A stretch of DNA of 64,000 bases. Origin: Dicyema japonicum. Lineage: Eukaryota; Animalia; Dicyemida. Positions 1-64,000 of this stretch are shown here, piece by piece. A program made the position numbers and the translations under genes. Location of the stretch: contig RDEW01000027.1 in NCBI GenBank assembly GCA_011109175.1, positions 70,028 to 134,027 of the forward strand, written 5' to 3'. Under the pieces are notes generated by a model. The model was given only the letters and a program-made list of their open reading frames with translations, did not search any database and was not told the DNA's origin. Position 1 is the first letter of the stretch, and every line of letters starts with the position of its first letter.

Positions 1-1439
1 TGTTTGGGCAGCTGTAATCATCCCCATTCTGACATTATAAACTGTTTTAACATTTGCAGACACAATTATTAGTATTTTAAAGGTTTTGCTGTTGAGCGTC
101 CCGCTAAGTGGTCGAAGGAAAAATACAGCAAACCTTCCAAATTACACGTCTCTTACCACGTAATGAAGATGATGATGAAATCTAATGTATGAGAAAATAT
201 TTCTAGAATTGGTTTTGCAAGCATCAAGTAAGTGACAATGTCTAGACTGTTGCATAATATTAATGCACACACAAACGTATGAATGATATCATCATTTATG
301 ATTTCTAGGTAATGTGGATAACATTACTTTGGTTTACCACCTTTGATCTTATTGACAAGCATGTCTCAATGTGCTTGAAAATGCCGGAACTGAATATTAA
401 TATATTCATTTATTAAACACATCATGATATATTTTATCTTAAATGGTTAACCACTTTAAAATATTTAAATTTTCCACTTTAAAAAAAAAAAAAAAACTTA
501 TCCAATAAAAATGAATTTTCCAAATTTCATTGAACTTGAAATGAAAAAAAGCGACGAAACTAAAACGTCGACTAAAAAAAATAACACCATATAATTGAAT
601 AAATCTCAAAAAATTTACCAAAGTGAAAAGAACGTCTAATTTTTAGCGTAATTTTTTCTGTTGATGAGCGGTCACGTCTCTTATATCATAATTCGGGTAA
701 CTTTTGATTGCAAATTCAAAATTTTTACGTTAAAAGTTAATAAAAATTTTTATTAAAATACAAAATTGTTAGAAACGTTACAGGTTTGAGAGAGTAACTT
801 TCGATGTGTTCATCATAAAGAAAATCTCTTCCCCGCAACCAATGATCTAGAAAGACATTTTTCGGTAACTATGTTGGTAAAGGGAAATATGTAGTTTTAC
901 CTGTTCATTATTAAAAGCACTGTTCTTGATATCGAATATCAGCTTATAAGAGGTGCTTCTACCATGAGATCCGGATCAGACTCTTCTTTCGCTTGAGAGA
1001 AAGGAAGACATAATGATTTATCCATCGTAAAGTAAGGCAGATATTCTGTGTGAGACGCATGTCGCTACTTTAATTTTCCAACTAATTTGCGGTCAACTAA
1101 TTATCTTGAAGTTTTAGAGATTTCACAATCAAAGAGTTCTTTTAACATTTCATAACTTTGGATAAGCAAGGTGATGACATACATTTGTTGCATGAATGTC
1201 CCAATCTCCTCAAAATAGATGTAACCAATTGTTCTTTTTCTCGATAAATAGACGAAATGATGGATTCAGGAGACATACCAAGTTTTGGAACGAGAAATTT
1301 TTGATACACTATACTCTTGGTTCGAGTCTCACCAAGAACAAGGCAATTATTAGTTAGATTTTTAATTCCGAAATTTTCTTAATAATAATTGTTACCGGTT
1401 TTATTTTGGACTGACATTCTCAATTTACTATAAAAATAT

Positions 1440-3300
1440 GTGACAGTAGATCAATAAAAGATGATTAATTTAAAAAAATGAAATTTACAGATCATTACTG
1501 GTAATCGAAACTTTATGGTATCTGTTATTGATAAATCGGCTAAGTGGATCGAACACTAGCACAAGTAGCATAAAAGACAAACTATCTCCCTGTAAAATCC
1601 CTCTTTGTAGTTTGATAGTGCGTGTATTTTCTTTATTCAAAAAAAGCTTGAGTTTCCAGTTTTGAAAAAGTATTTTAATTACATTACAATCCACGTTGGG
1701 ATGCCAGAGTTTTCAAGGACATCAAAAAGAAAATCATGTTTTCTGAGTCGAAAGCCTATTCAACGTCAATCCATGCTGCATAAAGTCCAAATCTGTTGAT
1801 TCTGTTAAGTGACTTATTTACTTAGAGCCTGTTTTTAGCACCTCCTAGTGCCCATTTAGTTTTCAGTAAGTAGATCAAATGCTTCTGCATAGTCAGTTAG
1901 CTTCATATGCATTTCGTCATGAGTTTATATAAAGATGACATGCATGTAATCGGGCGAAAATCTTTTTAAGACTCAGGGGCAGTGCATTTTGGAATCAAGT
2001 AAGTGAGTCCAGTAAAAAACCACTCTCCAGGCACACATTTTCCTTCCACAATTCTATTCATCACATTAAAGATTAAGCCGTGCAAAGACGTGAATTTTTT
2101 AACAAAAAAGTTGAAAACTCCATCACAACCTGGGACTTTCTAATTAGGCAGATATTTAATTGTTTTATTAAACCCATTTCTATTAAATCCAACAGGTACA
2201 TTTTCAACACCTGTTATTCTTTTTTAATATTAATTTTCTCTAAAAATGCATTTCTGTTTCCAAACGTTTTCCCAAAAGTCTGAACATTTTTCATTATCAA
2301 TAGACATAGTAACATTATTTGCCGTAGGTGTTAGGTTTTTGTAAAATGATCTTCGATTTAATTCAAAGTTTAGATTATCAAAGCAAATCTATTGCGGGAC
2401 TCAAATACACAATATTTTTTTCAAGAATTTTAATTTTATCTTCAATGCACGAAATAATCTTCGCTCTTTCACCATGGTTCTTTTTATATCCCACTAACGA
2501 TGATGCTTGAGAAGCCATAGGGTTTTCCTCAGATGACAAAGTCTTCATAAAAAAACTTTTTAATTAGCAAAAGAGATGATTTCCAAATTTCAATTTTTCT
2601 ACTTATGTTCTCTTTCTATTTTAATGGCTCATTTTTTTTCACTGAAATGATCTGATACGTAACTTGACCAGTATAAAAAAGAGTAGAAATTTGATCCATG
2701 GAAGTTATAGAATTCTTCTTAACCCAGTGGTTAATGACACAGTTCAAACACTCCAGTAAGTTATTGGAAATCTTGACATAAGGAATCTTTTTGGTTTATG
2801 TCTCGAGCTTTGTTCAATTTGCTCGGCAATTATCAATTGTTCCATAAGTGTGCGTCGGCAGTGATCGTAAAATTTAGGGTCCATGGACGGTGAAGACATA
2901 TCAGGCTTAGAATCTGAGGTCCCCTTCGAATCATGTTCATTGCTTGATAATTGTTGGCGTTTTTGGACGTACATCAGTCTTCTGAACTCAGGCATTGTTA
3001 TTTCCTCTCCAAACTTAGACTTGAACCCCTCCAAGAGAATAGCCAATCCACCTCTGGGGACACGACCGAGGCAAGAAGGCATGCTTTCAATAACCGAGGT
3101 GGCCCATTGTTCGCGACAATCAGCTGTTGAGGAAGACATTATTCTTATAAAACTGGAAAATTCGTGTTGTTTTCTTGAAGACAAATCGTAGAAGCATCCG
3201 CCTCGAAAACATGTCGGACAAGCTAGGCGGCTGTTCGATTTGGGTTTTCTTTACTCATTTCGGCATAATCGGACGATTTCGATGGTTCTTATTAACATCA
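1440..3300 (-). mobile_element. Degenerate R4/Dong-like non-LTR retrotransposon (N-terminal region plus RT)
   Basis: Minus-strand frames give NLNFELNRRSFYKNL...DFWENVW, TYLIPK...DFRPITCMSSLYKLMTKC and RGILQGDSLS, typical of R4-clade RT. There is a CPTC motif near 3200. Multiple stops and frameshifts; the element may extend to about 900. Confidence 0.8.
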
Positions 3301-4481
3301 ATAACAACCATTAACCAGCAACGTGTGAAATTTCAATATTGTATTATAAAATTACATATAATAATAAATTATAAATTAAAGAAACGTGCCTGAATGGTTT
3401 TAGTGAGTCTCGACAAAGACACACTAGAAAAAATAAAGAATTCGAGACTCGATCAAAGGCAATTTGTGGCAGAAGATTCTGAAATTAAAGTGAAAATATT
3501 TAGGCTAAATCAAATAGCTATATCTTTAATTTTGAAGATGATATTTTTTATCCAATCAGAAATCAAACTAAATTGAGATTTTTTTGTAAGAGGAATATCT
3601 AAGGCTGAAGAGATAGTCAAATAATTCTAAACTGTGTTTAGACGTATCAGTCCTCCATTGATTTTAAATACAGACAATGGGAAGGAATTCTGTAATGGAT
3701 ATATGGAGAAGTTATGCCAAAAATTTGGTAGAACAATTAAAGGCCGTCGACAATGAATTACTGGAATTGCCGGATGCGAGAAAAGATGCATACATAAATA
3801 TTTCGCTGGCAGCAGAGAGGATGGAAGAAAATCGTAAATGGAAACCTATGATGATCCACGGAAAGGGAGAAGGACCTTTTTTTTGTGGTGTCTGGTCCAG
3901 TTGTACATGATATCTAGCTGTTCGAGCCCTGCCATAAATACTTAATTCATCTCACAGTACCTTGTGCTCCTTCCAGCTTCCAGTAGTCCGTCGGCAAAAG
4001 AGTGCGCAGTCTTTAATATCAATCATCTTATTGGATCTGCTCTTGTGGTTCATTGGAACTTTGATCTCGAGCAGGAAGCAGATTCCTATTCTTACTGAGT
4101 CGTTGTCTTAAATTACTCCGAGCGATGCACAGGGAAGCGTTATCAGTCATACACCGCTCACACTTGTAAATATGGAAAATAGACATGCTTGTCGATGTTG
4201 ACCTAATTTCAAATCGATCGTGTCAACAATATTGGCACAAAAATGCTGTTTCTTCGGGTTTGGAGAGTTCCAAGGTTATCAAAGATCTTTTTATCCCATT
4301 TCCTGATTACAGGTAAGATGCCTTACATTGAATACTACATACTGCGGAGGGACACTCACAAACACGCAAATTTAAAAAAAATGTAAAAGCAACTACGTAT
4401 TGTCTAAACAACAAAGAAACCGCCGATAGACATAAAAGCGTAAATAGCGATGATAATTGAAATTTAACACATTTAACCCCA

Positions 4482-5068
4482 ATGCCAAGACAAAATCTTT
4501 TCTACTCCAATATATACAACGAACTAAATTCCCAACATACTCGCACAGGTTCATTTAGTCTAACATAATAAGAAAGAATGTTGTCCACAAGAAAAACCAA
4601 AAAATTTTCAAATTTCCCGCTCTAAATGTATTGACAGAGACTGGTATCCAAATAGTCAGAGTAAAATCAAGATTCGTAAGGATTTGGACAATAAAATGAT
4701 TTCGAAAGCAAATTCAAATCAAGTGAATTAAAATTAAACGTTAGAAAGAAATTAATAGCTCAGATATGAAGAAAAACGATGAAAAAACTAAGCTTTTAAA
4801 GAAAAAATTCAAATATTTCGATTTTTTATCTCAAAAATTACCGGAAAGTAACTGTGTGGTAAAAAAAGCCGAAAAGTATTATCTTAAAAGGGGTGAATCA
4901 CGTGGGCGGAGAGTAATGCATTATTATGCAGCTCAGAAACATGATGAATTGGATCTTTTTGTGGGGGATTATATTTCGGTTGAAAAAGTCTATGATGACG
5001 GATGGTGCTATGGTTACTCGAACAGATTTAAAACTTATGGATTCCTCCCGGAAAACTTTATTAATTAA
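4482..5068 (+). CDS. Small SH3-domain protein (3 exons, about 179 aa)
   Basis: C-terminal SH3: VMHYYAAQKHDELDLFVGDYISVEKVYDDGWCYG...GFLPENFI. Upstream exons join in frame through GT-AG introns 4549-4576 (28 nt) and 4723-4744 (22 nt). The 5' exon is less certain than the SH3 exon. Confidence 0.8.
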
Positions 5069-5124
5069 ATTATTTTTAAAACGAATTTTAATATTTTTTT
5101 TATTTTTAATAATTAGTAAATGTG

Positions 5125-6060
5125 TAGGCGTCGATGGAAAAGATCAACTTAAAAGCCTTCATAAGGTCCTCTTCAGAGCATTGGACAACCCACATGTCGA
5201 CCTTAAGTCGTCGACAATATGGCTAAAATACGGTGACAACTCACCTCGATCGGAGGCGCTGTACACGTATATGCAAAACCGCAATATTTTTTGGGGTCGA
5301 TCAACAAATACATGTCCCCACTGTTAGTCAAGGAGCATGTCGGTTGATCATTTAGGCACTCGATGCGGATCCATGCTCTGTCACTACTATGTGTGGAGGC
5401 ATGACAAGGTAGTAAGGAGTCTTCATCTTTTAATATGCAACAAGTATAATATTCGCCACACCAGAAAGTTGCGGACTTATAAGGTGCAATCTGTAGTAGA
5501 GAACACCAGGGTCCAAATTAAGGTAGGCAGTGTTATCCGTACCTCGGTGCTAACCAGAAAGTTGCGGAATTATAAGGTGCAATCTGTAGTAGAGAACACC
5601 AGGGTCCAAATTAAGGTAGGCAGTGTTATCCGTACCTCGGTGCTAGTTAAGCGCAATAAACCGGACATTGTGGTACACGATAAGGAGTCTGGCCAAGTCC
5701 TTATCATAGAGGTTGACATTATGTCTCAAGACCGTTTGCAGACTGTGGAAGTAGAGAAAAAAAGGATTTATGACTTGCAACGAAATGGGGAAGATGCTTA
5801 GTTGCAAGGTTCTCGTTATTCCAATAGTAATGACGTGGGAAGGAATTGCAACAAAGTACCACAAGGGTTATCTGAAGCAGTTGGGGTAGATAGGAAGCTC
5901 CAGACCCATCTACAGTCCACTGTATTAAAGCGGACCGTAGAGAGCCTGACACTAGAGTATAGGAGGCAGAGCCCGGAGATACCATATAAGCAGATGGTTC
6001 AATTGGACAAGGCGCTCTCGGAGTTGTTTCAGCAACCAGAATCGAACCTGCCTTAGGAGG
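5125..6060 (+). mobile_element. 3' part of an R4/Dong-like retrotransposon (CCHC knuckle plus restriction-like endonuclease)
   Basis: CPHC...SVDHLGTRC...RHDKVV, then NKPDIVVHDKESGQVLIIEV...EKKRIYDL (PD-(D/E)xK RLE). It ends in a cctgcct...aggcagg hairpin and an A/T-rich tail. Confidence 0.85.
5460..5645 (+). repeat. 93-bp in-frame tandem duplication inside the R4-like ORF
   Basis: Units 5460-5552 and 5553-5645 are nearly identical (RKLRTYKVQSVV.../RKLRNYKVQSVV...). Confidence 0.95.
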
Positions 6061-6675
6061 CTGGCGAACAGGCAGGCGAGGAAGGTTGTTGATTATTAAA
6101 TATTGACTTTTTATTGTTTATTAAATAAAGATGGAGTATTATAATTACCTGAAAAATCTTCAATAATTATCTTATCGTTCTCTCCCTGACCAAACCCTCT
6201 GATGAAGATTGCATTATGAAAACTATTCCGCTAAAGAATGAACTGATGTCTGCGACAGTAGGACGTGGGACAAAAATGGAAGAGGGCGGACGTAAGCCTG
6301 AAATGAAGTATTGGAAGATGGATTTTGTCGGCACAAGCAGATGTTCTCACTTTGGTTCCTTTCTTGGATTAGTTAGTTATGACTGTTTGTGCTGGGCTTC
6401 AATGGTAAGTCTGGGGTTAATAATAATAATTATTATTATTCTCGGTTAACCTAAGTACTTCACACTGTCCTTGTGACGGAGCGGCGAAAGAGCACGAAGT
6501 ACTGGTCGATAAATGAAGTAATTGTGGAAAGGCTAGATGCCGCTCGAGCTTTCTGCACAAACAAAGGGCCCAGTCGGGATGACTCTTTTTTCATGAAAGG
6601 ACGACAACAATTGTTTGTATGATCTCCTAGAAAGAAAAGTCTTGATCGAATGCAAAAAATTATAGGCCAATTTTT

Positions 6676-6975
6676 ATACACAGAGAAAGAAGTTAAAGTA
6701 AACAACTAATTAAGTATATCCAGTTTCCACTTCTACAGAAACAGAGTCTATCCGGATTCAGCATAAAAGGAAAAAGACGTCCATACTTGCAGTTGTGGAA
6801 ACCCCTCCAGTGGAGTGGGGAAGAGCAAATGATCATTTTTCGTGCCACCCAGGCACTGGGCGCCACCTAGACAGGTGGATCACATGACACCACTCTAATA
6901 GGAGGAGAAATAGTAGAAACAGATAGACAAACAGAAAACCTCAACTAATTAGCCACGCAGCACCACATGGTGCAA
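6676..6975 (-). mobile_element. SINE-like family A copy
   Basis: Homologous along about 290 bp to 27893-28190, 52868-53165 and 62497-62785. Confidence 0.85.
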
Positions 6976-7019
6976 CGCGGCGAGGAAGGAAAATATTTCT
7001 GACACACTTTGTCACTTTA

Positions 7020-8815
7020 TTATTATTATTCACGAGAGCCATAATATTTATAGCAGCAAAAAATATAAGCATGTGCAGCAAAAAATATAAAAAAATAGTT
7101 AGCTTGCTCCAAGCTCTTCTGTTCTTAGCCAGGTCCCTCAGTGTGTCCAGATCGTCACCAGATGCCAATGTTTTCTTCACGGCTTTCAGGTCGTCTTGTA
7201 AAACGACCAGGAGGGTTGTTCTTGATCTTCCGAGAAAGCGTTTTATATGGAGGAGTAATAATCTTCCACTGCGAAATTCGTTGGAGATTTCGGGTCCAAC
7301 CTCAGAACGCGTCCAAAAAGTCTCCAACGAACGCTAATGATCTCGTGACTTAATGGTGTACAATCACACTTATTGTACAGTCTTTTCCGCGAGATCTTGG
7401 ATGGCCAAAAACAACCCTCTCGGTCGTTTTACAAGACGACCTGAAAGCCGAGAAGGAAACATTGATTCCAGTTATGTTTCTTATATGATTCCTGTGAAAC
7501 GATTTTAGGCTCTCCAATTCCTCTTTTGAAGTAGCCCAGGTCCCAGAGTTGTATAGGAGGATTGGTTAGATAAAGGTGTCGTGTAACATTATCCTTTGTT
7601 TTATGTTATATCCTTTCCGTTTTTCAGCCTGTGTAATGCCGCGTTTGCCATGGTTTTTCTCCGAATGATATCTTCACTATCTCCTAATAGGGATTCAAGT
7701 TTCTTTATGTGTCTTCATTTTTCTTCGAGTTATTATTCATTCGTCTTATTCCTGTCCATTCTGTTTTTTCCCTGTTACGGTGAGAAACCATTTCCCAAGT
7801 ATATCTGGTGCTTTTTCTACTATATCTGGTGCTATTTCCAGGAGTTCTTTGTATTCAGAGAATAGGTTGACATCATCAGCATAAATAACTTCTTTTATTT
7901 TTCCTTGGTATTATAATCTCAGTTCCCTCATAGCGGTCTCCAAGTATATTGTAAATAGTAGCGGAGGGAAGGAGTCTTTTTGAGGAGTGCCTGTGTTTGT
8001 TTCAAATTTTTTTGAGTAGGTTGTTCCAACTCTCACAAGGAGCTCTGTGTTAGATAGAAAAATTTGGATCTTTCTTAGACTCGATTCGTCAATAAAGCCT
8101 TCCAGCACTGTCATCAATTTGTTCATGTTAACCGAGTTAAAGGCTTTTGATAGATCTATTCTCTGAATGTGGGTGAAATTGCAATATCTTTGATGTGTTG
8201 CACATCTCCATCTGTGACTCCAGACTGCATCAGCTGTTGATCTTTTTTCTCTGAACCCACTTTGACTTTCGAGTAGGTAGTCATAGGCGGGTCCTTTTAT
8301 TCGTTCCAATACAATGTTAGCTAAGACTTTCCATAGAGAATTTGATAATATAATCGGTCGCTAGTTTTCAACCGGTCCTTTGGGTATATTGGGTTTTTGT
8401 ATATGTATTAGTAATCCCGTTCCCAAGGGTAAAGTTGAGTTAGTTGAAAACATTTCATTTAGTAGTGTAGCGATATTTTCAAAATGGGGGTAAGGCCGAA
8501 TTTTAGTAATTCTGGGATTATCGTATCTGGTCTAGGGCTTCTATTATTTTTTAGTTTTTGACATGCTGTTTTTACTTCCAAAATTGTAATTGGTTCTTTC
8601 AAGGGTCTAGGCTTTTTTTTGAATGAGGGATTGATGTAATCACATTGAGAAGTTTTTCAAAATGTGTTGCAATTACCTCCGCTTGCTCTTCACTATTCAG
8701 TAATGTCCTGCCATTTTTGTCTTTAATGATTATTCGTTTTTTTCCGGTTTGTGTGGCGTAGAATTGATTTTGCGAAGCAGTTCTTCTTGATGGAGTGTTC
8801 TGATATTTCTAAGAA
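7020..8815 (-). mobile_element. Degenerate RTE-clade LINE (RT and 3' end)
   Basis: QSGFREKRSTADAV...DLSKAFNSV...TGTPQKDSFPPLLFTIYL...YADDV. C-terminal GRSRTTLLVVLQDDLK...NRRAW, ending in atggctctcgtgaataataataa. Confidence 0.85.
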
Positions 8816-8819
8816 TTTA

Positions 8820-9004
8820 ATCCCTTTGTTAAATAAATTTTAAAATGTGAATAAAAAAAGAACTATCTAAAACAAATTTAATAAAAATTAAAAAAATAAT
8901 ATTTTTTCATAAAAATGTGCGGATTCGAGAATTTTGTAGATAAAATGTATTTTGACCGATTGGATGGCGGATTCATGAGGTGACACATTCGATAAAATTT
9001 ACTG
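8820..9004 (-). mobile_element. Solo end of a pogo/Tigger-like element
   Basis: Ends ...tttactg|ta and carries gcggattc subterminal repeats, like the Tigger end at 19700-19914. Confidence 0.55.
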
Positions 9005-9329
9005 TACTTTTTTTCAATTGTGCAATGAGTAGGGCGATTTTTATCAGTAAAGCCAAAAATTCATATGTTCTTTAAAGTTGTTTAAAACCTCTAAAATGTA
9101 GTTATTAATCGAAAATATTATATAAATCAAAATTTAAAATCTAAAAAGTCAAAATTTGGGTAGTGTATTTTTAAAAGTAGGTTGAAGGGTCTAATTTCAC
9201 GATAGCCGACACTCATTTATAATCAGCTACAATGAGAGTCGGAAACTTTCAAAAATGCTCGACCACATGAAGACATGTCGCTTTCAAGTCTGATGCAGTA
9301 GAAACCTCAGAGATTCTGACACAAATCGC

Positions 9330-9480
9330 TATTTTCAACATAAATAAATAAAGCAATTTACGAGGAGCCAGATTAGTTATCGCTCCTCCCAGACTTTAAT
9401 TTAAGCAAAAAACAGTTATCATAACTAATTGATGAAGGAGAACCAAGGAATATTCTGCACTTCTGGTATTTAAACTTTAT
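9330..9480 (-). mobile_element. tRNA-SINE family C, 3' fragment
   Basis: Tail ...ggagcgataactaatctggctcctcgtaaattgc matches the tails at 34460 and 41240. Confidence 0.65.
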
Positions 9481-9489
9481 TACGACATC

Positions 9490-10075
9490 TTTGTCGAATA
9501 GTTATGTAATCTACTTTTCTCAGGTGACAACTAATGTTATGGTAACACGAAAAAGGATCATTTGCTCTCTCCTACTATACTGGAGAAAATTCCACAGCTA
9601 CAAAGACTGGACTGATTAGGAAATTGTCACATTTTGGATATATGAAAGAAAAATTGTTAGCGCAGGTGGTTACTCTATATGGTAGGGTCAGTGTCAAAAG
9701 ACACAGAAAAAAGAAACTTTTCCCCTCATTCAATCGATACGTGTGGCTGGTTAGTATGCTTCGGCTCTGAATGTGAGGCGTCGTGTATTTATTGAATACT
9801 TATGATTTCTTGAGACATAGAACCAAATCCAGGACCAAGATTCTTTGCTATTATGCAGATCAATGTTGACGGCATAAAACCAAAGATCCTGTATCTGTTG
9901 AAACACAAGATCGATATTTCCATTATCTCCAACAACAATGATAGAATTCGATACAAATCACTGGTCATAATTTTTTTAGGGTTTTTAAGTGACAGGGGTG
10001 ATATGAGCTTTAGGAATAGGAGAGGAACTCCAGAATGTCGATAGAATTGAATGAGGCAGTATTTGACCGACAAGT
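9490..10075 (+). mobile_element. 5' fragment of a 2A-APE LINE, with family A motif copies upstream
   Basis: ILMIS*DIEPNPGP (9814-9837) is followed by the APE start IMQINVDGIKPKI. Junction motifs lie at about 9500-9570 and 9660-9730. Confidence 0.75.
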
Positions 10076-10079
10076 ACTT

Positions 10080-10700
10080 TCATAGCTAATTGTGGTTCGA
10101 ATGAATCGTTTATATATGATAATTAGGCCTTTTCTGCTTTAGCATAAAGAATACCATGACACAGCTTTCAGTATGTTGATTTTGCGAGAAGCTTTTGTGC
10201 ATTGTTCCTCACATGTTTCGAAAAAGTCTTTAGTTAGTCGAAAATAACTAACAAGTATTTTGGGATGTTTCGTAACGGGAATTTTTAAAATTGGTTTAAG
10301 ATTTAGTTGGCGACGGTTGAATGTGAATATAGTGATGGATTTCAATGGAGGAGATAAATGATTTGCTTCGAGCCACTCCCAAGAAAGTTCAAGTGGTTCT
10401 GGACATCATTTGTTGTTTCGTTAAAACTCCGAGTATTTGTGTGCAAGGCTGTTTATGTTAAATTGAATGACATTGAGGAATTTCGCATTTTTGTGGAGGC
10501 CCTGGGTTCTGTTCGATATCCCAAGCGAGGATTCTGAAGCGACAATCCGATCTCTGGGAGCGGAAGCTTTGGCCCTCTCAACAGCTGCCATCATACATTC
10601 GACCTCCCTTACGTCGTTGAACAGGTTGACATGGGAGTAATTGTGGTTCATTTAGTTGTCAAATTGATACTGCCATCCAATTTTCGCCACGTGTAGGTGA
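10080..10700 (-). mobile_element. Internally deleted 2A-APE LINE fragments
   Basis: ILAWDIEQNPGP (10497-10520) then the frameshifted APE start VIQFNINSL. A post-RT fragment (KASRKINILKAVS) lies at 10139-10345. Confidence 0.7.
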
Positions 10701-11097
10701 ACTACGTCAAATTTCGAAATATCAGTACCAGAGTACACTTAATCCAGATACTCTAAGAATTTAGATGATTCTTATCAGAACAAATATTACTCGAAACAAA
10801 TATATTTTTGATACTAAAAGCCTAAATAATTTTCATCAGCAATCTACATTCTTCAGTGCAAAACAAGTTTTATTCAACCTTAACATAAGTATTCTTTATT
10901 TGAAAGCAAAACTAAAAATCGTCTAATACGAAAATAGGTTAAAATCCATTATTCTGGAAGTCGTTGTGCTACCGCATAACCACAAAAATAAAATTACATT
11001 TAAATTAAAAAAATAATCAGATAAATTATTACTCTATTTAATTAAAATTAATTGAATAAATTAGTGCCACGCTTGAACATAAAATAAGGACAAATTT

Positions 11098-14000
11098 ATG
11101 AGTGATAACGATCGACTGCTAGATTTTGATAATTCAAAGAAAGCCAAGTCAGGACTTTATCAGCTGCTCAGAAAATCTCTGAAAGGACAGATTAATAGCA
11201 GTGACGATCTTTTGGAATTACCACAAAATATGGAATGTTTCTTTATTGATGAAAAAATAGCAAATCAATCCAGTTCTCGTTGCATCAATCTGTGGACTGT
11301 GTTTTACAAACTTTATGCTTTTAAATTCTGTGCGATCGGTCTCTTGCAATTGTTATTCATCGGATCTTATCTGACGATGCCTCTTTTACTCAAATATATT
11401 ATGAATTCCTACTCGAATGGCAATAATCTGACAATAATTATGTACTCATCAATTATGCTTGCTCTCATTTTGGTGCAGTCATTCACTGACATGGCCTTTT
11501 GTTATTTCTCAGTAAAATATGGCATCGAGGCCTCTTCTATCGTGGCCACACAGGTTTACTCAAAAATTATGAAAACTTCTAAATCTATTCTGAGTCAATT
11601 GGAATCTGGAAAAATTTATAATTTCGTGAGCACAGACGCATTTCGAATTTCCACATTTTTTGAGAACTTTCATTTACTCTGGAAAATGGGACTAGAAATC
11701 ATAGTTTCCTTCTCACTGATATTTTGGGAGATTGGATACTCCGCCTTCCCCGCTTTGGGAGTTATAATATTAGTTATTCCTTTTAACAAACTCATTGTTA
11801 AAATTATTATGAAAAAGAACAAACTGATGATGGAATACAAGGATCGACGTGTTCAGGTTTGAATTTCGCTTATTTGTAGCAAATATTCGAGGTCATTCAT
11901 TACATTAGACAAGTGAAACTGAATGTCCTAGAAAATATGTTTTTAAACAAGATCAATCACTTCAGGAGTCTTGAACTTAAACAACTAACTTGGATTAAAT
12001 ATTTAGACGGATTTTGTGTATTTTTGTGGGCCTCAACCCCGTTGATTATTTCCGTTCTAACATTCATCACTTACAGTTTGCTTGGTCACGAATTGACTGC
12101 AACAAAAGTACGACGGCCATTGTAAGTTTCAGATCTTTACATGTCTGTCGCTGCTCAATATTCTGATCTCCCCTTTAAATAGTCTTCCTTGGGTTCTGAA
12201 CGGATTGATTGAGTCAATAATATCTCTTCGGAGAGTTCAAGATTTTCTGCTTTTAACTGAAATTGAAGAAATTCCACAGTCTGAGTCAATTGGGGACCTT
12301 CAGAGACCTCTGTTTATTTCAGATAAAATTGTGGAGTTGGAAAACTGTGACCTCGGTTATAATAACGCTGAAAGACTACGAAATATAAATTTTTCTGTCG
12401 GATCGGTACTTTACCCATGTCAATAAAAGGGAGAATTGGTTTTTGTCACCGGAAAAGTAGGCGCTGGAAAAACCATGTTAATCAACGCTATCCTTAGAGA
12501 AATTCCAATTTTTGAAGGATTCTGTCAACTACCTAATAAATTTGTACAGAAGATAGGATTCTGTCCCCAATGTCCGTGGATTCGAAATTGCACCATTAGA
12601 GAGAACATCACACTAGGGTTTACCTACAAAAAAATGAAGTATAAAAGCATACTGAACCTTTGTGGATTGTTAGACGATCTTCAAGTTGTTACATATTTAT
12701 TTTAGAATATGAATTCTGGAGATTTAACGATTGCAGGCCCGAATGGAATTAAACTTAGTGGGGGACAAAAAATAAGAATTGGATTAGCAAGGCTACTTTA
12801 TCAAGTTTACCTTACAATTTATAATTGAGGACGTTGACGTGTATGTTTTAGATGATCCCTTCGCATCCTTGAATATGGAAATAGCTGATAGTATCTTTTA
12901 CGATTGCATTATCAATCAACTGATAGAAAACAAAAAAACTGTGATCCTCATATCAAACGAATGTAAGTACATGTCATCAGCAGACAAAATCTATTACATA
13001 AAAAATAAAACAGTCGTAAACGAAAGTAAGTCATTCCTTAAGTCAGATCCCTTTTATTTGTTTAACGCGAATTTTGATCCAAATGGAAACAGTTATTCGC
13101 GTAGTACAAAAAATCTGTCAGAAGATTTAAAAATTGATGAGATCATTGAGGATGAGACACATCATGAACTAAAACAAGTAGGGAATGTACGGTGGAGCGT
13201 CTATAAGACTTATTTCTCATTGTCTGGATGTCCTTTACTATTTTTGGTCGTTGTCTCAATGTTCCTTATGCAAGGTATTCTGAGGCTGATCACAATAGGA
13301 AGTAACACTGCAAGCCAATGGTGGCTCTACTATTGGTCACAGCAAACGAAAAACCAGAGCCTGAATTTGCCAATAAACAATCATGGGAATGATTTGTATT
13401 TCTATTTGTACATATACGGCGGAATAGGAGGATTCAATATATTGGTTACCCTCGTCAGAGCCTTCTCCTTTGCTGGCTTTGCCATTAAGGCTGCAAAAAA
13501 TTGTCACAATAAGTTAATAAACTCAGTTATAGCAGTAAAATATACAATATACGATAGGCCAAAATGACGTTTTTTTACAAAGTCCCAATAGGGAGAATTA
13601 TTAACAGGTTTTCTAAGGACACGAATACAATCGACGATACCCTCCCATTTGGCCTTAATATTTTAGTTAGCGTCATATTTGCTTTATTTGGAGTTTTATC
13701 CCTTCAGTTATATGGATTTCCGTGGTCAGGTGTTTTTCTGGTGGTCCTTTCCTTCTTTTATTTTTGCTTGCAAGTAGACTAAATTGTTATATCAGAAATG
13801 CTATAGACATTCGGTTAGAGAAATTAGAAGAATTTCAAGCTTAGGGTTTTCTCATGTTCTAGAGGAGGTTGAAGAGACTCTTTCTGGTGTGGCAGTATTA
13901 CGAGGCCTGTATGAACGGCATTCTTAGTATAGATTTTTATAATTTTTAGTTTTAAAAGTTTATTTTATGGACATTTTGACTTCTATCAGAGATCTAAATA

Positions 14001-15010
14001 TTCTGATTTGATTATAACTATTTTGTTCAGTTTTTGTCTGAAAATGCTCGGATTTTTTTTCATGGCTTTTGTGATATTTGGAAATTTTGTCAATTTCTTA
14101 GAAACTGGAGTTATTAATATCGGTTTTGTGAGTTATAAACCTCAGGAAAACTCGGTCTTGTACTGTCAAATGGATTTGTCATCAGTTCTTTTCTCATGCT
14201 ACTCATTAAGATGCTTTCCGAGACTGAGCGTGAGATCGTAGCTGTTGAGAGGACTTTGGAGTACAGCGAACTTCCCTCTGAATCTTTTGAAAGTCAAAAG
14301 GAAGACTGGAATGCTTCCCAGGGATTATTAATATTTGATCATGTATCGTTTAGTTATGATAACGGAAAAACATTCACTTTCAAGGACATCTCATTTTCAG
14401 TCCACCAGGGAGATAAAATTGGAATCATTGGCCGAACGGGAGTTGGAAAGTCTACTCTGTTCGCTGTCCTTTCCAGATTAGTTGAAATTTGGAGCGGAAA
14501 AATATTTTACGATGGTATGAGTATCGCCGATTTGAATATCAATACTTTAAGAAAAAATTTGACGATTGTTTCACAAGATTCTTTTATTTTTGGAAGTTCT
14601 GTAAGAGAAAATCTTGTTTGTAATTCTACCAGAAAAAATATTGAAGACTCCGATATTTGGAGTGTTCTGAAAAAATGTAATTTGGTTGAAACTATCACAT
14701 GTCTCGGGGGTCTCGATGCGACTCTAACTGAAAGTCAGCTTTCTTTTGGCGAGAAAAAGCTCCTCAGTCTTGCAAGGATTTTTTTCTCATTTTCAAAAGT
14801 AGATTATATTTTTGCATAAAGATTCTCTGTTTTGACGAAATCACTGCGGGAGTCGATGAAGAAACCGAAAAAATGCTCATTGAGGCTCTCGACAAATTAC
14901 TGCATGGTCGAACAGCTTTGATAATTACGCACAAATCAAATTTACTAAAATTATGCAACAGAATCTTTGTTTTTGAAACTTCATCTTTAACAGAGACTAT
15001 AACTTATTGA
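11098..15010 (+). CDS. ABCC10: ABC transporter C family, MRP7/ABCC10-like (12 exons)
   Basis: Splices cleanly through 11 GT-AG introns: 11857-11879, 12108-12132, 12406-12429, 12685-12705, 12805-12829, 13275-13298, 13535-13557, 13774-13795, 13927-13949, 14123-14145, 14799-14821. NBD1 has GKVGAGKT, LSGGQ, LDDP; NBD2 has GRTGVGKS, LSFGE, FDE, H-loop. IKYLDGFCVFLWASTPLIISVLTFITYSLLGHELTATKIFT matches the ABCC10 subfamily. Stop TGA at 15008-15010. Confidence 0.92.
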
Positions 15011-15062
15011 TTTTTTATATTCTTCCATTTCCTTTATTATGTATATTACCTTAAGTTAGAAG

Positions 15063-15260
15063 ATTGAGTAGTCGGATGGCAAACTGGTTAGGTGTTGGGC
15101 TAAAGTGGCTTAGGTTACGGGTTCGATTCTCGCTGCTGTTAACCTGGTGGAAGGTTCCACGCATCTACAATGCCAAAAGGGGTTGACGAGTGATGCCGTC
15201 ATCAGTGGATACTCACTGCGGAACTGGATTGTCTAGAAAGGACCCACACAAATTGGTAGA
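15063..15260 (+). mobile_element. tRNA-derived SINE family C (head and body)
   Basis: A-box-like tggcaaactggt, B box ggttcgattc, then body gaaggttccacgcatc...gacgagtgatgccgtcatcagt...ctgcggaactggattgtct shared with 34460-34770 and 42190-42512. Confidence 0.8.
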
Positions 15261-18030
15261 AACGGGGACGGTCTCATTCTCCATAGATTTCCCGCATTTT
15301 CTAGATAGTCAGATATAGAGAGTGAAAGCGGACTGCCGATTTTTATTGCCCACTGTAGAAATGACTTCACTCTCCACCTTAGGTGTTCTTTAACATTCAA
15401 TACGTTATCCACAGTTTTCTTATTTATTATTTTCAACGCAGCAAGTTGTGCGGCTTCTAATTTTTGAGACGACGATTCAGAAATCATCGAGCTCCAGGAG
15501 GGACATGCGTATTCGATTACTGGCAGTATGTATTGTCTGTAAATTTTCTGTAGTAAAAAGGTGTTGTGCCCGATTGGTGATCGGGACAAAATTTTCAGTA
15601 TGTTGGTCCTCCTCCTGACTTTGGTAATAACGTCATTGACGTGTTGGCCGAATGTCAGGAGAGTATCCAACTTTAATCCTAGTATTGTTGGAGACCTATT
15701 CATAGGAATTTCATATCCAAACAATTTGATTTTGGGAGAGTATAATGATCTTCTATATGTAGAAAAAATTGTTATAAATGACTTTCCTGTAGAAACTTCC
15801 AGTCGATTTGATATGAGCCAGTGTTCCAACATACCAATATAACTTTGAAGTTTTATCCATCCTTTCTCATATTAGAGTCTCTCGTCGCAAGAACAATATC
15901 ATCTGCGTATGAGAGTATCAATGTATCGGGATCATCATTGGTGGGAAGGTCATTGGTGTACAAGTTGAAGAGCAGGGGAGAGAGAGGTGAACCTTGAGGG
16001 ACATCATTCGCCAATAAACGGGATTTAGATTTTCTGTTGTCCAACATCACTTGTCCTCTTCTTCCATTTAGAAAGTTCGACAGCCATCTTTTAATGTTTG
16101 GATTTATAAGAGTGTCAGAAATTTTCTCTATAAGTAGCGTCCGGGACACGGAGTCGAATGCTTTCTTCAAGTCTATTGAAGCCATTATGGTCCTTTTATG
16201 TGGTTTTGGATAGGAGAATCCATCAGATATATATTGAGTTAATTTTGTTAAGTGAGTCGTAGTAGAATGATTTTCACAGAATCCATGCTGGAATACTCGA
16301 TTTGGTACAATATCTTTGATTCGTGTTAAGATTAATTTTTCTAAAATTCGGGACATCGCACATAGTATTGCAATTGGACGATAAGAAGAGGGATCGTTTG
16401 CAGGTTTGTTTGGCTTCCGAATTGGCAGAATTATGGATTTCTTCCATATAGAAGGTATCATATATTGTTCACAGATAGAGTATAAACGTATTATAGGAAT
16501 TTGGTTGCTTTTTCACCAAGATGTTTCAGTTCCATCATCGAGACATTGTCAGCACCTCGGGAACGGGAGTTTTTGGCATCCATGATTGCGTTTCGAACTT
16601 CTTGCGGAGTAAAGACAATCAAATCATATGATGGATACAACTTCTTCTTGTAGACTCTGTGTTCCCTCGAAAAATATTTATGGCTGATTCCGACATAGTG
16701 CTTCATTAAAATATTTAGGTCTATGTTGCTACATCCCTGTCCGTGGAGGTCTTTCTCAGAGCCTTCATTGCATTTTCTCAAATATTTAATTTTCCTCCAT
16801 ATAAGCGTCTCGGATGTATTTGGCGATAGAAAATCAATAAGTGATGCCCATCGCTTCTTGTTTCTAGACTGGGTAACTTGTTTAATTTGTATATTTAAGG
16901 TTTTCATTTTTTTGGAAATCGTCATTTGATACTTACTTTTGCTTCTTTAATTTATTTCTTTCTCTGATAAGTGTTTTTGTATGCATATTATAATATGTAT
17001 TCCTTGTTTGATAGCATCCTATTGGAATAAATAGTTTTCTTGCTTTGAGTATAATGTCCGTGAAAGTTTTGATCCATGTGGTCAATTGATGAGAATATCA
17101 ATGTGTAAAATACTTCCATATTGGTGTCGATGTAATTAGAGAAGTTGGACCAATCTACGCTTTCAAAGTTTAAAAAAGTGTAATTCTGTCAGATAAATTT
17201 GTTTTCAGTGTTTATTTTCATCATAATAGGGTTGTGATCACTTCTTGGTTTATATTTTACAGTCCAGTTGATGAGGGGAAACATTGATGGGGAACATGAG
17301 GAGTGGTCAGGGGATGTAGGTTTGTCTCCTTTTCGAGTAGGTGTTCTTGTATTGCTTACGGTGTTATTCAATATACAAAATTGTTCCAAATTTCTACCAG
17401 TAGGTTTCCTCTACTGTCTGGTTTCTAGCCTTCATACCATAATTGATGTTTGGCGTTGATGTCACCGCATAGTAGTACGTTTTTGAGGTTTGAGAATATC
17501 TGTAGGTTAGGGTAGTACCCACTTGGACAGGAGGTATTAGGGGGAATATATACATTGACAATATTTATAGTTTTCCTAGGAATTCTAAAATTTATGCCAA
17601 TTAGTTCCAAAGGGTCATATTCTAGATAGAGTTTTCTGATTTTGTTTGAAACATCTTCATATTGAATTCCATTTCTTATTAGTGTCATTAGTCCTCCACC
17701 AAGCTTAATCTTTCTGTCTTTACGGATAATGGAGTATCCGGAAAAGGTTAGGGTTCGTATGTTTGCTTTTAGTTTTGTCTCTTGGACTAGAGCAATGTCA
17801 ATTTCATTACTATTGAGTAAGTGGCGGACTTCCAGCACCTTGTTTCGTATTCCGTTAATATTGATCTGGACCAGGTTGATTTCAGGGCCTGGGTTGGATT
17901 CGACGTCACCACACAAAATTAGAGCGTACCTAAAAAACCATCCTCTTTCATAGATAGGAATAGGGAAAGTGTAGTTCTTTTCAACATCATGTGATGCACA
18001 ACACCACCATACAGGTGAAAGACATTTATT
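15233..18030 (-). mobile_element. Near full-length I-group (Ingi/Vingi-like) LINE: 2A-APE-RT, no RNase H seen
   Basis: ALILCGDVESNPGP (17884-17907), APE (QININGI, LVQETKL, LCGDINAKH, SDHNP), RT (YRPIAIL, QHGF, DLKKAFDSV, VPQGSPLSP, YADD) and post-RT region. Several frameshifts. Confidence 0.9.
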
Positions 18031-18425
18031 AAAAATTTCGGATTAATTTATTTTGGTTTTATTGCACATTTAAATTAATTTACATTTTTAATTTAAAGTC
18101 TTACAGTGCCACCTGGTTAGAAAGAGGACCGAAATTTCTATTGCACATGAAAGAAAGATTTGTGAAATAAAAAAATAAATCTAAAATGACTCTCAAATTA
18201 TTCCATATTTGTGAAATAAAAATTAATCTTTATTTAAGAATTTCGACACTTAGAAATTCTTTAAAATCGTGAAAATGGAAAAACTGTGAAACCATGATTA
18301 ACAAGTCAAGACAACCAGGTGGTAAACATCATCAACTTGATAAATCACTTGTTGAATGGATTTCAAGGATGGATACAATCAATGGTTTTATTACTGAAGA
18401 TATCAGCACTTCAAAAGCTAAAGTA

Positions 18426-19914
18426 CAGTCAAGTCTCTCAAATCTGCCAACTTCGGGGATCGGCTTAATCTGCCGGATTCAGAGAGTATTAATTTTTTTA
18501 TCCATTAATAATGTAAATCAAAAAATTAATCATAAGCAAAAGAATCAGTAAGTTTTGATTTGTTTCTTTTTAGAGTTCGGATCATTGCAGATCCAAGCTT
18601 TTTAATAGACTCAGGATTTTCGACATTAAAGAATTTTTTTGATTATAGATTTTTTAATTTATTTAAGGCTAGACCTATCTATCTTGTTCCAAGCATAATA
18701 TGTGAATAATATTGGATCTTTTAAGTTTAATTTTTTGTATGCAAAATAGAGATTTATCCCAGCTTCAATTTTCTGAATAATATTAGAAAATTTAAGAGAA
18801 TTGAAATTGCATTTGTACGATTTGATTATACCCTGATCCAGTGGTTGCAAAAACGACGTTGTATTCGCTGGTAGAAATATTATTTCAATTTGGTTTAATT
18901 CAAACAAAACCTAATGTATTCTTATGTGCAGGACATTTATCTACAGCAATTTCCCATTTCAAAAGAAATTGATTAATAATTCGGATATCCATCCATGTTT
19001 TTTGAATTAGAATATGTGACATATTTTTTAATATCAAAATTTTTGAAATATCTAGGATTTTTAAACATTCTTATAAGTAAGGGTGTTTGTTTATCTGTAA
19101 CGTCCACATTTGTACATAACATGACTGAAACTCTGTCTTTCAACACTTTATAACCTGATTAAAGGTTTTTACAAACACTTTTGGACGGTATCATTTTGTA
19201 AATAAACTAGTTTCGTCGGCATTATAAACATTTTGATCTCCTTAGAGATTGATTTTATTTTTGATTAATTCAATAAAATCTGATACCACATTAGAGTCAA
19301 AATTTAAAGTTGTAGATTCTCCATGCATATTTTGTAACTTCAAACCATTCCTCTTTTTAAATTTAACAAGCCACCCCTTGCTTCTTTTGAAATCAGGGAT
19401 CTCTTGTTTCAATGCAAATGTTTTGGCTTTCTCAGTAATAATATAATCGTTCGAAATGGCTCCATTAACATCCATTGAATTAACCCAAGAAATCGTATCA
19501 TAATCGATTTCACTAAACTTTAAATATTCTTTGCGAGAAATGTTATATCGTAGGTCATTCAACATATTTTTAGATCCTCTTTTACTTCTCAGATTATCGA
19601 TAAGTGCATATATTTTTTGGAAAAAAAATTATAAAATTTTTATAGAAGGAAATTCAATATTCGATTCAATAAACATTAAAATGGCAATTTTTTGTTTGTT
19701 TTTTATTTGTGTACAGTTACGTTTCATGAAAACAACAATAGACAATGTTAATAAGTTAATTATTTAACTATAAAATTATTTAAAAAATCATTTAAAATTA
19801 AGAGACATGGCGTATTCATTTAAAAAATCTGGCGGATTCAAAAAATTTTGTTAGAAAAAATGGCGTATTCAAGAATTTATTAGCAGTAATTGGCGGATTC
19901 GAGAGACTTTACTG
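18426..19914 (-). mobile_element. pogo/Tigger transposon B with TIRs and TA target duplication
   Basis: 23-bp TIRs cagtcaagtctctcaaatctgcc and the reverse complement of ggcggattcgagagactttactg (20/23 match), flanked by TA at 18424-25 and 19915-16. Transposase motifs SKGWLVKFKKR, NADETSLF, VDKCPAH, LPANTTSFLQPLDQGIIK; contains stops. Confidence 0.92.
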
Positions 19915-20074
19915 TATTTGATGAAAAGTTTGGAATCGATGATGTTGAATTTACTAAAGGCTGGCTACACAGATTTGAAGAAAGGTTTAATTTTAAACTT
20001 AAAGTTCTTTACGCAAAAGCTAACAGCTTAACAAAAGATGAAAGTAATTTGAATAGACAAAATATGATTCAGTT

Positions 20075-20420
20075 AAATTGGACATCACCCTATACTTAAA
20101 ACGCTCTACTCACAGTACATCGAACCATGCATTTCATATGCGTGTACTTCATGGAGACCACTGGCCTCTTATACGAACATCCAGAAAATTTCCGCAACCC
20201 AGAAAAGAGCCTTCAAACTAACGGAGAGATGGTACACAAGGGAAAACATTAAATCACCGACGCCCATGGAGAAAGTAATCAAAAAAAACAAAAATGGACA
20301 CCAATGCCAAAAAGAAAGTGCTCGTCCGCAACGAACTTGTGTAGGCTCAAGGGATCAACACCGAGCAAAGATGAGTTGACCCTGACGTATCGCTAAACGT
20401 GGAAGAAACTGGACTTTTTT
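20075..20420 (+). mobile_element. I-group LINE post-RT fragment inserted in Tigger A
   Basis: ILKTLYSQYIEPCISYACTSW...QKRAFKL resembles the post-RT region of the 15233-18030 element. Confidence 0.65.
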
Positions 20421-21638
20421 TTCAATCTTTTCCTTCTAGAACAATTTCATCAAAGATAAAAAATGCATAAAGCAATCAAAAGTGAGGATCACTATAGCTC
20501 TCTGTACTAATGCAACTTAACAATAAAAATTAAACTTTTTGTTATTGGACATAGTAAAAGACGAGATTTTTAAAAGATTTGAAAAATATTTGCAAATAAA
20601 AGGGCTAGGCTGACAGAACTCTTAAATGTTTTCAATTAAAATTTTCGGAAAAAAGTTTTTTTTACTGATTGATAATGCTCCAAACTACGATTATCAATTT
20701 TTTGAAAACATTGAAATTTTATTCCTTCCAAAAAAACGCAACCTCAACTAATGGACGCAGGAATAATCAAGAACTTTAAGCATTATTATAGAAAAAGGCT
20801 TATTTTGGATTATATGGAAGCCTTTGATTTGGAAAAGATTTTTTGTGAATTTATGGAAGGCCATCATTATGGTATTTCACGCATGAAATAAAATAAAGAA
20901 GGCACAACAAAAAATTGTTTTAAAATACAGGGACAATATAATGTCTCGATTCATCTGCTATAAGATCCTGTTTTGGATGTGTACAAAAAAGATCTGGAAA
21001 ACTTGCTAATAAGGAAGAAATAACTCATACAGAAACTCTCGACAAGAATAAAATCTTAATCATTTTTTGTGAAGGTTATAACGCCGACTATGAAATTATT
21101 GATGCTGAAATGGAGAGACTGATGTAGAAATTTCGCCAATACAATTACTTTCACAATTCGAAAGGCATCTAAATTTTTTTTGTTCAGATTAATGAGGGTT
21201 TACTGTATTTTTCTCTGACCCTACTCCACCTTCAAATTTGCCTCCACGCCAGATACATCTGACTGGTCTCTGAGAGCAATCGTTTTGATTGTTACCTTCC
21301 TACTGTCACAAATTTTCTTCAGAAACTTTGGGTAAATAAATATTTGTCCGTCATATTGTTCAATAATATTAGAAATAAGTGGAAATGTGTATATTCTGTA
21401 AAATGTGGGTACGCCACTTCCTCAGCCTGGCCAATAAACTACAAGACTGACAAATTATCGTACAAAAAGATAAAAAGTTTAAAGAACATATATTCTGGTA
21501 GATATCGCAGTCACTTAATCGATTCTATTGTTTTTAAGCGCTCTTCGGGGTTGATTAATGTTCCATACTAATCCGTTCAAGGAGTTTAACAGAGATTAAA
21601 CAATCATAAAATATTACAGATAAGTGATATCCACTAAA

Positions 21639-21737
21639 AAATCAGACACTTGGTTGATAGCAGAACCAGTTTATACATTTTTGGTTGATAGAAAAACCAC
21701 AATCAGACAATTGATTGATAGCAGAACCAGTTTATAT
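21639..21737 (+). repeat. Short imperfect direct repeat
   Basis: aatcagaca(c/a)ttg(g/a)ttgatagcagaaccagtttata occurs twice about 62 bp apart, with a partial copy between. Confidence 0.85.
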
Positions 21738-21849
21738 GAGCCATTTTTCACTAATCAATGGTTATTTGGCAAATAACGTCGAATGACAGAATTAATCATT
21801 TTTAGATTCAGGAGTTAATGCACAAAAAACTAATTTTAGCAAAAATAGA

Positions 21850-22330
21850 TAGATTAAATAATTTTTTCTTTATCTTGCCTTCGGCTTTTATAAATTCTTA
21901 TATTAAAACGCAACTAAAAAAAGTTATCTCGTCGCGTCTGCAACACCGTGGACAATTTTTACTGTTAGATTCTTCCACACTCTCCTTGAGAAAAGATTAT
22001 TCGGAAAACGTCTAAATCGTCTGCATTTTCGAGTTTCTTATTACAGTCACAAGATCTTGGTGAATAGCAATGGGGAGAAAGTAGCATGAATGTCCGCGGT
22101 TTTCACAACTGCTCTGGAAGTAAGCTTCCATAGCATTTTTTTCAGGAACTGCTTCATCTATTCATAGGATATTTTAAAATAACTTCCACCTTTCCCATTC
22201 TCATGGTTAATTATTTTTTGTATTTTTTTATCAATTCTTTTCTACTAATGGATCACTTGATGGCAGAGGGCTTAAACGAACCCAGAAAATGTGTGTTTTG
22301 TCGCAGGATTTATTAAAATACGAAGTTTCT
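21850..22330 (-). mobile_element. Merlin/IS1595-like transposase fossil
   Basis: Minus frames give AVPEKN... and VTVIRNSKMQTI*TFSE*SFLKE...PRCCRRDE...EFI, resembling the Merlin TVNHS...TQTIE..W...EF region. Highly decayed. Confidence 0.4.
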
Positions 22331-22559
22331 ATTTGTTATTTACAAAAAAAAATAAATTATCAAAAGACGATTAAGAAATAAGAAAAATACGCCTTTTCTT
22401 TTCTACAATCGGACTGTCGGCATCACGGCCTCAGAATCGCAATCCATAGAGACCTTATGGAACGATTAACCAAATATAGATGATCGTATCACGGTCTTGC
22501 AGCTCAAATATGGGAAAGACACCAACTCATTAATCTCGATAATCAACATAAAGGAGCGA

Positions 22560-23070
22560 TGGATGCTAAAATTTCTGAATTGTTTAGCGACTTATACGCC
22601 TCGTTCATATCCGCTACCGCGAAGTCTCTTCCACCTGTCTATTATTCATTGCTGGTGACTTGAAAACTAAGGTCGGAATAGCAAAGAAAGGGGATGATTG
22701 CATTCCAGCTCATGGTAGAAACATAAGGACAGTAACTAAAAAAGTTTTGAAATTATTATAACCTATTCTTGTGCAACACTGTAATTCCAGACATTTAAAT
22801 ATTTCGACTGGAACTAGAGAAGATGAATTTGGAGACCCAGTTTATATGCAATCAAATTGACTGCATTCTTTGTAGAAAGGATAAGTGCGGGTTACTAACC
22901 CAAGCAAGATCGTATGGTGGGTCAACAACAAATACTGACCACAAATTGGAGGCTGTCTGTTTCTACTTAAAAGTAACTTTGCTATTATTTGATCCACCAG
23001 AACTAAACAACAACAAACAACAACGATTTATTGACAAAAGAGTTAAGGAGATTTCTGGAGGGTATTACAT
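22560..23070 (+). mobile_element. RTE LINE endonuclease fragment
   Basis: GDLKTKVG..., NQIDCILCRKDKCGLLTQARSYGGSTTNTDHKL correspond to the APE C-terminal motifs. Confidence 0.7.
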
Positions 23071-23129
23071 CTGAGTCCTACCATAAGGCTTGGACTTCAC
23101 ACCTGGACCCTTCCTCCTTTTTTTATTAT

Positions 23130-25450
23130 TAATCTTTTTCAGGACGTTTCTCCCAGCTTTATATACGTGTCCTGGACCTTTGATCTCCTCCTGAAACCAT
23201 TGATCCGATCCTCCACAATCTTGCTAATCGGTTCTAAGAGCTTGTTTTCGTCCTCGCTTAGACAGTCTTTCAGTTTCTTGTTTAAGGAGAGCTTAATTGC
23301 AGCTCTTCTAGTCTTCTCTAGGAGGGATAAGATGTTGTCCCTCTTCGGAAAAAAGAACCATCCCCCGCACCCACAAAGTAGGCTAGGGAGAATAACTCCC
23401 TTGAAGATAAACAGGTAAGTGTCACGGCTAACGTGTAACTTCCGTGTACATAGGAGCGACTGAAAGGCTCTCTTTCTCCTCCCCTTTATGTCGTCCATGT
23501 AATCTCCTGCGTGTCCATAGTCGACCCCCAGGTAGCGCAGACTGTGTGAATTGTTTACTCCCAGTGTGTATTCTTGTTTCAGGTGCTTTTTCAAACTGCT
23601 TATTCGGAGTGCGCAAGATTTTTCAGCAGAGAGCTTTAGCCCTCTCAAGTTGCACCAATGCTCAATCTGGTCGACATACTCCCGGATTCTTCCTTCGGAT
23701 ATAGAAGATTTTAGAGATGTGTCCACCACGCATAAATAAGAAGACTAGTATTAATATTCCTCGGACGTGGAAAACTCGCCATAAATATATTAAACAAAAT
23801 AAAGCTCGATACTGAACCTTGAGGTACTTCTCTTTTGAATGATATTGCATCAGATATATATCCACACACCTTCACAAAAGATTGTCTTTCCTGAAGATAA
23901 TTTCTTAGGCAAACAAATAGATATCTTGGAACACATGCTGATACAAGCTGCTTTAACAACGCTTCATGGCATACACTGTCGAATGCTTTCGAGATATCAA
24001 GACATAATAAGTTTATTTGTCTCTTGGAATCCTTTGCTTTCATGATTTCAGAATTCAGTAGAAAGAAACAGTCTGCACAGCCTCTTCCGGGACGAAAACC
24101 CCACTGCTCCGGAATCAGAAAGTCGTTTTCTTCTATATGTCTGCTTAGCCTTTTGAAAATGATACGTTCAATCACTTTCGCGAAAGAACATATTAAGCTA
24201 ATTGGTCTGTAGCTTGCCGGATCTCTCTTTGGCTTCCCTGGTTTTGGAATCATCCTCACAACCGCTTTCTTTCATATTAAAGGCAAGTGGCCAAGTCATA
24301 AACACCCATCATAAAGACATCGCAGACTGTCAAACAAAAATCCGGACCCTCTTTGATAAGTTTTATTGATATGTGGTCATATCCTGGAGCATTGACCTTG
24401 CATTCCCTGATAGCTGTCATCACTTCAAAGATACTGACAGTGCTATCAGCAATAGGTAGTACCTCGTCGGAGTGTTTAAATATATCGGCAGACACCTTCT
24501 TTTTGTCATCAGGGATCAAACTAAACGGATCCACACCCCGAATTTTTTGGAGCTGATCCCTGAATATCGAAGGTGTTTTCTCCGTTATGCATACTCCCCC
24601 GTCTGGTTTATCCAGTATAATTTTTTCTCCACCCGACTTCGGACACATTATCTTCTGATAGTATTTCCAAAAAGAGGGATTCTTCATATCAATTTTTGCA
24701 GCCTCAGCCCTCCATATACGGTCAGTCTCCTCCTTCCATATATTGCTGATTGCTTCCTTCATCATCCTGATTCTGGCTGATATAAATCCCCCGTATATTT
24801 TGTCAACACAACGGTATTGCTTTGCCCTTAGGCGATTCCTTTCCCGAATAAGCCTCATAATAATTGGCGACACAAAATAATGATTTTTTTGAGATAACCC
24901 TTCGTGAATACATATGAAGATATGACTGCAGTATATTTGTTAATTCTCTACTTGCAGCATTGATACCTTCTATGGTTGAAAACTCTCTCGGTAGAACACA
25001 CAAATTATTAGATATGAAGACCGTATAGTGGGCCCAATCCAAGTTAGATGTGTTGAACTTCAAGAAGACATCTTCCATAACATCTGGTCTCAAAGTAATA
25101 ACTAGTTCTTGTGGAATATGCTCACTCCCGATATCCTATAGAGTTTTTGGCTTTCCCACATACACAGATAAAGCTGGCGATACTAGGAATACGCCGAGTT
25201 TGTCGCCACCATGATAAGAAAAATGATTTGGGTCATCCGACGTAAGGATCACAAAGAACTAAAAACATTCTTGAAAGAGATATAATGTTGGAAAAATAGG
25301 AAAACTAGTTGACAACGATACTGTGTTCAATAATATACCCACGAGCCGCCAATAGGAGCTCTTTATGACGAAACATAAAATGATCACAAAAAGTGCTAGT
25401 AACCTGCAAAAAACAAGGGAAAGATAACGACCCAGTATTGAAAATTATCC
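23130..25450 (-). mobile_element. Degenerate APE-RT LINE (I/Jockey group)
   Basis: DIGSEHIP (APE end), NAPGYDHI, MIPKPGK...SYRPISLI, EQWGFRPGR, DISKAFDSV, VPQGSV, LRYLGV. Confidence 0.85.
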
Positions 25451-25574
25451 TTAAATGAAAAAGACCTACGCTTAAAAATTAAAAACTTTAAATCTTTGGA
25501 TATTGTAAGAGCACGAAAACAGAAAAAAAATTATTTTACAAAAATAAACAAAAAGAACATGAAAACAAAATTAT

Positions 25575-25715
25575 TTTCAATGCCTTGGATTAATTGCTTT
25601 TGATTAATTATCACGACTGTTTTTACTTTTTAAATGAAGTGAGTTCTGCCTAAGCTGAGGTTAAACTAATAGAAACATACTCTTTGGCAGCAGGGATGTT
25701 GTTGTGTGTTGGTAC
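25575..25715 (+). mobile_element. SINE family C 3' fragment (alternative tail)
   Basis: gccttggattaatt...aagtgagttctgcctaag matches the tail of the 42190-42512 copy. Confidence 0.6.
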
Positions 25716-25779
25716 AAAAGTCACAGCGAGAAAGAGAACATTAAAAGCACTCGAAGAAATCGAAAAGTATAAAATTGCA

Positions 25780-26900
25780 TTAAAATGTTCAAAACTATCC
25801 GAATCCTCAACCGTGAAAAACTACAAAATGAGATCATGACAACGATGACAAAATAGTCATTTGTCCGAGTAGAAAAATTGAACTGATATCCGAACATTTC
25901 TGCAATCAATTCAATAAATATATAAAAAATCTTTGGAGAACTGAGAAAGATGCCAAAAAACTAAGGATGCAATCACAAACCTTAACAACGGAAGATCTGC
26001 AGGACCAGATAACGTCTCAACCGAGCTTTTAAGACTTGGCACGCCAACGATAGCAATAACCGAATTTTTAATATGTTAATAGAAACAAGGTTTTTCGAAT
26101 ATTTTGGATATGGTCTTCTACTTCCTTTGCATAAATTGGGGGGAACATAAAGGCCCTTTAAATAACTCATGAGTAATAATCTTCTTAACTACTTTACGGA
26201 AAAAATTATCTTTGATCTGTCTAACAGAATAAGAGAAAAAGTTGAAGACTTATTTTCGCCTAGTCATTGCTGCTTCCGGGCTGGAAGATCTATAGCAGAT
26301 GCCACATGAACACATCGGTGGATTTCTACGCTATGACATAAATATCAAAAAATGACATATATTTTAGGTTTAGACATGTCGAGGATTTTAATATCGTGAA
26401 CAGAGGTAAACTTATGATGTTTTGGACAAAGAAGAAGTCAAGATTATCCGTCTCCTAATTATGAATTATTTCACTATCTGTAGACTCAGAAGATGTAATA
26501 CACGGAAAGACTTTAGTGACAGCCTCTAGAGAAAATCAGGTCATTATTTTCGAAAGAAAAATATCTCAGAACAAAAACGAGATTAAGACTTTACAACTCT
26601 TATTTTCCCAGTCCTAACTTACAATTCTGCGACTGGATGTATTTCTGAGAGTGAATTAGAAAAACTAGACTCATTCCACCAAAATCAACTCCGAAAGAAA
26701 ATAATCAATTCAAAACTATATGAAATTACACATTGCCAGAAATGGAAATTGTTTGGTCACATTCTACGATTGGGAATTGATGTTCCGGCAAATGATGTTA
26801 TGAATGCGTACTGTAATTGCTATGGAATTGGTAAAAGACCGACAACTACCTTAACCATAGTTTTGAATAAAAACCTTTTAAAACTGAGTCTAAGTCTGAG
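25780..26900 (+). mobile_element. Degenerate RTE LINE (RT to C-terminus)
   Basis: SAGPDNVSTELL, GFRAGRSIADA, LDMSR, FPVLTYNSATW, RWKLFGHILRL, RPTTTL motifs. Confidence 0.8.
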
Positions 26901-26959
26901 GAGGATCTAGATATAATAAGAGCTACACTTGGAATAGAAAACGCTGGATGCGACTAACA

Positions 26960-27230
26960 AAGCGGGGGGTAAAACCAAACTAACTGATTCCTTGATCCTG
27001 ACACGTTCCTGCAAAACCCTCACCCAAGCACAATGATCCAGAGGTTGGTAGCTGAAGTCAATTCCAGAATCCGACACCAAGGAGCGAAATTGTCTTCCGG
27101 TGGAATGAATAGATAGATCATTTTGAATGCCGGTCCGGCTTTGAGCGTCTCCTGAGTAAGGTGGATCCAATGCGCCACCCAAGAAAAGTAAGAGAAAACT
27201 CAATTAATTAACCACGTGGAAAGAATGTGG
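26960..27230 (-). mobile_element. SINE-like family B copy (variant of family A)
   Basis: Minus-strand tggatccaccttactcaggagacgctcaaagccggaccggcattcaaaatgatc is homologous to 39190-39400. Confidence 0.7.
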
Positions 27231-27339
27231 CACAAGAGAAAATTCTAATTAATTATTGTTTTAAAAGTTATTTATAATATCTTTTATTAATCATTGTAAG
27301 CAGTCAATAAACTCTGAGGCTCATTTACTCGCTGCAATA

Positions 27340-27850
27340 GGATGCTTAACAGCGACTACATGAGAAGGCACGACGAAGTGATTGGGAACATGCGTTACAC
27401 TTATGCAGAATGTATGGAGTCAAAAAGTCAAAGAAACTGAAGACGCATTCTGTCAATTCTATTTTCAGTACTCAAATAGCTGAAATCCGGGTAGATACAT
27501 CTATAAAGACAGATACGCAGGTTAGTTTAATAAACCTTGTTTTCGTCCACTATAAAATGAAGAATAAGGTTGTACTCATTGAGATTTGAACTACTTCCAA
27601 GATTATTAAAGAACACTGAAGTGGAAAAATTTATTTAATGGCTGAAGAGCTTAAACTAATGTGTGGTGCTTCAGTCAGTTTTACCTATTGTTCTAACATG
27701 GAACGGTGTCGTTTCGAAGGCCTATAAATCTCAGTTGAGGTCCATCGCAATCGTCAACTAGAACATACATTCAATTCATTGTCCTCAAGAAGACGTTGGA
27801 GAACATGATATCAAACAAATGTTTTTTGGTGTGTCAACTCCAACAGATAT
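27340..27850 (+). mobile_element. R4-like RLE fragment
   Basis: SDYMRRHDEVIG..., HSVNSIFSTQIAEIRVDTSIKTD..., KVVLIEI, homologous to 5337-5990. Confidence 0.75.
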
Positions 27851-27892
27851 ATCAGAATCTACTTTCTTTGATTAATTATTTTTTAATTAATT

Positions 27893-28190
27893 TATTAACC
27901 CCGGATACACCGAAAAAGAAGTTAAAGTAAACAACTAATTAAGTGAATCCAGTGTTCCACTTCTACAGAAACAAAGTCCATCCGGAATCAGCATAAAAGG
28001 TAAGACGTCCATTACATGCAGTTATGGAAACCCCTCCAGTGGAGTGGGGAAGAGCAAATGATCTTTTTTCGTGGCGGCCTGGTACTGGGCGTCACCTAGA
28101 CAGGTGGATCACATGACGCCACTCTAATAGGAAGAGAGAGGAGGAACAGACAAGCAAGCAGAAAACTTCAACCAATTAACCACTCGGTTA
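27893..28190 (-). mobile_element. SINE-like family A copy
   Basis: High similarity to 6676-6975 and 52868-53165, including the tail cggtgtatccggggttaataaa. Confidence 0.88.
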
Positions 28191-28419
28191 TATATCAAAA
28201 GATTCCAACCGAACTAACTAATTACATGATTTTAAGTCGATTTTTGATAGCGTCCCCATTTTGGCACGGTATTCATTTATCAAGTCCACTGGACAAACAG
28301 CTGAATTAACAGATCAAACGAATTTACGATTCCAGAGGAATCGATGAGTTAAAATTCTTTCAAAAGTCCATCATTTGTCACTCCGTACGGTTTTTTGGAT
28401 AGCTGACATCTTTTCGGTA

Positions 28420-28645
28420 TTTGTCAAAAGATTGATAGTCCCCACAAAGTGTATGCGTAACACTCACCTGCGATTGTTGTCAAAACAACCGAAGCAATAA
28501 TCATTAAGTCCCTGATCTTCCTCTAGAAACTCGGACGTATGGCTTTGCTCAGAAGCCACAACTACTGTGAAACGCAATGGCTCAACCAGTTGGTCTCTAT
28601 AGCAGTCCAGAAGGGAAACGCCGCATCAATAAAGTCAGCGAGAAT
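28420..28645 (+). mobile_element. CRE-like retroelement C-terminal fossil
   Basis: PAIVVKT...KLGRMALL...ETQWLNQLVSIAVQKGNAASI matches the CRE-type C-terminal IA(V/I)QRGNA motif also seen near 32000. Confidence 0.6.
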
Positions 28646-28917
28646 AAAATAATTACTTTCTACATCTTAAATTTAGATTTCTTGGTTTTTAAAATTAGGT
28701 TATTCAGGAAAATCATTATGCATATTTTTGATAATTTTAATGACCTAGAATTTAATAATTAAACTGTTGTAGGGAACAAACCATGGCACTGCGGCTAATC
28801 AGTTTTATAATTATTTCTAAGAGATTTTAAAACTAATTTTGTATGCTAATTTGAACGGCAGTGATTTAAAGACAAAGATGCGTGTTGGCATAATTATTTA
28901 CGTTATCAGGACGATTA

Positions 28918-30509
28918 ATGAAAAGAAAGAATAAAGATTTAAAATCATCAAGATCTGAAGATGCTGCATGGATTAAACATACGAAAGACAGGAAGGATAG
29001 TATCCTTCCTGTGGAAACGCCTCTTGCTGTTGAATCTACATATGAACTTACACATAATAACGTTGTGAGACTTATGAAGGATGCAGTAATAAAAAAAGTT
29101 ATTTATTATGGTTATCGGGGCATTTAGATTAGATATACCCTTCTTATAATTTATGTTCTTGTTTCAATATCAATATTCGTCTCAATTACTGTGCTGATAG
29201 GAATTACTCCAATTTGTTCAATACCAGAAAATTACAAATGGTACCAAAGAGCAGTGATTTACCGCTTGAATATAAAACTCTTCTATGATTCCAATGGTGA
29301 CGGATTTGGAGACATGAAAGGTATAATTCACCTCACATAACCAACGTAGGAATTATGATAAAAGGTGGATATCTGCAATCGATAAAAATTGATGCAATCT
29401 TGATTACTGTATTTAATACCAAATACGTTTTGTAGGATCATTTATTGAATAACGAGGAAACTATAGCAGATTTGATAAAATTATGTCAGAAAATGAATGA
29501 ATTTGGTGATTATGTTTTATAAATATCCAGGTATTAAGGTACTTATCTCTTTAAGAGAAAAAGAGATACAAGATGATGAAAAGGTCAATCTATCGATAAT
29601 TTTAGGCTATATTGAATAAAGTAAGTCATCTAATTGCTGGAGTCATTTTTCTAAAACAATTAGACTCTGCTGAGTTTGAGGCACAACGGAAGGTACTCAT
29701 TGAATTGTTTCCTAACATGTAATTGCGATTTATGTCAATTTCAGAATAATTGGAATGCTGGCGAATTCCGAAGTAAACATTGACTTATTGGATTTTGTCA
29801 TCTATTTATTTGAATGGGATCCCATTAAACCAAATTTAACGGTTAAGGTAAACGGGACCAAATTTGCTGACAAACCCTACAAAGGTTATATAGTTAGTTT
29901 ATATTTGTCTAATATTAGTCATCTATTGAGTTAGGGGAGAAAAGAACAAATCTTAACTTATTAATGTTATTCCAAGGATGGACTGTTGTAATAAATAGTG
30001 GAGATGAGCTCGGATTTAGAGCTGAAAGTTGTAACGATGAATCTGTAATGAATTGGGATAGTACGATGCCAAGCAATGGTTTTAGCACTAACTTAGCCCT
30101 GAAAGATAAAACTTCCTGTTGTATATATGGAGTGAAAGTAACTTTACTTTAACATAAAAGAGTCAATCAGCAAAAGATTTTCCATCCTCGAATTTGACGC
30201 TTTTCAGGCGTTTAGTAGAGATTATCCATATTAATACATTTAAATGGGGGGAAACCAGAGTTTTTGAAATATATGATATGATTTGTTACCTGATTACAAG
30301 AGCTGGCCTTCAATCGTACTTAGTTGTTGCACACACCGGAAACCCTAACTATAAAATACGCCATCCAATGTCAAATATATTTTTATTTTAGCGACATTCA
30401 TAGGAGAACAGGAATTGAGTCTGGAACTGACAGTGATACTGGCAAACCTTATGACCTTAAACAATACTATATGATAGAAGGAAGAAATATTCAAGTTTTC
30501 TTAGTCTAA
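28918..30509 (+). CDS. SLC3A-family heavy chain (rBAT/4F2hc-like): type II membrane protein with alpha-amylase-like ectodomain
   Basis: One TM segment (IRYTLLIIYVLVSISIFVSITVLIGITPIC), then WYQRAVIYRLNIKLFYDSNGDGFGDMKGI...YLQSIKIDAILIT, GWTVVINSGDELG and LTLFRRL. Introns include 29098-29127, 29321-29349 and 29409-29435. Junctions in 29880-30390 are not fully resolved. Confidence 0.82.
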
Positions 30510-30734
30510 TTAATGGTAACTAACATATTTAATGTCATTAAATGGTCTTTTTTGGTTTACTTGGGGTACTAAGCATTACCTTAGACATTTGAACCGCCTG
30601 ACATTATGTAGTTAAAGAAAACCATCTCCCAAGTAGCCAACGATGGAATAGAATTCTTGAGTGTTGAGAAATTTGTCACAACATAAGAGCTTCATCAGAT
30701 GGATGACTCATTTTTTATCAAGAAAAATAATTAG

Positions 30735-30930
30735 AACCTTCGCTAGAGCCATTATACTTAAGCTCTGCATGAACAGGGCACAACTTTATTAAAAACAGTT
30801 ATGCTAACTAATCATTGAAAAGAGCCAAGGAATTTGAGTCCCTTCAAACAATCAGCTTCCGCAATGATGACGTCATCACTCGTTAGATTAAGAAGCTTTG
30901 TAGATGCGTGGATAAGATTTGCTAACTAAG
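30735..30930 (-). mobile_element. SINE family C copy (degenerate)
   Basis: Body ccacgcatctac...acgagtgatgacgtcatc and tail gagcttaagtataatggctctagcgaagg. Confidence 0.6.
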
Positions 30931-31869
30931 CCAAACACCTTTTTTATATCAATTGAAACAAAAACAGTTATATCACATTGGATAAAAGTATTTAAACCGT
31001 CAGAAATTAATTGAACTAGTTTTGGTGAGAATTTTATGCTGAAGTCATTTAAAAGGCGTATACCTCGAAGAACGGAGAGATATTTAAAAAAAACAGTTTT
31101 TTAGAACACGTGAAAATATCAATACATAATCTTTGGTGAAGAACTCAAGAAAATTCATTGAACAGATAAAGGAGCTTTCATCCCATATGAAATGGATTAT
31201 AAAATGAAAACCTCACTATGAGTTTAAGTAATCAATATATTTGTATCACATAGAGATCATTGGTAAAGACAGGTTATAAGATAAATTCACCGGATTAACC
31301 CCAAGGATGAAAGAGGTTGAGATGCGAAAATTTTATGTGGGAACGACAATTCAGCTTGCGTCCATGTAAATTTTGTAAAGACTCCATGTTTCATTGAGAC
31401 ATGAGATTAAAAGAGACTCCAGTTTCCAACTTGAGTAGAGTGACTGAAAAGTTGCGTTTAAAAATATGAAAATTGATTTTAAGTCAATTAAATTTTCCCA
31501 AAGATTTAATTGTTGACATATTATGCTAAAAAGTTGACCTATTACGCTATAAAGTTGACCTAAAAAAATTGATTTTATTTTTCCAACAACTATACTCTTC
31601 TAATTTGGAAATCTGCTCTTGTTGTCGTTAACTTAGTATTGACCCAAAAAATTATATTTTAACATATAAAATCAAAATTTTGATTTTCTCTAACTTGAAG
31701 ACCTAACGAATTGATTCCCAAAAATTTTACTTTAACGTTATTTTGGAAAAAATAAAAGTTTTGATCTCTTTAACATGAGAACCCACTCTTGTGGACATTA
31801 TCTTATATTGGAGGTTCCCAACCTTGTCTTTCTATCAAGAATATTTTACTCTTACCTCAATTAGGCCTA

Positions 31870-33640
31870 CTATAAAAATTGCCTTATGCCCAAAAATCGA
31901 TTGGTATAAAAAATACAAAAACATGCATATTCAAGTATAACAGCAGATACACCAGTATACCAGCTGTATAAGAAAGCGGCTGCTGACATTACGGAGTAAG
32001 CGTTTCCGCGGACAACTGCGATCCCTATTCGTTGCCTTAGCCAGACCGCTTCCCGCACGTCTTTTTTGCGGTGGGCCAATTTCCCCCCTTCAAGAGCACG
32101 CATGACAATGTTGTTGGTAGCAGCATGGCGGGGTGCTCTGTCCGCACTCCTTTTGCACGAAAGCAGATGCAGCCCTTTGGCATCGACGATCCCTCGACAA
32201 CGACATCGGTGTTCGACGCAAACATCAACTCCCAGGCGTTGTGCGATCCCAATCCGAATACAGTCATCGTCCAAAAGGGTCCCCAGAGAGGAACACGGGA
32301 GTGCATCCAGCCACGCTCCGCTCCCATGGTTGGCGGCGGACACGAGGCATGCAAGACGATGTTGGTTGGCCTCAGACTTTAGCAGGTCGAAGATATTCTT
32401 AGAGTAGATCTCGTCGAAGACTTTTTCCCAAGAATTTCCGGTTGGAAAACGTAAGATATCCACTTGAGAGCGATGACACATATGCTGGAAAGGCAATCTC
32501 CAGCGCCGACCTGAGACCCGTACCTCCGAGGCGTGTAGGAAGCTTGCATTGATTCCAACTCGGCACGTTAAAGTGGATGTTTGGAAGCAATTCAGCTGAT
32601 TTTCTCAATGTCCTATCCAGTGACAGGAAGATGTCACGATATTTGAAGCAGGGAGAACAACGGAGAGTGTATAAGAGTTTGGGTAAGCCGATGCTATTTT
32701 TTAAAAGGAAGAACGCTGTATGAGCATCGAGTAAGGAAAGTTTCTCCGTAACTATAGAGAGTTCGTCCTCTTTTGTTAGTAGATGGCTCCGCAGTTCCTT
32801 TTCGTCAAGTGGGCACCCAAGAAAGTATGTCCGCTCCCTGGGTACGACAGTAATTCCAGGTAGTACCGAGTGAAAGACTCGACCACGTTGATAAAATCAC
32901 TCTCCGAGTATGTGATATTTATTAGCTCCGATTTTGTTACATTTATCTCAAGTCCGAGGTTTCGTAGTGCCAGCACGGCATGTGACAGAACGTCATGAAC
33001 TTTTCTCCACGTCCGTCCAATCTTGGCGTCATCAATATACCAGAGGTTTAGTTGTGTGTTGAGAGAGAACAATTTCATCGATGGCCAGAGCGAAGAAAAG
33101 TGGATTAAGTGGGTCCCCTTGTTGGACTCCAGTCTCCGAACGGATAATCTTGTCCCCGAAAACCAGTGAAGAATTGGTTCCGTAAGCGAGGTAGACAAGT
33201 GGAATAAGTTCCGGGGCTCGTTTGCTTGTAGTTTCGAAAAATTTACCCCTCCTCAGTGAATTGAAGGCATTGCAGATGTCCAGATTGACCCCAATGTGTG
33301 GGTTTTGTTTGTCTTTCTATCCAAAAAGCACCTCGCAGCATGCACTGCAGGTCGCATCCGTTCCTTACACCAACCCCCAGTTGGAGGGGGATAATTTTTC
33401 AGATATTCGTTTCTCTAAGTAGGAGGTCGATTTTTCTAAGAGTCCAGCTGATTATGTTGGGCCCTCCTTCATGTCACTTAGTGCCATTGGTGGTCCTGGT
33501 CCGGAGAGGATTTGATCGAAGATCTCCCCAAGCTGGTCAAATGAAAAAAACCAACGATTTTATCCATCTCCAAAGTGAAACTTTCCTGAGCGAGCATAGC
33601 GAATGTTTTTCCACGGGCATAGCGAATTTTTTTGTTTATT
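31870..33640 (-). mobile_element. CRE-clade RLE non-LTR retrotransposon (degenerate)
   Basis: RT GVGVRNGC...LNTQLNLWYIDDA...GLEINVTKSEL; LPTRLGGTGLRS; GAWLDALPCSSLGTLL...CVEHRCRC..VDAKGLHLLSC; C-terminal WLRQRIGIAVVRGNA. The endonuclease core appears deleted. Confidence 0.85.
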
Positions 33641-33829
33641 ATAAAACATAATTATGTAATTTTAACATTATTTTTATTAAAATTTCTCTCATGTTTGAAA
33701 GTTTCAATAGCTCACTCGAAACTGCGAAAAGATGCAGCATTGTTTCTTAGATAAACTTATATTTTTAACTATACAGAGAGTTAACAACTACTAGAAGCTT
33801 ATTTCCGCCAGGCTGGGCACTCTTTAGGA

Positions 33830-34230
33830 TTGAAAACCTATCTCCAATAACGTTTTTTTAGGAAATGAGCTCAATAATCCAGATCCTTTCTCCAATATCC
33901 ATCTTCCTCCTTGCGGAAGGCGATCCGATACAGTTCAGCAGGGTCAGTGATCTGCCTCCAAAATAAACAAACATATTCTTCAATTTACCTTGCCCCAGTA
34001 CGGCAAAGTTTGTCAGGCTGATTGGTCAGCTTGTAGTGCGGAAGCAAGATCCTAGAATGATAAGAAATTAATAACGTGAATTAATAGGGTACTCATCGAA
34101 ATTAATTGTGAGAATGCTATTATGAGCTTCCAAAAATTAAAAGAATTCAGACTTATAAATTTAGGAGGCCGAATTAACAATAAAAAATCAAATATATAGT
34201 TTTTAGAAATAAGCTGAAACTAGGGAAACC
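33830..34230 (-). CDS. Possible small multi-exon gene, product unknown
   Basis: Candidate GT-AG introns join ...FDEILLPHYKLTNQPDKLCRTGARQITDPAELYRIAFRKEEDGYWRKDLDY*. Start and family not recognised. Confidence 0.3.
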
Positions 34231-34459
34231 TGATCGCACTTAGAACCTAAAATTCTTATTCAAACTGACCTATATAGTTATTTTAATGTAAATTGTGATG
34301 ATTTCGAACATGGAATAACAAGGAATAGTATTCTTACATGTGTTTAATATTTTAGTTTTTATTAAAATAATTAATTAAAAATAAAAATGGCATTTATAGC
34401 AAATAAATTGAAAAATGGCATTTAAAACCAAAAATGGCAAAAAGGGCATCTATAATTTA

Positions 34460-34770
34460 ATAATATTCGCACTTTCCGAGGACCATATCAGTTATAGCTC
34501 CCCTCAGCCAGAACGCACACTTTATTTTAAGCAAAGAACAGTTATAGTAGGTAATCGAGAAGGATCAAGGAATGCTCTTCACTTTTTAGTTTTCTTTTCC
34601 TTGGGTGTATGTCCTTTATAGACAATCCGGTTCCACTGTAAAGTTTACTGATGACGGCGTCACTCGTCAAGCCAAAGCATGTTGATGCGTGGAACCTTCA
34701 ACCGAAATGTGCAGTATCGGGATTCGAACTTGCGACCTTCAGGCCTCTTGCCCGGCAACCTTCAATTTTG
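34460..34770 (-). mobile_element. tRNA-SINE family C, near complete, inside an AT-rich DNA-transposon end
   Basis: B box agttcgaatcc, shared body, tail gagctataactgatatggtcctcggaaagtgc. Both flanks carry aaaatggc repeats and a tagggccattt end at about 34870. Confidence 0.8.
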
Positions 34771-35599
34771 TAAAGATAAAACATTTTTAATTAATTTTCA
34801 TATAATTTATCTCATCAATAAAAAATGACCATTCCTTTAAAAATGGATTCTATGGCAAAAAATGGCCCTAGTCATAACTTTCAAAATCTGAACTCTTCAA
34901 ATTTTTTTCAATATTGACCATAATTTTCCAATGCTCAAAAAATAATTTTTTCAGAAGTGGCTGACTCCAGTATGAAGGGATAGATGAGGATAAATTGGTG
35001 GTACATTCATCTACAAGGAAGAGAGCGATTGCCATCGATTTAAATAATTAGTTGACATACATATCTTTATTTATGAAGTATCTACTTTGACTCATAGTGA
35101 ATAAAAGCTTCCTTCTTCTCGTAAGCATGGACTAAGTGATAAACTCAAAAGACATCAGAAATCTGAAGCTCTGAACAAAGGAAGTGTTTGGATGCGGTAG
35201 GATCCAGCTGCATGTATAGGATGATAGTTAATATGATTCTATCTTAGTCAATTGCACTCCCACGTTACTCATAAACACACGAATACTTAATGTTGCGATT
35301 CTGTCGTGTTATTCACTATCCGTTCTACCAGTTTTCTCCATGTAACTTTTGTTCTAGCATTTCATTGAAGAATCCATGTATAAGGTTTCCGGTCTAGTCT
35401 TCGAAGCTAGTCCTCTAGCCTTGAAAGTTTCAATTTTAAACGGGGTAGAACAGACATACTGAAAGTACGATGAAGACATAGACATTATTAAAGAGATGTT
35501 TACCGTTATATGTATTTTACTAAAAGTCACTACTCAACCAACAGACTATTAACTGTTTTAAGTATTTTATTTAAAAAAAGTCAACAAAAAACATAAAAT

Positions 35600-36470
35600 T
35601 ATTATTATTACCCAAGGATCACTGGATCAAAGAGAAAAAAAATAAAAGTTCTCAACTAACTAAGTGATCCCAGACCGACAAGGAAAAGACGAGTCCGGCG
35701 GAGTTGGAAATTCCTGTACTGTTCTTCTCATCGTACATGGCATCGGCTCAAACTTTTTACGTGTTTTTAGATATTTCGATAGTATATGAAACAAGGGGAA
35801 GCTCGGTTGACTGGTCGCCATTAAGAATTTTCGTTGTAATTCAATTAGAAGATTTTCAATAAGTTGGATCTGTGTTCTGGTTCAAAAAAGTGCATAAAAT
35901 AAGTTATTTTACTAAAAAGTTTATTTATTTATTTATTTTAATAACCCCGGGAACACCGAGAAAGAAAGACAAAAGAGTCAAAAAGTTAGGTGATCCCAGT
36001 CCTCGCAATCAATTGTGCCATTCGACGTCTGTGATCTTCCATCGTCCCCACTACTTTCCGGAAGAGCCTTCTCTCGGTCTTGCAGAGGAATCCGATCGGG
36101 GAGGGGAATTTCTTATCCAATCGGTTTTCTCTTGCCATGGAAAGGATCAGGCGAAGCGGATTTCCATCTTCCTCACAGACGCGAAGAAATCCGGAGCCAC
36201 GACTACGGATCTTAGCTTCCATGAGTAGTGGGTCGACTGTTGATCCATTACGTGGGCAAAGCATACTGATTGTTTTCTGGTGTATCGAGTTGACTCTTTG
36301 GACCATAGACTCCGATAGCGCGAATCTCCATGCAACGGAGGCATACTCAACGGCAGGCGCGATTGTTTGTTGGTAGAGGGTAGAAACGGAAAAGTCCATG
36401 TTCCTCGTGGTCCTCCGGACAAGGGCGCGTAAAACGTTAACTTTCTGGAGGCCCCTGGTAATCATTAAAA
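35600..36470 (-). mobile_element. Two I-group LINE 3' ends (post-RT ORF and 3' UTR)
   Basis: KVNVLRALV...LYQQTIAPAVEYASVAW...RTGIT* is followed by a UTR ending ttctcggtgttcccggggttattaaaataaa. A second tail lies at 35600-35690. Confidence 0.8.
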
Positions 36471-36546
36471 AGTTAATTCTTATAAATATAACTGATTTTA
36501 ATTTATTTAAAAAAATTAAATAAATGAAATAACTGATTTTGATTTA

Positions 36547-37720
36547 ATGTCACCGGTAACGTGCATTGCGCCAATCAACATAGCGATAATAAAATACTGT
36601 ATTCTGAAATAATCAAGCCTTAGGGGGGAAAAGAAACAGTGATATTATCCTCCCTATTAACTCTTCTCTTAGTGTCACACTTAATACCGATCAACTTTGC
36701 ACAAAAACGACCATATACGAGAATAACGGATCAGAAGATGTTTTTTATTTGAATGGAAAACGGACGGAACTGCCATCTCGAGCCAATAAAGTGATCAACG
36801 AAAGTAATAATCATTTATATGTTAAGTTAGAAAAACAAATGAGACAAAACTTTTAATCATCACAGTAAACAACTTTCCTACAGCTGCTGGACTTGCTTCC
36901 TCGGCTTCAGGCTATGCATGTTTGGCAACATCAGTTTGTACATTCTATGGAGTCCCCCTTTCTCCAATTTACGCCAGAATTGGTTCAGGAAGTGCTTGTA
37001 GAAGCATGTTTGGGGGATTTGTTGAGTGGGAGATGGGTAAAGAAGACGATGGCAAGGATTCAGTTGCTGTTCAACTGCCATACGACTGGCCTGGACTGCG
37101 GGTTCTCATTTTTGTTGCCAGTGATTCCCAAAAGTCAGTGAGTTCTACCAATGGGATGCAAACCACTGTCGAAACAAGCAATCTCCTCGCCAATCGAGTA
37201 TCCCATTCTGTCCCGAAACGTTTAAAAGACATCAAGTTATCTATCGAAAACAGGGACTTCGATTCCTTTGGAAGAATAATGATGGAGGTAGTCTTCGTTT
37301 ATTATCCATTAGGATAGCAATGAAATGCACGCCACAATGATGGATTCATTTCCTCCCATTCGTTATATTTCTGACCGTTCATTTTCACTTTTAATGTCCA
37401 TTCACAGGCTGAATAGTGCTGCTGGAAGGACAGTTGCCTCGTACACTTTCGACGCTGGCTCAAATGCATTTGTTTTTGTAATGGAGGACAACGCTGATTA
37501 CTTATATGCATGCATGTCGTCTTTAGCTGGAAAACCTGATGGATTGATTGTGATAGGACTGCCTTTAAAGATTCCGGAATCTTTTCAAAATGTGTTTAAA
37601 GGCACGTCGGAGGATTTTGGGGTTAAATATATAATCAGCACTAAAGTTGACAAGTCTTTATTTTAGGTTGGAGAAGGTCCTTTAATGTCTGATGATCACA
37701 TTTCTAGACCAAATGAATGA
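36547..37720 (+). CDS. MVD: Mevalonate diphosphate decarboxylase (5 exons)
   Basis: APINIAIIKYWGKR, NNFPTAAGLASSASGYA, ARIGSGSACRSMFGGFVEW, DSNEMHA, YTFDAGSNA. Introns 36599-36623, 36804-36826, 37288-37312, 37646-37666. Confidence 0.97.
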
Positions 37721-38137
37721 GATTTATTCCGATCTATAATCTAATAATCTGTTCGAAATAATAATTTTAATTATTTTGTTCTATTATTGCTATCGAGATT
37801 GAGTTTTCGGTTATATTCCAATTTAATGGCGCTATTATTAGAATCATCTGTTGGTTGGACACCTCTAATAATTTCTATCTTTCTATCGTACTCTCAGCCT
37901 GTCTATTCTACCCCGTTTCAGTTGCTACTTTCAACGACAGAAAACTCGGTTGCTTTGAATACTAAACAAGAATCCTTATCATGGATTCTTCGATTAACTG
38001 TAGATATGTAGCAGGAGGAAAATTACAGATAGTGAAGAGCACGGCAAAACTGGAACATAAAGTATTCATATATTAATGGGAAACGCAGGAGTGCATTTAA
38101 CTATCTAACTTAAAACAATTGGATTATGTGTTAAAAA

Positions 38138-39063
38138 TAGGGCCATTTAAATGCTATAAAAATATTATGCCGGGTAATGCAAAAATAATGGCTTTACCAG
38201 GGACTATAAAAATGAGTTCAAATTTTTGTGATATTTAAATTATATGATTTTACAATTCATATTTGATCATAATTTAATCTGAATAATCAAAAATGTAATT
38301 TTTAATTCACTAGTTATTTATTTTGACTTTAAATGCTATATTTTAACCACAATCAATAAAACGTGTTTGATTTACTGTAATATCAAAAAAAATTTAATCA
38401 ATATGTAACAAATCTAAGATTTATGATCCACGATTCATCAAAGAAATGTAGAAGTTCTACGATAAATCAAAATATCTTTTAAAAGATATCGGATGTCCTC
38501 CAGATGTTGTTACCACAAGGTATTCCTGAATAATTTTTAGATGGGGTAGTTGGTTTGTTTCAGTAAAACACTATTTGAAAATTACGACGCCATATGTGAT
38601 ATAATGAGTTCTTTTGAATGTGAGGGAATTCTACAACCGCAATCAATTCAATTGATTGTAACGACATGTGTTGAAAGGTTATAAAAAAAGTTAAAGTTTT
38701 AATGGGAAAAAAAAGAAATTTCAATGACACTAATGTGAAAAACTATATGATTATGAGCTATAACAAATATTTGACATTTTTTGTTTTATAATAGGAGAGA
38801 AGATGGATGCATTTTTCTCCAGTATTGGACGAAGTCTTGCTTCAAAAAGATGCGAACTCCTCAAAAGACTCTGGTTGTGAAGGAGGTTTAAAATGGTGGT
38901 GATCAGAGGAAACGCCTTCGCAATCCTGGCCTTTACACTAAAAATCTCTACTTGTTTTCTTTTTTCAAAAAATTTTTTTAAATGCTATTTTTTGGTTTAA
39001 AAATTCTATAATGATATTTCAAAGTGCTATATTTTAAATTTTGCTGCTATAAAAAATTCCCTA
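38138..39063 (+). mobile_element. hAT-like transposon fossil
   Basis: tagggccattt...aaattcccta ends; internal PPDVVTTR...RWGSWF and DQRKRL resemble hAT C-terminal motifs. The TSD is not convincing. Confidence 0.45.
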
Positions 39064-39189
39064 GTTAGCTACTTTTTTAAGTAAGAATACTTAAAACAGT
39101 TTGATTATGTGTCATTATAATTCTCCGCTCCATTGGATGTTTTAAATAAATTAAATTACATTCCAAAGACCAAGGGTAACCAATCTAAC

Positions 39190-39400
39190 TAACTCTTTGA
39201 GTCGTTCCATCATTCCAGAACTTGTCACAAGGTAACGACGTTGTCCCCGGGGAAGAATTGTTGGATCCTCTTGATGCCGGCCAGGCATTGGGCGCCTCCT
39301 CAGTAAGGTGGATCCAGTGACGCCATCGGAAGGAAGGAAAATAATTTTGACAAACTATCCATGTAGCACCACATGGCGCCACGCGAAATTTCCGATAGGT
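39190..39400 (-). mobile_element. SINE-like family B copy
   Basis: Head cgcgtggcgccatgtggtgctac plus junction motif tggatccacc...atgcctggccggcat...gatcca. Confidence 0.75.
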
Positions 39401-39613
39401 TTCCATAACTGTAAAGAATTGGCGTCTTCTACCTTTTATATGGTTCTGGGCGGACTTGATGCCATTGGAAAAATTATGTTTTTGTGACAATGAGAACTGG
39501 ACTCACTTAAGTAATTGTTATCTATCAACTTCTATCTTACTGTATCCGGATTTAATAATAATAATGAATTAGCATGCATTTCTGGTGATAGAGAACACAT
39601 TCCCTCTTTGCTC

Positions 39614-40459
39614 GGTGTCCGGACATTTGGTCGACAGACATTTAGCCGACAGAAAATTCTGGTTTTAAAATTCAGAGATAAAATTCAAGATAAAAACATT
39701 TACTTAAAAGTTATGAGAAAGCGCAGTCAAAAATTCTACTGGAGTGTAATCATCATATTTTTTCAATAATAATGTTTATCATTTTGTACACATCCTGGTA
39801 CTTCTTTACTTGTTTTATTGTTATTCCGGCCATCACTTGTTCTACTGTGAGATCCCACTCCGACTGTTCTTTTCCTATTTTTGCAACAAGCCGACTAACG
39901 GTTGGATGTTTTATAGACACTTTGTGAAGAAGACATGTGCCATCCTTCAAGTAAATTCGTAGTTCTTGGGAGGCCTTCTGCTTGTCTGTCGTGTACATTC
40001 CACATTTCCAAACTAAACAATAGTCTTCTTCTTTTTCCACGTTGCAAGGCTCCGATCCATGTTGTCTCAAAATAGGTCAGAATATCTCCCAACACGTCAT
40101 CAGTTTCGTCATCTATAGTTTCAAGGAGCGCTCGGAAACTCTCAATGACTTGAGGTACAGGAACAAATGCCAGTGCTTGAATACTTTTAATTAAGTTTGC
40201 TCTTATTGGGTCATTATACCATGCCTGCAGTCCTAGATTTTATATTTTTCGTCATGAACACTGCCCAAAGTGAAAGTAAAAAATATTTTTTCATAAATTT
40301 GTTGAGATTTTTCTCGAGCAATAGCTTACACTAATGGAAACGTACATATTTCACATAATGTAACATGTATAGTGTATAACTGAAAACCTAATCGGCCAAA
40401 TGTCCTAGTACCGTAGGGGTGTGTCGGCTAAACGTCTGTCGGCCAAATGTCCTAGTACC
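39614..40459 (-). mobile_element. MULE/Mutator deletion derivative with TIRs
   Basis: TIRs at 39621-39651 and 40422-40452 (ggacatttgg(t/c)cgacagac(a/g)tttagccgaca). Transposase ALAFVPV...YFETTWIG...WNVH...PRTTNLLEGWH. Imperfect 9-bp flanks tctttgctc/cttttgctc. Confidence 0.88.
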
Positions 40460-40669
40460 CTTTTGCTCTTAATTAGTCATTCTTCTTTTCGGTTTTTACT
40501 CATCTTTTTTGGATTGTCATTTGTCAGAATTTTTTTTCTATTTTTCTGTTTAGTCAAGATTAAGATAGTAACTATTTCACAGAATGCCTACTTAATTTTA
40601 TGATTATATGAAAGCCTTTATCTTCCTTCTTCTTGTGAGCATGGAAGTGGAGATTTTATGCAGTTTTGC

Positions 40670-41190
40670 GCGGTGTCGTTCGTGCAACGTTAATGTGGTA
40701 TCGTATGGCTACTTGTTTGAAGATTTCGTTTGCGTTCTTCTGTTCTCCCCCGTGTTCTCCTAGAGTCATGTCATGTGATCTACCTGTCTCAGGTTGAGCC
40801 TAGTGTGATACAAAAAAGGATCATTTTCTCTCCCCTACTCCATTTGAATGGTCCCCATAACTGCCAGGATTTGAGGCTTTCTTTCCTTTCAGTTGTTTCT
40901 GAATGGACTTGTGTGACATGGAAGTACTTTCTTTTCTGTGACCGTGGGAACTGGATACAATTAATTAGTTGTAAACTATTAATTTTTTTATTACACAAGT
41001 TCCTCCAGAACCCAATAAAAAAAACTTTATTCCTCGTAGTTGTGAGAACCATTTTTAAAGAAGTGGAAGAGAACATACGATCCATCTTGGCACTGAGTGC
41101 CACTTGATACAGATGTATCACATGACGTCACTCGGAAGATAGGGAAGAGAATAAAAGATGATAAAAAACCTTCCACCAAGTAGCTCGTGG
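40670..41190. mobile_element. Two degraded family A copies in opposite orientation
   Basis: gtcatgtgatctacctgtctcaggtt...aaaggatcattt at about 40765-40830 (+), and gtcatgtgatac...tggcactcagtgcca at about 41085-41130 (-). Confidence 0.6.
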
Positions 41191-41239
41191 GGGAAATCCA
41201 ACTAGATTCAATTGCTATAGTATGACATTCTAACCACTA

Positions 41240-41500
41240 AGGTATCCGTTAAGTTATTCAATACTGCACTTTACGAAGAGCCATATTAGCTTAGCTCCTC
41301 TCAGACAGGGCACACACTTTAAAGAACAGTTATCCTTACTAATCGATGAGGGGGAACCAAGGAATCCTCTTTACTTTTTTTATTTTAGTTGGATATGAGT
41401 TCTTTTGTAACCGATCCTGTCCCGCATTGAGATGTTCACTTATGACATCGTCACTTGTCAAGCCAAAGCAACTTAGGGTACATGATCTATATTGGTTCTT
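41240..41500 (-). mobile_element. SINE family C copy
   Basis: Tail ggagctaagctaatatggctcttcgtaaagtgcagtatt and body ttggcttgacaagtgacgatgtcat. Confidence 0.7.
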
Positions 41501-41769
41501 AAAAACGTTCGTCGATAGTAGAAGTGGACTGAAGTTAAAATAATAATCGTAATTTAGACAGTTAAAAGTCAATAATAATTTCCACGCCTATGTTCAAACA
41601 AGTGCTGTACAAAAAATCTCGGAGACTATTCCCTTCGACAAGCTCAGGCCGTGCCCTATTGTGCTACCAATCAATTAGTTTTATCGAAAAAACTCTTAAA
41701 ATTAAAATTTCTGTTAAAAAATTCATCCCTGCTTTTATTCTTTTTGTGGAACCGGCATATTATGATTAT

Positions 41770-43340
41770 AAGGTTATTAATGTCTAACCCCGAAAAGGGG
41801 AACACCAAGAAAGAAGAAGTTAAAACCAACTAATTAAGTAATCACAATAGACTTCCACAGGATCGAGAGGTTTTTGATGTGCTGCTCCATCGTACAACAG
41901 TTTTTCTGAATCCACAACGTTCCTGTTTTATCAGAATTTAAAGAGGCGTGAGATTTTTCCCAATTTATAGAGCTAATTGGTAGAAGCTATCGAATTCAGA
42001 GCCACAGAGAATGATGAAGCCGGAACCTTTGTTCCGGATTTCCGTGTTGTCAAGTAATATAGGAATTGCTGGGCAGAGAAATTGGTTAAGAAAACATTTT
42101 TTCTCTTAGAGAATTAATCTTGTAGAACTTTAAAATTATAATTCCATAAACAAAGGGGCGCAAGCATACTCCATTCTCGATTATAAAAACACAGCCCTTC
42201 CGGCAAGGAATAGGTAATGTTTTCATTACTTATACCCACCTTAGGCAGAACTCACTTTATTTTAAGGAGTAAGAACAGTAATGTTAATTAATCCAAGGCA
42301 TATCCAAGACATCTTGATTTTTCGTTATTTTATTTTTGTTTGTGTGTGAGTTCTAGAAGACAATCCAGTTCCGCAGTGTTGAAACACAGATGACGGCGTC
42401 AATCTTCAACCCCAAAACATCGTTCAACCGAATGGACACCAGCGAGATTTGAATCGGAGACCTCATGGTTTTGATCCGGAACTTATTACACTGAGCCATC
42501 CTATTGTCGGCTTTAAGAGCTGATAAGACGGTAACGCAGTCTTGTGAGAGCTAGGTCCTGGAACTTAGAAATGCTTTAATGACGTCGACTTTCTGGCAGC
42601 CCTTTACCAGAATGTTTTTCACAAATTTTGAAAAAGAGGGTAAGAGTTCCAACACTCCCAGTATTCATGATGTCTCTGCATGGGAATAATATTTCCATAA
42701 AGGCTGATTTCTAGTTTATCTTTTTTGTCTTCTTTGGTTGTAAAAATGGTATGTGAAGATTTTTTCCGTGGATATGTAAAGTTGATTCAAAGGCAACCAA
42801 TCCCCCAGGTCGTTAATGTGTGACTGACTTTGCCATATCCACGCATCTGTTTCTGCTTGCAATAATTAAATCATCAGCGTATGTTATAAGTATTGAATCA
42901 GGCCCTCCAAAACAGGGTAAGTCGTTTAAGAATATTTTAAAAAGCGCAGGAGAAAGAGGATCTCTGAGGGACACCATTCGAAAGAAAACGGGATCTCGAT
43001 TTTGTATAGGCTATACACACACGTCCCCTTCGTCCTGTAAGAAAATTGGCTATCCATCGTTTTAAGTCGGATAAATTGAAGTGTTGACCTTTTCGTTAGT
43101 AAAATTCTCAGGACTGAATCAAACGCCGGAGGTCTAACGAGACTAATATTGTCCATAGATACCGCTTGAGTTCATTGAATCCTTCCGAGCTAAATTGTGC
43201 CAAGGAAGTTAAGCGTTTTGCTTTAAAATGCTCCGATCTGTATCCGTGTCGGTAATGACGAAAGGGAAAATGAGGTTTAATTCTCCAAAGCATGAGTTTT
43301 TCCATGAGGCACGATATCGGACGGTAGAATGAAAGTCTTG
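41770..43340 (-). mobile_element. I-group LINE fragments (RT to 3' UTR) interrupted by a SINE
   Basis: HGYRS...LVSLDL, TYADDL, EYACAPLF, and a 3' tail cacttaattagttgg...ttggtgttcccc at 41770-41840. Confidence 0.7.
42190..42512 (-). mobile_element. tRNA-SINE family C, full length, alternative tail
   Basis: A box tggctcagtg, B-box-like gattcaaatc, body gacgccgtcatc...ctgcggaactggattgtct. Confidence 0.8.
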
Positions 43341-43369
43341 GTTTAAGACAGCTATGAAATGTGAGTTCT

Positions 43370-44540
43370 TCAATTTACTAGGGATATCCTTCGCGTTTGA
43401 GGACAAATAATCGATCTGATTGCAATCTCTCCAAGATGCTTCTGCAGAATTCTAGTAATATCACCTGGAACACAAATATATGACTTCCTGCAACAGCAGT
43501 CCTAGGAATAAACCTCTCTAGGGCCTTTGACACGGTCCGCCATGGTCTACATCTCAAGATACTGGAACAATTCTTGGACCCTGATTTTGTCAATATGATC
43601 AGAGTGTTGCTATCTAACACGAAACGGGTCGGTAATACTTTTTCCACTCAATTTACGTGCAATGTTGGTACTCCCTAGGAAAATTACTGCCCTCTGCTAT
43701 TTGTCATATATCCGGAGACAGCATTACGAGACCTTCAGAAATTATATGATAGCAACATCATCTAAATTACTTACGCGGACAACGCCGACTTTGTTTCAGA
43801 ACTACTTCGACTCCTTGAAGAACAACCTGCTGAGCTGAACAGATGGTTCCTCATAGTGAACATCGCAATAACCGACACTGGAAATCAGGAGAATGGAAGG
43901 CAGATCAAGTGAAACATGCCGAAAAACAAACAAATTTGGCTCTTTACTTGGAGACAGTCGAGATATTGCAAGAAGAAAGGCCTTTCACTTGGGCAACGAT
44001 GAACAAGTTGAAGAGTGTATTGGAAAACGATCTTGCAATCACTTCGTTTGAGACTATATGAAGTTTTTATCAAGTCGATCCTAATATACAATTTATCGAC
44101 CTGGAGGACGTCCAAAACCGAAAAAACTTGGACTAGATTCTTTCAACTGAAGACAACTTAGATTCTTACTAGGACTGAACTGGTAACAAAAATAAACAAG
44201 GACTTACTATATAAGAGATGTTGTACGGGTCCATCGATTCTACGAATTTATTGATATTCGTTTGAGACTATTTGGGCATATCTTATGACTGGAGTTGGGT
44301 GCTCCAGCTAACATAGAAATGGAGGATTATTTCATGAAACGGGGACCGTGTTTCTGTGGACGTCGTCGTGTTACACTTCCAGAAACACTTAATGGAGATG
44401 TAAACCTTGTGAACAAAGTCTAAGAAGTGGAGATGGTTTGGAAGAGTTAAAGAAACTCTCTTACGATCGAGAAAGTTGAAAGAGTTTAGTTCGAAAAATT
44501 GTTTCGAATTCTGCTAGTGTGAAATTATACTATTATGGTT
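43370..44540 (+). mobile_element. Degenerate RTE LINE (RT to C-terminus)
   Basis: NVGTP...LLFVIY, ITYADNAD, EWKADQVK, KPIAWATM-like segment, FIKSILIY, RRRVTLPETLNGD. Confidence 0.75.
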
Positions 44541-44621
44541 TTACGTACGTTTCCTGTAATAATAATGATACTCATATTATGATTTATTCAAAATTTATAT
44601 AAAATTACCTTATTTGTGCTT

Positions 44622-45060
44622 ATTATTTAAGCACTTCACGAGAGCCATACTACTTATAGCCCCGCATGTGCAGCAAAAGAAACAATGTTAGATGTCATCT
44701 TTTTCCATGCTCTCCTGTTCCTAGCAAAGGCTCTCGTGTTGTCCAAGTTGTCGGCAGTTTTTAAATTTCTATTAATATTGACCAGGTCTTTTTGTAAGAC
44801 TATTGGCAGTGTTGTTCTTGGTCTTCCACGATAGCGGCCTTCTTGGCTAACATAGTATGTTTCCATATATATGTTCGTTGGGGATGTTAATTTCATCCTC
44901 AGCACGTGTCAGAAGAGCTTCTATCGGGATTCCAGTACTTCTAAACTGATAGGTCTAGTGCTGCATCTCTTATATAAAGCATTTCTCGATATTCTCGTAG
45001 GCCAAATAGTTCTTGTTATTTATCTCAGATGACCTCTGTGGAACGAGTCTAGTCTTTCCA
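44622..45060 (-). mobile_element. 5'-truncated RTE 3' fragment
   Basis: GRYRGRPRTTLPIVLQKDL...NRRAW; highly similar inverted copy of 46354-46793. Confidence 0.9.
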
Positions 45061-45289
45061 CATCCGCTGATGAGGTCGAGTCTAATCTTTCCTTCTTTGT
45101 GCTTGGATTTTGTATATAATAATTTCAGTAACAATTTTCTTTCAAACAAATTAATTTTTTTAAATTTTAACAAAAAATATTTTTTATATGACCTACTTAG
45201 AAAAGGGAAACAAATCTCTGTTCATATCCAAAACAAAAAAAACCTGATTGGTCCAAATGTTCAAATCTTCAATCAATTTTTTCTGCAGG

Positions 45290-46880
45290 AATATAGAAGG
45301 CTCTTTCGCACAGTAGTCAGGATAATGGAGAACCACCGATGTTGGATGGCACAGTTGATTGCGGGAACTGGGATCACTTAACTGTTTGACGTTTTTTTTG
45401 TTTTTCTTTCCCGGTAATCCCGAGGTTCTAAATAAATTTATAAAAATATTAAAAGACTAGAAAAACTCTCCTGTTTCTGATGGGAATCTTATTATTTTAC
45501 TGAAAAATCTTGATATTGAAGAAAAACATGTGCTTAACGTTGTTCTGGACTTTTGATCCTGCTATGTTGCGACATCGAAACAAACCCTGGTCCACGCGGA
45601 GACTTAATAATTCTACAACTAAATACAAATGGAATTAAAAGGAAGATTCTGGAACTTCGAGCTTTCCTCTCCGCAACTTGAGCTGACCTAGCTCTCATCC
45701 AGGAATCCAAGCTCTCATTCTCCACACCAAAACTTTTTTTTCCGGGATACACAGTAATCCGTAAGGACCGTCAAAGAAGACCAGGTGGAGGACTAGTCAC
45801 AATCATAAAGAACGGTATACCTTTCACTGACGTGAGTAGACGGACCTCAGAACTTTTGGACTCAGACGATACCATAAAGCAGATCACCATCAAAATGGAG
45901 CTGTACTCGTCCTTTAAGATCAAATTGATTAACCAATATATTCCACCACAAGGATCCTACCCAAAATCCTACACCCCAAATATACCCCGCCTCTCAGTAC
46001 TAAAGTACGCTCTAATATGCGGTGACCTAAATGCCCGACACCCCGTTTGGCTAGCTTCACAGTTCTCTGACACCCGAGGCGAGTTCATCGCAAATGGTCT
46101 TATTGATATGTTTATCCTGAATGATCCTGAATTACACACAAGAACCCCTTTAAGGAGCACTGATAGCTGCACCTCTCCTGATTTAACCCTATGTTCACCC
46201 TCTTTAGCAGGAATCACTACATGGGATGTGAACTATGGTTTTCCAGCGACCATAATCCCATCCTTCTTACCCTAAGAGGATTTCGGAGAAGCAGGACATT
46301 GCTGACCGAAGTGAAAAGTTTTAAAAATTATAAGAAGGTTGACTGGCCTGGCTGGAAAAACTAGACTCGTTCCACAGAGGTCAGCTGAGAAAAATAACAG
46401 GAACTACTTGGCCTACGAGAATATCGAGGAATGCTTTATATAAGAGATGCAGCAATAGACCTATCAGCTTAGAAGTACTGGAATCCCGATGGAAGCTTTT
46501 CAGACACGTCCTGAGGATGGAATTAACATCCCCACCTAACATATCTATGGAAACATACTATGTTAGCCAAGAAGGCCGCTATCGTGGAAGACCAAGAACA
46601 ACACTGCCAATAGTCTTACAAAAAGACCTGGTCAATATCAGAAGAAATTTAAAAACTGCCGACGACTTGGACAACACGAGAGCCTTGGCTATGAACAGGG
46701 GAGCATGGAAAAGGATGACATCTAACCTTGTTTCTTTTGCTGCACATGCGGGGCTATAATTAGTATGGCTCTCGTGAAGTGCTTAAATAATAAAAGAAGG
46801 TTGACTGGCCTGGCTTCTCTGACTTCGTAGAGCTGGACCTTTCAGGATTATGGAAGACCGGAAACCACTCAGTCCTGAAT
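45290..46880 (+). mobile_element. I-group LINE 3' end followed by a 2A-APE 5' fragment
   Basis: MENHRCWMAQLIAGTGIT* tail at 45290-45430. LLILLCCDIETNPGP (45571-45594), LQLNTNGI, IQESKL, ICGDLNARH, SPDLTL; NYKKVDWPG|FSDFVE is split by an RTE insertion. Confidence 0.85.
46354..46793 (+). mobile_element. 5'-truncated RTE insertion with 22-bp target-site duplication
   Basis: aagaaggttgactggcctggct occurs at 46332-46353 and 46794-46815; RTE C-terminus and tail tggctctcgtgaagtgcttaaataataa. Confidence 0.93.
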
Positions 46881-46884
46881 TCTG

Positions 46885-47778
46885 TACATCGTTTTAGAGT
46901 CGGATGAATTAAGGTGTTGTCCTTTTCGTTAGTAAGATTCTCAGAACTGAATCAAACACCGGAGGTCTAGCAAGACTAATATTGTCCATAGATACCGCTT
47001 GGGTTCATTGAAACCTTCCGAGCTAAATTGTGCAAAGGAAGTTAAGCTTGTTGTTTTACAATGCTCCGATCTGTATCCGTGTTGGTAGCGACGAAAGGGA
47101 AAATGAGGTTTAATTTTCTAAAGCATGAGTTTTTCCATAAGGCACGATATCGGACGGTAGGATGAAAGTGAGTATGTTTGTACAGCTCTGTTCAACAGAA
47201 TCACACGGATCAAAATCAAATTTCGCAACTAATTAACTGAAAAACATCTTATGCGTCATCAAAACTGAGTCTCTGTTTTGAAAGAATAGTAGAAGGAAAT
47301 CAGATTCAATTTTCGCATTAATTTTAGTTAATAAAGTTTAATTTTCTTAAAATTTTTTTCCGCCCCGTAGACCAAAAAGGTTGAAAACCACTGGTCTAGG
47401 TTGTAGGTTTGGGAGAGAAACTGCAGAGCTCACACTTGAAAGTGGTCTCCAATTAGATTGATCTTTGATTCCCAGTGCAGATGATCTATAAGGGTCGATC
47501 TGAGACTCACAATATTTGTTCTGAAGACTAAACAAGAAACCTTATCCATGTATTCCTCGATTAACTGTGGATACGTAACAGAGAAAAAATTACAGGAGGT
47601 TAAGAGTGTTTTTTATAAATTCTCCGATCTGTATCCGTGTTGGTAGCGACAAAAGGGAAAATGAGGTTTATTCTCTAAAGCATGAGTTTTTCCATGAGGC
47701 ACGATATCGGACAGTAGGATGAATTTGAGTATGCTTGTGAAGCTCTGTTCAATAGAATCACACGGATCAAAAGCAAAT
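46885..47778 (-). repeat. Duplicated decayed RT fragments (46885-47220 and 47612-47778)
   Basis: Both match 43060-43340 closely (ctccgatctgtatccgtg...gggaaaatgaggttt...ggcacgatatcggac). Confidence 0.85.
47350..47395 (-). mobile_element. hAT (Charlie-type) terminal sequence
   Basis: Minus strand cagtggttttcaacctttttgg resembles Charlie/MER5-type TIRs; no partner end was found. Confidence 0.45.
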
Positions 47779-48299
47779 GAGATTGATTTAACCTATACAC
47801 TATTAAATTAATGGTAGCTATCAACCTGGCCTTGAACCCACGGTGCTATTGGTCTTCCAAAAATATACTCTTTGTGAAAGCGACACATCAAGATATCAAT
47901 TTTCTAGAGATTCGATTATCTGAAGCAACTCATCAATGTTCAACTTGAAGCTTTAAACCATGTGCAGAAATCAACAATAGATTTATTAAATAAAGTCAAA
48001 TTTTAACTAATTTATATTAATTTAATTTGTATTTATTTTAAAAAATTGTTTTACAATATGGCGATCCTTTTAATATATTTGTACATCAATTGGCGTGCAG
48101 TTGCCACGTTCTTGTGGTTGGTTCTGTGTTTTCTTTTTTACTGTTTTTTTGTTTTATTCAAAGATTTTTTCATCAATGTTATATATTATTTGATTCATCA
48201 TATAGTGTTGAATGCTTTTATTGAAATGTCTATTATATATATATATTTTGGTAACCTATAAATATGGATTATTCTCCACTATTTGATTTTTCAGTATTA

Positions 48300-48900
48300 C
48301 TGTGATAAGTTTTGCGAATGTTTATCTTATTTGTAAAGAAAATTATATTTTTAATGGAAAATATGATATTCTACATGAGCGTCCAATCTGGCCATGTATC
48401 CATGGATATCGTACTATTACAAAAACATGTCTGATTTATTTCTTTGCATAGAGTCTCCATTTTTAAATTCCATTTCGTTATCAATATGGAGGATAACAGG
48501 AGGACCAGAGTATAAAAATTCTTTCGAACAATAAGGAAATTTTATCGGCTGATTTATTTTTTTCGAACTCGACAATTCCGTATTTTGAAAAATTGACGAG
48601 TAATACCAGAACGTTTAGTTGATTTTAATTAATACCTTATAACTATTCGTCTTTATGTGAGAATAACTACGCAACTCAATTAGATCGGATAGAAGATATC
48701 TGTCAAATGTACGCTTAATAATTACAATATCAGTACTAAATTGAAATATATGGCATATTGGCCTACTAATTGTTAATAATTCTCTTTTAGTTGAATTGTT
48801 TATCATTCTAGCATAAAATAATGACGGATTTATTAACAATGAATTTTTATTCAAGTACAATTGATGGAACTTATCTATGACGAAATAAAGCAGAAACAAA
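48300..48900 (-). mobile_element. Integrase-core transposase fossil (SCAND3/KRBA2-like)
   Basis: DLIELRS...YKVLI, FSKY...KNKSA, IFYTLGPPVILHIDNEMEFKN resemble the DLIDM...YK...FG.P.ILQSDNG.EF.N pattern. Confidence 0.55.
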
Positions 48901-49299
48901 TCACTCATCTGGTACATTAACTATATATTTTTTTCTGAGTGCTGTAATTGAAGGGACGTGATAATTTAATTCAACAAATTTGGAAAATGGAAAATTTCAG
49001 AATTTTATCAACAATTTTAAAATAGTCATTGGTAATAATGAAAATAACTAAATTTAGTTTAATTACGAAAACAAAAAAGAATAAACTATTAAATTCTATC
49101 GAAATAAAATAAATTTCCGATCGCCTCTTTTTGATAATACGAATATTTTCTTTAAATCTTCTATACCAGTTGTTATCAAGAATTTTGAAATATTATTTAT
49201 GCATTATTTTGTCATATTGATAAGAGCCTTCTTGGACACTCCTACGCAAGACCTGTGATACCATCTTGAACAGGCTGCACAAGCGATCATTTTTTTTCT

Positions 49300-50080
49300 C
49301 ATATTAGTTACGTTGCACTTTTCACATGGATAGGTGTTTTCCTTCCTTTCTTCATTAGTCTTCATTGTTGTGTCTGTATTTTCTTATTTCTTAAATCTTT
49401 TCCAAGTTTAAATCTAAACTCAATATTTTTGTAATGTCTCAAAAGATGTATTTTGAGCTACATTTTTTTAACTTCCATCCACGCTTTTTTAACAAGTACC
49501 ATAATCTGTCGCATATCTATATTTTTCAAAGATTAATTGTTGTATCTTCTTCCAAATCTATTATTAAAAGTATTTTTCTATCTTATGAGAGAAAGTTGTC
49601 GTTAATCTTTGAAAGCCACATTTTGAAAATTTCTCTATTCATCCAGGAATTTTTTGACGCTGCATATTAAATACCGAATTTTTCACAATCAAAATATGAT
49701 TAAGCAAACTTTTCATACAACGAGGTGATTTGTATTTTCCAATAACAAGGGGTCTTAATTTATTTCCTGCTGCATTACAGCAAAGGAGAACTGTTACTCT
49801 TTCTTTACTGAATTTTGTACCATGACATGTTTCTATAGATTCGACATAAGATCTTAAAGGAAATTTTTTAACATACAAAGATGTTTCATCACAGTTAAAA
49901 ATATTTTCATGACCATAAGTTTTCAACAAATTATCGAATTGAAAGAAAAAATTTGCCAAATTACTTTTATCTGCTGAATTTTTTTCACCACAAATGGCTT
50001 TAAAAACCAGATCATGTCTCTTCTTAAATCTGTCTAACCAACCGTTTGAGGCTTGAGAAGATGTTGAATAATTCAATTAT
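49300..50080 (-). mobile_element. pogo/Tigger transposase fragment
   Basis: ASNGWLDRFKKRH...ICGEK...IFNCDETSL...KERVTVLLCCNAAGNKLRPLVIGKYKSPRC. Confidence 0.88.
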
Positions 50081-50164
50081 GTCGAAAATTTTTTCGCGAT
50101 GGCTTTGATTATTATTATTAATAGCACTTTCGAAGAACCAAAAATGTAATTTATTTAATTAAGG

Positions 50165-50720
50165 TACCGCTTGTGCCGTATTTTTCTTCAGGTTATTTTT
50201 TCTTCCACAATTCTCTTGACTAACTTCCTCCATGCTCCGCCGTTACAGGCAGTTATTCCGAGCGTATCCAGATCATCTCCAGTTTTCAGCTTTCGTCCTA
50301 CATTGGTCAGGTCCTTGTGTAGAACCTCTGGCAAAGTTATGCGAGGTTTTCCACGGAACGAGGTATTCACTTCTGGGCAAACAGACGCCATCTTGATTCC
50401 AGGATATCCAGACTCAATGGTCTTGTATTACATACTTTGTATAGATTCTTGTTTGTAATTTTTTTTGGCCAGTTGATGCCAAGTAACAGTCGGAGTTGCT
50501 TACGATGGAAGGCATTTGTCCATTACCGCTTCTGAGACACCCCAGGTTGCAGCGTTGTACATTAGGACTGGTTTCACGAAGGCATTGTATAGTCTCACAC
50601 GTAATTGTGTGCTAATTTGTTTACGATGATTCTAGACTACTCCCATTTTTCTAAAGGCCGCGACGGCCAACATCTTCCTGTTAGTGATATCCTCAGCGTC
50701 TGCGAGCAACGATCCCAATG
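50165..50720 (-). mobile_element. RTE 3' fragment
   Basis: VRLYNAFVKPVLMYNAATW..., RGKPRITLPEVLHKDL...GAWRKLV. Confidence 0.8.
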
Positions 50721-50859
50721 TCGGGGGATGTAGATGAATCATATATTTTATCAATTTTGAGAGTACTCGATCCGTTTGATATTGAAATTCCGGAGATTTC
50801 CGTAGACCCATCGTTAGTTAGCGACTTAAGTTCAGCGGATATGTCAGAATAACGAAGGG

Positions 50860-51280
50860 TTATTCTGATGATGGTAGAAGGCCTCCACTGATGCGGTTCT
50901 GGCGATCTAAGCGGATGCAGTCGAAAACTGGAAAATGAGGAGTAGTCGAGGACTGAGTCAACTTGTTTTCTTGAAGCAGGATCACGTCAATGTTTTGGTT
51001 GTTTGTAAAGGATCGTAATTCGAGAATTTTGCTCTTTATTCCGTTGATGTTAATCTGCAGAATTGAAAGTTGGGGACCTGGGTTGAGCTCGATGGCGCCA
51101 GAGAGTAGTAGAAGGATCCCATTGAGGGTTGATGGGAGAAGAGTTGAAGGAAGCCCCCCGTAGGAACCAACTTCGGATGGGGGTGAGCAAATGGTCCTTT
51201 TCCTAGGCGCACCCTGAGCGCCTCCAGAAACGTTGTGACTGGTAGACCACATGACCCCACGTTTAATTAGTTCCATACAT
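50860..51280 (-). mobile_element. 5' end of a 2A-APE LINE including the junction motif
   Basis: Open frame ...LLLLSGAIELNPGP (51073-51096) QLSILQININGIKSKILELR...LLQENKL. The motif gtcatgtggtctacc...ggaaaaggaccatttgctc lies at about 51180-51260. Confidence 0.85.
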
Positions 51281-51887
51281 CACAAGCAATATTAATTAAA
51301 ATTGAATAATTTTTCTACTTCTTTTAACACGTTTTCCAGACATCACAAGCAATATTAATTAGAATTTAATACAAAAAATATTTAATGATTTAAATAATTG
51401 ATTTTTTGTTGATTTAAATCTAACAACCTTGGTTGAATCTATTTATTGTAGCTCTTTCAACTTGTCTTTGTACCCATGGTGCTCTAGGCCTTCCAGAGGT
51501 ATGCTTTATTTTAAAAAATTCACAGAGCTTTTTCATTTCAGAATTGCGAAACTCCTTTCCCTTATCAGTTTAAGAATAACGGGTTCTACTGTAAACATAT
51601 TTTCAAAGTAGAGATGAGATTTCCAATGCACTCTTATTCTTTGTTAGTTCCACAACAGCAAACTTAGTGAATTAGTCAACGACGACTGAATCCTTCATAT
51701 AAATAATTATTGAATTTTACCCACGAGTTTGGTCGATTTACGTCTGAATATCTTCTGAGATCTATAAGATCTGCCGTTTTTTTGTATAAACTTCCATTAA
51801 TGAAAATGTGTGGATTTTTTATTACACGGTATGAAAGTGGGAGATTTGTTTTAAAATAACATTTATGATTTTTTAATTATGACTATT

Positions 51888-52540
51888 ATTTATTAACCCC
51901 GGATACACCGAGAATTAAGTTAAAGTAAACAACTAATTAAGTGAATCCAGTTTCCACTTTACAGAAACAGAGTCCATCCGGAATCAACATAAAGGGTAAA
52001 AGACTACAAAATTTGCAGTTTTGGAAACCCCTCCAGTGCAGTGGGGAAGAGCAAATGATCCTTTTTCGTGCCGGCCTGGCATTGGGGTCAACCCTCTCTA
52101 TAGTGAACAAAATGTCCATGTAATCAAAAAGTTTCGATAAGTTTGGAACATACTTTGGAATAAGGGAGGTCGACGAACTCTGATGTGGAATATAAATATA
52201 CAGTGTAAAACGTCTTGAGAGTGAGAAAGGAACGTCGATAGAGATTTGTTCCAGAATGGGGTCTCGTTCGCAAAGAGAAGATATAAACGGGGTGACATCG
52301 GTGAACAAAGACCCTCCCTAACAAACGTCAATAATCCTCCACCGAGACTTCTTGTCCGGTCGATTCGGAGTATATTGTAGCCAGGGTAGCGTGGGGTCAC
52401 GGCTGACGTTGAGAATTTAGACTCCTGAATAATGGCAATGTCCACCTTCAAACGGGCCAAGAGGGAACGTAGCTCCAGCACTTTATTACGGATTCCATTG
52501 ACTTTGAGTTGGAGAATGACGAGCGTGGAATCTATATATA
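51888..52540 (-). mobile_element. APE fragment fused to the 3' half of a family A copy
   Basis: LQLKVNGIRNKVLELR...IIQESKF...DRTRSLGGGL at 52200-52540; family A motif and tail at 51888-52105. Confidence 0.8.
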
Positions 52541-52867
52541 TTCGTTTTAGTTTGACCTATCTTTCTTGGTGGTCTTGGAGTTAAATAAATAAATGTGCAG
52601 AAATAAAATAATTTTTTTTTAAAGTTTTTTTTAATTAAGAATAATAAAATATCATTAAAATGACACTCTATTGATATTGACTGGTTTTTTGCTACATTAA
52701 CGATTAACTAAAAATTACACCATTCAACTCAGAAATATCTGAATTATCCAGAGAACTAATTTTTATTTTGATTGGTTCTTGTGGAGTTCCACGTAAGGAT
52801 GATGACACTTTATATTATTAAAAATTATACTAATTTAAATTACAGGATGTTTATGATATCGTATTTT

Positions 52868-53165
52868 GACGTGCCGCCATGTGGTGCTACGTGGCTAATT
52901 GGTCGAAGTTTGTCTGTTACTTCTCTTTTCCTTCCTACGTCATGTGATCCACCTGTCTAGGTGGCGCCCAGTGCCTGGCTGGCACGGAAAAAGATCATTT
53001 GCTCTTCCCCACTCCTCTGGAGGGGTTTCCACAACTCAAGTAATGGACGTATTTTACCTTTTATGATGGTTCCGAGTGGAATCTGTTTCTGTAGCAGTGG
53101 AAACTGAACATACTTAACTAGTTGTTTCTTTAACTTTTTTTCTCGCTGTATCCAAGGTTATTAAA
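52868..53165 (+). mobile_element. SINE-like family A copy (reference orientation)
   Basis: Head hairpin plus ggctaattgg, pyrimidine linker, junction motif, LINE-like tail. Confidence 0.88.
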
Positions 53166-53179
53166 TTACTTATATCACT

Positions 53180-53680
53180 AATTGCTGGGGAGGCAGCACG
53201 AGAATTCCAAAATAAGAAAAAACGACATCCTCTTCACCAGATTTCATGTACAGCAAACCTTAGATTCTGTTCGAGGACACTCCTAACAAAAAAGTTCTTT
53301 AATTCAAATTTATATCCGAACATAACACAATGCTATGATTGGAAAATTTCTTAACTGTGCGGAAGAGTCTGGGTTTGAAAAAATACTTCAAAGTCAAGAC
53401 TAATCCCTAATGGGTCCCGCAAGGTTCCCCTCTGTCTTTTCTTCTATTTAACTTATTTCTATTATCAAAGATCAGGACAATATGCTTTTATCTTACGAGA
53501 ACGACCTGATTATCGCTGAAATGGACAAATCTCCTTCCAGCGCTGTGGCGGTGGTTCAGTCACACCTAAACCACGTGTGTGACTGGTTATTTATGAATTT
53601 GCTGTCTGTATCTGCATCCAAGTCTCAGTTCACCCTATTTACTACGGACAGGAGATGTAAATGTGGACTTGAGATATTTT
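53180..53680 (+). mobile_element. I-group LINE RT fragment
   Basis: VPQGSPL...LLSYENDL...HLNHVCDWL...LSVSASKSQFTLFT. Confidence 0.75.
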
Positions 53681-54099
53681 ACTATTTATTTATTCGGCTA
53701 AAACTTCTTAGTATATGCAAGGAGCTAGGAAGCCCATTCAGAGAAAGGGCGGGCATTCAGATCGGCAATAAAAAAGTTCACTTCGATAGAATTCCTCTGC
53801 AGACACAAAATAAGATACTTCAGGAATGCAGTTGATCGCTGAAATTCAAGAGAATTCTAGAGATTTTGGAGGTTTGGGTCACTTAATTTGTGAGTTAATG
53901 CTTTCTTTCATAGTGGTTCTGTGCTATTAAAAATTTAGTGTTTGTTACAATTTGAGTAAGTATAAGCAATTGCCAGATTTCCGATGAATAAATTGATCGA
54001 TCAAGGATCGTTCCTTAGTAACCTGACACATCTTAGTCGATGAGGGAGCATCGATTTTGTAGACAATCAGTATGTAATGAAAGTAAGGGACTTATGGAG

Positions 54100-54400
54100 T
54101 CAGTCCCTTCAAGTGAAGGAACCTGGTAGTTAACATAAACGTAACTATGGAGTTTCCCAGAGATCTAAAAGGTTGACTCCGTGCGAGGAAGACACAGATG
54201 GCGGGTTTGGAAACGAGAAAGTGTTATGTCCCGTCGTCATTAAGTGTACATGAAGGGCAGATTGGCAACTTTGCGCGCCCGGTTTTATACTGGTAGGCGT
54301 TGAGCCACATGTGGTGACCGCAGCATAGGAGCGCCATGTTTACCAGAATATTACGTGGAAAATAAGATTCACTCACATCTATTAAGAGAAAAACATTGTT
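54100..54400 (-). mobile_element. LINE C-terminal zinc-knuckle fragment
   Basis: CGHHMWLNAYQYKTGRAKLPICPSC...DGT*HFL. Confidence 0.6.
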
Positions 54401-55817
54401 ATCTTAGCGGTTATTGGTCGGCATGTTGAGGTGATGACACGCCTCTAATCCACGAAATGTCTACTAAGCTTCATGATGGATGAAAGGCCTTATCTTCCTT
54501 GTCGTTAAATTGGACGGTGACAGACTCAGGAGTCATTGAAAACTTGAACTTCTGAACAAAAAAGTGTCAGATGCAAGTAAGATCAGAATTCAAATGAACT
54601 AGAGGATCATCTCTAGTATGATTATATGTATGATGATAATAATGAGATGACATTGTGATAAAGACTTCTCTCAGTAGCTTCCACTCTAACTTCCACGCCC
54701 TTTCGATATTTTCGTGTCGCTGGAAGATGCACATGGGTATCAAGTAATGTGTATTAAATTAAGAATTATCTAAGAAATAGTGGCCTTAAATATTGAAATA
54801 ATAACTCGTTTGTATTATGGTGTTGCGGTTATAATGCGAAATATCGACATTATTACATCTGTTATATATTTATGAGCGAAAATACCTTCATGAAATACAC
54901 ATATGGAAATATTAGTTACATTGACATTGGAAAATGCGTCAGTTATAGTAACAACCACATTGATTACTTAAAAAGTTATTTCAACCCTTAAGAAAAACTT
55001 AAAGAGAAGGTAATAGGCACCGATTCTTATTGCTCTTACCATTTTCATTTTGTGTTCAAAGGATCCACCGCTGACCCAAGCGTCTTCGCTTGTACCCACA
55101 TAGGAAGTCGATGGGGGAGGATCGACCTTTTCCATCGCTTAATGGATAAATATAGTAAATTACTGATTCTTAACTGAACCGGATGTCTTCGAACACAAAA
55201 CTCACTTACAAATTTGACGAATCTATCAGAAATTAAAGCTAAATGTTAAGTAACCGTGAACTATCTTCTCTAAACTCTTAGTAATTAATAGAATTAAGGT
55301 GACGTATAGCAGTACTTTTAATGATTGAAGCAACATTTTAGGCGAAGCTTGAAATCAAAACAAATTTATTTCACAAAGCCACACCTATAAAAAATAAACC
55401 GCATTACACTTTACTAATTTTTTTAATCTGTCCACAAAAAAAGCCTAAAGATAACTGGTAGAAGGATTCCATTCTGGTATATGCCTTTTTCAAATTCCTA
55501 AGAGGCTTCATACAATCTACCTGTCCTAAGATATCCCCAGTTCCTGTAAGTCATACAAAAGATCTCGCTCTTCTTACCTCACTAGAAGAATTGGTTCCCA
55601 CAATGGCGGATATGAATGGACGCGATGCTCGGAAAAAATACGTCTCATTCTGACCAAGAGAACTGGAACCACTCAGTTGAGGACTCTAACCCTGTGATTC
55701 TGGGGAATAAACAATAATAAAACAAGCGAATCTTCCAATTTCATCAAAACCAGCAGAACAAAGGGAAAATATTTTTATTAATCAAAAATACTATATAGTA
55801 AAATTTAAGAGATGATT

Positions 55818-56526
55818 CTAAGAAAATCGGCCCAACACATTCCTGACGTCAGTGGTGAATCTGAGGGCGTCCAAAAAGGGGAGAAAGTGTAGAAGTTCAG
55901 TGTCATCAGCGTCCCCAACCCAGGACTGAATGCAAATTGAATTTTGGGGGTAGAACTTGTTGATAATCCTCGAGTTGTCAATTATCAAGGTAGACGCCAA
56001 ATCAGTGCTCACAATCCGGATGTCTTTCAGCACCTGCTTACCCACATACGTACAATGCTAAAGGTTTTAAAGGAAACTACTTTTCTGTGGTAGATGCAGC
56101 AGAAGACGTCGTCATCCCCTTCCAGAAAGTCCACCACTTGCTGGGCGTATCTTTCATCGCCTGAGGTGAAGACGAAAACGTTGTACCACTGACTCACATA
56201 AGTCAGAAACTCGTCAACGTGGGGTCTTTTGAGAATATAAAAATTTGGAGAAGGTGGAGGGATTATCTGACCGGTGGGGGAAGTGAAAACAGTATGAATG
56301 AGAGTTTCGTCCAAATCGAGGACAAGGTTTTTTCGTTTTACCCCATCTATTTAATAAATTCGAATTCATTAGCATACTTAGGATGTTTTCGGAACGAAGA
56401 CTTAAGGGAGCCTCGTAGAAACTAACCGGCTGACAAAAATTAGCTCATAAGTACCTTAATTACCTTCAGGACCTGGGAAATGACCACAACAAATAAATAA
56501 ATAAAATTTTGTATTTGAGACATCAT
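55818..56526 (-). CDS. CTDNEP1: CTD nuclear envelope phosphatase 1 (Dullard) (4 exons)
   Basis: Hydrophobic N-terminus, VKRKNLVLDLDETLIH, KRPHVDEFL..VSQWY, YHRKHC, IIDNS and LPFLDALRFTTDVRNVL. Introns 56430-56454, 56347-56377, 56058-56080. Confidence 0.92.
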
Positions 56527-57950
56527 ACAATAACAACTTAACAATACTTTTAGATAAAACAAATATTTTTATTCAAATTTAATGATTTTTTAATAAAATA
56601 AATATTAATGAATTAATAATTAAAAAAATTGTAATCATATATCAGACCACTATTATATCTCACCATGTCTAACGATGTCACTATTGTTGTCATTGGTTCA
56701 TGTGGCCTTATATCAATTCATTATGTAGAAATAGGTCGAGCAACAGAATCATTATGATTCTTAAATTTTGACATTCTCCCCCACCCCCCTTTGACTGGCC
56801 AACCGTGAGAACTCGAAAAATAAATTTAATCTATCCTCAGTTGGAAAGTGAAGTCATATCGAAAGATGGGGAGATTCAGATTTTGGGGGATAAATTCATT
56901 TTGGATTGATTCGTACTAATTAATGAGACCACGTGGCTAATTTTAATTGGCATATATTCTCTAATGATGTTATTACTAGGCTTATTGATGTAAATTGAAA
57001 TAATCAAAGCCATCCAATTCGGCCATTTCATGTCAAAGCTGAAACTGCTACTAGCAATCAATAGACAATTAAACATTTAGTTTAGGGAGCTTAAATGATA
57101 ATCCTGTTTCATATGACAATAGCTATCAAGATACGCTTTTGGAAGCCATCCAGTCTCATGTGGATCCCCGGTGACCCTTTGGATCATTGAACAGATTCGA
57201 CGGACTAGATCGTCCGCTTGCGGGCTATTAGCAATTAAATATTTATTTTATTATTCAAGCGAGCAATAAAGGACCCAAATCGCTTTCCCTTATTTGATCG
57301 TTGATAACAATAAGGAGAAATGACCGTAGAGAGGAAACTGCCCAATTAAACATACTTCCATACAAATCGTAAGGGGAATTCGCTCTGAATCATAAGAGCG
57401 TATACTAATCTATGCCACTTAATTTAAAAATCATTAACTGATAATGACTTGTGGGGTTTATAGACAATCAGTTTGAAAGAGAGAAAAGAACTTATAAACA
57501 CTCTCTGCTGAAAGTTGATCTCCTACATGTTAGTAAAGTCGATGTAATTAACTAATAAGAGTTAAATTCGAAAAAACCCTACTGTTATATCTCTGGCTCA
57601 AAAATTGAATTTTGATAATTTAGATTTTGAGAATCAATAATAATCGCAGAACTTTCTTAGTCATGAACGTAACGGATCTGTCTTTAAAGAATGGTACACC
57701 TTAATTAAGTGCTTAAGAATTTCACTCAAGCAAATAATTGATTGATTATACAGTTGATCTTTTTGGATGGAAATTAGATTTGTTTTCATCCAGTTAACTT
57801 GTGAATTGAGAAAAAAAGGAAATTTTCATTTTAAGGCAAACTCAATTAAGTTCTCCAAATTTGGGCTAAACTAGATTGAACCGAGACATTGATACACATG
57901 ATTCTTCCTCACTCAAAAACTTGGGCTTCCCGATGTTCACAAGTACATTA

Positions 57951-58015
57951 NNNNNNNNNNNNNNNNNNNNNNNNNNNNNNNNNNNNNNNNNNNNNNNNNN
58001 NNNNNNNNNNNNNNN
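57951..58015. other. Assembly gap (65 N) flanked by an identical 355-bp duplication
   Basis: 57596-57950 equals 58016-58370 as far as can be read. Confidence 0.95.
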
Positions 58016-59111
58016 GCTCAAAAATTGAATTTTGATAATTTAGATTTTGAGAATCAATAATAATCGCAGAACTTTCTTAGTCATGAACGTAACGGATCTG
58101 TCTTTAAAGAATGGTACACCTTAATTAAGTGCTTAAGAATTTCACTCAAGCAAATAATTGATTGATTATACAGTTGATCTTTTTGGATGGAAATTAGATT
58201 TGTTTTCATCCAGTTAACTTGTGAATTGAGAAAAAAAGGAAATTTTCATTTTAAGGCAAACTCAATTAAGTTCTCCAAATTTGGGCTAAACTAGATTGAA
58301 CCGAGACATTGATACACATGATTCTTCCTCACTCAAAAACTTGGGCTTCCCGATGTTCACAAGTACATTAGAAGCGAAGAACTCGTTATCAACTAAACCT
58401 TCCGACAAATTAAACACAAAGATAACTACGTCATTAGTCGACTCATCGGACTCAAAAGATAATATTTCTTTTCATGTTGAACCTTCATTAGAAAATCAAG
58501 TCATCTCAGAGATTACTCTAAAGGCCCAAAGATAGAGATCATGCTTTGACAACATCATTCGATGGTAGTCTCAAATGAAAACTTTGACGCATTATTAAAC
58601 GTTAATCTTTCCAACCTCGACAGTCTGCGAATGCTCTAGTAATGTCCACCTCTATTATACTTATTACTGCTGATAACTTAAATAAGGGACAATGAAATAA
58701 ATACTACCAGAAGAAAAGAAGACTCACAAGAATAGTTTAAAATTGAATAAATTTATATAAAAATTGATTTTTGTATTAATTTAACAGTTAATTATATTAA
58801 CATAACCCACTTAATGACTAATCAATTGAATTTGAGTAGTCTTCCTCGATATCCAATAACCTTTTATCATTGTTTCCATGTCATTGACTAGACCAGAGTT
58901 AAAAAAACAATACAAGACACTTTAATAATAATTATTAAACAATCATTCCCAAGATCGCACTGAAATTAAATTAAATAAAAATATCCAATACACCCTCACA
59001 AATTCTAAATATTAAACTATAATTTATTTTTAAATTTGTAAAATAAATTTATATTTTTTAAATATTTTTTATGCATTCGTTATGTTTGTCTGGTGTAACT
59101 AAATTTTTTAA

Positions 59112-60241
59112 ATGAAAGATATTAATGAAAATGAATCAAACGACAATTTGAGAAACCACTCTCAACCAATGATTAGAAATACAGAATTTTATAACTCAAT
59201 AAGGGACATTATCGTCAATAAACTACAAAGTGGAGATCAGAAAAGTCTTCTAGAATACGAATCTGTGCTAATACAATTTTTGAAGTCCAATGAGTATTTT
59301 CCTAATTTTTAAATCCACAGGCGACAATTGTCTCGTTTGTTCGACTCGCGAAGAGAATGTGAGCTGTTTGAGCTCGTTACTGACTTTTTTGTTGTAAAAT
59401 TTACTAAAGAAAACGAAGATTTGCCTTACCGCGTCCATATCTTCAAACAGGGTGATTCAAAGATGTATTTTTCTGCTTAACTCGCTTAGTCCTGAATTTA
59501 AATTCTCAGATGCTATCAAACCTGTCCCAAAATTTCAGGTTCTCCGCAGAGAGCATACATGTGACAAAAGTACAGACTCCCAGGCTGATATTCCTACGTT
59601 TTCCCCTGAGGATGAAATTGAAAAATTAAAAGAAAAGGAAGAAAACTACAATAAAGCGCGTGCACTTATATTTGGTGACTTTGATGAGGAATCTGCTAAG
59701 GAACCCGAATCCGTTATAGGTAGGATCTACTTTTTAGTTGTTAGACAGTTTTTCGTATAAAAAGTCCTCTGAAATTCCGGTCACATCAACAGTTGTGGAT
59801 TCGGGTGATGGATGTCCTGCTCATAACTACTACAATGATGCATCTGCTTTTGTGAGGACAAAGCGACCTCAAATGACTCAGTATATTCCCCCAGATCAGG
59901 GTTATTACCAACATCACCCCTACTATCCTCCAAGAATGTCTCCAAGTCCCCCGATTTATGGTCAAGAATACATATTTGATCCGTCAATGCAGTATAGATT
60001 CTTTTCTCCCATGTATGGGGCGACTTATCAACAGCCGTACCCTATTCCTAATATGATGTATCGACCAGATTATTATTCCGGATTTATTCCCACTAGCCCA
60101 GGGTTCCCATACTTTTATTCCCCTGGACAGAATTACGAACAAAATATGAACCCTGATTGGCAGATGAATCAGTTTACTATGCCTGACAATCATTCCCATA
60201 AAAGTGATGTTAAAAAACCTTATGAGTCTAATAAATTTTGA
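59112..60241 (+). CDS. R3H-like plus SUZ domain RNA-binding protein (R3HDM/ARPP21/encore family), with Q/P/Y-rich tail
   Basis: DQKSLLEYESVLIQFL...SKIPEFKFSD...FQVLRR...EKEENYNKARALIFG. Introns 59294-59320, 59465-59489, 59720-59744. Confidence 0.82.
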
Positions 60242-61280
60242 TTTTATTTTTCTAATTTTTTATTTTAGTTTTTTTTGTGGTTACGTAGTCATAGCCTTTT
60301 TGATGTGGTTGTTCCACGCTGTATTTTATCACTGTATGGCTCTTGATACTGTTATCCTCCTTTCTTAATTTGATAGCTTTTTTATATTAAGGATTGTGGA
60401 TACTAATGCATTGGGAACTAGGAACGTAAATAAAACACCCACTATTGGTGTTACAGTTAATTACGATTTTGTTGACTTAACAATCATATTACCCATTATA
60501 GATCCAGTCTTTATAGATGATCCTTCAAGTTCTTTCAACTTTAAGGTGGATAAACTTCGAATCTGGATCCTACGTGTATCCGACTCTTCTTTTGCTCAGA
60601 ACTTTGAGTCTTTGATTGTTATTGAGTCCGTCTCCTGTTCATCGTGAAGGTAAGCAGACTTTTCATGCTTTAATCAATTCATAATTCCTAAATTTAGCAT
60701 TATCAATTTGATGTTCGATAGCTGACTGTGACATGGGAGTTGTGCTGGCAGTTCAAAATTGCATTTAATATGAAAAAAGATGGAAAAAGAACACATTCAC
60801 GCGCAATTTTGTTATCGTCAAAATTCAGTATTTTCTCTATTTCTATACACATTGTTCCAATTCTTCAAGAAATTTCAAAAGTGATTTGCGAATTTATGTT
60901 ATAAATGGACATCTCCGAGAAAATTCCCACTGTCTCTTGGCAGCGATGCATGAATTGTTTCTGTCTCCGAATGAAGCTTTTGTTATATTTATTTATTGCC
61001 CCAAGATTACCGTTTTAAACGAAAGAAAATCCTCAGCTAAGTGATCCCAGTTACAACAGTATGTGAGACGCATCTTTCCAAGCAGCATGTCCTTCCATAT
61101 CCGTTATTATGGAAACCCTTTAATGGTGCAAAAAAAAGTGAGATTTTTTTGTATACCGGCCTGGTCTAAATTAATCTCAAAAGTTCAAATTTGCGGTGAT
61201 GACTCTTACAATTAAATTGTGGCTTTCAGCGAACGTTTGCCATTAAATTATAATAAAAGATTAATATTAAACACATTTCA

Positions 61281-62416
61281 ATGTCAGAGATCAGTGATAT
61301 TTTCCAAAATGATTTCTCGGATGAATTTACCGACGAAGTACATTTTAAATTCATCATAGGACCTCTCTCACTCAATTACAACTGAGAATGTTGACAATCC
61401 GTTATTTACCTTAGAGATTCGAATCAAGTTCAGAAAATGCTGTTAGACTTTGATTTACTTTAGGCTAGCGAATTCAATGGAAGCATTAATTTGGTAGTAA
61501 AAATAGTCACGTGTTAGAACTATTCGTTTACTAAAGAGACACTAAATTATGAAGACTTGAATTGTACAGATGTAAGATTGGTGGACTATAATAAAGATAT
61601 CAACTAAGGACCGAACATTGAAATCACTAGATATAAAAAAATGCGAGAAAAATTGTGTTTTTGTAAACAGGAATCCCAAAATTGGCCTAGGCCTTCAAAT
61701 TTCAGTGGATCTTGTAACAAATCAAGTTTATGTGTCTTCAATAGTTTGCTATTCCATAACTAGAGATGCCTGATTCCCCCTTGGTCGATAAATTAGCTCC
61801 TTTTGACATCCTCTGCTCAGTTAACGATCATGAACTGGTCGGAATGTCTCTAAATGAGGCTTCGATGTTATTCAAAGTAATTTTTTCAAACATTAGAGAC
61901 CTTGTCCGGATTTTTGAGAATAATATATGCACGACAGATAGAAAGGTCATTTCGAAGAAACTCAATTATGAACGTAGTCTACGAAAGACCAAACAGATCC
62001 GTTAAGGAAACCAAATTTATGAGTATCAGAGGTTATTCGCTTAATTAATTCTCTAGCAAGCAAAAGTAGCTTAGTCGAAAAACCCAAACAGTTGTACTGA
62101 GAGGAAGTGTTATTTTTAGATCATATAGCGTACGTGTGGTCAAAAAGGACAGGGGTCCTTTGGGATTTACAATAACCAGCGATAAAAAGATGAAAAATGA
62201 TTGCTTTGATAAGGTTATTATCAAAGAAATTACTTCTGGCATAAAGTATGGGAGCAAAGTCCATCTCAAAGTCAAAGGAATACTGTATTTTAGAAAGGAG
62301 ATGAAATACTATCGATAAACAATGAAAAACTTTCGGGGGTAAGTAAAAAAAAACTTGCTAGTATATTCAACAATCTACCAGAAAGTAAAATAGATTTGGA
62401 AATTTTACGAAATTAA
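61281..62416 (+). CDS. Tandem two-PDZ-domain protein (11 exons)
   Basis: PDZ1 RNPKIGLGLQIS...VYVSSIMPDSP...DILCSVNDHELVGMSLNEA; PDZ2 KKDRGPLGFTI...KGDEILSINNEKL. Ten 22-26-nt GT-AG introns give one open frame. The N-terminal micro-exons are less certain. Confidence 0.82.
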
Positions 62417-62496
62417 TAGTTAATTTATTTGGCATTATAAAGTCGTAATTTGTTTATTATTGAACCATTGTACTTGACATGATAGGATTTTATAAG

Positions 62497-62930
62497 CCAC
62501 GTGGTGCCATGTGTCTACTTTATTAAAGATTTCTCCCTTTTTTACAGAAGTGGCGTCATATGATTTACCTGTCTCAGGTTGCGCCCAGTGGCAGGGCGGC
62601 ACGAGAAGTGATTATTTAGTCTCTCCCACTCCACTGGAAGGGATTCCACAACTGCAAGGAATGGACGTCTTTTGTTTTTTATGTTGATTCTGGATTGAGT
62701 CGTGTGAGAGTGAAGACTCTGTAGTGGGAACCGGAGGGACTTAATTAGTTGTTAACTGCAACTTCTATCTCGGTAGTGCTGTCACTCCCGTCACATTTAG
62801 CTGTGGCTTCGTTACTTTGTCGAATGGTTTCTGCTCTTTCCCTTCTTCAATTCCCAGAGTTGTCATTGGATCCACCTAACTCAGGAGATTTAAAAGATCC
62901 GTCTTTTTTCTACTTCAGTGGTGGATACTT
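62497..62930 (+). mobile_element. Family A copy followed by a truncated family B motif
   Basis: gtcatatgatttacctgtctcaggttgcgcccagtgg...ggcacgagaagtgattat at about 62550-62615; tggatccacctaactcaggag at about 62868. Confidence 0.8.
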
Positions 62931-63494
62931 GGAAATGATGCTTCCTATTCCTACCGGAAAAACTGTACGAAATATATTTCGGATATTTTATAAATGTCAG
63001 TTTCTTCCACATCGCTCGAGTGTTAGCCAGCAGTCTTATGGAAGTCATACTTGTTCCGAAACATGTTACTCATGCATCAAATTCACTGAACTCTGGCGAG
63101 AATGACCATATCAACTCACTCCAGCAAATTCCCGCGTCTTCTTCCATTACAAGAAAGAACATCAATTGCTAATCTCCTTTCAGTGGAGTCGATCAGAAAC
63201 AATGGCGAGGTTTTGTGCGTGTCTGTAAAGAACCAGTAAACCAATTTAGGGAAGGGTTATATATGCGGAAGAATGAAAAAGGACACCACAACCTAGTATC
63301 TCTGCAGAAATCCAAGAAGACAGTTCGGAAGAGGTTTGTCGACGGTACCAGTCGAGAAGAGTTTGGGAGTCGGTGAGGGACAACTCGCCTACGGGAAAAA
63401 ATAATGTAAAAAAATCTCATAAATTAAGTACACGTTAGCATTGATTCTTAGATAACAGATGAGCATTTCAGTGAGTATAACTATATGATGACAA

Positions 63495-63776
63495 GTAAAG
63501 ATATTGAATATAAATATATATTGAATAGTGATCATACTACTATAACTATTACGGCGTTTAAACAATATGAGAATAAATATCGTATTTATGGATTTTCTGT
63601 TTGTGTTGGGCATAAAAGAAATAAGTGCGTTTCACGTAAAGATTTTGAATATAAATATACATTGAATAGGGATCATACTACTATAACTATTACGGCGTTT
63701 AAACAATATGAGAATAAATATCGTATTTATGGATTTTCTGTTTGTGTTGGGCATAAAAGAAATAAGTGTGTTTCAC
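63495..63776 (+). repeat. 141-bp (47-codon) in-frame tandem repeat in an unidentified ORF
   Basis: Units 63495-63635 and 63636-63776 differ at only a few bases; the frame stays open from 63485 to 63805. Confidence 0.92.
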
Positions 63777-64000
63777 TTGAAAATCAGTTTAAAAAATTAA
63801 AATAGAAGGATATTATCAATGTGGATTCATCTCACAAAGCTATAAAAATGTGACTATTGAAATTTCATCTCTTAAAATACAATTTTTCCGCAATGATTTG
63901 AGTTTTCAATTAATTGGAAACGGTTTCTGAATTTGGTTGAATTTTAGATAAAGGATGCTTTGAAGGACAAATATCGATTGAAATAAAAGCCTTAAAAAAA

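Follow-up and report, generated by a model that had tools for sequence, protein, structure and literature searches.

About ten short repeats in a 64,000-nucleotide stretch of DNA from Dicyema japonicum (the window, by which the whole of the analysed stretch is meant) carry a compact series of complementary segments, and the same series occurs in the 5′ leader of a LINE that encodes a 2A peptide. The question raised by this locus is whether the segments form a selected RNA structure and, if they do, to which kind of structure they belong. The surroundings consist of repeat-saturated intergenic DNA and tiny introns, fitting a dicyemid such as Dicyema japonicum, for which a repeat content of 49% and a mean intron length of 38 bp have been published (PMC6736024). 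The window also holds an ABC-transporter gene.

The copy on which the description is based, referred to as A52, is a SINE-like element of about 300 bp at 52868-53165 (+), of the internally deleted LINE type. From 5′ to 3′ it comprises a head, a T/C-rich spacer, the module that is the subject of this analysis, a GC hairpin and a LINE-like 3′ tail. Comparison of A52 with the window by BLAST finds 80–82% copies at 6676-6970 (−), 27888-28183 (−) and 51888-52086 (−), together with several partial ones. The motif core lies at 52945-52997 (+) and consists, in order, of TGATC, CACC tgtcta GGTG, GCGCCCA, GTGCC tggct GGCAC, GGAAAAA and GATCA. The original prediction read this as a plain three-way junction with a closing stem, two hairpins and a linker of 7 nt between them, which it called P1, P2 and P3; we number the helices as in HDV-like ribozymes, on grounds given below, and these three helices become P2, P3 and P4.

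The candidate 5′ strand of P1 is placed at 52935-52941 by a register test and by duplex energy, and is degenerate in A52 (CTACGTC, where other copies have TGGCGTC or TGGTGTC). After it comes the ATG of J1/2 (52942-52944), which in the SINE-like elements has TGA directly behind it. The 5′ strand of P2 (TGATC, 52945-52949) and its partner (GATCA, 52993-52997), identified by RNAalifold and by pair counting, are paired in seven of seven copies, with compensating changes in two columns. Two cores are possible for the P3 hairpin (52950-52963). RNAalifold selects CCU/AGG, a helix of 3 bp that is present in all seven copies with one compensating change and closes a loop of only 4–5 nt; the alternative, ACC/GGU, has a loop of 6–7 nt (6 nt in A52) and would abut the 3′ strand of P1, leaving the LINE and the beta family with an A-A mismatch. 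The segment at 52963-52970 is made up of GGCGCC and CA, the proposed 3′ strand of P1 and J1/4, and includes the GCGCCCA that had been taken for a linker. It is followed by the P4 hairpin (52971-52985), in which the beta family has replaced the outer G-C pair by A-T, and by a J4/2-like segment of C and GGAAAAA (52985-52992); in nearly every copy, P4 is followed at this position by a C and then a purine or A run (GAA, AAG or AAA).

A covariance model of the three nested helices, based on an alignment of nine copies, was searched without filters. Across the 64-kb window, this single model yields 14 matches, of which 12 are clear copies (E ≤ 0.002) and two, at 55495-55573 (+) (E 0.002) and 30536-30614 (−) (E 0.09), are weak and decayed. 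All ten of the short elements named in the original prediction are matched and account for ten of the clear copies, and one further clear copy lies in a LINE 5′ end; 41071-41138 (−) and the two decayed matches are outside the elements that had been listed. The top score, 98.5 bits, belongs to the copy at 6823-6900 (−), which is complete and agrees with an HDV descriptor without mismatch. The module of A52 is also complete (52927-53004 (+)). The alpha-family copy at 28052-28129 (−) is complete in extent but has a damaged P4. The beta family has complete modules at 39255-39333 (−), which likewise agrees with the HDV descriptor, and at 27107-27185 (−), and the gamma family has two more complete ones, at 40758-40830 (+), with P1 and P4 decayed, and at 62543-62621 (+), with P2 broken. 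The copy at 41071-41138, found by BLAST and the covariance model, lacks the 3′ strand of P4 and J4/2. Another, at 9489-9567 (+), is complete but strongly AT-decayed. The remaining two are a 5′-truncated module that starts inside the 3′ strand of P1 (52049-52100 (−)) and a partial one with an internal deletion (62850-62907 (+)).

The short elements belong to at least three families, which have the head and the module in common and differ in their downstream parts, and the view that the module is the part retained between families with differing flanks is supported. They contain no long ORF, reading ATG-TGA, and no tRNA-like head was found in them, nor is there a tRNA, 5S or snRNA head. Their 3′ tail, as seen at loose ends of contigs, is ...CCGGGGTTAAT(AAAT)n, and its likeness to the LINE 3′ end is a by-eye observation only. 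The k-mer depth summed over a short element amounts to 4,000–7,000 times the single-copy depth. With a segment of LINE leader in common (that of 51185-51267, which scores 63 bits) and no coding capacity, these repeats have the make-up of bipartite non-autonomous LINE derivatives. Similarity between the SINE head and the sequence upstream of the same LINE copy is not significant.

Five 2A motifs (D-x-E-x-N-P-G-P) occur upstream of LINE endonuclease domains. The module at 51185-51267 (−), detected by the covariance model, belongs to a 2A LINE with an internal deletion. It is part of the 5′ leader and falls within the open frame MELIKRGVMWSTSH...AIELNPGP, overlapping the beginning of this 2A leader frame; the 2A (StopGo) motif itself follows about 160 nt downstream, at 51074-51096 (−). 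This LINE frame has its in-frame start codon in the conserved ATG that separates the upstream block from the outer stem, and the G>A change that creates the TGA stop in the short elements is compensated in the outer stem (gacca>gatca). Four LINE 5′ ends with the motif had been proposed, and this is the one at which it is clearly present. A borderline match upstream of another LINE's 2A, at 17965-18035 (−), keeps CACCTGTATGGTGG and scores 6.2 bits (local E 0.09 in a 221-nt search of 17900-18120); it may be a diverged relative of the module. Local searches with the same model give 4.2 bits at 9675-9722 (E 0.33, search of 9570-9840) and 2.4 bits at 10635-10697 (−) (E 0.9, search of 10495-10780), and membership of these two is unsupported. 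Loose descriptors for a three-way junction and for an HDV-type fold gave no credible match upstream of the other 2A sites. Coding constraint was considered as the cause of conservation and rejected: no homologues were found for the leader ORF of the LINE (138 aa), and two LINEs have dissimilar leader peptides, which together indicate that the conservation is not protein-coding. Whether the motif is the core of a leader module of about 72 nt that comes from a 2A-encoding LINE family is, in our judgement, evenly balanced.

Compensating changes provide evidence for the nested helices. Within the outer stem, T-A is replaced by G-C (tgatc/gatca versus ggatc/gatcc) and A-T by G-C (tggtc/gacca in the LINE), and the covariation that had been predicted for this stem is confirmed. 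The first hairpin shows a change from T-A to A-T (cct/agg versus cca/tgg in the LINE). For the second hairpin, the change from G-C to A-T in the beta family (gtgcc/ggcac versus atgcc/ggcat) holds, and the other examples that had been offered do not: gtgtc/gacac and gcatc/gatgt are discounted because they come from LINE 5′ ends without demonstrated homology, and tgtta/taaca stands in a copy in which most G/C has decayed to A/T. Consensus folding gave a mixed answer. With seven better-kept copies trimmed to the module, a set from which decayed, broken or partial copies were left out, RNAalifold returns P2 with 5 bp, P3 with 3 bp and P4 with 5 bp, including four pairs that change on both sides; with all of the first nine copies, decayed ones included, it predicts no structure.

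Shuffled and slid alignments were used for comparison. When P1 is added, 91.3% of cells in the seven copies are paired, compared with 85.5 ± 1.2% after shuffling, a level reached by none of 500 shuffles. The covariation score of the same copies is 0.221 versus 0.117 for shuffled ones, again reached by 0 of 500, with few independent evolutionary events behind these counts (about one per family split). Slid controls of the seven-copy set are 32–51% paired. Over all 14 covariance-model matches, 76.9% of cells are paired, and 11 of 500 shuffles reach that value. A loose descriptor of a three-way junction, consisting of a closing stem, two hairpins and an A-rich junction, matches well over 100 places in this AT-rich window, so that the architecture alone is no evidence. 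The nested fold of three helices is modestly supported as real. A selected RNA structure common to the LINE 5′ leader and the SINE-like families is supported, because the nested helices contain compensating changes and the module is kept between families with differing flanks. In this respect the original prediction stands; its reading needs correction as to the linker, the likeness to a hammerhead and the number of LINE 5′ ends with a demonstrable copy.

The first correction concerns the 7-nt segment between the hairpins, which is probably a strand of a helix rather than a linker, to judge from its complementarity. A conserved GGCGTC upstream of the ATG, ending 3 nt before the outer stem, is complementary to GGCGCC, the sequence formed by the last G of the first hairpin and the supposed linker. 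The upstream block and the linker can be set against each other in 84 registers of 5 bp, and the one that aligns GGCGTC with GGCGCC is the best (0.80 paired; mean 0.38, sd 0.14). The resulting P1 (GGCGUC/GGCGCC, 6 bp) is 83% paired in the seven copies, with no pair changed on both sides and with variation that is solely wobble-compatible; its first pair is G-C in most copies and G·U in three, the LINE among them. The order of helices including P1 would be P1-P2-P3-P1′-P4-P2′, as in HDV-like ribozymes. The HDV descriptor is matched free of mismatches by 6831-6891 (−) and 39265-39324 (−), and in a loose form it has 153 matches in the window, which makes helix order alone weak evidence. For both the alpha and the gamma family, and for one beta copy, a further short pairing, P1.1, can be drawn between UG of L3 and CA of J1/4; 27107-27185 and the LINE copy do not allow it. 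In alpha-family copies, the base proposed as the catalytic C could also be the one that closes P4.

With P1 included, the structure is probably a nested pseudoknot of the HDV type, which is well known at LINE 5′ ends, and the earlier statement that no named family could be recognized would then no longer apply. Rfam, searched at the gathering threshold and at E ≤ 10 with the whole window and with a 121-nt core, gives nothing relevant. This silence carries little weight, because the same search misses the textbook folds in L002 and L006 that are described below. We regard the delta-type fold as somewhat more probable than its absence, and give about equal credence to both answers when it is asked whether the three helices first described are P2, P3 and P4 of an HDV-like ribozyme fold.

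HDV-like ribozymes were reportedly described at LINE 5′ ends by Ruminski et al. in 2011. The endonuclease ORF of the LINE at 17425-17916 has homologues in other organisms that are 32–39% identical, and related 2A LINEs contain comparable folds at a comparable place. L002 reads, from base 1, GGACTT cact GGCGAT t GGT tctccgc ACC AAGTCC ac (P4) ccaaag ATCGCC, and this fold (1-73) is located about 100 nt upstream of its 2A motif. At 1285-1350, L006 has AGAGCG aag GATGC a GCC tgcacgc GGT CGCTTT gc TCGATC cgatctg GATCGA caaatg GCATC, about 130 nt upstream of its 2A. The counterpart in L004 begins GGAGCG aaa GATGC and went unreported by the scan because its P1 has two G·U pairs; similarity between L004 and L006 sets in at about the predicted cut site. 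Judged by their predicted pairing, the folds of L002, L004 and L006 show the delta-type layout in textbook form. The segment lengths of the module (6,3,5,1,3,6,3,0,6,2,5,5,5,7,5) are near-identical to those of the L006/L004 fold (6,3,5,1,3,7,3,0,6,2,6,7,6,6,5) and resemble L002 1-73 as well, and nucleotide similarity between the module and these ribozymes is not significant. The three folds differ from the module in having longer helices P2 and P4 and an L3 of 7 nt with CGC at its end, and the first pair is G·U in L004; their place is right at the beginning of the element or contig. Another candidate HDV fold, at 2665-2754 of L001, was rejected, being outside the part common to sister copies. 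A full-text literature search for strings of the module returned chance primer matches only.

Ribozymes of this kind at LINE 5′ ends include those of L1Tc/ingi (Pr77-L1TcRz), R2 and RTE (PMC3185411, PMC4035085), with which the module, as predicted, has in common the helix order, a putative 6-bp P1, a candidate 3-bp P3, a short J1/2 and a candidate C that opens J4/2. L1Tc and NARTc have a common 5′ HDV-like ribozyme and promoter, upstream of a 2A peptide, which can switch to a three-helix form (PMC3185411, PMC3383444, PMC4035085). The module is similarly located in a LINE leader upstream of a 2A peptide and may similarly adopt an alternative three-helix form, and, as with NARTc, RIME and SIDER, it is common to internally deleted non-autonomous elements. 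There are also differences. The known ribozymes start at base 1, whereas the module lies 65–90 nt inside the elements; its first pair is mostly G-C, its L3 has 4–6 nt without the usual ...CGC end, its P1 is without covariation, its J1/2 holds a start codon, and it is a candidate ribozyme only. The best reading is that the module is a variant within this well-known family, located mid-element in SINE-like repeats.

One explanation for such a variant, which we consider unlikely, is self-cleavage in vivo by an active ribozyme of the HDV-like kind, on the 5′ side of GGCGUC, in transcripts of the LINE and possibly of the SINEs, with cut RNA going to translation and uncut RNA to new insertions. In layout and spacing, and in where the C of J4/2 stands, the module agrees with its relatives, the G·U first pair of three copies is in keeping with activity, and L1TcRz, present in both L1Tc and NARTc, provides a precedent (PMC3185411). 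Moreover, the 38-nt duplicated units upstream of the LINE copy at 51185-51267 both have AACGTG as their final letters, at the predicted cut. By a candidate target-site duplication of 10 nt, the start of that copy would be about 42 nt upstream of P1. Against activity, L3 is short and the core is degenerate in many copies, the roughly 12 copies in the window all start elsewhere than at the predicted cut, and the head is kept in most genomic copies. Every SINE-like copy keeps 65–90 nt, the conserved head and T/C-rich spacer, upstream of the would-be cut.

Public sequence runs on 6600-12500, which are available as contigs only, bear on the same point. Contigs of runs X1, X3 and X4 run through introns, which identifies these runs as DNA, and in DNA runs the summed depth over the half with the module, spacer and head is 78–86% of that over the 3′ half. 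Contigs of X5 are RNA-like and are without 48 and 24 letters inside a gene, which points to introns of about 24 nt; they span the would-be cut site uncut. No pile-up of molecule starts or ends is listed among the contigs on 6600-12500. Retention of the upstream part in the elements means that the RNAs that were copied were uncut and, along with the uncut RNA contigs, leaves cleavage unproven. Kojima has noted that an active ribozyme inside a SINE body would truncate the SINE (PMC5786205). Efficient cleavage in vivo is doubtful, and the module evidently does not cut off the front end of the short repeats. It may cleave slowly or only under certain conditions, or its fold may have been retained for a different task, for example in translation initiation or in binding a protein.

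A plain three-way junction without a pseudoknot is a decidedly unlikely reading. The module would then be a new element at the LINE start codon, IRES-like or binding reverse transcriptase, and unrelated to HDV-like ribozymes, and the complementarity of P1 would be coincidental. Consistent with this, the compensating changes are all in the nested helices, with none in P1, the three-way junction is the minimum-energy fold both of A52 and of the LINE copy, and the start codon sits at the junction. The complementarity of P1 on its own reaches a p of about 0.01–0.07 (duplex energies of −8.5 to −12.3 kcal/mol, p 0.013-0.074 versus shuffled upstream sequence), and the LINE copy, with a G-G mismatch in P1, has an energetic p of 0.59. 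The linker of the LINE copy can pair downstream instead (GGCGC...GCGCC), and such a pairing with the following strand is possible in the LINE copy, in 41071-41138 and in the alpha family, covering 66% of cells overall. What speaks for the pseudoknot is that the only register with canonical HDV spacing is also the one in which the two unpaired blocks of highest conservation are complementary, and that HDV-type folds are found at the same place in related 2A LINEs. In a plain junction, the conserved, single-stranded, GC-rich 7-mer would need a separate explanation.

It is improbable that the block has no RNA function and is kept as DNA, as an internal promoter of the LINE with stems that are by-products. 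Such a promoter would use the CRE-like upstream strand (TGACGTCA / TGGCGTCA) and the GGCGCC of the linker. CRE-like and E-box-like strings are indeed present, the latter as CACGTG/CATGTG boxes in the heads of the short elements, and non-autonomous elements without pol III boxes need a promoter. Single-sequence folding z-scores are weak (−1.6 to +0.75), RNAalifold is blank on the unselected set, and Pr77 of L1Tc is a promoter (PMC3383444). However, four double changes retain pairing, two of which are transversions or strand-specific, the G·U pairs suit only the sense RNA, and P2 and P3 are each paired in all seven copies. A promoter is also not exclusive of an RNA fold, as Pr77/L1TcRz illustrates. 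A variant type III hammerhead or twister-type ribozyme can be dismissed as very improbable: a three-way junction of two stem-closed hairpins with an A-rich strand after the second one recalls both, and twister variants head the Perere-3 LINEs of Schistosoma, another spiralian parasite (PMC8501958), but the conserved catalytic cores are missing from the module, which has GCGCCCA in place of CUGANGA (absent, as the original prediction acknowledged in pointing to the hammerhead likeness), a GAAA out of register with no G12-A13-A14 in register with the closing stem, none of the twister L4 GUCCCAAGC, 3′ GAGGG strand and UAA cleavage loop of the consensus in PMC8501958, and no Rfam match at E 10.

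The explanation that we prefer, with a confidence that is about even, is an HDV-derived leader module carried by the LINE and by SINE-like elements. Its most likely ancestors would be ordinary HDV-like ribozymes of the kind present at the head of related 2A LINEs, where the ribozyme would trim the transcript and aid cap-independent translation; trimming of LINE transcripts and help with their translation are known functions of HDV-like ribozymes. Its GGCGCC, as the 3′ strand of P1, would pair with GGCGUC 3 nt upstream of P2, the start codon of the LINE would lie in J1/2, and the C with its A-rich run would occupy the position of the catalytic J4/2. Short non-autonomous derivatives, SINE-like and without a tRNA head, would have inherited the module from the 2A LINE family. 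In the elements of the window it would be at most a slow or conditional ribozyme, and more probably a folded platform for binding of a LINE protein or the ribosome, which the SINEs would need for mobilization. A more specific version, to which we give tentative and minority credence, is that an HDV-ribozyme-derived pseudoknot has lost efficient cleavage and is re-used as a non-catalytic docking module, which would bind LINE protein or recruit the ribosome. The start codon that it holds in J1/2 would in the SINEs have become a compensated AUG-UGA start-stop, and the thousands of head-bearing SINEs would need the module to hijack the LINE machinery.

The 5′ parts of RTE and Vingi LINEs are known to form SINE bodies, and bipartite non-autonomous LINEs have been described (Kojima 2018; PMC5786205). 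The elements analysed here resemble them in having a LINE 5′ segment in the middle of a short non-autonomous element with a LINE-like 3′ tail, and differ in their tiny-intron animal host, in the lack of a tRNA, 5S or snRNA head, and in the attention to the fold of the segment, which is undiscussed in PMC5786205. A cut at the internal position that the module has in these repeats would cost the element its own front part. The module, placed in a very compact animal genome, therefore offers a natural test case for whether HDV-type folds have a second, non-cutting role in retrotransposition, and for how a start codon and a 2A leader get built into a ribozyme. If the docking role were true, it would explain mechanistically why LINE clades with ribozymes are linked to bipartite non-autonomous elements.

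Directly upstream of the putative HDV-type module in the 5′ leader of the 2A LINE, a 38-nt unit occurs twice on the minus strand with a period of 63 nt (51271-51308 and 51334-51371). Both units reach AACGTG, the predicted position of an HDV-type cut. A 10-nt direct repeat, AATTATTCAA, is found around the LINE with the module at 51185-51267(-), at 51302-51311 and 50064-50073; it could be a target-site duplication of this LINE, which would place the LINE start ~42 nt upstream of P1. Textbook HDV-type folds are also present at the starts of 2A LINEs from other organisms, in loci L002 (1-73), L006 (1285-1350), and L004 (about 1216-1281), taken from Logan run SRR15069915 and ENA assembly ERZ26859072; the folds of these three loci escape detection by Rfam. 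In L006, the ribozyme is preceded by three tandem copies of its own initial ~17 nt.

Several SINE-like copies carry a start codon followed immediately by a stop, as ATG-TGA at 52942-52947, 6881-6886(-), 28110-28115(-), and 40773-40778, and as ATG-TAA at 9506-9511, whereas the same position in the LINE reads ATG-TGG. The change that makes the stop is compensated in the outer stem, P2.

An ABC-transporter gene with ABC_membrane and ABC_tran domains occupies 11098-14819(+), and within it 48 and 24 letters are absent from contigs of the RNA-like sequencing run X5, confirming introns of ~24 nt. Three further runs (X1, X3, and X4) consist of genomic DNA that diverges from the window by ~1.4%. A further highly repeated element, at 6994-8766, adjoins a SINE copy; the k-mer depth summed over this element is roughly 400-1,150x that of single-copy sequence, and 54-57 nt at 7407-7465 are missing from many contig variants. 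Downstream of the (TAA)n tail of the LINE, at about 49000-50060(-), reading frames resemble by eye a fragment of a DDE transposase of pogo/Tigger type.

In the alpha family of SINE-like elements (52998-53031 and equivalents) and in the LINE copy (51140-51190(-)), the module is followed by a GC-rich hairpin (CCCC...GGGG), and the beta family has CCCCGGGG in its place; these following sequences may be relevant to folding of the module. The 5′ strand of P1 is CRE-like, reading TGACGTCA in one copy (41120-41127(-)) and TGGCGTCA in most, and CACGTG/CATGTG boxes occur in element heads (52877-52900 and 62497-62515). The head boxes could serve as promoter elements.
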